The translations under genes and the position numbers were made by a program. A stretch of DNA of 64,000 nucleotides, taken from positions 3,348,001 through 3,412,000 of the forward strand of contig CM102290.1 of assembly GCA_046563655.1 (NCBI GenBank). Direction: 5' to 3'. The DNA comes from Yuukianura sp. NJ FZ-2021. Taxonomy: Eukaryota. How positions within the stretch are numbered: the stretch's first letter is position 1; every line of letters begins with the position of its first letter. Shown here in pieces: positions 1-64,000 of this stretch. The notes under the pieces are model-generated. The model was given only the letters and a program-made list of their open reading frames with translations. It was not told the DNA's origin and did not search any database.

Positions 1-1734
1 AGAATCTAGACAAGAAGTATGTAGTTTGAAGCTGTAAATCAGATATTATAAAAGTAATGGATTACAACCAAAGTTTTATTTTGCAGCAAAGGTTTAATTA
101 CATGGCGCAATTCATGAGACCAATGTTAGAGTGCTACCAAAGTGCTGCGGCGTTGATGGGAACCGAAATGGACATGAGATGGAAAGCGTCCACGTCTCGG
201 ACACTCGTGTAAGAACCTACCGAAGGATTTTCCGATACCGAATTCTTTGAAAACTTTTAACTCGTAATTTGCAGGCATTGCATTGCGTGTGCTGGAAGAA
301 TCACCAAAGCTTTCAGTCCTCAGGACACAATGAAACGTTGTGGCTGCGTTGGAATGTTTCTGGAGGCCCTTGAAACTTTTATCAAACCGATTGAAGTACT
401 AAAATTTGTTTTTCAATTACTTGGCCTGTGAACGACTAAACCAATTGAACGTATTCTGCATAGGTAATTGATGGTGCAATTCGGTCGGAGATGCTCAGCG
501 CAGTTCGGCAATACTTTCATCGCTTGGTAGTCTGCCTTGACGCTGAAATTTTATCCATTGTTCCTATTGTTTCCCAAGTGCTACTTCGTGATACTTCTAC
601 CAAGAGCATTCAAGAATACTTTCCACTTATTACACAAATCATATCCAAATTTAAAGTAAGTCTTACTTTTTTTTTATGATTTTGTGAAAAATTGTGTTAT
701 AAATGTAGTATTATGTATTATAATTCGAACTATTTTATGTTTGCAGAAAGATATTATTCCATTTTTAAAGGAAATATTTCCTATCTTCAACCAAATTGTT
801 CTCATGGAACTTGCCATTCCGTTGGAAGACAATGATGAAACTGGAAAACGGGATCGTCAATTTCTACGTCGCCAATATTTTCAATTCCTCGCCTGTGTAA
901 GTTTGCGTTCGAAGTTCGAACGCAAATTCGAACAAGTTCGAACTTCGAACTTGTTTTTGAACACTAAAGTGTTATATGACGCCTCAATTAATTGAAATTG
1001 TATGATCAATTACATTTTCAGGTAATGCTGAACGAGTTACACGAAGTCTTTCCTAGTACGACCGATCCTCCACTCATGGCGAAAATTTTCGAATCAATTT
1101 GTGAAGGTGCTGTAAACTGTGCTGATCCAGTCGTAAGTAAATAAGATCTTGAATTGAGTTTTAGCAAATATGTTAGAAGTAATGCGGAATTTCGTCTGAT
1201 TTTGTGAATTTAAGGGACAGAAGACATGCTTTAGTATTTTCAAAAAATGTATCGAACTCTATGGAGATGTTTTAGCTTCCAACGAAACATTCAAAAGCTT
1301 TATGTACTCGCAAATACTCCCAGCATGCTTCAATGTTCCGGCTGGCCCAGATTTTGATATACACGATGCTCAAGCAATCTTGGTTGTTAACGAAATAGCG
1401 GGTTGTATGAAGACAATGTACGATAAAAGAGTAAGTTATTCATATGAAATCTGATAACCTAAACCTCAGTTCACCAAACATAATGATGAAACCGTTTCGT
1501 TGTTTCAGGGAAACGAATTAGTTGACATTCTTCAAAAGAACTACTTGCTACCGCCAAAATTTTCTCTAGAAACCAGTGCTGCCTACATAAGTGCTCTACG
1601 AGGAAACCTTAGAGACTTTAAAATCATCATGAAGGTATGTCTGTACTCTTGTTAATTTAGTTTGTAGATAAATTTTTGCATTTGAATTACTTATTTCGTT
1701 TTGTTTTCAGAATTTATTTACAACTAGGACTTAG
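1..1734 (+). CDS. XPOT: Exportin-T (tRNA exportin), 3' part; multi-exon, 5' end outside the window
   Basis: Spliced exons give ...AVRQYFHRLVVCLDAEILSIVP...IQEYFPLITQIISKFK|KDIIPFLKEIF...EDNDETGKRDRQFLRRQYFQFL...EGAVNCADPV|GQKTCFSIFKKCIELYG...ILPACFNVP...FDIHDAQ...MYDKR|GNELVDILQKNYL...DFKIIMK|NLFTTRT*, matching the C-terminal HEAT region of metazoan exportin-T. GT-AG introns; stop TAG 1732-1734; AATAAA 1903-1908. Confidence 0.9.
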
Positions 1735-1928
1735 GTCAAGGACTCCATAACAAACTCTAACTTCCAAATGAGCAACTGAACACAAAGACTGCTTTCTTTG
1801 CTAAAGCAAAAATACCCCAGAAGGAAACAACCAACTTATACAAGTATCCTGTTATCGCTAAATGTCGCCAGAGGTTAAATTTTCATTATCCAAATTATTT
1901 GAAATAAACCAAGTTCTGAGAACAAATT

Positions 1929-4465
1929 TCAAAGGTAATTCATGAACGTGATCCAGTAGATGCAATTTAGCAGGGCAAAAGTCAATGGAAAAATTTTACG
2001 AGAGTAGGCGTCAATTTGTAAAGCTTTTGTTCTTTTTTCAGTAACCGTAGAAAGGGACTTTTGTTGTTTCAGAATTTTTCTGGGTTTTGGTGGCGGTGGA
2101 GCCGGCGGAATGTTGTATGGAATTGACTCTTCAATTTCAAAATCCATTCGTGTATGTTGTACCTGTCAAATTTCATTTTTTTTTTCAATTTGAGTAACTT
2201 AGGTCAGTTTTTGACATTAACTAAACATTTTTTCAATTTCGAAAGCTAACTTACACAAAATTGGGAACGGAAGTGGGCTTGAGGAGAAATGTTAACGTAT
2301 GCGATCTCGTCCGATGTACAGTCATTGTTGGCAGTACTTTTCTTGGGTTTGACCTTGAGGTCAGCGGAGTCGCCTAGAACAATATTGACGAGACAGTACT
2401 CCATGAGCGCCAGAAAAACAAATCTAAATCGGGTTAAACCAGAAACAAAAACAGATAAAGTGTTTACTAGCTTAAATTAATCGTGACCTTGCATCTAATT
2501 TTCGCAGTTGTTAACTCACAGGTTAACGCTAACCTTCCCCCTGGCCTACATTTGGAATTTTTTTTTTGAAAATAGCGTCGTGTCCTGTGAGAATTGTGAT
2601 ACGGTATCATTTGTTTTCCCAGCATGAACGTTTAAACAGATTAAAAGATAAACGATTTGGCCGAATTGATCTGGCGTGTGTTTACGGTTAGAACATATCA
2701 GTGTCCATTTGTAACACTTATGAAATTTTTTTGTAACTTATGTTAAAGATACAGCGATTGATGCGAACTGCGTGTAAACGTGTTATTAGTGTTTATAAAT
2801 TTTTTGAAATTTTGAATCTGGATTTTAAGGATTACATGGTACATGTTGACATGAACAGATCGACAGCCTTGAGGTAAGATACTGGGGGAAGCCCTGCTTG
2901 TGACTTGGCATGTTGTGTTGATAAGGTCAGCAGTGAGGTCACGCCCAGAGTTACTCGAGCTGGAGCAGCTTCAGGCGCAATCCAGAATGAAATCCACTGT
3001 AAATATATTTCAAAAAGTTCAAAAGTTAGCTTATGAGAGTATTGGGGGACTCTGGTCAGACTTCAACGTCTTTAGTTTGTCGAGGTCACGAGGTCAGAGT
3101 TCAATCTACAGACAGTCTTACCGACATGACGACAATGAGGCAAGTGGGTACGTAGGTATGGAATAGGTAGTAGCCCAACCTCCTCTTCAATACAAACACT
3201 ACTTCCAGACAAGTAAAATTTCCTGTTTAAAAATTAGATTCTGGAAATTTTTAAAATTTTTCTGTTCAAAAGGTCATAGTAGTTTTGAGTTTTTGAAGAA
3301 GTTGACGCGTTCCTAGGTTTAGTTAAAAAGTTTGCTTTCTCCACTTTCTCCGCTATACCTGTTGAGTAGCTGTGACTGCAATCGGCAGTTCTGTTTTGGA
3401 CTAGCTGTAATTGTGGAAGTTCAATTTTGTCATCAACAACCAACGGTAGCTCCTTGTCCCACTCAAAAATCAAGTCATCCGTTGTATGTGAAACTTTTTC
3501 AAAATGAATCCAAGCAAAAGTGAAACCAATTTCAATTTCAATTTCAAATTTTCTCTCTTACGACTCTCCATTTGTAAGGTACACTCTTGTGTATCGTGTG
3601 GGTAGAGGGCAAAGTTCATGGAACACGAAAGTGTTAATGTCAACCTAAAAATTCGTTGGATTAGTACGGATGCAGCGATTTTTGAAAAATTCGAACACTC
3701 AAAAACGCTTACTTGACCATGTAGAGCAGCGATTTGTCTTTGTATAGCCACAAGTAGTGATTCGGAATCGTCATTGTTTGAAACGTAACTTGTTTTGCAT
3801 TTTTGAAAAATGAATCCGGACGCCACATCTGATCTAGCCATCCAACTTCAAGTAGCCTTTTTCATCCAATAAAAATTTTCACATTTCATAACTTTTTTCA
3901 AAATTCAATTTATGGAATCTTCAAACAACGATTTTGATTTTGATTCACCTGTACTCCGTCGTCATATTCTCGGGAAGACGGAGTCTGTCATCTCTCCAAC
4001 TTTGTGACACAAAGATGTCAGCAGCATAAGTCTATCACAAGAGGTCAAATGTGGGTCATCTGTTTTCAAATGTCAAGAGGTCAAAGGTCAAGTTACCATG
4101 GAGTACTCATTGATAGAGTCAAGGCCCATGACGGTAACATGAAATTCAACCTTGGTAGCGTGACCATCTTGTTTCGGTGGTCTCATACGATCATAAAGTT
4201 GTGGGTTTGGAATTAACTCAGAAAAGGCCAAACGCATTGTCGAGTTTTCCTCAACGTTGGAAGATTTCTGTGTGGCGAAACCTGTAGAATCGGGAGATTT
4301 TGTTGTTGCTTGAGATGTACAAAGCCTGAAAATATTCCAATTAAAAACTAATTTTTTTAAAAACTGATTTGAAAAAATGCTTTACACTTCCAAAGCTGTG
4401 GCAGTGAGTGGGGAGACGATGAACAAATAATTGCAAAGAGAAAGCACACCGTTCAGAAATCGCAT
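1929..4465 (-). CDS. ort: Histamine-gated chloride channel subunit (Cys-loop ligand-gated ion channel), ort/hclA type; about 10 exons
   Basis: ATG at 4465 with a hydrophobic signal-like start (MRFLNGVLSLCNYLFIVSPLTATA). Then YDRMRPPK...FHVTVMGLDSINEYSM|TYAADIF, EYRLLEVGWLDQMWRPDSFFKNAKQVTFQTMTIPNHYLWLYKDK, Cys loop CSMNFALYPHDTQEC, loop C DCSHSYSTGNFTC, M2 with anion-selective PAR motif (APEAAPARVTLGVTSLLTLSTQHAKSQ) and M4 IDAYSRKIFPLTFALLNCIYW. TFQTMTIPNH and STQHAKSQ fit ort rather than HisCl1. Confidence 0.9.
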
Positions 4466-6563
4466 TTTCAAAATCTAAACTTTCACAGCGTCACTTTCAC
4501 CATCTATTTTTAATCCAATTTTATGAGATACCGTCACTTACTAAATATCTACAAATTTAAAAAAATTAAAAATTTCTGAAAACATGTAGAAAATTTTGGA
4601 AATTTTAGCAAAACTTTCTCTTGCGCTCCCCAAAGCTTTTCAAATCGTTCACAGGTTTCGAGAGCTGACTTGTTCCTTCCATCGTCGTATGTCAAGGACT
4701 GAAATGTCGCGGTACTTCTCATGTTATTCTTTAGCTGTTTTGGTTATCGTCTCATCTTAAAAATGACGAAAAAGTTAAAAATGTTGGAGATCGTTTTTCA
4801 AAAATTAGAATGGTATAACCCTGTTTTGGGAAAAAAAAGTGCTGACGTATTCAAAATTTTGAAGAGATGGTTCTTTATTTTACAAAAGCCAACACAAAGA
4901 TTCTTCAAAAAGTGCAGACCAGTCAAAATGTTAAGTGGTCTTAACAATGCTTTCACTTTTTTACAGTTTAAAATTGGATCAGATTTCGAAGAAAATTAGC
5001 AAATTGCAAATTTATCCAACAGCATTAGATCGAAGATTCGGCAGGGAGGATGATTCAGGGTTCTAAAAATAATTAAAAGGAAAATAAATCAAAGTAATCT
5101 TAAAAAAATCTAAAAGTCCTGCCGCATTAACCACATTTTTAGTAAACAAGTCAGCGTTAAATCGCAGTTAACCATTTTAAAAACAGCAAGGAACATCAAA
5201 AACCTCCAGAATCACAATGACATTCAGGAACTTCTCAATGTCAAAGTTAACTTAACTGCGGTTCCAAAAAAATTCCAATCAATTCCGTCACACCATGTCG
5301 AGATAATCATAAAGCGACTCTAATTACAACCACTTAACCAACTTCGACTTTAACTCCAAGCCACTAAATCATGCATTGAACTCGAGGATTCTACTTAACT
5401 AATTACCAACCAAAATTAACTAATGAAGACAAAAATTTTTTATTTAATATGCTTGTCACATAAACCAAAAAGTAAATCCAAAACGGCACCACAGAGTTCT
5501 TAAATTATCATTAAATCCTTTCGTTAAGTTATTACAATACAGACATAATGAAGCCAACTGTAAATTAAAAGCGCACAACTTGCACTTTGAAGAGACATGA
5601 TTACAAACGTTTAAGTTATCATCAAAGTCATAAATTAATTTAGGCAACTAAATTATATGAAATCCAAAGTCCGAACTCTAAGAAAATTTGCAACACGGCA
5701 AATGGAAAAAAAACAGTTAAGGAAATACCAAAACTGCTAAATTGCACAATGAAACATGTAACTACTTTAACAGAGGAGGATATTGCACTGCTACGTGAAT
5801 TTACTTAAAAGTTAATCATTTAAACAATTTGAACTACCAATTGACACTGTCCTTTTCAATTCAATTGTCACACGTGACAATGATGTGTTTGACTTAAGTT
5901 TCTAACAGTTCAAATCTAAACTCTCCTATTACCTCCTCAGTACAATGTTTTTAAATTTGCGCATTAATCAAACTTGGTTTTAACCGTTATTGCTTTGTAT
6001 CTACAAAATATTTCTCCCTCAGCATCATCAATTTCAGTACGATTTTACCCTATGTCCGTAAAACACAAAATATTCCACTCCTGAATTTCAAGGTCACAAC
6101 AAAACGCTGCAATCTGGGTCATCTTATAACATTGATTCTGGAGCACATTCAACTTATGTTTTTCTAGAATAAATTAAAAGCCAAAAATGAAAAGCACATG
6201 AGAGTCTTGGTTTTGGACTCGTCAAATATAATTATTTTTAAGGTATCATTGTTCTTAACATCTACAATTTTTTTTTGGATTTTTGTTCATTTTTAATTTT
6301 TTTTTGATTTTTATAGTTTTATGAAATGTGTATTAAGCGCTTATAACAACAGTAGCTTCAGCATCATTACGTGTTTCTAGGTTGTTAAACTTAAACCGTT
6401 TTGGAAATTGAGTTAATTAAAAAGATCTAATTGGAAATTGACTTAAAGTGAGGCAAAAGAAAGTTATGTCTAATTGGAAATTGAACTTTTTAGAAATGGG
6501 TAATTTTGAAAGAGAAAGAATTGCAGTGTGATCAATTGACGTTTGACGGATGACGTCGGACTT

Positions 6564-8939
6564 TTAGTTGATGTTGTAGACCATGTAAACGTAGTCTTCC
6601 TGGGAATTTAGAACCAATGGGCTGTTCGGAGCAGCTACGTAGAATCCCAGAAACATAAATGTCCGAACCAGGGTAGCTAAAAAAAGGAGACAAAAAATTT
6701 CATTTGTAATGTAAAATTCATTTGCGGCGTCATTTCACTTTGAATGTTACAACTAGAGCAAGCTACATTTGAATCTCGGGTAAAATTCTTTGGTTTCTGA
6801 AGTTGCATTTACTGATATAACGGTTTTTTTCCTAGAGTGGAAAAGTAAACATAAAATTCGTGATATAAAAATTCCATTGTTCAAAGTTCGTAAAAAAACA
6901 ACTCAGATTTCTTTCCGGAAATTATTTCAACCACTAAAGAAAAGATTTACAGATTGTTTAGTATTGATTCTGCAAAATACTATTAGTTGATTAATATCAC
7001 AACCAACAACATTGCACTTTGCACTTGGCAAAATGTCGTCACTGAAAAGGATATTTGGCACCACTTGGGAAAGTGATCTATGTCATAAAGCTTCTCAATT
7101 GGCAATGGTTTAAATGTGACTTTTGGCACGAGTAGTGTTGTTTCTACTGCGCATTATTTTGGTTGAATTGTAAGTGGAACCGATCCCAAAGTCTTGCTCG
7201 CTCGTGTAAGAATTCAATTGGCACGTTAAGAGACGTCGGACTTAAGTCCGTTTTAATTTACCTCTGTCGACACGATCCTTGGAAAAGCAAACGATGGCAT
7301 GATTACACTGCAAAACTTCCTCAGCATACTCCAAGAGTGCAACGAAGGCATCCTTCGATGAATCTGGAAGTACTCCGTTAGGAACCTCGATGTACAGGTT
7401 GTCGTTCTGAAGAACAGTATCCCATTTCAAAAGAGTTTGAGTCGTTAACGAATATCGAAAAGTAATTTGAAGCGGTTGTCCTTTTGCCAATTCCTGAAAC
7501 AATGAATAGACGTAATGGAAAGTTACTTTTATAGGATTTCATTAGTATGGCTGTGTGTCTTAAATGAAGTACTCAAATTCAACCATAAAAACACGCGGCT
7601 ACTCATTCAGATACTAAAATTATGAATGTCACCTCTACTTTTTTTTTGTACCCGTTTATGGTTTAAAAAAAACGATTGGAAAACTACTACTTTGAAAATA
7701 CCGTTAAAAAGCTATGCGTTAAAAGCAGTATTTCACCTATGTCCTGCAAATTTGCTAATTTAAGTCCCGATTTAAGATTCAAAGCGTAGTTTTTGTGTAC
7801 TTTTTGCTAAAAGCACGTTCCAGTGTTTAGTAAGTGTCAGCATGCAAAATTGAAGCTCACACGTGTGTAAACGATAAAATTGCCTTTCGGGGGTATGATT
7901 TAATTCTGGAGTGTAACTTACAACCAACGCAATTTTTAGTATAGTTATGGATACAGTAGCAAACTTACCGGAAAAACGTAATGATGCGAAGAGAGCTCTT
8001 CATTATTCCCCACGCCGTTGCTCTCTGTTGTTATAAGCGATACACGGAGTGGGAGGGCATCAAATATACCACAGAGGCCCTGTGCCAAGGGTAACGGACA
8101 ACTGTCTTGAGGCCTTCGACGATGGTTGTTTACTACTTAGATTCAAAAAATACATAAAAATCGATAAAGTAATCAGTCACTTCAGTCTTACAAAGTCCTT
8201 ACAACAACCTTCAACCGCTCAATCATATTCATAATTCATCAAAGTCCACCTCGTGTTCATAAACTTATGAATTATCCTTAATGGTAATAGCGCTAACGCG
8301 TGGATAAAGGTAACATTACATCGCAATAACGGCAATGTAAGAGAAATTGGTTTTTTAAACCTAAGGCATCCCCCCATAGTGTACCAAAAAATAAGATGAA
8401 AGCTATCCGACTTTAGCAGAAATGCTTGAGTTGACTACGTAAAAGCTCAACTTTAATTAAAACCTTTCCGATGTATTCTTCATTGACCTCAAAAGTCGTT
8501 GGATTTACGTTATTCAAGTTATAGAAACATCAACGTAACCAGGATTTGTTTCAAGTTTGTTCCACGTAACCCAAACCACAAGAATGTGGTTACCTTTGCC
8601 CCTTAGTCACATTCAAACTCAAAGCACTACAGTACCGGCCCTACGTAATTTTCCGTTACTTTGCATTAGTTTCGGCATCTAACAAAGCTAAATATAGATA
8701 TCTAATGATGATGATGCTAAATACTAGTAAAAAATCATGCATGAGTATTATAACGGGAAGGTTGTAAATGTGACGCAATGCCACAAATTCTCAAGTTAAG
8801 ACAAAAAAAGACACTCAAGAGAAAATATGAAAAGTGAAATTTAATTAGAAACTCACCTCATCGTTAACGCCATATTCTTCGAATTCAAGAAATTACTACT
8901 TAATATTGTTGATGAATTGTTGAGGGTACTGATACTCAT
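6564..8939 (-). CDS. Oaz: Ornithine decarboxylase antizyme; ORF1 and ORF2 joined by a +1 ribosomal frameshift; exons 8939-8857, 8135(or 8132)-7969, 7493-7262, 6676-6564
   Basis: ORF1 MSISTLNNSS...RQLSVTLGTGPLWYI* ends at TGA 8062-8060. The +1 frame continues DALPLRVSLITTESNGVGNNEELSSHHYVFP|ELAKGQPLQITFRYSL...WDTVLQNDNLYIEVPNGVLPDSSKDAFVALLEYAEEVLQCNHAIVCFSKDRVDR|ATLVRTFMFLGFYVAAP...YVYMVYNIN*, a typical antizyme domain. Splice phases are all consistent. Confidence 0.95.
7990..8080 (-). promoter_or_regulatory. Antizyme programmed +1 frameshift cassette: GGG CCU CUG UGG UAU AUU UGA U plus a 3' H-type pseudoknot
   Basis: Shift codon ATT at 8065-8063, stop TGA at 8062-8060. Stem 1: UCCCACUCCGU (8054-8044) with ACGGCGUGGGG (8018-8008). 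Stem 2: AGAGAGC (8026-8020) with GCUCUCU (7996-7990). Confidence 0.85.
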
Positions 8940-9477
8940 GTTGACAAATTTTGACGGACGAGTGAAGTAACGGTGACTGTAGTAGGTAAGTTTAGTAGAG
9001 GACTTTTACGGTAGCGACTGCTAATCCCAGCTTCCAGAAGTGTTCTGTAAACCTTCAACCTTTTGGATTGACTCCGAGTAGAGAACATTCTAGCTACTTG
9101 GGCACCTACAGAGCAGAGGGGGCGGAAGAGTCCATTTCCTTCATAATTCGCCCCAGAAACACACCATAGCGACCAGTCCCACCACTTCTTATTCAGAGCA
9201 GAAGCAATGTTGCTATGGAAATGGCGAAAGCAAACTATGGGAGTATTAACGTTACAAAACACACTATTTCTGTGGTTTAGTTCCAAAATTTTAATTAATT
9301 TTTTAATTAATTTTTAAATAATAAGGTACTAGAATGATTCGTATGCTTGTTGGGGTATCGCCCCATTTTAAATAAATAAGTTACCAGAATGCGGTGTATA
9401 CTTGTTGGGACTTCGCCTCAAAGAATCAATGTCATAATCTAAGGAATAATAACCTGTGAAAGCCATCCAAGCAAAAG

Positions 9478-9530
9478 AATTTGGCACCTAGGTGCCAAAT
9501 TATGCCTACCTAGCTTAGGCGAACACGAAC
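9478..9530. repeat. Perfect 24-bp palindrome AATTTGGCACCTAGGTGCCAAATT with an adjacent small hairpin; possible transposon end remnant
   Basis: Palindrome read directly at 9478-9501, followed by gccta...taggc. A degenerate ~55-bp direct repeat pair lies just upstream (about 9312-9420). Confidence 0.6.
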
Positions 9531-10856
9531 TTCAAAACTGTTATCTTTACTAACCAATCTGCTATAACACCTTACGTGAATTCTGATAGGTGTGCTTAGA
9601 TTTTTGGTGAGTGTATTATGACGTGAATAACGGTTTTCTGGGTTGAGAAAGTTGAACCTGAAGCCCCCTCATACGCGAAAATATTCGCATTGCTGTTTTG
9701 CACCACTTTTGTTTCCTTCCAGCTCGTTGCATAATGAAAGGACGTCGATTTCTAAGCCCGTGTCGCTTGGCGCACGAGCCAAGGGGTGCCTTATTCCGAG
9801 CGAAATTGTTCCAGCTCCCTTGAAAAAGTGTTAACACAAGCGCATGTGTTTCTGGAAAACCTTCAATTTGCAAATATTTTTAGAAATGAAAGATCATTTC
9901 TAAAACAAATTAAAGCAGCAACGGAGTTGATTGGGAATTCGCCTACGTGTACAAGGGATGACTACTAGGAAATATATTTTTAGGGAGAAGAGGCGTATGC
10001 AAGTGAATCATTGTGTAATTTACACAGTGTAAATTCAATTAATTTCAAAGTTTTGCATTCATAATTTAATGCACAATGTACGAACATCAAATAGAAGTAA
10101 ACATCAATGCGGAAACTTTGGATTTCGTAATCCTAGTTAAGATACATTTTCTCTGCTTGTTGCTAGTTGGGAAATGTATTAATCCATAATGAGTATCTGG
10201 ACAAAATGACCTTCTTACGTACGAAATATGCTCCTTTCCGGGTTACTAAATCTTTGTACTTCGTCATAACGTTTAGAGCTTGTAAGATTAGACAAGTTTT
10301 CGGGTTGGGTTCAACTATCTTATTCCGAGACATTGTACAAAGAAACTGAAAAACATGACAATCCCTAGCGTATTTAGGTATTAAACGTTATAGAAAGGCA
10401 GGATAAAGTCACGTTACAAACATGAGAATTGTCACGTAGTTTAAAGCGTCTGTGTTTCAGAGTTAAGTGTTTTGGAGGTTAACTTTTAGAATGTCTTCAA
10501 AGGGAATTTGCTCTTCGGGAGATAAAATATACAAGGGTAGAATTCTAATTTAAAGTAATCAAATTACATACTTGTTTTCATTTAAGTTGGGAACAGAAAA
10601 TAATGATTAATTCCCATTTCATGCAAGTGTAAATTGACAAAAAGTTAATACGAGATCTGTTTTAAGTTGAGGAGGGCGAGAGTGGGGTCACTCGACAAAG
10701 ATAAGACAATAGATTGAACACACTAAACAAACAGCTTAAGAGGGCAAATCCTAGCCCATCTTCATAAAAACCATCTTTTGCCTTGAGTTTCACGTGAACT
10801 ATCTGTGGTTTGTGACTTCGGGGTCAACGAAACACAAAACCCACTCTCTGGTTTGG

Positions 10857-12167
10857 TTAGGTTTTGGAAGTGCTGAGAATACCATTCCTAAAGCAGACAA
10901 TAGAATGTTAAATCAGTTTCACGTCAGCAAGATGACTCATTCAAAAAATTTCCATTGTTTGAACAAGGGCCATTACTATAACTTACTCAATAAGATAGTT
11001 TTCAACGTCTCCTGCATAGAAGTCATTTCCGAATTCCTCTTTCAACCGGATAAAGTTTCCAATCAGTTCTCCACCACGGTAGACCAAAAGAGCAGGAATT
11101 CCCTCAACTTTCTAAAATTTTATAGCGAAATAATCTTTAGCAGTAGCCTTTGTTTGCTATATTTTATACTATATTGATGGACGGACAGTTTCTTACGAAT
11201 AGATTACTGACTCCAGCCACGGATCCTCTCATTTTACAAAATTTGATGTGACGATGTTCTCGGCTTATCGAGTCGAGAGAGTCGTTCATCTTGGCACAAT
11301 GAGATATGTTCTGTAATTTGAAATTTATCAACAGGTCCTCAGAAATTCAATTGAGTTACTCAATTGGAGTAACGTAAGCAAACGGGATTTGTATTTACGT
11401 TTTCATAAATGTGCAGAACGATCACGACTTTGGAGTTTTTGTCGTCCACCAGCTTCAGATACTCGTCGGCGGAAGAAACCTCGGTAACTCCAAAGAACTG
11501 ATTCCTATAATTTTTTTCGAACAAGATAGCAGCGCATTATGTGTATTTTCCTTTTGATACGAATTTTTAGTTTAACCCAAACCTTTCTGTCTGTGCTTGC
11601 AGCATTGCTTCCATTCTTCGTTTGATAAAATCTTGTAAAACATCATCAGATTCAAGATCGTCATTTTCCACTATCACCTGCGCGTTATTAGTTCCGTTCT
11701 GAAAAAAAATCCAATTATGAATATGGAACTAGGCGAATGAGGAAATTCCTAAATCATTACCACGTTTGGCAAGCATGTCAACGAGGTTTGTTCTACCATG
11801 GCTATTAGTTCGCGCTCCTTATTGGCTCTCATCTGTTCCTCATGTTTTTGGAACAAATACCAATCCTCCAGTACACCCTTCGGGCCTGTCTGTAAGAAAA
11901 ATTAGAACACAAGTTATTTAAAAGACAAAGATGACAACTTAAACGAAGCATCTCCGATCTGCTCACATTTTTAGACACGCCATCCCAACGTTGTTGCTGC
12001 GATCTCGAGCTACCTGCATTTACACTGGCTCCAGCATTGTTCGATGCTTCCTGCGTCCTGGAATCTCGGTCACATTCTTCATCCTCATCTTGTTTGTCTT
12101 CATCTTCACTACTATCGCAGTAATACTCGCGTTTCTCTCCAAGAAGTTTGTCATCAAGGGTAGCCAT
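10857..12167 (-). CDS. PDCL: Phosducin-like protein 1 (PhLP1; G-beta-gamma/CCT co-chaperone), 7 coding exons
   Basis: MATLDDKLLGEKREYYCDSSEDED N-terminus, the conserved N|TGPKGVLEDW motif, and a thioredoxin-like C-terminal half (VVIVLHIYEN|NISHCAKMNDSL...HIKFCKMRGS...|GIPALLVYRGGELIGNFIRL...DFYAGDVENYLIE|NGILSTSKT*). Splice phases are consistent; stop TAA 10859-10857. Confidence 0.92.
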
Positions 12168-12631
12168 TTCCTTGCTAACGTTAAAATTACGTCAAAAACA
12201 AAATGAATTAATACTTGTCAGTCCCAAATAACGACAAATACGAATACACACAAATAGGGCTCAGAAGAGGGTAGATCAGACTTACCACTGCAAGTAGTAG
12301 TCAATCACCTAAATAAAAATAAGAATAAGTAGTACAAAAACTAACAATAATTAAATAAAATACAACCAAAGTTAACGAATTAATTTGACAAACAGAAATT
12401 TAAAACATTTCAAAGGCGAGTTTACAATTTCAAATTTCCCGCACCGTTGTCAATGTTTACATTTTCAAGTGAGACTTTCGTCGTCCCGAATCAACAGCCA
12501 CATGTACATATAACAGTTCATTTCAAATTTTCAAACTTCTTCATTAAATTAACTTAACACTTAAATAGATAAATCCTAATGTTTCAAATTACATAAGTAT
12601 AACGTTGCCTGAAGTTGCACTAGGAGGAGAA

Positions 12632-13479
12632 CTAGGCTAACGATAGGCTTTTGTAGATTTTATGATTTGCAAAAATACTTCATACTCCATGTCCATGGTT
12701 TTTTTCAAAATTTGACGAAAAACTTGATGTTCGATTTTGGAGTTTTAAAAATTTCTAAAAATTCTTCATATTGATTGAAAGTTTTTCGCGAAGAGATTAG
12801 GTCTCTATCGCTTTCCGTTCCTGAGATATAAATTTTCAAAATTTTATTTTGATTTTCAAAAACTTTAAAAATTCATATCTCGGGAATGGAAAGCGATAGA
12901 GAGGTAAACTCTTCACTCCTGAATTCACAAAAATATGGAGTATTTTTAGAAATTTTAAAAAGGTACCCTCAGATTTTGGCCAAATTTCGAAAAAATCCAT
13001 GGACTATAGTCCATGGTTTTTTTCAAAATTTGACGAAAAACTTGATGTTCGATTTTGGAGTTTTGAAAATTTGTAAAAATTCTTCATATTGATTGAAAGT
13101 TTTTCGCGAAGAGATTAGGTCTCTATCGCTTTCCGTTCCTGAGATATAAATTTTCAAAATTTTATTTTGATTTTCAAAAACTTTAAAAATTCATATCTCG
13201 GGAATGGAAAGCGATAGAGAGGTAAACTCTTCACTCCTGAATTCACAAAAATATGGAGTATTTTTAGAAATTTTAAAAAGGTACCCTCAGATTTTGGCCA
13301 AATTTCGAAAAAATCCATGGACTCTAGTCCCCCACCGAATTTTGAAAAGCTTTTGAAATTGTAATTATTTGGAATGGAGGTAGTTTGAATGGGACGAAAA
13401 AGTTTGGGGATTAACCCAATCAAAAGTGGTCACACGACACCTAGACTCAACTTTTTCATTTCCCATATAAATAAATAGA
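12632..13479 (-). mobile_element. Non-autonomous element carrying two tandem 318-bp foldback units; possibly Helitron-like
   Basis: Units at 12691-13008 and 13009-13326 are nearly identical. Each has imperfect terminal inverted repeats (gtccatgg(t/a)ttttttc...) and a central ~28-bp inverted repeat (tctctatcgctttccgttcctgagatat / atatctcgggaatggaaagcgatagaga). On the minus strand the block starts A|TCTATTTATTTATAT (13479) and ends CTAG|T (12632). The repeat is certain; the Helitron class is inferred. Confidence 0.6.
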
Positions 13480-14176
13480 TTCATACTATACTTTTTAGAA
13501 ATTCAACTTTGGTTATTTCTGTGGCATCATCGGACATCGGACTCAGCAACTTGCAAGTTGCAAACCAACATTTTAAGCAATTTGGCGAAACTTTCTGCTT
13601 CGAATTCTCGTCTTTCATGAATAAATCAATCGAGCGCTCGGACCTGATTGCAAGACATTAATCAATGTTTCGCCCAGCAATTAATCAGTGTTAATTTATT
13701 ATCACAGAGAGTTAAATTCAGTATGACTACAATTGTTTTGCTAATTGGGGGCATTTCAATTGTTTAGAATCAAATCCCTTGGAAGTTCCAAGTGGAATGA
13801 TAGTTTCACTTCATCCCGAAAGAAAGACTAACAGCTAATTATAATTAAGATTTGTGTAAAGTAGAAATGAATCAGTCAAAGTCAAACGTACGGTTTGATT
13901 TGTCATATAAACTACAGTATCCTAGCTGTCTAAAGCTGCTAAGAACCACTACTAATTTTCCATTTTGTCACCTACTCTCTGACCCTGACCAAAACTAAAT
14001 ATACCTTTGGTTATTGATCATAGTTACAGAAAGAAAATGAGTTCTGATTTGAGGCAAAAACGATTGAAAGCACGATGAGCTTTTCTGGCCGACGTACAAT
14101 TGAATCAGCCATGTTGTTCTAGCCTTGCGCGAGCAGCATTCGCTTTTCCCGCTAAAATTGATTCTTCCCGAGAAAA

Positions 14177-17100
14177 CTATTCTCTTCTGTCTTCCAATTG
14201 ATTTTCACGTCTAGCAAGATCAATCATTCTGAACACGAGAACTGAAAGCAACTTGTCAAGCGGATCCATAAAGCCACGCTGCATCCATTTTGGAATTGTC
14301 GTTCTAGCATGTGAGAATCCAAGTTTGTGTAGGATGTAGTCCACGCCGTAAGGTTCAATACTTTTTCCAGCCCATGACAGGAGGCTAAATTTAAAAAAAA
14401 AAACAGAAATACAATACATAAGCACATATTACGGAAAACAAACTGTCCGAGTGACAAGGTAAATAGAATACTACTAGGTAGTGCGAATGGAAAGTTTGTT
14501 TGGTTGCCATGTGGAAAAAAAAATGACGTCACCCGCTGAAAATACCGGAATTCTGCCAATTATTGGTGGTGTCCTATAGAAACCCGTAAAACACATCTTG
14601 TTTACATAAATGCCCGCGGGTTCCAATTTCACGATTACGGTATTTTTCAGCTGGTGACGTCACAAACAAAAAATTGCGTTGGTTGCTATGGGCGCCATTT
14701 GCAGGGGGCTGTCCGAGTGAGAATATTTTTTTGGTTTTACCGAACAGTCGGCTCCAATTGCCACGTTTTGCAGTGATAATTTCTCCAATCCCTTTGAAAA
14801 GGAGAATCGCTATTTTCCACTGTTCCCGGTTGGAGATACATTTCAGAAGAAGAAGCATCTAAATGTCCTGGTTCCGAAGACGGTGGCACGTCAGGCTCAA
14901 TTGTAATGGAAGTTTCAGCAGATGACACATTTGGGCTTTGACTTCTTCCAGCAGCCAACTGTGCCGATACCTTCGCATCAACGTTTCATGAGTAATTCAG
15001 TAAAACAAAATGAACATTCAGACTCATTTGAGCAAACGTCCTTACCAATTTGTCTTTTTCCTTGATGTACGATAGAATTAAATCATGAAGAAAGAAAAAC
15101 GCTTCAGCATCAACCGTAACAAAAATATGATCTCCAAACTCAGTGATGAAGCTACAATCCACCATAGGACGAGGAACTAAAAATACAAAAGTGTCAAACT
15201 CTACAAAAACACTCGAAACACTTGATGTGTTGCCTCTTACTTGCGGTGGATGTGCCAGGAACATCAGTTGCTTGTAAATGCTCAGTTTTAAAAAAGAGTT
15301 CCATCGTTGGTAAAGCAAAGATAACTTCTCGATTATGATTAGGATCGTGAAGACGAGCTGGAGTGCTGCGACGTTCAATTGAACTGGAATCCGCCCTCTC
15401 CCTTTCCATTCGCTCTCGTTCGCGCTCCAGACTTGGAAAGCGCTGGACATCTGAAGTTAATAAAATCGAACTAGCACTCTTTCTGTGTAAACGGTAAGTT
15501 AATTTAAATAAAATGAAGTTTTACCATCAATTTCACTGGGGGCGAATGCATAGTGGAACCATTCTTGCAGAGTTCTGAACTGTGGCGAGAAAATAACATT
15601 TCTCGTTATACGGCAAACCATGGCCATACTTTCATGTGGTGAACTCGTAATGCTCATTGTTTGATTCTGCCCGAGTGCAACGTTGAGGTTTTGCACAACA
15701 TGTACGCCGCCATTTTCTGAATGTGAAAACATACATTTTTAAAGTATGATTTTCATCCAAAATTTAAATATGTTACAGGTATTTCAATAAATAGATTACC
15801 TTCAGAATGAGTCTCTTGTGCTTCTGTCTGGAAGGAAATGAACGGCTCCTTCAAGCTAAATAATGCCCAACTCTTTGCTTTGAAGTTCATTCCGTGGAAA
15901 CACGCCAACGAAATGTTGTTTCCATGCAGATCCATCGTTCCACCCAACACAGTTCCCGTCGCTGGTAGTGGATTCAGCAGCGAACTGATGGACATGCGTG
16001 ACACTTTTTCTAGCACACGCTGCCAGTGACGATGGTGTCGGATCTCTTCCCATAGTCCAGCTATTAAACATGTCAAAAAATGTACCCGTGAATGTTTAAA
16101 AGTTCTCTTCTAAAATCTTACGGTCTGCGGGTTTACGTAGAGTCACTTTAGTAATTGCAGGAGTAGACGATGGCTCCTGAACTTGAAGAGTAGAAAAAAC
16201 ATATTTGCTGCTCTTGAATTGTTGACTAAAAAATTCCTCCAACTTGCAGTGCATTTTGAGTAGATCAACTGTGGTTGACTTGGATATCAGTAATTGAACC
16301 TGGTCCCACCGCATATCTCCATGTATAAAAATCATTGCCGGACTAAAATAAAACACCGAAATTATTCTCCACTGAACACTTAATGTTCACAATTTAGTTT
16401 CATACCGATACGTGGCCACGGCCACATCGGATCTTGGTCTCCCAGTGCCTGGATTTCTGTCTCGGACTTGCCACTCGTCCTTTAGGGTAACTTCCAACTT
16501 ACTTCCGCGTCCCATCAGGACACTCGTTCCCATAAAGTCAAGGCGAAGTTCCAGCAAAAATACTTTGAAGCCTACAGTGTGATGTGGCTCCACGCCCGGA
16601 TCTTCCTTTGCCTTGACAAACGTACTCAAGTTCACCAATTCAAAGGTTCCAGCTACAATTCCTCCTTTGGCGTCAATGTACGATGACCCAATGTCCACGC
16701 CTATGTACAAATTCTTGTGTCCAGTACTTCCAATAGACAATTTCCCATCGGATTTTGCGTCACGAATCATCCAACTGTGCAGTAAATTAAAATAAAACAA
16801 TTTCGGAATTAGAAGACATCCTCGTTAACACAAAATTTTCAAAACTTTACCTGACGTTTCCCATTACATTCCCCATATTCATTTGAACATTCAGTTTGGT
16901 AAAGTTCACCGTGAAGAGAACCAGTGTTTCCCATTTTGACGCTGCAGGAAACCCATTTTCTTCACCACTGCCCTTTAACGGTGTCTTCGGTGTTGCAAAA
17001 ACTAAAAGGCGTAAAACAAACGTGAACGTCAACTTATTCTAACTACAAGGTGAGTTTTTAGTTTGACACGATAATGATATCTTACAGTCCAATTTACTTC

Positions 17101-20100
17101 CACGTCTTTTGACTTCTTTGTCACCATCGAGAAGATTCAGTTTCATTTTTTCTCTAGCACTAGGGGTGACACTACTTGGACCTGAATTTCGCCTTTCTTC
17201 CCTGAGATTCATGTAACATTCAAATCATTCATTTCTGACATTGTGAGTGAACTGTGAAAAAAGAAGAAATGTTTCAAAAACTTACATCCTCGGAAAAAAT
17301 TGAGATTGAGGGCTACTCCGGCCAGAATTCACTCCGTTGATATTAGAAGTGTCTTCGCCATAAGCCGCAGCAGTCGAAAGGTCGCCAAGAAATAACCTCC
17401 GAACAATGGAGCGTCGATACCAAGCTTTCGGAAATGCCAAAATTTCCGTCAGTCGTCTCATATCATACTTGAATGATGCAGAGCCAATATCAACAATCGC
17501 TGCGGAAAAAATAACATCAGACAACTGGCCAAACATAGCTTATGGTAACAAATACGGTTGAATACTTACTCGAAAAGCGAATTGAAGCTTGTTGTTGCTG
17601 TTCCGTGTTATTCGGAAAATTCTTTCCGTCGGAATTGGTAGTTGTATTCGTAGTTGTATAAATTTTGCGGCTTCGAGACAAATTGACTTTAATGAACTCC
17701 ACATTCATGCTAACAGAGTCCTTCCGTTCATTGTCACTCAAGGGACTCCAGTCTGTTGCAGCTTCTCATGTGGAACAACGTGAATTAAACATTAACTAAA
17801 AACTTTCAGCAATCCAAGTTTAAAATTGACTTACCCGACTTCTTTGCAGCGCCGTAAGGGTGGAAAATGTACAACGAAAAATCCGTCAAGCAGCCAGTAA
17901 CACTAAGGCCTCCAATAGTTAATTGCTGAGTTGGTTCTTTGTCCTTGAGGCTACTGTCCGTGTGCACTCGAGTCCTGAATTTTCCACCTCCGGGAACATT
18001 TAGGGGACCAAATTCTCTGAAAAACAAAATTCAAATCAGTACAACTAATTACTGAAATAAGTTAAAATTAATCATACTCTGCTTTTTCTTCTGCTCGTTT
18101 TGAAGAGAAAACAATATCCAACGACGGAAGACGAAGCATACACTCCACCCTTGAAACTGGTTGACACGAAAAGCGAAATGTTGACGGTTGCATATGGAAG
18201 TAAACAATGACATCGACTGGGAATGATGCGTAGTAAGTACTGGCAACTCCACTCGCCGCATCTGCATTAAATGTAAGATTAGTTAAATCATCACAACGCG
18301 GACAGTTGAATCTGTGAACTCACCAGTGCCAATACTAGTTCCATCAAAGCTTTTCTGATTTGCCGGTAAAGGTATTGGTTCCAAAGTTTGTTCCAAGAAA
18401 TCCAAAATATGCGGACTTATAATGGTTTCTTCCGGAACAGAATGTAGAGTTGTCCAGGCAAAAAGGCTTGCCTTTTTAGTTCCACCACGTCGGTTGAGAA
18501 GCGAAAGGCTTGGAGTCACATTACTAGTAGTGCTGCTTCCAGAATCTGTTCTTTCATGGCTATACTTCCCAGTAATAGTGGATGCGGAGTCTTTCTCCTC
18601 ATAAAGAATATGAGAGTCGTAATGAATCTGACAAAAATCGTTCGACAGTTATTTATATGCCCAGTATAAGCCACTAAAGTAAAAAAAAACTGAATATTAT
18701 TACCTTGACGTCCAATCCAGGAATATGAAAAATTGTCACGTCTGTTCCGCTCACATTTCCGAACGGAGACTTGAGTCGAGTTGTTGACGCATTCGCTCTA
18801 GCTTTCCTGGAACCCAAAGGACTGGAACTCAAATTGAGCATTCCCGAATCAAATCCAGACATACTCCGTTCACTCTTTTTGCGTACAGACCTAGAAATGG
18901 AAAAAATTGGCTACATTTGAAAAGAAAAATGAAAAGTTTCCCATGCTCGCGCACTTTGGATCTGGCTCTTCTTCTTTAGCCTTCGTATGCAACGCACACT
19001 TTCCGCTGTTGATGAAGACCTTGACATCCAATTCGAGGTCCACGTTTGGTTCCATTGCTTTGTGCGAAACGGAACTTCCAGGCGTCATTTGACCAACTGT
19101 GTCCTTACTGCCTTCAAGTCTGACAAAATTTAAACAAAATAAGCAACATAACTTGGATCAAAACAGTCAAATTAAGTCTTCTATAAGTTACCCCGCAGTG
19201 GTTTGTTTTTCGTTGACTTCACTCTCTAACCATGCATCTAGCAGTTCATCGTCATCTTCTGGACTTGTACTTTCCATGGAATGTTGTCTGAAAAAATTTA
19301 CGATCAGTACCAGGTCAAAGTTAGATATAAGTATAACAACCAACAAAGTGTTGTCTGAACATCATAAGAACCAATCCCATCGCGTACTCTGTACATGCTA
19401 ACTAATTAACAACAATTTCTATGAAGGAGTTACTTAACTCAATTATATAAGGTAACCTTTAATCTAAACGTTGCCTGAATCTGAAATCTGAATCTTCAAA
19501 CCCATGAAAAAACTGAATATGATTGAAATATACCGCTGAGTCTCTCCAAATGTGACACGCTGGTGTTTGGAACGATACCGAAGAGAAGCTGAACGTGAAT
19601 GTCCGTCTGGCGGGGAACTGTCCGTGCTTGGACAAGGCACAGATTCCACAGGGCTACATAAAAGGGAAGGAAACATTTGCCAAATTAAGTCTGGAAGCTC
19701 ACAGCCAACGATTCAAAAACGAAGTCAACTCGCTAAGTAAGCAAATCCTTAAACTCTGCACCAAGCAATTACAGGACAATATTCTTCCTCGTGACATCAT
19801 AGCGCCCAAGCCACGACAGAACAGAAGACATAACGCAAACAACTTCATCAAATCAAGGAGAAGCAAAAAAATACAACTGGATTAATAATCTACACATTTC
19901 TACAAAAATAAATAAATAATTATGAAATTATAAGTAAATTAAACTAAAGAAAGCTACAAACAATGCAGTTCATCAAAGTTATAATAACTAAAGATCAAAT
20001 TAGATTAAGATTTAAAAAACTAAAAATGTCAATCAAAACTTAAACAAATGAGCAAAACCGCGAAAATAAACTTCAATACAAACTTCAAAACAAAGAAACT

Positions 20101-23100
20101 TATTTTTTTTTTACCTGTAATTGTTCGAATTCTCTGAATTCAACGGATTGACTCCGACAGACTGTGATCTGATCTGCGGTGGTTTTGGTGAAGTACCAAG
20201 TCCAAGCTTATCTTTAATACTTGCACCTTTCGTGCTCTGTCTCCTAAGTTTTTTAATCCAATCTCTTCGAAAGTCCTGTAAAAAGAAAACGATTTGGATT
20301 AGTCAAAAGCAAACCTTACAAAAACAACACTCGCAAAAATTACCTTGTAAGCCACAGTTTCCAATTCTTGGAGCTTCTTCCGTTCATCTTCAATCTGGAT
20401 TTCAGAGGCTCCAATTTTCGTCAGCTCTGAAATTAAACTCACGCGTTCTTGCATTTCTTTCTCGAGCAAATTCCGCTTCTGACGCGGCGGCATTCCAGAT
20501 TCAATTGCCAATCCTCCAATACAGTCTGTCGCTTGACTCTTTTGACGGCGTAGTATAACAGATTCCTTTTTTAAAAAGCCTGAATTAGATTACACGTTCT
20601 ACTACTCCAAACTTTGAACTCTGACCTGGGATAACGACCTTGCAGTTACGTCAATTCCTGCAAAGTCTGGTAAATCTTGGTCACCAAAAACATTTTCTCG
20701 TTCCAAAATATCATCATCTTCCTCTTCGAATGCTGCCAGTGTAGTGAGGGTATGTCCAAGCGCCGAGAGCTGTTTACCGACATTGACATCAATGTGCATG
20801 TCAACTCCTTCCATGGACCATTGAACGTTGAGGAACCACTTGGCATTTTCTGCTACTCAACCAAATTATTGTCAACATTAATTAGCTTTTACACATGTAG
20901 TTAATAATGCTCTTTATAGCAATTGTAGATTGCATACCAGACTGTTGATGTGTTGAATTTGTCCGAGAGCACACCTCGTACGTACCCTCAGAGACGGAGC
21001 AATAGTTGAGCACGCTGGGGTCGGACAAGTTCGGTTTCCAGTCATCCATGGAAACCATGTCATCCGAGAATCGAAAGCAAAGGTTAGTGAATCTTCCTTT
21101 ACTCACCAGTGAACCGTAACTGCAAGCAGAAATACTCGAACTCTCTAGCGTTATCACTACTGCACCACGGTTTTCGTTCTCTACTCTGCCGCTCCAACTC
21201 TATTGGTTCATAAAAGAAAACATAAGTTCTGAGATACTTAATTAAATTAAATGACGGGACTTACATGGGGTGCAGGATTGAGTGGTATAGAAATCCCCAT
21301 GTCGTCAACCGTCAACTGAACAAAAAGAATACTTGACTGCTCGTGTAGGCCCGAAGGTTGGATTCGATCTGGAACCTGAGACACAAAATATTGCGAATGA
21401 AAATATTTTTCAATGCTGACATTTCGAAATTCATACTTGAGGAAATGGCATTGCAGCTAAAACTTCGGTGTTAAGCGAACTTCTCTGCTCGTTCCAGTAC
21501 TCGTAAGCGTTCTTGTAGTTAAGCCAAACCAAAATTGCCTTGTCCACTGCTATTGGTTGAATATAAATAAGTGGTCTTGTCAGTGTGATCAGAACGACTT
21601 CTTTCTCCGCATCGCCGCTCACTTCTTCCGACATGTCATTTGTAAGTCCAACGCGAGTTTTGAAGAAGGCATACTGCTGATACTCTGACTCCGCCTCCTC
21701 AAACACCATGTTTCGTATCAACTGCCCCAAACTCAGGTTGACATCAACTTTGGCCTTGAGAAATACTCGGTTGAAGGTCGGCTGCCTTGTGGAATGTGGA
21801 TGAGAACCGGACGATGACATTGTACTGGTAGGAGCTCCACCTCCTTTGCAAGGCTCACACATCCGTCGCACTCTGTTGGACATATAGAACTCTAGAGCTC
21901 CCGTTTCTAATCGAACTGCCGTGTTTGTTGGAGTTGTAGCTGTGATCTGAATTCCCTGCACAAACACAACTTATTAGTATAAAACGCCATGTTGACGACA
22001 ACAGCATAAGTGAGACTAATCTTCTCTTGCAGTCTCGACTTGCCACATACCTGAAGCGTAACGTTGAGTGTAAACAAAAGGCCTCCGAGCGAAGTCGTTC
22101 CTTCTTCTTCCCAAAATGGAACAGGCTTGTCACCTCCCGACATTTTCAGTACAACTTCATTCACCTCCCGCATGAATACCTGCAACCAGACAAAATTATT
22201 TAAAACCTTTTCATAACTACAGTGATTTGAAAAAGTTGTCAATTGGAAATTTGAATTCACCTTCTGCACGAATACAAGATGGTTCAAAAGATCCGTCGTG
22301 AGGCAATGTTCAAAGGAACCAATTTCAGCCGAAGCTTGTAGGAAGCTTCCACGCCGTATCACCACTCCCTCCATGATTTGAGCGTCTGCTATACCTTTAT
22401 CTTTATCTTGAATATACTCTGCTCCAACGTCCACTTTTGGCAACGAAATGCTGGCAGCCGAGGGTAGATTTGCTTCTGATATCTAGAACACGCGGAATTT
22501 TATATAAAACTAAGGCTCAAGTCTGCCCTAAAACAATATGCGCCATATTTAAAACACACTTACTGCTAACTTTGTCGTAAAACTGAGTGTATGAGTTGGC
22601 AAATGGATTTTGAATTTTGCTTTTTCACCAGTCATGCCTGAGCTTCTCACGCTTTCCATTTTGTACTGAGCCTGGAGTGAAGGTAGCAGGGCCGCTGTAA
22701 TGCTAAGGCTCTAAAATTCAAACAAAAACATTACTAACCTCTAACACCTATTTATTATATGTACTTGAAATTTTTGAAATCTCAAGTTCAACTAATTCGA
22801 TTTTTACAGCAACCATGCTAGTAGTAGTTGCTTCTAACCTCTGCTAGAATAGTGAATTGCATGACGAGTGGCTGGAACAAGGAACTTTCCGTGGGTTTCT
22901 TTTGCTTCTCTGGTAGAACTTCTGGAACTTGAAGCGGAAGATGAGCGGCGAAATCCTGTTCATCGAATGTGGTTCCGCGGGAAATCCTACTCGACGTTCG
23001 ATTAACTCGGAATTCTTGCAGAGTATTTGAGAGCTGCTTCGAACTACGTGTCATCATCCCATGCAAAACAACAGGATGTTGTGGAATGTCAATATTCACC

Positions 23101-26100
23101 GGACCAATTGTCAACAGCGCTGAATTTCTGTCTTTGGACCGCTTGCTAATACTCGAGTATAATACTCCAGATTGGGACACACTAATTTTTACCACAGTCC
23201 TGAAAATCACAGTTAAATTTCAGCTCAATTTGGAAATATTCTTCATTTTAGAAATTTTGATTGCTTACTGTTGACTTGGAGCGACACCTTCCAAAAGTAC
23301 AATCATAGCTTGTCCACAGTGTCCAGTCATAGATAAGTCCACGGCTACTGGACGAAGCTTCTTCTTGTAAGAACTGGTTGCCTGAAGATTTAAAATTTCA
23401 GCCTCAAGCTTTAATCCACTGAGGGAAGCAAGTAGCCGCGTTCGCTGAATCCTGGCTACTCCAAAAATTGACAGACGCGGTGTTTCCAATGTTCCAGTCA
23501 AACCATCTCTCTTCTCAAGTGAACTCGTGGCATATGGTACGATGGGAGTTTCAGGAAATAAGAGGCCCTTCTCCATTTCATCAAAGTGATCTCTTCCATC
23601 AGAAAGTTTACTTGAATTGAGGCGTAGAGTGCGCGGGTGGAAGTTGTCGTGCTCTGATGAACGACTATTGATGACAGTTTTGGTTTCTGGTCTCGTGGCA
23701 TATAGATCCAGGAGATAGTAGATTGTCTTCCAGCAGTTAGGTGGGATTGTCACGGGAGTTTTCAAAACTGGTTCACTCAATGTTATCTGTTCAGGTTTTG
23801 TTCCGGTATTTCCTGGATCTGGAAATTCACTGCCACGAACTGAAGTAGGAGTTTGTGACGCACTGGAACTTCGCATTACACCGTCAATTATTACTCGGGG
23901 TCCTCCAACTAAAAATTTCAAAGTAGATATAATGCACTCCAAAATCAAATAATTTATCACAAAGGAGTTACCTCTAACAGATCTAAAGCGCTGAGCAAAA
24001 CTCTGGGTTCTGGAAGCTTTGGCAGTGGAAGTTGTGGTGCTCGGCGGTGCATTTGTAGCAGGAGTAGAAGCTGAAATGGAAATGGGAGGAATTGGGGGTT
24101 CCGTTTCGGTTGCCGACGGTTTCCGTTTTCTGCCTCCCGATTTTTGGTCTAAGTGAAGGTCAGAGCCTGATGAACTGCTGTTCTTGTGATTCAGATCCAA
24201 CTTGACCTTCTCCAATGGTCTCTGCTCTCTCAGCTCCAACTGTGTTTCTCGTACGTTTTGAATCATGGTAGTGATTTGGTGCAGAAGACGGAGCAAGGGC
24301 ATGTTCACCTTAAAAATAGTTTAATCAAGAATGAATCTCCAAAATAAGTTATCGTAATTAACTTTTATTGTGAGTTACCTGTTGCGAAATATAGTCAATA
24401 CTGACACTAAAAATGATTGCTCTCTTGGCCTGTTTCTTCCAATAGTTTCTGGAGAGATAGAATAAACTTTTTTTGTTCAAATTATCACGAGAAAGGTCAG
24501 CAGATTTTTGGAAATCCCCTTCCAGTCCGATTTTCTCGCACAGAAAGGCTGGCGTCTCTGGCGGAAGACTCAAGGCAAAACCAACTGAAATTGAAAAAAC
24601 ACAATTAATAAAACTGGAACTGTTTTTACATAATCATTTACCTACCAGAATTTTTGGACTTGACGCTTCCTCTCCCAACGCCCTTCCCTTCACTCTCCAC
24701 AATGTCAATTCGGAGGAGGTCAATCGCAGCCTTGATGGACATGTGTGACCCAAGATGTTCAAAGTTGTAACCGATGATTTGTTGCGGCATGAGGCCCAAG
24801 CTCGTCAACAAAGGCTTGAAGATCACATGCGCGTCAAGAAGCATAAGCGAAGGATGTTGTGGAAACTTGGAATGTGCTCCGAGAAGTAGACTTTCTTCGT
24901 GACTTTGTTCTGACATCAACGTTGATGTCCTAGGAACATTATTGACTTCATGTGGCTCACTCGTATTGTTCCAGTTTGCTACTTGTCTAATAATAGCAGA
25001 ATTTTGATCTCGTTTGTTTCCAGGCGTGCTTTTCCCAGATTCCGCTAGCGGAGCAATTTCGTCAACCGAGCTCGTGGACCAGTTGCCCGTGGCAATACTT
25101 CCAGCAGAGCCAAACCGAGATCTAAAATATCACACTCACAGCACACGATTCAAAGAGGTTAAAATATGTCTAATTGTTTCGTAGCCTTACTTGCGCATTT
25201 TGCCTGATCCCAAATTAAAAAACGGAAGAGCATTAGCAGATTTGGAAGATAGCGGGTAGCAGTCACTGGCACGTGTTGAACTAAGGACGGGTTGTATTGG
25301 AAGCATTTTCTACATAAAGAATTAATCACTCCATAAGCTCACATACTAATTTTGAAAGGAGTACAAAGAATGTCATTACGTTTGTATGATTTGGTCCCGA
25401 CATTTCGCTGAGAGACGATCCATTGCTTCCACGAGATCCTGTCAACAGAACAAACAGGAATTTTAATAACAACATAGCTAGAACCAGGAAAAAAACCTCT
25501 TAAAATGCTACATAATACCAAGTAAAACAAAATCTTTTTTAAATTAGCATTCTACGTGCAGCTTCACCAGAAGGCACGTTCAATCGCGTTGTCAAATTTT
25601 TTTGATGGGGAGGGTCCCCCCTCACCTTCATTTTCGAAAAGTGAAAAAAAATGACAAAGTGCAAAAACATGCTAAGACTGTTCCCACCAAAATTATTTTG
25701 TTTTGGCGGAAAACGATTGGAAATGGCTTAAAACATTGAAAAAAGTGAAATGCGGGGAAAAAAAATTTTTCGAAAAAGTTGTCAAAAAAAAAGTTTTTTT
25801 CTGGATCCGAAAAATTCTGGATCCAGTTTGAAAATTTCCAAAAAAATTTTCTTGGCTAAAACATCATTTTATAGTAAATATGTAGTAGTACGTTTTATAG
25901 TTAGTATAGTTTTAATTAAAAAAACTTTTTTTTTTTGCAAAAAAAGCGATTGGAAACAGCTTAAATCTTTTTTGTGGGAGAAAGCCTAAAACAGTTTGTA
26001 CTATCGGTATAAAGTGAAAACGATTATGCGTGGAGCACTTTCTCAAAGTACCCCAAAACTCATTCCTACACAAGGTGCTACATCGTGGGCTGCCAGCGTT

Positions 26101-29100
26101 TCACAATGCCCCGTAAAATCGTTTGAATACGAAGCTTTAGTTTTTCATTTAAAGTTTGCTGTCTACGAAACATAGCAAACTCAAAAACCTTCCAAATACT
26201 ATATGAGTCACGCTTAGGTTTAGAGAGAGACTGAGACACAAAGTCATGAATTACTTTACTCACTTTTGAATCTCATGGACTGCAGTGACACCGTTCCTGC
26301 TTCAATATCAAGAAGCGTTGCTCTCTCGTCCGTCGTCTCCTCAGCTGACATTTCACCATCAGATCCTGGACTCTCCTGCAGAAAACAAAACAATAAAAAT
26401 TACTCCATAAACATGACCACGACGTTATTTTCGTGGAACTTACTTCCTCACTTTGTGGCAAAGTAAAAGTAACCGTAAAGTTCTTGGATTTCTTCGACTT
26501 GAGATTATGTTCTAGCAGTAGGGGTGTGTAGAGAACATTTTTCCATTGGCGACTAAGAACAATGACTCCTTGTCGTAATGTTGAAAGCTGCGGAAGTCCT
26601 GGTTCAGCCACATTGGCTTCAATGTTTGCCCTTGGAGTCAGATTGATGTACCTCTGCAGGACGACACAGATTTGGCATGACGGATCGTCTTGAAGCGTTT
26701 TCGCCAACGGTGTGAGCATTAATCGGCTATACTTACTCTAGAATTACATTCAAATCGCATTAGGACTCATTTGTGGGGTACTTCAAATGCTGAATTCCAT
26801 TTTTGGAGAAACATCCATACCTTGGACGGTTGATGTATTGCTTGAATCTCGAGTGCCTCTGCCATTAGTGAAGCCAGTAGACCTGTAGCTCTCTTCGAAT
26901 GACCTTTGAACATTGATAGAATCCGGAGCGTAAGGTGATCGATTGGATTTAACCAAGCATTGATGGCGGTGGATGCCGTACTGACGAGATTCCAGTCAAC
27001 TCTAAAAACAACAACAATTTTTGTTAAAATCAACGAATGGAACTGCTTCGTAATGTTAATTGTTCTTAGATATTTTTTACCTAGTGTAATCAATCTTTCT
27101 TGTGATTGGAGCTTGAGGCGGTGCCGCGAAGTTGTACCACATTCGATTCAACTGAATCACACAAGAAACGCTCGGAGGCCCAGGTTTCTTGTCCAGAGGC
27201 CTCTTCTTGTCTTTCTCTTCTTCTGGAGGTTTGAAGTAACTCTCATCCCTCCGGAGGGTGGCCTCATCTTCTGGAAGGTTATTTGCAGACTCGTCGTCTA
27301 ATCCCACCGGAGTTCCTTCTTTGCTTTCATCCTTGCAAAATCCCTTGTTCTCATTTTCCAGGATGGTAGTGCCACCGTCCGAACTTAGATTTTGAGTTGA
27401 CCCCTTGTCTTGTGTATAGTTGTAGCTTTCATTGCAAAGTGTGATGCTTCCACCTTCTTCTTCTTTCTCGTCAACCTTTTGCGCAATTTCTGCGTCTTTG
27501 ACTCCCTGCAAAGCACAATGGGTTAGTTAGTTGAAAATCAGAGTTGAATTCAACCGTGCTTACAAATTACTATCGCTGGTAACCTAACCTGAAAAACGCA
27601 GTCTTGTTTTTCCACTGTTCGATTAGCGAAAAAAACGGACGTTTTTGCAAAAATCTCACATAGCCCCACCCGCATTCGGGATTGTTTTAACAATATAAAT
27701 TCCCAAGTTTAAAATGTTTCAAATTAAGTTGAGAAATGACGTTTAAAAAACTGAGAAGTCCAGAACGTTTTCTGCTTTTTTAAAATTTAGCTTTAAAGTC
27801 ATTTTAAACATTTTTTACTTTTAGTTAATTACCTTCTTTTGTTGTTCAAACAATTTCGAATGGGGTTGGGGTGATGTGAGATTTTTGCACAAACGTTCTG
27901 TTTTTCGCTGATCGCTTAGTTGAAAAACACCAAGGTTTTTTTCAGGTTAGGTTGCCAGGGACTAACGTAAGTCAACATGTTGTACTGACCTTCAACGAGA
28001 TACCTTCGATTCCACACTCACACATTATGAATCCCAACTTTTCATCTGGACATTTTCCAGATTGTGGTGGTTGGGGTGGCTCTTTTCCATCATCCCCTAC
28101 GCAACTGGCAAGCGGGTCGCCGTTGAGTTGTCTGGAATCCTCTGTCATGGAAACCAAAATTGAGGTGGAATCTCTCGACGTTTCGGACAAACTTCCTTTC
28201 ATGTCCTGCAATCCACTTGGGATTTTAGCAAAACGAAACAGAACCTGAATTCAAAGAAACCAAATTGAGTCAATACCGAGTTCAATCACCTATGAAAGAT
28301 CTTCCCTTACTTTGGAATGTTGGTTTGGAATGGCTGTAATTACTGCTTCTCTCAAGATAGAGCTGTCATTTTTTAACCTAAAACCAGAGAAACGTCAAAA
28401 TAAATCCACATGCAAAGCTAAATGTCTTCGTAATTAGTAATTTCATGGTAGTTAATGACTAATCGGAAATGTAAAACTATCAGATTCCTCCACTCAATCC
28501 GAAGGAGACAGAAATAGGGGCAATGTGAGATTCATGTTTCAAAGCCCCATGTTACTGCTGCCTATCTTGTCAATATGGTCGACACAACCAAAACAGAAAA
28601 TAAAGAGGAAAGACGTACCGTCTTAACTGCGCATGAACACGATTAATACTGACTGTCGTGGATATGAGTTCAGACTGCTTCTCTGAATTCTCTATAAACA
28701 CGGGTTCTGCCAACATGGAGTCACTTGTAGACACTTTACTCTTCCTCTTCTTCTGAGTTTTGGGTTGAATCGAGGGGCGATACAGAACTTGAACAGATTT
28801 CTTCGTCTGCTCATTGAATGAAAAGCAAATTCGTGTTTGTTCAATAGCCAAGGCCAAGAGAGAAACGCACATCAGGTCACGTATATTGTCCAAAGCGGAA
28901 AACGAAATTACTTCCTCCACCACACTTGCTTGAAGAAGGGTTATATTAATCTAGAAACAAATCGCCAAAAATTTTAACTCAAAATCACAATTAAGCAAAT
29001 CGAAATTTTGATTAGCATCTCAAACTTACCTTTGGAATGGTAACTGAACCTTGGATTCCTCGTTGCGTAACTTCTTCAAAAATATTGGAATGAACAGGGC

Positions 29101-32100
29101 TCATCTCCTCTGCACGTACTGCCGTATTCCTCTTGCTATTTTGAATCTTGGTAAGAAGGATTGACTTCTCTTTTTTGAGTAAATTAGCACTAACAACTCG
29201 TGAAATGCAGGAAGCATGCAAGTGATTAACTACGGTAAGAGGATGAAGGGAAGACAAAGTTGGCGTTAGAGCTTCGATAAACCTGCGATGGAACAAAACA
29301 GATCAAAAACTAGTTTTAGTAGTGGCCAATACATGACTTACTTTTGTAGTGCCTCTAGAAGCATAGGTGAGACCATGATGTTGATGTCGTTCTTTGTTCG
29401 AATGATGATGGTTGTGCACTCGGTAGAGATACTAGAAGTGACTGAGTCGGTGAAGGAGCTAAAAATGGTGCGATAAAATTCCTCTTCCGTGCTTTCTTCA
29501 AACTTGCTTCCATCTGGATGTGGGAAATGGGCTCCAGTTCCAGTGGGCGTGTCCCAAAAGTGGGTTTGAGACGGGGTATTAACTCCGGATTCTGAAGATG
29601 AAGTTTTTTCAGTATCCACACCACCATTGGCGTCTACCATTGCCAAAGTTGTGAATCCGTCGACGAGATGGTCGAAATGTGGAGTATACTTCGACCCTGC
29701 GTAGACTAGTTTTCCATCGGAAGCTTTAACGAATGGAGCAAGGCCCACTGGATCTGACGTCACCGCAGGGGCGGAAACGTGCCAGTTATCACATTTGAGC
29801 TACATACAAAAATTAAAAGCATTACTTTAATCTATACTTCGTCAAACATAGGTTCTAAATGAGAATCGTAGCTCACCTGAGTCAAGTGACTCATGTAGCA
29901 GGGCATTAGAAGGGAAGATTCAGCAATTGGTTTGTTCAAATGACCCTGTAAATTCACCATACACTCCTCCTGAGCAGATAGTGCCGAAATGAATGACACG
30001 TCTGAGAGGGAATCCAATGAATTTAAGCTTGCTGTCGCCCACATCTGAAAAAATATATTCATTTCCGGAACGTGTTTCACTTTAAATGTGAGTAGTTCAT
30101 ATTGGATAAGATTCTTAACCTTCTTCCCACCAATCGTATCCTCTTCAAATATGTCTTCAGATACCACACTTTCTCTTCTCGCGGCATGTTGACGACTCCG
30201 CTGTGTGATAATGTCAGACTCTTCTGAAAGTGGTGCAGTAATTTCATCCGCAGACTGAAAATAGTCCACTGCCAACTTCGAGTCTGAGCAAGAGGATTTG
30301 TTAGCTCCAATTGTAAGCGTACTAGGTGGCATTGCTGGTCTCTTCTCATCTTCAATGTTGAGTTGCGAATCACTGGCCTGACTGATTGGATCCATCACTT
30401 TCGCCTGCCGCTTCAGAGACTGGTTTGGATGAGACGAACGTCGGCTCTGGAAGAACATTTTAAAGTCAATCACTGTTAATTGGCAAAGTAATACCAAAGC
30501 AACATTAATTTTATCACACCTTCACTGATTGAAGCGTTGATCCGTAGTTGCTCATTCTATCGGATCGTGTTGTGGTGGAAGGAGCCGACGACGATGTATG
30601 ACTTAGGTCAGCTAAAAGCGACGGTTTGAATGTAAGCGGAGCCTTAAGGGACTTTGTGAGACTGCCGTCCCTCCATTCCGAATGTAGCTCCAACAAGGAC
30701 ACCCCTTGCGTTGTATACGGCGGCGTATCAAAAACTAAAACTGATGGTTTCAAAATACTCTGACCAAATCCATAGTCTTCTCCTTGTTTGTTTACACTGC
30801 ATTAAAAAGTTGAAAAACAGTTGACCTTTTGATCGACATTTCATGCTTATGATTACTACTTACCGAAAACAAGCCACGTTGACCCCGTCCACCCAATCTT
30901 TTCGACTTGGCCAAAAGAAACGTGTCCCACTAGCATTACTGCCGAAAAATTTTGAACCACCTACGCAGGCACATTTGGCACTTGTGACATCCGACTTCGA
31001 ACGTGTTGAATCTACCGAAGGTTTTCTTGAACTATCTTGGCCTTTTCTCCATAAGAAGGTAAGCCGCTTTGTTCGCCGATCACATTTGATTAAAAACCTA
31101 AAACAAAAATTCATTAATCATCAAGAACAGAGATGTCTGTCACGTTCAGTATCGCTTTATCTTCCACTCAGCACTTACTCATTTTGTGTTTCGAATGCTT
31201 TTGCTGAGCCTTTGAGAGCCATTTCGATACATAGTGGACCCAGGGCAACAGCTCCTGCTTCAAGCCACAAATAAGCCCATGACCGTGCTGTTGTAGATAC
31301 CGGGCTTTGTGGTACCGACGTATTTGTCTCCAGCTTCGACGTCCAACTAAATGGTAAAAAGACAGAGAAATTGCTCATTGGGGCTTGGTGAGAAATACGA
31401 ACCGAACCACGTGTACGAAACTAAAAAAAATCATTCACCTCGCAGTCATCGTTTCTGAAGAAGATTGAATGTTGTTGAGGTCTGAGAACTGGAATCGTTT
31501 AGTAAAAGAAGGATTGACCATAACAAAATGCCTTAGTTGCACATTCGGAACAAGCAGCGTAAATCCCTCCTTCATCACAGCTCCATGTAGATTGCATAGT
31601 GCACAACGAATGGGAGAAACCTATAGATCACATCATATTATTCATATGGTAATAATCAAATAAACCATTTATTAACTAATATTAATTAATATTAAATTAT
31701 AATTAAAACAAACATTGGCTGGCTTTAACTTCAGTGAAAGGTTTCACTAAAAGTAAGAATTCCCATGCACAGTGTCTAAAGATGGGGTACTGTGAGACAT
31801 GCTCTCTTTCTAATATTAGACGCTACATGAAACACAGTTTCGTATATTACCCCCATTATTCCCACTCAAAAAATAGACATAGTGGTATATGGCGACGCAG
31901 GACATAATAAATTAACTTCCATCGATCGATGTTGACAAGCAGTAAAGAGAAATCTTACCCAAAGACTTAGCGCAGTCCCAGCTTCAACCAAATAGATATC
32001 AATCGCATCCACACTAACACGAACCATTTTGTACTTGATGTCTTCAGCAGTTGGACAAATCGTGAGAAGCCGTTGATCAGATGGTTCTAGGATTACTGGA

Positions 32101-35100
32101 TTCGGAGGTGAGCTTGGTCGTCCTATGAAGGAACCTCCAACACTGCACGTCAACGTTCCAAAGTTTTCAATTGGGCAGTCAAATTGATTATTTCCGTGAT
32201 AACACAGCAAGAAGGAGTTAGGCGACCGAAGTGAGTTCTCCATGTCAAGGGCCAACAGAAAGAACGTCTCACAGCCGGTAACAATGTTCTCAAGATGAGG
32301 AGCAGAAAGTCGGCCACTCAGCTTACCGACAAGAATTTCAATGAGCCAGGCGTATTCCAGCGTCTCTTCCTCTAGCATTCTACCTTCGTTCGTAAACATT
32401 GCATGGCCGCGAATCTAAATAAAAAGAGGAAGCAGTATTCAATTATACTAGATGACTGGTAGTTCATGAAAAACTACTGAAATGTTCAATAAAGATACAC
32501 TACAAATACTTACCTGAAGTCCAGAGAGCATGAGGTATCCTTCCCTAAGATGCTGATCACCGTTTTCTGGTCTATCGACATTGTCTCTCACAATTAGCGT
32601 GATAGGAGAAAGAAGAACTTGCAGAATTGTTTCTTCATATTTCTTATCCATTTCAAATCCGAATCTCTCAACGCAAATAGTAGGGCACGGTGGATCTTGT
32701 TCATTACAATTCTAGAACATTGATCAGAAACACTTAACACCATGACGATGACACAATAGACAAAGAATGGATGCTGCTCTTGATACCGTTACCTTCAACA
32801 AGTGACCCCTGACGTCATGTAATGTGGCAGAGACTGTGACTTCTAGAGGACGATACACTCTGGGGTCAAATTCTTCCCTCTTTTTCGACAAGGAAGGATT
32901 GCTGGCCTTGTACGTATAACCGTTACTGAACGCGCCCTTGATTTTTTCCATGTCCATGAAATCTTGATGGTCTCCAAATACGTTTTCCTGATGCAAATTA
33001 GGCAAAATGTGTCAAATGTGCTAAGGTAGTCCAGTAAGGTTAGCATACGAATAATCGTCATTGAATACAGACTGTATAATACTATATTCTTAGATCCCAA
33101 ATTATCGAACGTACCTTTAAATTTATAATCAGGGCAAGAAGAGAACCATACAACATCAGCACTGATGGGCCAACTTCGAGCTCCACTTGTACTTTGTCAG
33201 GGGTCAGTGATAGGGGATCCCGATATTGATGTCTTGCATTCTAATAAGAAACTCTTATTAATACGTGTTCATCTGTGTCAAAATACCTATCTCCTAAAAA
33301 TCACGTTGTAGATCAGCTGAGATGAGGTGTTCGCGGCAAAAATGGAAACAACAAGTCAGAGAGAACCGACGTTTTTCAAACGTCCATTTCTCTCTGACTT
33401 TCTTAAAATTCCTTAAATTTCCCGCACAAAATTGCAACATACATTCGCAGATGGTTTTTTAACGACATTGACAAAATTCAGTTGAACAGTATCACGAACC
33501 GCGCTAGAAGAGAACAGCGCTGTAGTACTCACCTTCTGCGGTATATCTTTCTCATCCGGCATTCTCAGATGCTGCAGAAGAATTTCTTCTTTCTCTGGAG
33601 TTGGAACGTCCGCCTGTGGACTTGGTCCAAGCGGTGGAATGGGATGATAAGTGAAGGCAATACTCACAGCACATATTGGAACCGACCAGCATTCGATCCA
33701 TCCATTGCTTAGGAAATTCACAGTTTGTTGTGAATTAGAACGCAGTAATAAAATATATGAAAAAATAACTTGGGGTAGAGCCGTACCTGGCCTGGATTAC
33801 GTTTCTCCACTTTCGTACTTTCCCGCGTTGACTGCCCGTGAGGTCCGTAGCACTTTCAGTAGGAAGCAAATTGGTTCGTATCGTCCCATCACGATTTCGC
33901 ACTTTGGCATTCCGAATGAGTGACTGAAGAGTTACATAGGCAGTACTTACTTCCGGAACATAAAAATTTAAATCTCCACATTCAACTTGAATCCAAAATT
34001 TAAACAGCACCGTTTCAGGCAGAAATTCGTCAAATGGCAAAGAGAAGGACAACTCAAAGAGTTCACCACAGGCACCAATCAAAGCTGAAAAAAAAATAAA
34101 GTTCTTCAGATCAATGCTATTTTCCCCATTTTGTAAGGAAACAATATACTAAACTGTTTTCATGATGTTGGGAAGAGCAATCGATCCAATTGTACTCGTT
34201 TGTAGTAGTGATTAATTCAAATTCCTTGAGGCAAAAATCGATTTTCCAAGTGTAGGGTACAAAGTGTAGTAGATCAGGTGGAGTTCGGCTCGACCAATCG
34301 TTGATCAATGCTAATAGAAAGATAATGTATTAGTAATAAGTGAAAGCGAGTTAGTTGCAAATTGAGTCTATTTTGCAGCAACTGTAAAATTCTTACCTTG
34401 GAAAAACCATTTGTGAGCATAGATGAGATAAGCTGTTGCCTTACAACCTGTTAGATTAATTGACCACTCCTGATGGTCGTTCCAGTTGAGGGGATATTGA
34501 GATACGACATTAAACTGAAGCGTTTCACTCACAACCAAATCGCGAAACTATTTGATCAAATCAAGTCAAATTGTAAGTACAGAAACATAATTCCGTCAAA
34601 ATTATTTCTAAAACGAAATACCTGAAGACTAGTTGAAGCTTCCAAGTGCAGAAGCTGCCCAGTGATAGTAGTTGCATAACCGTCGGAATGAACGACCCAA
34701 GGAATTGTTACTTCCAGGTATGATCCTGGACCAACATTCATGTGAACTGCATTTGTTTCCTACAACAAATAAAACATATTTTAATACAATATATTAAAGA
34801 AAATTAACAATAATTGTTTCAATGGAACCTCATCCTTGGAAAAGAGAATGTCTACAGTTGCATCAGTGAGGGTGGAGAGACGAATGTCGAAAGATTGGAT
34901 TTGTCGCTCTTCTCCTGGAGCTGGAGGACTTGATTTTTTTAAAGGCTGATAATCTTGTGGAAAAAATACTTTGAACAATGCTTCTCGCTGCCGATCTGCC
35001 CATGGACCATAGCTGAAGTCCGTTCCCTTGCCACACTAAGGCAGAAAAAAAATTATTCAGAAAAATTTTAGGCAGTACATAATAGAACTAATAGTTTCAG

Positions 35101-36486
35101 CAACGTTTACCTTAATGTCGATTCCCCAAATGGGGGGATTTGCTTCTACAAGATCACCGTTGGCTAGTTGGAGCATTTGAGGTTCATTGGGAACAACTCC
35201 TACACAAATTCAATGAATTTTTATAAAACTGTACTGACTAAGGTGAGACATTCGCAAGAATACTAGTAAGAATGCACTTCGAACCTGGTTCATCCATGTA
35301 GTAATAAAATTCTATTTTGTTGGAAGTGACCACCCCAAAACCTTCACCCATAAGCCGCGGTGGATCGTCCTTCAGTCCAGTGTATTTTGGACTTGGACTT
35401 AGCATTACCTAAAGCAAAAGCAAAGCTCCACACTCAGAAACAAAACAAGTTAGAATAAAAGAAGAAGTCACCTTAAAATTCTCAGCCTTTGATTTAACGA
35501 TGTGCATAAAGTGATCCAATTTGGAAGCAGCCGGTTTTGTTGTGTAAATCAAATGAGCCTCTTCAACGACGATCGCAAGAGTGTAAGGAGACAATGAATT
35601 ACCGAAAACGACTCGGCCCTAAAAACAACAACACATCAACCTCAATATTTGGTTACTAAAGGATTCACTGAAACGTTCATGATGTCTTACGCTGCATAGT
35701 TCTAACTTGATCACTGGGATGAGATCTCGCCAAGAGTATCCTACAGCTGAAGGGGGTTTTGGATGAGATTTCCCTCCTGTTTCTGGCCCTTTCCCATACT
35801 GTTTGCTAGTGCTTGGAATTATTAGCGGATCTAGGCCAAAGAGCTTCTCAAGTCTTGAGTACAACTCGGATCGATTATACAAGTGGTACTCAAACCCATT
35901 GAGTAGTATTGACAGGCGAGTATCGGAATGTGAAAAATCTGAAAACCAAACAAGAGGCGCTCCAAACATGAAAATATCGATGAAAATTATTCGTTTTTAC
36001 CTTCTGAAATGTCTTTAGGAACGTAAACCCTCCACCATCTAAAAATAATCCAACCATCCTGCACTCGATATGTACAGTCCTCTGTAATGAACGCAACATC
36101 TCGAAACATCACTTTTCCGGACAGAACCGATAACGAAACGGAACCTACAAGCAATTAAATTACTGTTATTCATAACTCTGATACTTTATAAATAACGTTG
36201 TAGAGCTAAACATACCGATATTAATGTATCCAGATTTTACAAATCGGTTCACAAACTTCGTCACGAATAGTCCAGTCACGCGTGAGCTATAAAAGGTTAT
36301 GTAAACAATCCAACAGATGCCACAGAATAATGAAAAAAGGAGCCATGCTGTATTGCGATTGAAGAGCCGGATGACATCGTCGAACGAATTGACATTTTCA
36401 ATCGTTTCCGGTGGTTGTTGAGTTGTCTCTTCCACCGTGCCAAAGGTAGAGCTAGTAACATTATCGACAAGGGCGACTAGAAACAT
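14177..36486 (-). CDS. BLTP1: Bridge-like lipid transfer protein 1 (tweek/KIAA1109); very large multi-exon gene
   Basis: N-terminal membrane anchor and Csf1-like start (WLLFSLFCGICWIVYITFYSSRVTGLFV...SVSLSVLSGKVMFRDVAFITED...DGWIIFRWW, NGFEYHLYNRSELYSRLEKLFG). Internal motifs DWSSRTPPDLLHFVPYTW, ETLEYAWLIEI, EHCLTTDLLNHLVFVQKVFMREVNEVV, VDKAILVWLNYKNAYEYWNEQR, FKYDMRRLTEILAFPKAWYRRSIVRRLFLGD. C-terminal SWAGKSIEPYGVDYILHKLGFSHARTTIPKWMQRGFMDPLDK. Dozens of short GT-AG introns; individual exons not all enumerated. Confidence 0.95.
25545..26065 (+). mobile_element. Intronic insertion resembling a Helentron-associated (HINE/DINE-1-like) non-autonomous element
   Basis: Lies in an unusually long BLTP1 intron. 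It has a 5' stem-loop (acgtgc-agcttc-acca-gaag-gcacgt, 25554-25579), internal degenerate repeats (aaaacgattggaaatggcttaaa / aaaagcgattggaaacagcttaaa) and a 3' stem-loop (gcacttt-ctc-aaagtac, about 26035-26051). The class assignment is inferred. Confidence 0.4.
27570..27964. mobile_element. MITE with ~100-bp imperfect terminal inverted repeats, in a BLTP1 intron
   Basis: Left arm ctggtaacctaacctgaaaaa...cgattagcgaaaaaaacggacgtttttgcaaaaatctcacatagccccacccgcattcg. The reverse complement of the right arm is ctggcaacctaacctgaaaaa...cgatcagcgaaaaacagaacgtttgtgcaaaaatctcacatcaccccaaccccattcg. No coding capacity. Confidence 0.8.
31768..31884. repeat. ~117-bp nested foldback (MITE-like hairpin) in a BLTP1 intron
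   Basis: Nested inverted pairs: cacagtgtcta/tagacatagtg, atggggta/tacccccat and actgtgagacatg/catgaaacacagt, around a central palindrome tctaatattaga. Confidence 0.55.
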
Positions 36487-38022
36487 TTCCGAATAGGTAT
36501 TGGTCTACAATGAAACCAATAGCCTTCGACTCGACTACAGTTATTGGGTTTCCTGTAATCTGATGTTTTCGTTTTGCGGATGATGTGACAGAGGCAGCTC
36601 CAGTGATTCATCCGTATTATCTTTCGGATTTAACGCATTGAGCATGATCCTGTGACTCATTCGTCTTTTACTTCATTCAGCTTTATTCCAGAGGGATCCG
36701 ATCTCACGTTTCATTCCTGTAATTAAAATTAAAAATTAAAGAGAACATATTCACTCTTCAAGAGCCTTCCGGAACTTACGTTAGTAGACTCTGAGTCTGG
36801 AACGGAGTTATTAGTATTGATAAAATAAACACAAATTTACCTGGACTCGTATGCTTAATCACAAAACAAATCAATCCGGTCGACTCGTGAGGAAACACTT
36901 TCCTATGATTAATTAACCAAACGATAGCAATCCCAATCTGAACGAATAATTAAATGGACTTAAAGACTTTTAAACACACCTTTAATTAATGACTTCCTTT
37001 TGAAGACACATGATTTTTCAAATTTTTTATTAAAAAACACGGTTCACCAAAAAGTTACTTTCAAAATCACAACATTGAAAAATTGAAATTGGCGGGAATT
37101 TTCTGCCTACACAGATGGGCATTCTAAAGATAAATAATTTAATGCAAAATATGTAAATCAATTTTACGATAAGTAACCAACAATTTACAGTTAAATTATT
37201 TCATCTAAACCATTTGGTCTCATCTCTACTACTTTTTAGAATCATTTTGCTCTGATATTAATGGCATTAACGTATTAAGTTTTGTAACAAAGGTTAGATG
37301 AGTCATCAGCTATCAAAGCTAAAATATTCATTTACTATAATACGTTGAACTGGTCAAACCATCTTTTAATTAGTTATAAACGCGAGGCATTAATAAACTG
37401 AGTGTATAAACAAACAATCAGTTCTGCGATTCGAAGTATTTGATTAATTAATAATTTTAGTTAACTTCGAAACATATGTTGTGCCCAACGGAGTTGAATT
37501 CTGAAATAATGGTGAGCGTGTGTGTCTATTGTCCGTAAGTGCAACCGCCAGCGTTTATTCTGATTGTTGACATTTATGTGCCTTTCGGAAAATGCAATTG
37601 GGCGGGAACTGCGTTTTGCGCGTTCAAAATGCCATTGTAAACAAAATGTCAAGAAAAAAATTATTTTTTTTAACTAAAAATTAAATTTTTAACAAGGTAA
37701 AAAAAAATTTTTTTCTTTATGCCAAATTATAATTTCTTCATGTATTCTGCGTTTTTAGGCTCGACGTTCCATCTGAACACGCGATTTGTAGTTTCGCCAT
37801 TTTCGAATAAATTGTCGATATTCGCCATGAATTTTGCCATAAACAAACGAAATACAAAACAAAAACCTGATTCATTCTTTTTTTTTTCTTTTTTTTTAGC
37901 ATTGTTTTCGTGGACCCACCCAATCACTCTGTTGCTATTTTTTTTTCAGTTGATTTAGTTTCAATTCAATCAGTGAATTCAGTTATTTGGCAGCTATTGA
38001 AGTGAGTCTACGTTTTGGGACA

Positions 38023-39111
38023 ATGAAGAGGGCACCGAGCTTAGGTACGCCGTCCATCTATTCTCATACAACCACTAGATCTACTGGCCTAGGTGCAAGG
38101 TCAGCGAGGTCAATCAAATCCCTCCAAATTCCATGGTACAAAACTCCTTGGCTGCAACAAACCTTCGGAAAGGATATTCAGAAGTACTCTCTATTTGCTG
38201 GCATCTATTCTATAGTAAGAATTGATTAACATAAAAGTTAAAGTTGTGAACTGTTGCCATAACCATAAATCACGTTGGAAGTTGGCGTAATTCTTTTACG
38301 TGTCTATTCAGGTGATAAGCGTTTTCACACTCGGGACGTCTATGTTCGATCTGTATTGCCTCTTTGAAGCTGCTCCTGGTAGTGTACATTACGGTTATTA
38401 CATAATATCCTTCGACTTCGTGTACGTTGGGAACAAGCATGGTAAGTGTATATATGGGGTTAATCGGATAAGGATGGAGAAAACTCAGTCTTGTCGTCAG
38501 ATAATCATGCTGTGTGTGTTTAAAAGTGCGGAATTTACTTATCACAATCGCCTTTTTCTCGGCTGTTGGGGCAATAGTCCTTTTTGTGACGAGCATTGTA
38601 TTGATACAGGCCCTGCGAAAGGTTGGTAAAGTGCACGTTTTTTGTGTGGTGTATTTGAGGTATTTACTTGTAAGAACTACCCTAATGTTTATGTTTTTCC
38701 AGGAGTACGAAAAGAAGATGCTACCTTGGCTGATATGTATGTTTGCGTTCGCAACTTTTCGGCTCGTCGCATTTATCTTCAGTTCGGTTGTGAATGATAT
38801 GATCTTCACGTACCACATCATCATGTGCCTCTTTTGGATTATAATTACGATTTTTAATTTTGCTGGCTTGACATTTGTGTATTCTCTTTACCTGGAACTG
38901 GCGGACTTGACGAAATTGGAGGATTTGGCACATTTGAGGGTATGTTCGGCATATTTAATAGGAGTTCAAAGTAGTGGTTCATGATTGATTGATTGAATGG
39001 TATAATTTCCGTTTATAGATGGGAACAATGACCTCATTAGCAACACAGTCTTTGGCCGGGTCTCGACCGACAACTCCGCACAGTACATCTTCCACGGTCC
39101 CGCTCCCATGA
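38023..39111 (+). CDS. pasi2: Pasiflora-2, tetraspan septate-junction protein; exons 38023-38214, 38312-38441, 38527-38621, 38703-38939, 39019-39111
   Basis: Spliced product MKRAPSLGTPSIYSHTTTRS...IPWYKTPWL...DIQK...FDLYCLFEAAPGSVHYGYYIISFDFVYVGNKHVRNLLI...ALRKEYEKKMLPWL...VNDMIFTYH...VYSLYLELADLTKLEDLAHLRMGTMTSLATQSLAGSRPTTPHSTSSTVPLP*. It has four hydrophobic segments and closely matches Drosophila Pasiflora 2 as I recall it. Confidence 0.9.
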
Positions 39112-41230
39112 CAATTACCATCGGGCAGGTCCTCTCCACTTCTGACGTATGTTGTTCATTCATCTAGTGTGTAAGTCAAAATTTTGTATGTACTACGGAC
39201 AACTTGGAGACATTTCCTGCCCACCAGCTGTTTGTCAATTCTCTTCTTCTTTTTTTTTTTTTTACAAAGTTTCCCCGTATCTCATTTTACACTCCACTGA
39301 CGGACCAATATGCGCAAGTTAGAATTGAAAATGAAAGCGAAATGACGTTACGTTACTATGCTAAGGGCTATTTAGCCATATTGATGCAGTTGTTCACCTA
39401 AACTGAACTTCAAAATTTTAAACCCCTATTTTAGTCTTTTGCACTACTGAACAACTTCACTGTATACTGAAGCCTAACTCCGTCCATTTATAGAGTTTTA
39501 ACTGAATTTCTGTAGGGTAATGAAACAGAATCGCACAATTGTTTAAGACATTAGGTTAGTTTAGGCTATGTTAAATAGTCAATTTCTATATTTTTGATTA
39601 ATTTTTAATAATTTGTAAAACTCTTTCCGAAATGTGTGAGCGGTCAAAACCATCGTTTTTTTTTTTTGTAATCTTTTTCGAACTTTGCATACAGAAAAGC
39701 ACCTATCAAAAAAAAAAACGCAAAAGCCAAGCCATACTAACGCCCTATTAGTTACCGTTGCGCATTACTTCTTAGAAAAGGTTGCCATTGTCAGGTGCGG
39801 ATTGAATAAGTTTTGAATGGCTATTTGGAAGAAATTAATTTTTGGTGGCAAGTTGAGACGTATTAACGTCATGGGGAAAAGAAGAAATGGGGGAAGATGA
39901 GATTCTCCTGGAAAACTGAAAAAACTTTCAGTACTTACGATTAATTGAAGGTTGTTTTATGATTTCTACCAACCCTTTCTTTTGACATCACTATCAGTCC
40001 AATCGGTCAATCTGTTCAAAAGTTATGCATCCGAACTTTTTCCAGAATTGGCGACTGTCCTTAAAGTGTACTTTGCAGTGGTCACTATTAGGACTTAACT
40101 TTTAGCGCGACTTTTTCTTTTGATTAGCTACTTTTCATATGCAAAGGTTGAAAAGGATAAAAAAAAAAGTACGATGCGTGACTTTGTCAAAAGTTTACAC
40201 ATTTCAAAAAGGGTTACTCAAATCTCATCTGAATCTTTTAATGACTAGACGTAAGTTTTGCTTTAAAGTGGACAGTGCTAAGAGAATGTCCACTTGTTAG
40301 GACCCATGACATCGAAAATTAAGTGTTTCAGTTGTTTCATTTTATCATTCCAGTTGTAACACTCCGGTGAGGTGTAGTCAGAAATAAGCAATTTTTTATC
40401 CATTTTTAAAAGAGAAAATCTCAAAATCGAAATTATTGTGTAAAAGTGTAGTAGAGAGGCTTTTGTTTTATTTTACTAATCCGAAAACTTATACACGTTA
40501 CAAATAACTTCCGTTGTTAGATGTTTAGATTCTGTTCTAAAAATTTGAAGTTGTAGTAATTAGGGTATAGACTTGAGAGAGAAAAACATTTACTAATTAT
40601 TGGCATCCAAACACTGGAACTTGATGACTATGATAGTACAACGGGTTCTAATTAATAATTATTTTAATAAACGTTTTCTTACATACAACAACCGTTTTAA
40701 TACTTTTAGGTTCTTGTGCTTTTAGGTTTCATGTTTGTTTACCACAGAAGAAGTCTTGTAGAAGAACACTTTTAGAACAGAGTGTACAAGTGTTCCCCAG
40801 TTTAGGTAACACTGGGGACGCTAAGGTACTTCAGAAGTATACCAACCAACAGCAATCGTACTGCTCAACGTTTGGAAATTACATTTAATATTGAATTAAA
40901 CCTAGGTCTAATTTGTGCTTTGATTAACTTACGTTTTAGGAAGGGAAGTGAATTTGTTTAGGATATTCAAGGGGATTCCAATCTCACAACCACAAAAAAC
41001 CTGAGAAACTTAAGTGGGTAAGTAATTACATTTTGATTTTTAACATATATTTTAGGGTTAATTTTCTGAATTAAAGTTACACACTTATAATACTAATATT
41101 TTTTGGCATTTTCGCAGAATTTCGACACTTATTTCGATTTTTCTAAAGCAGAACCGAAGAAAAAAAGTTTGAAAGAAAACTTGGAACTAAAAGCACCTTG
41201 GCCTTGGTTGACCTGAATGTCTGCCTGTTT

Positions 41231-44200
41231 TCAAATGGTCCAAACTTGAACCTTCTCAGCAATGATGCACCAATTGGCATGGTCGTAGTACGAACTAATT
41301 ATATGTAAGTTTTGAACGTATTTTTCAATTAGTTTGTCTAGTTCTCCCTCTCGAAATACGTGGTAGTAACGATGATACGTTTTTCCAGGTCCTCCTGCAG
41401 AGTCCTCTGTCTCTTCACCAGCCACTGAAGAGGACTTGCTCATATCCTGACGACGCCTGCGCCGTCCATTTGGACTCATTCCACAAGTGGGCCCGGCCCC
41501 ACCCGGTGGAACCATGAAAGAACCCGAATTCCTATGTGAAGAATTCGTCACGGAGGACTTGGCTGAAGAGCAGTAGCTCTCAAATGAGTCTCCACCACGA
41601 ATAGAACATGAGCACGTAGATGACATACGAAAGCTTGAGTCAAAAGAAGGGTTCCTGGACGGATCCTGTCGACTACTTGTCAAGTTTTCTATGGAATCAA
41701 ACAGTGAGTCCCGCTCTTCCAGCTCTTCAAGCAGCCTTTCCGCAAGTTCTAAGGAAGGAGATGTCATGGAGACAGGAGGAGGTGCGGCGGTAGGTATTGC
41801 TGGCCCGGCTTCTCGCTCTTCTTCGTCACCTTGACCTTTGACTTTGGTGGCTGTTGACGGTGGCGATTCGTCTGTGAAGCAAGAGGGCCATTTTGCATCA
41901 GGGCCTCTCGGTTGTAGTTTCTTCACTTCTCCTAGTAAGATTTTTTCTCCAGGGTGTCTTCGCTCGGCTGATGGTCGCTTTGACAACGTTCCATGAGGAT
42001 GAGACTGTCCTGTCATGTCACTTTGCTGCAGCGGAAGGGATGACAACCAATCCGTAGTGTTTCCAAGTCGAGCCAAGGTCAACTTTCTTTTGGACTGTGG
42101 ACTATAGTGAGATCCTAAGCTGTCAGATGATTCAAAAGACCCGCCACAGCCTCCTTCAACTGAAGAATCTCGGCTAGATGAAGCTTTACCGGAATCGGAT
42201 TTCAGTTCTTCATTGCCAGGTAACTTTTCTTCTTTTGATTCGTTTCCTAGCAACTGGTCGTCTTTGGTTTCAATACCCGGCAATTCACTTGAAACAACTT
42301 CTACTTCTTTTGGTGCCTCCATAAGACTCTCTTCAACTTCTCGACGATGGGCCGCTGACGTGTCCTCCTTGACGCTGACGACGCTGCTAACTGAATCGGG
42401 TGAAGACGACGAGCTTTCAGAAGTATCAGCGTCATCCGTCTCAGGGTTGTAGAGTTCCACTGCCAAAGCTTTCGGCAAACTTCGTCTCACCAACTTCCGC
42501 GTAATTTCGGCTTTGTTTTTAGGAAGATTGACAGGTTTACGTAGCACGTCAATTCTTTCAATTCGGCGGCTTTTTGGAGAAATTTGAAGCTGCTGGCCAA
42601 TCTGTTCCCGTTCTTGAATCATTTCCTGAAGAAGGACAGCGTCAGCATTTTCAACTGGAATTTCTTCAGTTGAACCCATAGAAATTGGAGGTGGAGCCAG
42701 CACAATTTCTGGAACGGGTTCTGATTGACCTTGATCGGTGCAAAGTGCTGAATGTGGAGCTGGGCTTGGGCTTTCTGCCAATGGATGAGACGATGGTGCT
42801 ACATTTGACAAAATGAATTGAGTTGCACTGTCGTCAAATACAAATTTGTTTCCGCTGCGCTGTTCTGTCGGAGTGGGAATTGGATATCGAGTTGGACTCA
42901 GTTCAGGACTTCGTCTTCGTCTCATTGACGCCATTTCGGTTGCCAATGGCGACGGACTCTTGGGTGTGCTGCTATGATTAGGTGGCGATAGTCTCAGAGC
43001 TGGTGATTTGGAAGATCGGTCTGAATCGGTACTGTTTGCTCTTGTTTCACTACCGAAACATTCATTTCCTCCGCCATTTTCTGATCCCTTTGGAATGAAT
43101 ATAACAGAAGCAAAACTGTCTTCAGAGTCAACGCTCGTGTCGCTCTGAAAACTAGAGTCTTTTGAACTGTCTGATCCACCATCTTCACGTGACAACTTCC
43201 GAACATGCCGAACTCCCGGCACTAACTTATTTCCAACTGGGGTTCCAAGCCGAGCTGTGTCATGCAACAAATCATTTTCTGATGGTTTTCGACTCAAATA
43301 TGGCGGTGGTGAGAGGAGTTTGAGGGGTGAAGTCTCCCCAAGGTCCTTTTTGGCTACGTTAAGTGACCCTGCGGAGTTTCTTCTTAGGAAAAATGGCGGA
43401 AACAAACTTCGGCGTGGAGCGGAAGTAGTCGTACCTGATGGTCTTGATCCCATAAAACCAGAGTTAGGGCCCTTAGTAGCACTGGAATCCTCAGAAGTTG
43501 TTTCACTTTTCCAATTTTGTAAAATTCGAACAAGTCCATTCCGAATTGAATTGGTCGTTTGGGTTTGTGGGGGTGACGGGCCGGTAGTTGTGGATCCAGG
43601 AGAAGATTTGAGTGGAGTTGATGTACTTTGACCTCCTGAAGTTGACTCATAGCCACGAAATCTACTGCCAACATTTTTGAGAAGTTGGATACATTTGACA
43701 TTAGAAGGATTGAGGAAGGCTTCCTTCATTTGGTCCCACCGCGTATTTTCATTCTGTAGTTCCTTACTTAGAAATTCTTCATTGAGAGAGCATTGTTTTG
43801 TGATATTTTGTTTTAAAGTTTCTTTTTCACGGAGCCGTTCACTAAAAATGAGTTCCTCATTCAGTGACGACTGTTTCCATACAGAAGGACTTGGATGACT
43901 GACTCGGAGTGACGATTTGAGTGGTTTCTGAGGACTCACAATTGGTTTAAATTCTGGAAGATTTTTTACGGAAGTTTTGATTTCACCCCAAGAAACTTCA
44001 GGACTTGTTGAAGGGCCCCCTAGTCTGGGCCCTTCAACTTCAAAACTAACATCAATAGATGCCAAGGGAGAAGTGACTGAGTGCTTTTGTTTGACAAGCA
44101 TCGGACGAGTCGAGACACTTCGAGAAGTTGTAGCAGTTGTCGTCGTTCCTTGAATTTCTGGTGACACTGATGCTGTGACTGGCGTGACCTTTGTGTGACC

Positions 44201-47200
44201 TGCCAACGAACTAGTGCGTGACTCGATTGATCCACTGGTGAAACTGAGTGACTCAAATCCCTCTGTCTGTACAGCCTTGTGAGCAACATATTCAGGAAAT
44301 TCAACTTCGTCTTGTGACAAGTCAAAATCCAATTTCAAAAAGTTTGATGTCGAAGGGACTGCGACATTGTCGGGGTCAGTGAGAAGTGGAACTTGTTTCG
44401 GAGCCACAGGAGTGTCGGCGGGTGATCGATTCCAAGTAGACCGAAAAAGTCCAATGGGAATCATCCCGAGTAAATCACTCAGGCTTTTGGATTTGGGTTG
44501 GGCCGATATTTTGTCATGCGGATGCCGAAGTTCACGAGTCGTTTCCAGAGTTCGTCTCCTAAAAAATTACGAAAAAAAAAATCACGAAATTGCAAACAAA
44601 AATCTGCTGAGATTTTTTTTTCTCTTCTAAAATTCGTTTTGTTCAAACAAGATTTTACCTCCTGGTGCTCAAAAGATTTGAAAAAATTAAACTCCGACGG
44701 GCTAAGGAACTACTTTCACCAATTCTAAATAGTTCTGATAGATTCGATGACCCAAGGTCATCCGTCCCTTCCTTCAAATCTTCTCCAGCATCTTCATCCA
44801 TAGAAGCCAATGGCTCTATGAGCTCATCTTGTTCTCCTAAACCAAGTCCTTGTAAAAACCACGGACCTCTGCCCACTCGATTTCGTTTGGTTCTTGCCAA
44901 TTTCTAAAAATGAACAAATATTTCCAAAAAAAAGTTTCAAAAATGAATTTTGTTTTTGCTAATTTTAGCAATATTTTTCACCTGAATCGCTCTCCGGACA
45001 AAAGTGTAACAGGATTCATTCGGGCTTGACAAATCGGAGCTACTCTGTGAACTGCATGCGGGATCAATGGACTGTCCTCTGTGCCGAAGTCGTACACGCT
45101 TTTTCATATCTCTTTACAAGTAAGTTCAAACCAAAATTTTTGGAAATGAAAAAAAAATTGAACTTTTGAACAAAAGTTTTTCGAATTTTTGTGCGTGTTT
45201 TACTTTAATTACCTGAGTGATGGGAAGGAGTCCGAGTCGGATGTCTGCGTATACGCATGATAGTGCGTCGCATCGTCATCGGACGTCGTCGTAGTTGAAT
45301 TCAAATCTCGTTCAATGGAAGAAGTTTTGTCGTCGCTACTGGAAATCGCTGGTCGATTCCAAGGAACCAATACGTCTTGGGATTCAAACTAAAAAACAAA
45401 TCATGATTTTATAAAGAAACCTTAAAATTTTATTTGTTTTTTTCTTGCTAGTTTTATAGGTCAGAGGTCAAACCTTTCTATGCCGTTGTTCCATGGCCCA
45501 AACGGATACGAGTATTTTCCCGCCAATACGCAAAACTCGTGCCAACTCCCGTAACGCCTCAACCCTTCTGCCAGCAGTTGCAAAATGGTGGACAACCGCC
45601 ACCGACAAAACAGCATCGATACAGTCATCTCGAAATGGAAGCGCCAAGTTATCTGCGGTCAAAACCTGTTCAAACGAAACTTTTTTTGAACAAGTCTTCA
45701 ATTTTCAAAAAACGTACACCCATGAATTTTCAAATTGGTAAGTTCCAATTTGCTAAATTGTTTTTTAGGTTGTAACTTGCCATCAAAAACCTATTTCTCC
45801 ACTTTTGGTAATGACGTTCGATTAGTTTTAATTGGCTTTAATTGATTTCTACTGCAAATCATTAGTTCTAGTTGCAAAATGAATTTATCTCACAGCGGGA
45901 CTACGTCTTTGGGGCCATGTTTTGACAAAATTGACATTGACATTTAACGTCAATTAGCATTAATATTGTTAACTTTTACCTCATGAGCTTTGTCCCTTGT
46001 AGCAGTGACCAAGTTTGGACATCGATCCACGCCTAGCTTGAACAAATGTGGGTTGATGCCCATGTGCTTCCCGTTTCCACAGCCTGGAACAGAGCAAAGG
46101 TCAAAAACGTCAATAGACAGAGGTCATCAAATATGAATAAAGGTCATGCTCGTGCTTTCTCCTTGTAACCGGAAATGAGAATTAAGGTAAAGAAGACACA
46201 GGAGGAGCAGGATGGGTGTTTCCAGGCCTTTGCTAAAAATTTTAAGGCTGGAAACAAGGTGAGCAAAGGCTCTAGCAAAAAAGAATCGATACTTTCTCTT
46301 GTGCCTCACTTTCACTTTATTCTCCATCCCTAAATCCAAATGGAAACAGGTTGTTTCGTTTGGGAGCAGCAAAATGTGGAAAAGTCTAACCATGCCCTCA
46401 TACTTTCTTTTATAAGAGCTCAAACAGAAATGCGACACAAAACTTCTCTTTCAAATTCAAAAAAAAAATTCATTCAAGAAAGAGAAAGTTGCTAATGTGA
46501 ATGCTAAGCCTATTGGAACTTATATGCTTCTAGGGTTTCCTATTACAACTCCCATTGTAACAAAATTAATCAGAAACTTTTCTCTCAACTTTCACTTTTC
46601 GTTAATTTTTTTTTTTGTTTGTTTTATTCTGAAAGTTTTTGTTGGAAAAATTGGATTGTTTCTTTCAATTTAAAATTGAATTGATTTTTTTTTGCAAGTA
46701 AACTGTTTTCCTGTTCCTTTTCCTTCCTTCGTTCTCCTGTCATGTAAAATTTAGTTTGACGTCATGTGGACTCATTTTCTTGTGTTTAATAATAGATTTT
46801 ACACCGCGAAGTAATCAATTTATGATTTGTACAGGATCAAATACGGGCTTGGAGAAAATTACTGACGTTAAAGCGCTAAATGAAAATCCATCCCAGGTAC
46901 AAAGGCATCTTCAAAACCAAAAACAAAATCGAGTTAAATTTGTTTTTGGCATAATAGTATTTTGAAATTTGTTTGCTTTTTTTTTTCAGGATACTGCATT
47001 GCTGAACGACTTATCGCAAAGATTCATCGAAAAGGTCAGTGTAACTTGTTTTCTCTTGTATGTTTGGGAAACATTTCCTTAAAACTCAATTTACGAGGCA
47101 GTACTTGACGGACTTTCGAAAAATATCATTTTGGACCTGAAGAATTCATGAAATGCGTTGCTAAACTTGAAAAATTTCAAAAACAAACAATTAGTATATA

Positions 47201-47572
47201 TTGGAAATGGAACTGAAAAAAACGTGACTAGGCATCAGAAATTTTCAAAAAATAGGCGGTATAAACTCCCGAAAAAAAATCGAAAAACTATACTATACTT
47301 TTTTTAAACCGTTAAATTTCATAAACTTGCGTAAACCGCCGTTACTTACCCACATCACAGACAATAGAGCCAGGCTCTAGGTCGAGTAGAAACTGCTTAA
47401 CTCTTGGCCATGCGCGGTAGCTTGTGTCAGGGAAGTGACAAGCAATTTCCTGATAGACGTCATGGACATACGTCTTCTCCAGTGCGATTGACCGAACCTC
47501 GCGCTCTTCCCGTGACGATCCTTCTTCCAATTTTGCGCTCACGTCCGTCGTCCCTGTCCATGTTGGAATCAT
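41231..47572 (-). CDS. TRMT9B: TRMT9B/KIAA1456-like (Trm9/ALKBH8 family) SAM-dependent methyltransferase with a >1000-aa low-complexity insertion; 7 coding exons
   Basis: ALEKTYVHDVYQEIACHF...AWPRVKQFLLDLEPGSIVCDVG|CGNGKH (SAM motif I), DNLALPFRDDCIDAVLSVAVVHHFATAGRRVEALRELARVLRIGGKILVSVWAMEQRHRK|FESQDVLVPW. A Ser/Pro-rich region follows, then the domain-closing YHRYYHVFREGELDKLIEKYVQNLHIISSYYDHANWCIIAEKVQVWTI*. The ATG at 47572 is the first in-frame start after an in-frame TAG; other 5' exons cannot be excluded. Confidence 0.88.
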
Positions 47573-48301
47573 TTCCCAAAGTTCCAACTACCGTAACTTC
47601 CCTGACTCATTCCTGTTTAGAAACAAATGAAATCCGCCTAACAATTGTTTCTGGACGAAGCATGCCAATCACAAATTAAATAATTCTGTTGTTCATTCGC
47701 AAGAACATGGGCAGTTCTCACGCTTTCATGTCTAAAGTGATCGTGAGTTACAATCAAACAAAGTTCCAAAAACTTTCTCCTGAGCCAAACTAGAGTGACA
47801 CACAAAAGGAAGGAGAAAATCTGTCCCGCTTTCTCCTATGTTTTTTTCTTGGCTTTGGTGAAACACACGCGGCGCCACTGAGCGCTGCTCAGTTCGTGTT
47901 AAAGTATGCGGTTGGGTTTGCGCCAAAGCGAAGGTTCCCGGGCCCTTCATTAGAAAAGCTTATGCTTATTTGCTAAGGGTGACGACGACGTGTTACGTGG
48001 GATGATCCCATAGATACTCTCCCACGCACAGAAACTGCTTACAAAGTTTTTACTTGGAAATTACTGTTATAAAGGTAAAAAGTTAGGGTTGACCTTTGAC
48101 ATTAAATGTCTCTGCTGCTAGGTTATGTTTTCATTAGAAGTGGGACCATGGGCGGAACGGTTCCGGGTGAGAGGAGGCTCTTTTCATTTAATGAGTGAAT
48201 TGAAAACAGCTCTAGTAGCGGTGAAAGTTTACTTTCTCTTGAGACATCAGGCAGGAAAACTTTTTGACTTTTGAAAATTTCACACCTTCCCCCGTCACCG
48301 C

Positions 48302-48483
48302 AGTCAGTTATAAGTTATTATAACTGACTTTTATAACTTTTCTGTTTGGATATAATATAACTTCTTTTTTTATATAATTATATAACTAATATAACATAGG
48401 ATTGAGTATACTCAATCCAAAAGAAAAGTTTTTCCCGCTTTAACATAAAAGACTATAATATTTTGTATTTGTAATATTATAGT
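48302..48483. repeat. Cluster of four short palindromes/hairpins
   Basis: agtcagttataa-gtta-ttataactgact (48302-48329), tatataattatata (48371-48384), ggattgagtatactcaatcc (48399-48418) and actataatatt...aatattatagt (48452-48483). Confidence 0.7.
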
Positions 48484-51400
48484 ATTTTGTTATACTAATG
48501 AAATCTATGGTTTGTCTGTCCGTAATGTGTAATGTCCCTTTCTGTGGTTCGTTCAGAAATTTAGGGTTGATTTCTTAGCATTGCAACTTGCAGATTCCAA
48601 AAGTTGTGTCCAGGCTGCCGTTGTTAGTAGTGTTCATAGGGTTTTCTGTCACGACTGTAGGCTGCAATTTTGAATGCTGCTAACTCACGAAGTTTCTTCT
48701 GTACTGAGGTTGACGTTTTCAGTAGTGTTAACCCTGCCCTGATACTTCAATTTCTAGATGTGCTCAATAAGGCTTAATAGTGAAAATGCTGAAATTGTTT
48801 GTCTCGGGTCTATAGTGGCTACGAAGGGTTTGGAGCGACGCCCCAGCAAGTACTCGTAGCAAGCTCGTTTAATTGAAAATACTCTAAAGTTCGTTTTTCT
48901 TTGTAAAGCAACGTAATCTCGCACTGTAGGTTCAAAATAATTCTCAAATGTATGTAGCAAGGATCTTGGAGTTGTGCCGGAGGGCAAGGAGTTGGCACAA
49001 CCTACATTTTCAAAGGTCAAAGTGAACATAGTGTCCCCGCTTCCAGAAACCCAGATTTGTTTAATCCGAATTTCGGTTTTTTAAGAAAAGCGTCTAAAGC
49101 AAAAGAAAGACTTTTAAAATAATGAGAGAAGTCAAAGTTCTGAAACTTTCTTTCCATATTAAGCCCAAAAATAAATGGAATTACTCTCGAGAATTTTCAA
49201 AACTTCCAAAAACAAACACACGATGAAGCTCTCTTGTCAAAGTTAGGTTTAATTCAATTTTTGGTCCCGTTTCCTGCTCAGAGGAGCCTCTTTTGAGCAT
49301 TCCCGCCGCCATTGTTTTCAAAACTCGCCTATTCTTGTTCTTTAGTTGTGCTAAAATTTGATTTTCCTTCTCCATGCACCCGAGTGAAAGGATCTCCATC
49401 GATGGAGCTCTAAATAAACTCTGCTATCAAATTCTCTTCCTTTTCTAATCAATAACTTCCAGATTCCGGAGGTTTCAAATTATTTATTTAAAATCAACCG
49501 CGCCCACCGACACCGACTCATATTAAAATTTAAAATGAAGCAGCAGTTCTCCTGAAACTCGCCACAACAACTCCAGAACCTACGCTTTTTGAGCGTTACT
49601 AAACAGTTTTACGAAAAACGTGACGTAAATCCTGACAATCTCGAGTGAGAAAGTTTTTGGTTCTTTTTTGAATTTTTTACTTTTATTTTTGAAATTGGCG
49701 GGAGCGGGGGCTGATGACCTCAAGCCTTTTTGCCTTTAAGGAGTGAGGCATTTTAGCACGTGGGGAATTGATTTTTGATGTACTAGGTCGATGCAAGGGC
49801 CAAAGTCAATACTGCGCCTAACCCAAATACGAAAACCAATATTTTTTTAGAAGCGTAACGCACACAAAAAAAAACGTAAACCTGATTGAAAAAGCAATTT
49901 TTTTCAACATGATTAGCATTTTTTTCTTGCTAATTTTTTTTTAAAAAGCTTTTGAAAAGGTTTTACTTGAATTTTTAATAACTGCTTTCACTTTCAAATC
50001 CTCCACGCTACGCTCCATTTTTTCCCCAAAAATGTGAGTCGAATTTGAAAATTTGAACAAAAAAATTAGATCAATATTCAACGAATATACTTATAACACC
50101 GCAAGCATGAAGTTTGATCAATTGGCGGTCAAATTCAAATTTCAAAATTTACATTTTGTTCAAAAGGAATCCTTGATTTACCTTTCAGTAGAATTTGACA
50201 TTGTCGTCTTCTTCAAAATCCGCAATCCATGTTTCTAACTATTTCCTGATAGATTCCACACACGTTTTAGTACAACAGCAGAGGATTCTTTGGTGTGACA
50301 AAAATTTCAAAATTGGCATTTGCAAAATTTAGAAATTGCGAAGTTTTCCACTCTTTGTAATCTTGGAACTGTGCAGTGAGGCTGAAAACGGAGTAGTAGG
50401 CCAAAGGTTAAGCAGGATTACTTAAGTTTAGGTGAGGCACAAGTCCCCTTTGTGTGTGGGCGGGAACGGCTAGTTGCTGTTCGGTCGTCGTTGATGGGAC
50501 TCTGCGGCCTCAAACAAAGTGTTTCATCCGTTCACAGAAAGTGGACTGACACGAGTCCCGAGAAAGCAGATACAGCAGAGGAGGAAGAAGGAAAAAGTTA
50601 CGCAGGCGCTCCTCCCGCGCACTTTCTCTGCAAAACCTAACTGCTAAGGCCTAGTTTTTGGATTCCCCTCCAAAAAAAAAAACAAGTTTTAAAACAAAAC
50701 AAAGTCGGAGGAGAAAGTGAAAGCAAAAGTGAAAGTGAAATCTCATCTCTTTTACAACTTCGGCATTGCTACAGTTTCATGTTCACAACAAGGCAGAAGA
50801 GACTTTGCTCTGAACAAGACTTTCACTTTTTTTTTGTTCAGTTTCTCCCCTTTGATCAAAAATAATGGAATTGAAAAAACCGCAAATTGCCTCATTGTTT
50901 TCTGCACAATCGCCGGTTTTAACCTGTTCGAGTGCAGATGAAAAAGATTTTTTTTCTTGAATTTTTAAAAAATCAGTTTTGTTTTGAAGTTGTTTTGGTT
51001 TGAATACCTTGGGAGTTGAAAAAAATGGAATTGATTTAAACCTTTTGTTTTTGTTATGCTGTTTGGAATTCTTGGTGGACGAAAAAATTTCAAAAAGACC
51101 GTGCTACAGGTTACGAATTTTTTTTATTAGGAAAAGAGTCAAAATTTGGGCAAATTTGATCTTTTGACCTTATTTTGAATTGCACTTGTCAAGAATAAGC
51201 AGAATAAATGAGGTTAGTCAAGAAAAGCACAATTTTTTGCTGCACATTAACAATAGTAGGAAGAAGTTAAAGTTTCGTAATTCAACATAGGGGAACATGC
51301 TACTGGACAGATTTCTAAAAAGATTTTGTTTTGAAATTTTTCGAATTTTGAGAACAGTCGAGTTTTGAAAGTACAAGCAATTTTTTAGTTTTCGCTGAAA

Positions 51401-51520
51401 TGAAAATCTTGGCCACAATTTATTTTCCTTCTATTTTGGAATGAAAAAAAAATTGTCAAACCCCATTTCCTTTGGTAGTGACTAAACCCCTGGTGAATCG
51501 GATTTCAGTGTTTCTTACTT

Positions 51521-52178
51521 TTAGTTTCTTCCTCCGCAGTATCTCAGCATTGTCCGAACGCCGCAGGCTCGTTTGCAGCACTCGTCAGTGAGACTTCTTC
51601 GGACACGATGCTGCCCCAGTCCTTCCGTAAAAATGTGCATGGCCACTGTTTTGGAATTTTTGGGCCAGAGGTCAAGGTCAGTCGAGGTCAAAGAATTGTC
51701 TTGGCCGTCCCAAGTCTCTCCGTCAAAGTCCACTGGAGCAAATTCGTTGTTTAAGGAAGAAGATGACAGGAATTTGTCAAGCGGCATCTTTCCGTCGTCG
51801 TCATAGGCAGCTCCCAAGTCTGGAAGACAAAAGAATTAGCATGTTTATGATCCACACTAGGTTAGGTTTCAAAAATTTTCCAGAGCTCTTTTAAGTTAGG
51901 CTAGAATAGGTTATGGTTTGGCTGAAAATATAAAAACGGTTACTGGCTAGTGCTGGATCGGATCGTCGTGTTAGAGCAGCATAGTTTCCTTGACAGAGAT
52001 TCCGAACGGCGTCGACCAAGCGTGAACCGCAGTACTGCATTTCACCGCGCTTGATCAGTTGTTGTGCCGTGTGAATCCAAGCTCCACCGTGCCCACCATC
52101 CGGAGCACAACAAACTAATGCAACGCTCAGCGTTATCCAAACCAACAGGCAGGAACTGAACTTCTTTCCACTTTCCAT
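51521..52178 (-). CDS. Insulin-like peptide precursor; coding exons 52178-51944 and 51819-51521
   Basis: Signal peptide MESGKKFSSCLLVWITLSVALVCC, B chain GEMQYCGSRLVDAVRNLCQGNYAALT-RR, C peptide interrupted by a phase-1 intron, RVRR cleavage site, and A chain SLTDECCKRACGVRTMLRYCGGRN (CC-x3-C-x8-C). All six insulin-family cysteines are present. Confidence 0.93.
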
Positions 52179-52421
52179 TTCTAAAACTACAAAAAATAGG
52201 GTATTACAAATTGCAAAACTTTGAACCTTGGTTTGAAATTTTGAAAAGGCTAACTGTTTTGGATTCGGACTAACTTTGTGTGAGTCTGAAAGGGCCGAAA
52301 TTTGAACCAATTGTCAAAGGAGCAACTGAAGGTTAGTGTGAATTTGGAAAAGTTAGGTTAGGGGTTATGTCACTGGTCCACCGGCGGTCGTGGAGTGTGT
52401 CTGTGGTGACAATGGTGGTCC

Positions 52422-52461
52422 AAGTGAAGTGTCCTGTACGTCTTTCCAGACGTCTTATATA
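52422..52461 (-). promoter_or_regulatory. Putative TATA box and initiator of the insulin-like peptide gene
   Basis: TATATAA at 52461-52455 with Inr-like ACACTTCACTT about 30 nt downstream. An acceptor TTTTAG just before the ATG implies a non-coding first exon. Confidence 0.5.
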
Positions 52462-55400
52462 CTGTAAGGTCCTTGTTTTCCTTCGCACTTGTCTCTGGAC
52501 TTCAACTGGTGACAAGCACTTATGAAGTGTGACGACTCATAATTATATCGCACCATCCGCATCATTGCCTCGCACCGTCTTACAATTTTCATCGAGTAGC
52601 AGCCGTTTTTAATCAACTTTTAAGTAAACTTTTAAAAAAAAAGTTTACAATATTTTTAAAAAATGGTTCTGTAGAAACCAAAATTGGAAAAGTTTCCATT
52701 GTAAAATGAAATTAAACGTTACCGATCAGTTAATAGGTGTTTGGAACCGTGTGGTAGACTAATATCGACTAAAATTGATCAAAAATCTAAATGATTTAAA
52801 CAATTTTTGGATAGTACTCTTTCTAAACCTACCCTTTCACTCATTTTTATTTTCCACACCTAATCTTCCGTCGAACACTTAAGAATTCTTTGATTTTAAT
52901 CTTCTAACCCGGATCTCATATTGTTCAATTAATCTTTGAATAATCAACGCTAAACCAATAGAGCCTCAGCGGCATTTTCAAAATTCAGGATGAACAAAAT
53001 TCCAGGCATAATCCATTTTTAATAAGTCAAGTGTCAATCAGTCCGTGTAGTCTCCAGTACTCACATCTTTTCTCTTCCAGGATCTGATGGTATAATTCAT
53101 TTTCCAGGTGAGTGGTCAGCTTAAACTTAAATCTGGTGGGCTATAAATTGTTGACAAAAACAATTGGCAATCAAGCAGAAGGATTAATTAGAGTTAGCGT
53201 AGCATGGCTACGGCTGCAGGCATGCTAGATATATTGCGTCAAACATGGTAAAAATCTTAGAATCCAAAGTCTAATCTTCTATTTGCTTTTACTCCTCAAG
53301 AATGTACTAAAGAATCTTAAAAAATAAGAAACTGCTCCAAGTCTAAAATACTATTACGTTGTTTGGCTGCGTAGTAAATTGAAGGAAGTTTAAAAAAAGA
53401 ACTGTCAAAAGCTACGATGATTAAAGATAATAGTCATATAAAGTAACCATTGAAAAGTCATCAAAGTTTCATAACAAACCACCTTATTGTCACAACAGCC
53501 TACTTTTCCAGAATTCAAAATTTTGAACTTTTACATTAATAATTTCAAAAAAGTTGCATTTTTGAAAAATGAAATTCGTACAAACTATAAATGAGCCATC
53601 GTAAATTTTCCTGAGCTAAAACGTTTCTAAACGTTTCTATCAATGCATTTTTCTCGATGTAAATGAAGACAAAAAAAAATCGTTTTCTTCCATTTCTCTG
53701 AAACGTTTTTTTTCGTCGTTTGTCCCATAAAAATTCTGTGTGTACCAGGGAACGAAGAAAACCATTTTGTGTAACAGTATATTTTGGTTTAGCAATTTTG
53801 TTATTACATTTTATATACATATAATGTATCATATTGTGTATTTCAATATTTAAAGTTATATTGAAGGTGAGGTTGTACCTAGTTGAAAACGTTTTGTTTT
53901 GCCTTTTTTCCCGTTTGCCGTAGCGGGAGTCCGAGAGACAAACGTTCTCTAGCGGGAAGAAGAAGCAGTGTTTAAAAGTCAAACGAAAAAGTGACGTTTC
54001 GTCGCTGGGAGTCTCTCTACCTCTTGACAAAACAAGAGAAGGAGTAGTACTTAATTCACCTGTGTGTTGTATTCAAGTGTGTTAGTAATTGATGGTGCTT
54101 AACCTAATTGAAGTTAATTGTGTTAAAACTAACTGAGTTGTTTAATTGTTATCCATTGTTGTCATATTTGGAACAAAGGGGACGAGGAGGAGTGTGGGGG
54201 TGGAAAGAGGGAGGAATTCCCTCTTTGTTCTGAAGATGGCAGAAGAGCCATCAAACTTTCCCTCTTTTCAGAAGAAGAACACAGGAATCAGATGTTTTCA
54301 ACAATTAATCCTTCAGGGGATACGCAAATCATCGGCCTTCTGGAATCTTCACTAATCGTTCAACAAAAAGTGCCACACCTTCTCAATTACTAATTGGTTC
54401 TACTAATCTCTTCGTACTTAATCGTCAGGATCCTGTACATTACACCGGTGCTCAACTTGGTAACTAATTGTGTTCAACTGTCAACTTACTAGCGAGAGCG
54501 ACGTTAATTGCGGTAAGTTAAACCTCATTTAAACCTCATATCATACGATGTAGGGCCGTAGACAATTAGTTGGTTCGTGGATAGGGAACCTATGCGGAAA
54601 TATGGCACTGCTAACTATTGTATAACGATTAAGGTACTACTGCTATTGGAAGGTTAATTGTTGGAAGTAATTGGATAGCCAATACGAAAGGCAATGGATC
54701 AAGGAATTTCAATGATGCTGGTGTCATTGTTATTAGGAGTTTACGAATACTTGAATCGACGTATAACATTGACCGGTTGACCAACAGCCACTACTTACTA
54801 CTCTAGTACTCTGTAGGACACAAGACGTTTCGACGACGTCATGTTGTTTATTGGTCTAGACTTCAAAAAGAGCACTTTTGCAAGTGCTGATGAGTATAAC
54901 GCCATCAGGTACGTCAAAGATCATCTTAACGTTTCTTTGATTTTGATTCATTAGAGCCTGGATCTTAGCCATGGTTCCCAAGATTCGTGATGAGGCATGA
55001 CGAACGACGAAGTGAAAGGGGAGTAGTACTTGGCACTTTGGATTTGGAAGTTTTTGAGCTCCTTTTCCTTAGCTGCGGTTGAAGTGGTTCATTAATTTGA
55101 AAAATTTGGCTCAGATGTAAAGATCCTTTCAGCATTTCAGTGGAGAGGTTCTAAAGCCTTCATTATTTCGCCATTTTGAAATCATCTCGACAGTCACCCC
55201 AGTCCGATCCGTGAGTCACCCTCCGCCGCATCTCCGAATTAACGTTAGACTAGTAGCTAGGATTGCAAGAGATTTTCGGTTTTCAAGTCTTTTGGAATAC
55301 TAAGTTTTGACGGTTCGTAGCGCAGCAATGCCTGTATTTATGCTTTCTTTACTTTTCGATTAACCGCTACGATGTTCGAATGTTCCAGACAATTTTTTAC

Positions 55401-58400
55401 GTTTAGCGCATATCTGTCTACCGTAATGTTAATGTTGAGAACTTGTAACACAAGCCAAAATTGTCTTTGCCCCCTTCACCGCCAATTCATCTTCTGGTGA
55501 ATATTAAGTGTAGGGAACATTAGAGCTAAGAACTCTAATTGAATCTGTCTTCCGTGGGATCACAATTCACTTTCACTTGGAAAGACACGATCGGTTATAG
55601 GGTAGCCGAACTTTAGTTTAGCTTAGGCGTTTTACTGCTAAGCTAAACCACGAAAAACGTTGTTCTTGCGTAAAAAAAAGTTTTTTGAAACTGAACACTG
55701 CAAATCTGGAGCTCGTATACAGATTTCCAAATTTTGACTTTTTTGAGCCCATGAGTTGTAAGGCTCCATTTTAGCATTAAAACACAATTCGGTGCGACTG
55801 ACGTTTCGGTAATGGTAAGGTGACGAACATTAGGACTCGGCTGTAAGAACGTAACTTAAAGTTTCTAACGTTATAAACTCAAAAAGTCTTTTCTCTTGTG
55901 TATCCAAAATCACACAGAAAACAAGTAAATGGGCGGAAAGGAATTTTGGATCTCCATAAAAAAGGATTAGGTTTGTTTATGCTTAAACGATTTATGCAGA
56001 ATTTTCGGGTGAAAGTGGGTGAAAATGGATTTCAGGCTTGGAAAACATGGCGGCAGTAGGAGGGTTTATCCCTATGCAAACCCGTATGCTTCCAAAATCT
56101 ATGTCAGTTGAGGTCGTTTAGGAAATCGGATTCTTTCCTTGCCGCGCCGTCAGGAATGGCTTCCGGATCCGCTAGACGCCAACCAGATTTTTTAGTCTAA
56201 CGTCCTTTCTAAAGATTTTTTTTTTACTTTAGAGCCCGTCAGTCGTCTATATAAGACTTTACGTAAAGAATTTTAGACAGGAAGATGAGATCCCAACATC
56301 AATTTTACTGCTTTTGAGCAAGATTTTCACGACGAAGAAAGAAAATCTCGTCGTAACTTAATTTTGGTTTTATGTTTTGTTGGCTTTCTCTCACTTTTCC
56401 CCGGAAAGCACAAACTTGCGCTTTACGTGTTTAGAAGTAACTAAACACCGTTTGTCTAAGTGTTGTGTACTGAATCACTCGTGTACACCATTTTTGTTGA
56501 CTGTTTTTGTAATGTTGAATTTCGGACTTGGTGAAAAGGTGGCGACGGGATTGGAAACCACGGAGCGTGCCACTAGATTGACGCTGGATTTAATTATAAT
56601 GCGGAAAGAGTGCACTTTTAGTTGTTGCCCTAGGAGAATTGTGGAGTGGGTTTTGGACGGGTTCTGTCATTTAATGGATCCTCTAGCATTTAATTTGGTT
56701 ACAAGGGCTCTCTGCTACCACTTTGTTCTTTCTAAGTCCAAGAGAGTTGCATCGTGGGGCACTTGAGCCACTGATGATGGATATCCTCAGACTAGAGTTG
56801 TCAATTAGGGCCCACCTTAGTCACAAAAAAGGCCCTTGTGGGGGCATTCAATTGAGCTAATGGACCGGAGGGAGGAGGACTTGAGGCACTAATTGCAAAG
56901 GGGCCCTTGGCCTTATAGGCCCTGAGATGAATTTGGTAAGGAATTTGGCAAGTCCTGTTGTAATGTGGCGGTGCAGAGATGGATCGGAGTGTAGGATATT
57001 TGATTGGAATGGACGTCAAGCGAGCGGAGTCGTTTGTGCAGAGGAATTCGGGTTTTCTCCGGGAGATTTTTAGGCTGTTTCTGGAGAAGTCCAATTGGAA
57101 AAGTGGAGTTGTTTCCTTTCTCTTTGGGAGAGGCGGATAATTTTCCCTTGTCAGGATGTCTTGGATTTGTTACAAGAGTACCACCATAATGGAATGTCCC
57201 CGCACTAACTCAAATGGGAAAAAGAGCGGGAAGAGGTTCAAGTCTAATACGAAGAGATGGAAGAAATGCTTTCTCAAATGTCTTCTAATACGTCTCCGAT
57301 TCGGCAGGAAAATAAAGTGAAAGTCCGTATTCTCATTCCTTTTCCTGCTCTTTTCTTATCCCGATCCCATTATTTCTGCTCCAGGGTTACCCGGGTAGTG
57401 TCTATTTCGTGAGTGGTCCTGTCCACACTGGGTACCGATTCGGTACGCTGGGTTTTCTCTCGGTACCTGTTTTATGTCGGGTTTTCCGTTTTGGTAGTGT
57501 ATGTTTCAGTTCGGTACACAGTCGCGGCTGGATTGAACGGAAGCGTTGTAAGCAATGTAAAATTCTGGTTCCACCCGTCGGTATTTTGGCGGGAATGAAT
57601 TTTGACGTTTCCAACTTTTTTTTTGTGTTGAAAAGTGAAATTGGGATGTAATTTTGTAAAATCTGGTTTTATAGTTTGAAATTTTGAAGATAGGTAAACG
57701 TTTGGGCATTGCTTTAAAATGTTGTAAAAAGGACGGTGGGCCGATTACCCACGAATCCGAGACACGAGTGTTCAAATCACCCTGATTTTTGTTCCATAGT
57801 AACACAGCGGATTATCCACCACTTTCTTTTCCAAAATGGAAGTATCTTTCGTTGTTGCAGAAGTCTACTGTGACAACAAAAGAGAAAGTACTGGAATTTG
57901 CAATGATTTTTCTTAAAACACAGTTCAAAATTTAGCAAACGGAGTCTATTGAGAGAGAGAAGAAGGTCAATTGAAATTTTTGAACTTTGAAAGTTGAAAT
58001 CCGTCCAGGAAGATCATAATAATTAATGTCCACTCTTTTCATCTCTTTCACCCGTAACTTTTAATGTTATAGGAAAGGCTTTCAATTTGGTGTCCCCCTT
58101 TCAACTCTGGACTTTGGTAAAAACTATGAAAGTGCATGAGAGTAAGAAAGTAATTTAATTTAATTGGACTTTTAACTCAGTTGACTTGTCGAAAAAATAT
58201 TCTTTTTCGTTTGAACAAAGTATTCGCTTCAAAGATCTTGTCTTGGATGGAGTTTCCGTGTGCTCAATCTCAATCTCTTCATATAACTTTCAATTCACTT
58301 GATTCCCTGTAGTAAAAAAGCTTTTCGATTATTGGCAACCAGCTCAAGCGATTTAGTTTTATTGTCATGTCTCCAGAGTTAATTTGAAAAGGGCGGAAAT

Positions 58401-59664
58401 AGTCTTCAGCTCAATTTGTACAATGGAGAAACTTTCAGACGCACTTTAAATTTTTTGATTTCATTTTTTTTTTGAAATTCGGAAAAAAAATTAAAATAAA
58501 AGAAATTCAAACAAAGAGAAACCAGGGAAGAAGAGACAAAAAATTATGAGGAGGGGATTTTTTTTTTCATTTTCTCAAGGAAGGGAACGGCAGACGCCGT
58601 TTAAATTTTTAGCTGAGATTTGCACAAATTTATGGAAGGAATTTGAAATCTCTGAACTCTGAGTTCAATATTTATTTTTGTGGACTTTCTCCCGCACTTT
58701 TTTTAGTGAAAGTGATCTGCTTGCCCTCTCAAGTTTTTTTTTTATTTGAAGAGGGTGTATGCGATAGAAAGGACTTCCTGTGAGATCCTACTGAATATTC
58801 TGCCGCATCAGTTTCTTCTGAGATTTATGGGTGGAGTCTCCTTGTGGTGACAAGGAACAGAACTGCCGAAAAGCCCAAAAGCGACAAAGTCAAACCCAAA
58901 GAAATCCTGACTCAGCAGTCGTGTCAAAATGGTTTTCTTCTCCCGCCAAAAACCAACTTATATTTTAAATTACGCGCTAGAGAATAAGTTATACTTTGGG
59001 ATCTTACGACAGGACAGAGACTAAAGTTTGGTCGAAACGAGAGTATATACTTCCAGTACTTGTGACCTAAAATATTTCTAAGGAAATGAAAGAATCTCCC
59101 TCCTGCCTCCACTTTCGGATATTGGAATTCAAACTATCCCGCCATCTTTCACTCTTATTTTCCCATTAGCCTCATCATCACTTTCTCCTTCGGAAATGGC
59201 CCCGAACCTAGGAAATATTTTCTAGGTGCAAGTTACGGCTGTACGGCAATCAAGATTTTGCTTCTGAAAATCCAGTTTTTCCGCTTGAAAAATTTTATCA
59301 AACTTTATTTTAATTTAACATTTAAAGGTTTGAAAAGTTGAAGGTTCACTATTACCAGACCTGCCAGAAATATTTAATTCCCATGCCTGTCATTTTAGCA
59401 AAATCAATATTGCTGGGGACTATTTCACCACTTTACAATTTTCACTTTTCAATAATCAATCCTCATTTTTGAATTTTTGCAAAAAAGTGAGGATGAAGAG
59501 CGTTTCACCATAACAACAGACTCCTCAAATTTCCTTCCGCAGTTTTGAACCTTTTTTTTGAAAAGTGAGGAAGAAAAAAAGAAAAGTGAAGAATGATGAC
59601 CCTTCGTAAATGAACATTTCACTACTGGAAACTTTAGGTTCAAGCAGAACATGTTGGTCGTTTA

Positions 59665-59741
59665 TTGGTCACTGTCCGTTAGTGACTGTCCATTGGCGAC
59701 CGTCGGTTAGTGACTGTATGTTGGTGACTGTCAATTGGCGA
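59665..59741. repeat. 14-bp minisatellite (about 5.5 copies, consensus near ttggtgactgtccg)
   Basis: ttggtcactgtccg / ttagtgactgtcca / ttggcgaccgtcgg / ttagtgactgtatg / ttggtgactgtcaa / ttggcga. Confidence 0.85.
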
Positions 59742-59743
59742 TT

Positions 59744-62700
59744 GGAATTGGAATTTTGAAAAATTCAGCTAAAATTAAACTTTTGGATATATTTGCCTTG
59801 CGGAAAATTCACGCGTACTCTACCCTCTCGAAATGTTGGTCTCGTGAAAAATTGACCTGTTCTCTAACTTTTTGACGTGACAAAATTTTTTGACAAAATT
59901 TCACTTTCACTTTTACTTTTTGAGGAATTGGAATTTTGAAAAATTCAGCTGAAATTCAACTTTTGGATATATTTGCCTTGCCGAAAATTCACGCGTACTC
60001 TACCCTCTCGAAATGTTGGTCTCGTGAAAAATTGACCTGTTCTCTAACTTTTTGACGTGACAAAATTTTTTGACAAAATTTCACTTTCACTTTTACTTTT
60101 TGAGGAATTGGAATTTTGAAAAATTCAGCTGAAATTCAACTTTTGGATATATTTGCCTTGCCGAAAATTCACGCGTACTCTACCCTCTCGAAATGTTGGT
60201 CTCGTGAAAAATTGACCTGTTCTCTAACTTTTTGACGTGACAAAATTTTTTGACAAAATTTCACTTTCACTTTTACTTTTTGAGGAATTGGAATTTTGAA
60301 AAATTCAGCTGAAATTCAACTTTTGGATATATTTGCCTTGCCGAAAATTCACGCGTACTCTACCCTCTCGAAATGTTGGTCTCGTGAAAAATTGACCTGT
60401 TCTCTAACTTTTTGACGTGACAAAATTTTTTGACAAAATTTCACTTTCACTTTTACTTTTTGAGGAATTGGAATTTTGAAAAATTCAGCTGAAATTCAAC
60501 TTTTGGATATATTTGCCTTGCCGAAAATTCACGCGTACTCTACCCTCTCGAAATGTTGGTCTCGTGAAAAATTGACCTGTTCTCTAACTTTTTGACGTGA
60601 CAAAATTTTTTGACAAAATTTCACTTTCACTTTTACTTTTTGAGGAATTGGAATTTTGAAAAATTCAGCTGAAATTCAACTTTTGGATATATTTGCCTTG
60701 CCGAAAATTCACGCGTACTCTACCCTCTCGAAATGTTGGTCTCGTGAAAAATTGACCTGTTCTCTAACTTTTTGACGTGACAAAATTTTTTGACAAAATT
60801 TCACTTTCACTTTTACTTTTTGAGGAATTGGAATTTTGAAAAATTCAGCTGAAATTCAACTTTTGGATATATTTGCCTTGCCGAAAATTCACGCGTACTC
60901 TACCCTCTCGAAATGTTGGTCTCGTGAAAAATTGACCTGTTCTCTAACTTTTTGACGTGACAAAATTTTTTGACAAAATTTCACTTTCACTTTTACTTTT
61001 TGAGGAATTGGAATTTTGAAAAATTCAGCTGAAATTCAACTTTTGGATATATTTGCCTTGCCGAAAATTCACGCGTACTCTACCCTCTCGAAATGTTGGT
61101 CTCGTGAAAAATTGACCTGTTCTCTAACTTTTTGACGTGACAAAATTTTTTGACAAAATTTCACTTTCACTTTTACTTTTTGAGGAATTGGAATTTTGAA
61201 AAATTCAGCTGAAATTCAACTTTTGGATATATTTGCCTTGCCGAAAATTCACGCGTACTCTACCCTCTCGAAATGTTGGTCTCGTGAAAAATTGACCTGT
61301 TCTCTAACTTTTTGACGTGACAAAATTTTTTGACAAAATTTCACTTTCACTTTTACTTTTTGAGGAATTGGAATTTTGAAAAATTCAGCTGAAATTCAAC
61401 TTTTGGATATATTTGCCTTGCCGAAAATTCACGCGTACTCTACCCTCTCGAAATGTTGGTCTCGTGAAAAATTGACCTGTTCTCTAACTTTTTGACGTGA
61501 CAAAATTTTTTGACAAAATTTCACTTTCACTTTTACTTTTTGAGGAATTGGAATTTTGAAAAATTCAGCTGAAATTCAACTTTTGGATATATTTGCCTTG
61601 CCGAAAATTCACGCGTACTCTACCCTCTCGAAATGTTGGTCTCGTGAAAAATTGACCTGTTCTCTAACTTTTTGACGTGACAAAATTTTTTGACAAAATT
61701 TCACTTTCACTTTTACTTTTTGAGGAATTGGAATTTTGAAAAATTCAGCTGAAATTCAACTTTTGGATATATTTGCCTTGCCGAAAATTCACGCGTACTC
61801 TACCCTCTCGAAATGTTGGTCTCGTGAAAAATTGACCTGTTCTCTAACTTTTTGACGTGACAAAATTTTTTGACAAAATTTCACTTTCACTTTTACTTTT
61901 TGAGGAATTGGAATTTTGAAAAATTCAGCTGAAATTCAACTTTTGGATATATTTGCCTTGCCGAAAATTCACGCGTACTCTACCCTCTCGAAATGTTGGT
62001 CTCGTGAAAAATTGACCTGTTCTCTAACTTTTTGACGTGACAAAATTTTTTGACAAAATTTCACTTTCACTTTTACTTTTTGAGGAATTGGAATTTTGAA
62101 AAATTCAGCTGAAATTCAACTTTTGGATATATTTGCCTTGCCGAAAATTCACGCGTACTCTACCCTCTCGAAATGTTGGTCTCGTGAAAAATTGACCTGT
62201 TCTCTAACTTTTTGACGTGACAAAATTTTTTGACAAAATTTCACTTTCACTTTTACTTTTTGAGGAATTGGAATTTTGAAAAATTCAGCTGAAATTCAAC
62301 TTTTGGATATATTTGCCTTGCCGAAAATTCACGCGTACTCTACCCTCTCGAAATGTTGGTCTCGTGAAAAATTGACCTGTTCTCTAACTTTTTGACGTGA
62401 CAAAATTTTTTGACAAAATTTCACTTTCACTTTTACTTTTTGAGGAATTGGAATTTTGAAAAATTCAGCTGAAATTCAACTTTTGGATATATTTGCCTTG
62501 CCGAAAATTCACGCGTACTCTACCCTCTCGAAATGTTGGTCTCGTGAAAAATTGACCTGTTCTCTAACTTTTTGACGTGACAAAATTTTTTGACAAAATT
62601 TCACTTTCACTTTTACTTTTTGAGGAATTGGAATTTTGAAAAATTCAGCTGAAATTCAACTTTTGGATATATTTGCCTTGCCGAAAATTCACGCGTACTC

Positions 62701-64000
62701 TACCCTCTCGAAATGTTGGTCTCGTGAAAAATTGACCTGTTCTCTAACTTTTTGACGTGACAAAATTTTTTGACAAAATTTCACTTTCACTTTTACTTTT
62801 TGAGGAATTGGAATTTTGAAAAATTCAGCTGAAATTCAACTTTTGGATATATTTGCCTTGCCGAAAATTCACGCGTACTCTACCCTCTCGAAATGTTGGT
62901 CTCGTGAAAAATTGACCTGTTCTCTAACTTTTTGACGTGACAAAATTTTTTGACAAAATTTCACTTTCACTTTTACTTTTTGAGGAATTGGAATTTTGAA
63001 AAATTCAGCTGAAATTCAACTTTTGGATATATTTGCCTTGCCGAAAATTCACGCGTACTCTACCCTCTCGAAATGTTGGTCTCGTGAAAAATTGACCTGT
63101 TCTCTAACTTTTTGACGTGACAAAATTTTTTGACAAAATTTCACTTTCACTTTTACTTTTTGAGGAATTGGAATTTTGAAAAATTCAGCTGAAATTCAAC
63201 TTTTGGATATATTTGCCTTGCCGAAAATTCACGCGTACTCTACCCTCTCGAAATGTTGGTCTCGTGAAAAATTGACCTGTTCTCTAACTTTTTGACGTGA
63301 CAAAATTTTTTGACAAAATTTCACTTTCACTTTTACTTTTTGAGGAATTGGAATTTTGAAAAATTCAGCTGAAATTCAACTTTTGGATATATTTGCCTTG
63401 CCGAAAATTCACGCGTACTCTACCCTCTCGAAATGTTGGTCTCGTGAAAAATTGACCTGTTCTCTAACTTTTTGACGTGACAAAATTTTTTGACAAAATT
63501 TCACTTTCACTTTTACTTTTTGAGGAATTGGAATTTTGAAAAATTCAGCTGAAATTCAACTTTTGGATATATTTGCCTTGCCGAAAATTCACGCGTACTC
63601 TACCCTCTCGAAATGTTGGTCTCGTGAAAAATTGACCTGTTCTCTAACTTTTTGACGTGACAAAATTTTTTGACAAAATTTCACTTTCACTTTTACTTTT
63701 TGAGGAATTGGAATTTTGAAAAATTCAGCTGAAATTCAACTTTTGGATATATTTGCCTTGCCGAAAATTCACGCGTACTCTACCCTCTCGAAATGTTGGT
63801 CTCGTGAAAAATTGACCTGTTCTCTAACTTTTTGACGTGACAAAATTTTTTGACAAAATTTCACTTTCACTTTTACTTTTTGAGGAATTGGAATTTTGAA
63901 AAATTCAGCTGAAATTCAACTTTTGGATATATTTGCCTTGCCGAAAATTCACGCGTACTCTACCCTCTCGAAATGTTGGTCTCGTGAAAAATTGACCTGT
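59744..64000. repeat. 180-bp tandem satellite array, about 23.6 copies in the window, continuing past the end
   Basis: The sequence recurs every three 60-nt lines. All copies appear identical except the first, which differs at 59771, 59777 and 59802. Confidence 0.99.

Follow-up and report, generated by a model that had tools for sequence, protein, structure and literature searches.

An antizyme gene of a probable springtail with a predicted +1 frameshift site at AUU-UGA

Ornithine decarboxylase antizyme is the textbook cellular case of regulated +1 recoding, and the contribution of the P-site codon to the shift is still debated. In the passages of the survey by Ivanov & Atkins (2007, PMC1874602) on which we draw, a two-frame layout is common to all antizymes, AUU-UGA is known from the antizymes of planarians, trematodes and Echinococcus, and a repeated origin of alternative shift sites is already argued for. 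We analyzed a stretch of 64,000 nucleotides (the window) with an antizyme gene on its minus strand, and conclude, at a probability of about 0.85, that the gene is functional, has four exons, belongs to an arthropod (most likely a springtail) and is completed by a +1 shift at AUU-UGA. On the same passages AUU-UGA is a known variant and the springtail is a new lineage for it. Because Table 1 of the survey gives only UCC and GUU for Arthropoda, an arthropod AUU-UGA does seem new. The original prediction had been unsure whether the variant was catalogued in arthropods; the site as such had already been catalogued, in flatworms, and for arthropods it is uncatalogued in these parts of PMC1874602.

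The flatworm AUU-UGA antizymes resemble the locus in P-site codon, stop, gene family and two-ORF layout but belong to another phylum; the likeness is judged by site and layout. UCC-UGA antizymes of the Crassostrea gigas type, class IIa in the passages of PMC1874602, share with it the 5' cassette, UGA-U and an H-type pseudoknot that lies a few bases 3' of the stop and whose loop 1 is long and hinge one nt. The window departs from class IIa in its P-site AUU with UAU before it, in a stem 1 that begins 5 nt past the stop rather than 4 and, like the other members of its AUU clade, in an internal mismatch of stem 1; the match to class IIa is one to a description. The GUU-UGA sites of shore crabs and the UUU-UGA sites of C. 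elegans-like nematodes and mushrooms (same passages) have UUU as the +1 codon, as does the window, and because the +1 codon is UUU, P-site re-pairing keeps positions 2 and 3 in NUU-UGA sites. These sites differ from the window in the first base of the P-site codon, with a tRNA for Val or Phe where the window has Ile.

Seven runs contain the stretch, and four of them (X1, X5, X6 and X7) were compared with it letter by letter. X1 and X5 are DNA runs of different studies, X1 being possibly the source of the assembly and X5 filed under another organism label. X6 is an RNA run, and X7 is labelled RNA by guess alone. The gene and its recoding signals are laid out as follows.

8940 to 9026, minus strand: 5' untranslated region, minimum extent (the X7 contig reaches 9026)
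8857 to 8939, minus strand: exon 1, start of ORF1 (ATG 8939-8937; donor GT 8856-8855)
7969 to 8132, minus strand: exon 2, with the last part of ORF1, the shift site, the first part of ORF2 and the pseudoknot 3' of the site (donor GT 7968-7967)
8066 to 8098, minus strand: conserved 5' cassette with the core GGGCCTC(T/G)GTGGT (alignment A2, 22 sequences)
8060 to 8065, minus strand: shift site, P-site ATT (Ile) 8065-8063 and ORF1 stop TGA 8062-8060
7990 to 8054, minus strand: predicted H-type pseudoknot of stem 1 and stem 2 (helix search and covariation)
7262 to 7493, minus strand: exon 3, core of the antizyme domain (translation P0001; Pfam ODC_AZ, E 2.9e-12)
6564 to 6676, minus strand: exon 4, C-terminal end of antizyme (stop TAA 6566-6564; ODC_AZ; RNA joint 7262/6676)

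Two of the three introns are read directly from contigs. In the X7 contig 8857 is followed directly by 8132, leaving out 724 bases that are bounded by GT..AG on the minus strand (intron 1), and an X6 RNA contig joins 7262 to 6676, again with GT..AG ends on that strand (intron 3). The acceptor of exon 2 used in RNA is the AG at 8134-8133; a further AG at 8137-8136, 3 bases upstream, makes this a NAGNAG. Together the X6 and X7 contigs cover just 6400-6676, 7262-7425, 8094-8132 and 8857-9026, with none over 7969-8093 or the exon 2/3 junction. For intron 2 the support is indirect: P0023, a metatranscriptome protein with 90% identity to ORF2 of the window, carries exactly the junction peptide predicted for exons 2 and 3. 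In the joined model ORF1 has 51 codons, with a second in-frame ATG in exon 1 after the one at 8939-8937, and ORF2 runs uninterrupted for 145 codons in the +1 frame. ORF2 cannot be translated alone, because Met occurs in it only within the last 30 residues. The Pfam model ODC_AZ (PF02100) matches exon 3 with an E value of 2.9e-12 (46.9 bits, cut-off 24.2); exon 4 scored alone reaches E 0.003 over profile positions 77-114, which is below the cut-off. The locus is confirmed as a real ornithine decarboxylase antizyme gene with the two-ORF layout.

The end of ORF1 reads GGGCCTCTGTGGTATATTTGAT on the minus strand from 8080 to 8059, the reverse complement of window 8059-8080, in codons GGG CCU CUG UGG UAU AUU UGA U. 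The codon before the P-site AUU is thus UAU, and the stop stands in a weak 3' context, UGA followed by U. In genomic letters the base 3' of the TGA is the T at 8059, and ORF2 begins with GAT at 8061-8059. The 0 frame closes at the TGA and meets more stops further 3', and the +1 frame is open from the shift site through the end of exon 2 (7969), where the GT donor follows. Reading frames and the Pfam match therefore agree with the original prediction that the antizyme domain is reached solely in the +1 frame, and the minus-strand letters and both DNA runs bear out its reading of an ORF1 ending in AUU-UGA.

It had also been proposed that ATT-TGA be checked in reads. The contigs of X1 and X5 carry the site, not TCC-TGA, and differ from the window in no letter from 8057 to 8080; because the two agree, an assembly error at ATT-TGA is unlikely. 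X5 has one extra A in the run of five A at 7972-7976, inside ORF2, at a depth of 3.8, which we read as a probable low-coverage error. These data bear on the least likely of the alternatives, in which the locus is a pseudogene or the product of a sequencing or assembly error, with a base lost or gained in what was once a single-frame or a UCC-UGA gene. Neither X6 nor X7 has an RNA contig of the window organism over the site, which would suit such an origin. Against it, the two DNA runs come from different studies, five other sequences share the site, ORF2 has a dN/dS of about 0.1, and two frames are normal for antizymes in the passages of PMC1874602 cited above; we consider this reading close to refuted.

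The exon 3 peptide, used as a protein query, returned 21 longer relatives and 12 of similar length, whose cluster representatives are all from metatranscriptome or Logan assemblies. The protein collection held no exact match to the window's exon 3 (best 94%). The closest cluster in a protein atlas is one of antizymes, with Arthropoda as its commonest phylum, a weak indication taken alone. A scan of metagenome contigs gave 31 loci, and shift sites were taken from 24 spliced contigs, in which ORF2 is continuous over the exon junctions, and from four genomic loci. Site counts across these loci include rows of identical sequence.

AUU-UGA: L001, L002 and L004 (UAU before), L015 (UGU before) and genomic L003 (UAU before)
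CGG-UGA: L005, L016, L021 and genomic L012 (UAU before), L019 and L020 (UUG before)
UCC-UGA: L006, L008, L010, L011, L013, L014, L017, L026, L027, L028 and L031, and genomic L007 and L009
GUU-UGA: L022 and L023
UUU-UGA: L024 and L025

All candidates for a 0-frame stop in L018 lack the cassette, and no site was found in L029 or L030. ATT-TGA is thus common to five relatives, four of them spliced metatranscriptome contigs and one genomic (L003), where UGG and UAU are separated by an additional intron of about 117 bases, whose removal is needed to restore UAU-AUU-UGA. In the four spliced contigs the mature mRNA keeps ATT-TGA and ORF2 is uninterrupted. The recurrence of an identical cassette in five related sequences argues that ATT-TGA is more than chance. 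The original prediction held that no splicing bypasses the stop; this stands for the mRNAs of the relatives and could not be extended to the window organism's own mRNA, from which no contig lies over the site. Between the window and the four spliced AUU sequences ORF2 differs at 50-56% of synonymous and 9-21% of non-synonymous sites (dN/dS 0.11-0.24), and ORF2 is, judging from these comparisons, under purifying selection. The site is therefore old and conserved, and the mature mRNAs of relatives contain it.

We placed the sites on a maximum-likelihood tree of 25 ORF2 rows. The window and L006 fall inside one 17-row clade (99/97) composed of 7 TCC, 5 CGG and 5 ATT rows, with the GUU, the UUU and the remaining UCC rows outside. 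All five ATT rows group together (86/96), and within this group the window joins L001, L002 and L004 (95/98). This comparison agrees with the lineage-specific AUU of the original prediction, since the ATT rows form a single group in a clade with UCC-UGA. Among 31 clusters looked up the only named member is a protein of Allacma fusca, in the 90% cluster of P0014, which is of the UCC-UGA type. Allacma fusca belongs to the Collembola, Symphypleona. Its protein is identical to P0014 at 139 of 143 positions (97%) and to L006 ORF2 at 137 of 143 (96%); the window's ORF2 is 63% identical to it. A 179-residue exon of the neighbouring gene, BLTP1, found 18 organism-named hits, 16 of them arthropods. Arthropods account for all of the 12 best-scoring named hits (insects, Limulus, Penaeus, a barnacle and Ixodes), with Priapulus and a mollusc lower down and no flatworm among them. 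The BLTP1 introns are 80-95 bases long, which is not decisive for the taxon. These two independent comparisons indicate an arthropod host, for which springtail is the best reading rather than a certainty, given the single named anchor; an arthropod host had been predicted, and both the BLTP1 hits and the presence of Allacma fusca in the antizyme clade support it.

A flatworm origin of the DNA was also considered and is rejected in view of the ORF2 tree, the Allacma fusca member of the clade and the arthropod hits of BLTP1.

An arthropod host, a springtail member in the clade and nesting among UCC and CGG rows together argue that the AUU of the window arose separately from that of flatworms. 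We find no common descent with the flatworm AUU-UGA genes, and regard the springtail site as one of independent origin that would work like the flatworm site. Because PMC1874602, in the passages used, argues for repeated origins, another independent AUU origin fits an established pattern.

The signals around the site are conserved well beyond the AUU group. The cassette encodes a motif at the tail of ORF1, VTLGxGP(L/R)W, and most of the 22 rows conserve its GGGCCTC-GTGGT stretch, which precedes the site. The window and L001 differ in 2 of 55 columns (the first 55 of the cassette alignment). By its likeness to the mammalian sequence, the GGGCCTC-GTGGT stretch may correspond to the published 5' modules A and B. 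In alignment A2 the TGA is invariant (22 of 22 sequences); it is followed by T in 21 of them and by C in L013.

On the 3' side, stem 1 of the predicted pseudoknot pairs 8054-8044 with 8018-8008 (11 pairs, with one U.C mismatch) and starts 5 nt past the UGA; stem 2 pairs 8026-8020 with 7996-7990 (7 pairs). The hinge is 1 nt and the third loop 11 nt. The strands of stem 1 are separated by 25 nt in the window and by 20-29 nt in relatives, and this long loop contains the 5' strand of stem 2. By a helix search, 22 of the 25 rows share this architecture, with a stem 1 of about 11 pairs placed 4-5 nt after the UGA and a third loop of 10-13 nt; the three rows in which that search did not find it are L005, L016 and L021, all CGG-UGA. 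On alignment A3 (21 sequences) 89.7% of 360 cells are paired in register, versus 37-58% after a shift of the 3' partners by 1-3 columns, and by stem the figures are 94.5% for stem 1 and 83.8% for stem 2. Eight of the 18 pairs, four in each stem, change on both sides, and the covariation score is 0.226 versus 0.131 in shuffles, none of 500 scoring as high. Stem 1 is also the minimum free energy fold of the single sequence. As a single sequence the fold of 7985-8062 is unremarkable (z -1.57; 14 of 200 shuffles fold at least as stably). A search of Rfam gave no hit in the whole window at the gathering score and none in 7900-8200 at E values up to 10; since Rfam yielded no class II model, this result does not count against the pseudoknot. 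The covariation supports the predicted pseudoknot. At one internal position of stem 1 the AUU clade is mismatched (U.C or C.U), whereas UCC relatives pair there (G.U or G-C), and because of this mismatch the stimulator of the AUU clade may be weaker.

The conservation of these elements also bears on whether a frameshift is needed at all. A short cryptic intron in exon 2 could remove the stop, and the Allacma fusca protein (P0039) has the form that such an intron would give, since it joins residues before the cassette to residues past the pseudoknot region; introns of 80-95 bases are, moreover, normal in this genome. However, the cassette and the stop are retained in all 24 metatranscriptome contigs in which the site was read, including the L006 mRNA, which is 96% identical to the Allacma protein over ORF2 and keeps UCC-UGA. 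A discarded intron would also not explain conservation at the nucleotide level and compensatory changes in cassette and pseudoknot. We therefore hold splicing around the stop to be very improbable, if slightly less so than a pseudogene or an assembly error.

In the preferred reading, a +1 shift at AUU-UGA, ribosomes would translate ORF1 as far as UAU-AUU and meet UGA-U in the A site, where a fraction of them would slip +1 and continue from GAU (Asp) to the end of the antizyme domain. The probable stimulators are the 5' cassette, the poor stop context UGA-U and the long-loop H-type pseudoknot 5 nt 3' of the stop. Such stimulators are usual for invertebrate antizymes. By analogy with all tested antizymes, the efficiency of the shift would rise with polyamines, so that the site may be both sensor and effector of polyamine feedback. 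Two forms of the +1 step can be envisaged. As the original prediction proposed and standard pairing rules allow, the tRNA-Ile could plausibly slip from AUU to UUU, losing the first position and keeping two of three pairs, as tRNA-Ser does from UCC to CCU; alternatively, the first base of the stop may be passed over with no re-pairing. The +1 codon of CGG-UGA is GGU, and because the tRNA-Arg of the CGG-UGA relatives cannot pair with GGU, re-pairing may be unneeded in this lineage.

The sequence of the site also offers a route in the other direction. A tRNA-Ile with inosine-34 reads AUU, AUC and AUA, and in UAU-AUU-UGA a perfect AUA lies two bases back; in the same gene a -2 shift could thus let tRNA-Ile slide from AUU to AUA with full pairing and read UUU GAU, which would add a Phe. 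UAU precedes AUU in five of the six AUU sequences, but L015 has UGU-AUU, where -2 pairing is imperfect. UAU also precedes CGG, with no -2 pairing, in four of the six CGG-UGA relatives, and therefore has no specific link to AUU. Natural antizyme shifts are so far known only as +1 events. According to the passages of PMC1874602, a mammalian antizyme cassette shifts -2 more than +1 in S. cerevisiae, so that antizyme signals can give -2 shifts. Given UAU before CGG and UGU in L015 we weight the -2 shift low, as an unlikely reading, albeit the least improbable of the three alternatives considered.

If a +1 shift operates at the UCC, AUU and CGG sites alike, it would be independent of P-site re-pairing in this lineage. 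We suggest, tentatively and at somewhat less than even odds, that springtails are a hotspot of antizyme shift-site turnover, with UCC, AUU (convergent with flatworms) and CGG in one clade and with the pseudoknot lost as well in three of the CGG sequences. Should this be true, the P-site codon would be free to drift while the 5' cassette and a slow UGA stay, and the clade would provide a natural allelic series on which the slippage and occlusion models make a contrast. That the codons differ while the flanking signals are the same argues that the P-site codon is interchangeable in one stimulatory context. A second, independent origin of AUU-UGA, in hexapods and beside UCC-UGA and CGG-UGA relatives, would be an added data point, and such closely related natural cassettes suit a side-by-side reporter comparison.

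We searched the full-text literature, with subscription journals, Recode and the supplements of PMC1874602 outside its scope, and found no match for antizyme with Collembola or with spellings of CGG-UGA and nothing relevant for antizyme with spellings of ATT-TGA; antizyme peptide strings likewise matched no papers in the full-text literature. AUU and CGG sites are absent from the passages used of a 2016 recoding review (PMC5009743), the OAF paper (PMC2375905) and a 2015 JBC paper (PMC4505036).

As a separate observation, the CGG-UGA of the sister lineages is apparently uncatalogued, being absent from the catalogues that could be searched (Recode and supplements lay outside them).

The gene also illustrates how such loci fare in annotation. 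Automated pipelines had been expected to mis-model it, and the Allacma fusca protein does jump the shift site, in line with the absence of an exact protein match to exon 3 noted above. Because the one named springtail protein found skips the site by way of an invented intron, most springtail annotations probably lack antizyme or contain a faulty model of it.

The antizyme sequences related to that of the window include six in which ORF1 ends in CGG-UGA, with either UAU or UUG as the codon immediately 5' of the site. One of the six is a genomic contig, and the other five are mRNA contigs. These sites lie within the following stretches:

L005, 329-458: CGG-UGA site
L012 (genomic contig), near 2318-2345: CGG-UGA site
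L016, 416-545: CGG-UGA site
L019, 662-791: CGG-UGA site
L020, 414-543: CGG-UGA site
L021, 324-453: CGG-UGA site

Table 1 of Ivanov & Atkins 2007 (PMC1874602) gives seven P-site codons, and CGG is absent from those listed there. A full-text literature search found no paper in which CGG-UGA occurs together with 'antizyme'. The +1 codon at this site is GGU, with which tRNA-Arg cannot re-pair. Three of the six relatives (L005, L016 and L021, all with UAU-CGG-UGA) lack the pseudoknot anchors 3' of the stop, which are present in the other 22 rows compared; L005 has a possible hairpin of 16 pairs instead.

The shift-site context is interrupted at the DNA level in L003, a genomic relative with 88% identity in exon 3, where the frameshift cassette contains an extra intron and is put together only by splicing:

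L003, 613-760: stretch with the extra intron of about 117 bases, between TGG and TAT-ATT-TGA

In the public gene model of Allacma fusca (database protein P0039), residues just ahead of the cassette are fused to residues past the pseudoknot region, and the UCC-UGA site is bypassed by means of an invented intron; near-identical mRNA contigs, such as L006, retain the site, unlike the model. The 90% cluster of P0078, an antizyme fragment of 54 residues, lists P0089, which shows no visible likeness to antizyme over its 507 residues and is probably a clustering artefact.

Within the antizyme gene of the window, there are two further features:

7972-7976: A5 run in the ORF2 part of exon 2, close to the donor on its upstream side
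8132-8137: NAGNAG acceptor of exon 2

The A5 run carries one additional A in a single contig (depth 3.8) from X5, a DNA run from another study; this is probably an error, with a frame-breaking allele the less likely reading. At the NAGNAG acceptor the downstream AG is used in the one RNA contig, and use of the upstream AG would insert one in-frame Ser codon.

Other features of the window, all on the minus strand, are as follows:

3473-3847: exon of a Cys-loop ligand-gated channel (match to Neur_chan_LBD, E 8.6e-09)
14000-36500: large BLTP1 gene (KIAA1109/tweek-like bridge lipid-transfer protein)
41234-44566: open frame of 1111 codons
51524-52313: gene for an insulin-like peptide (match to the Insulin family, E 1.9e-04, slightly below cut-off)

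The 1111-codon frame has no Pfam match. The BLTP1 gene has many exons, separated by introns of about 80-95 bases.
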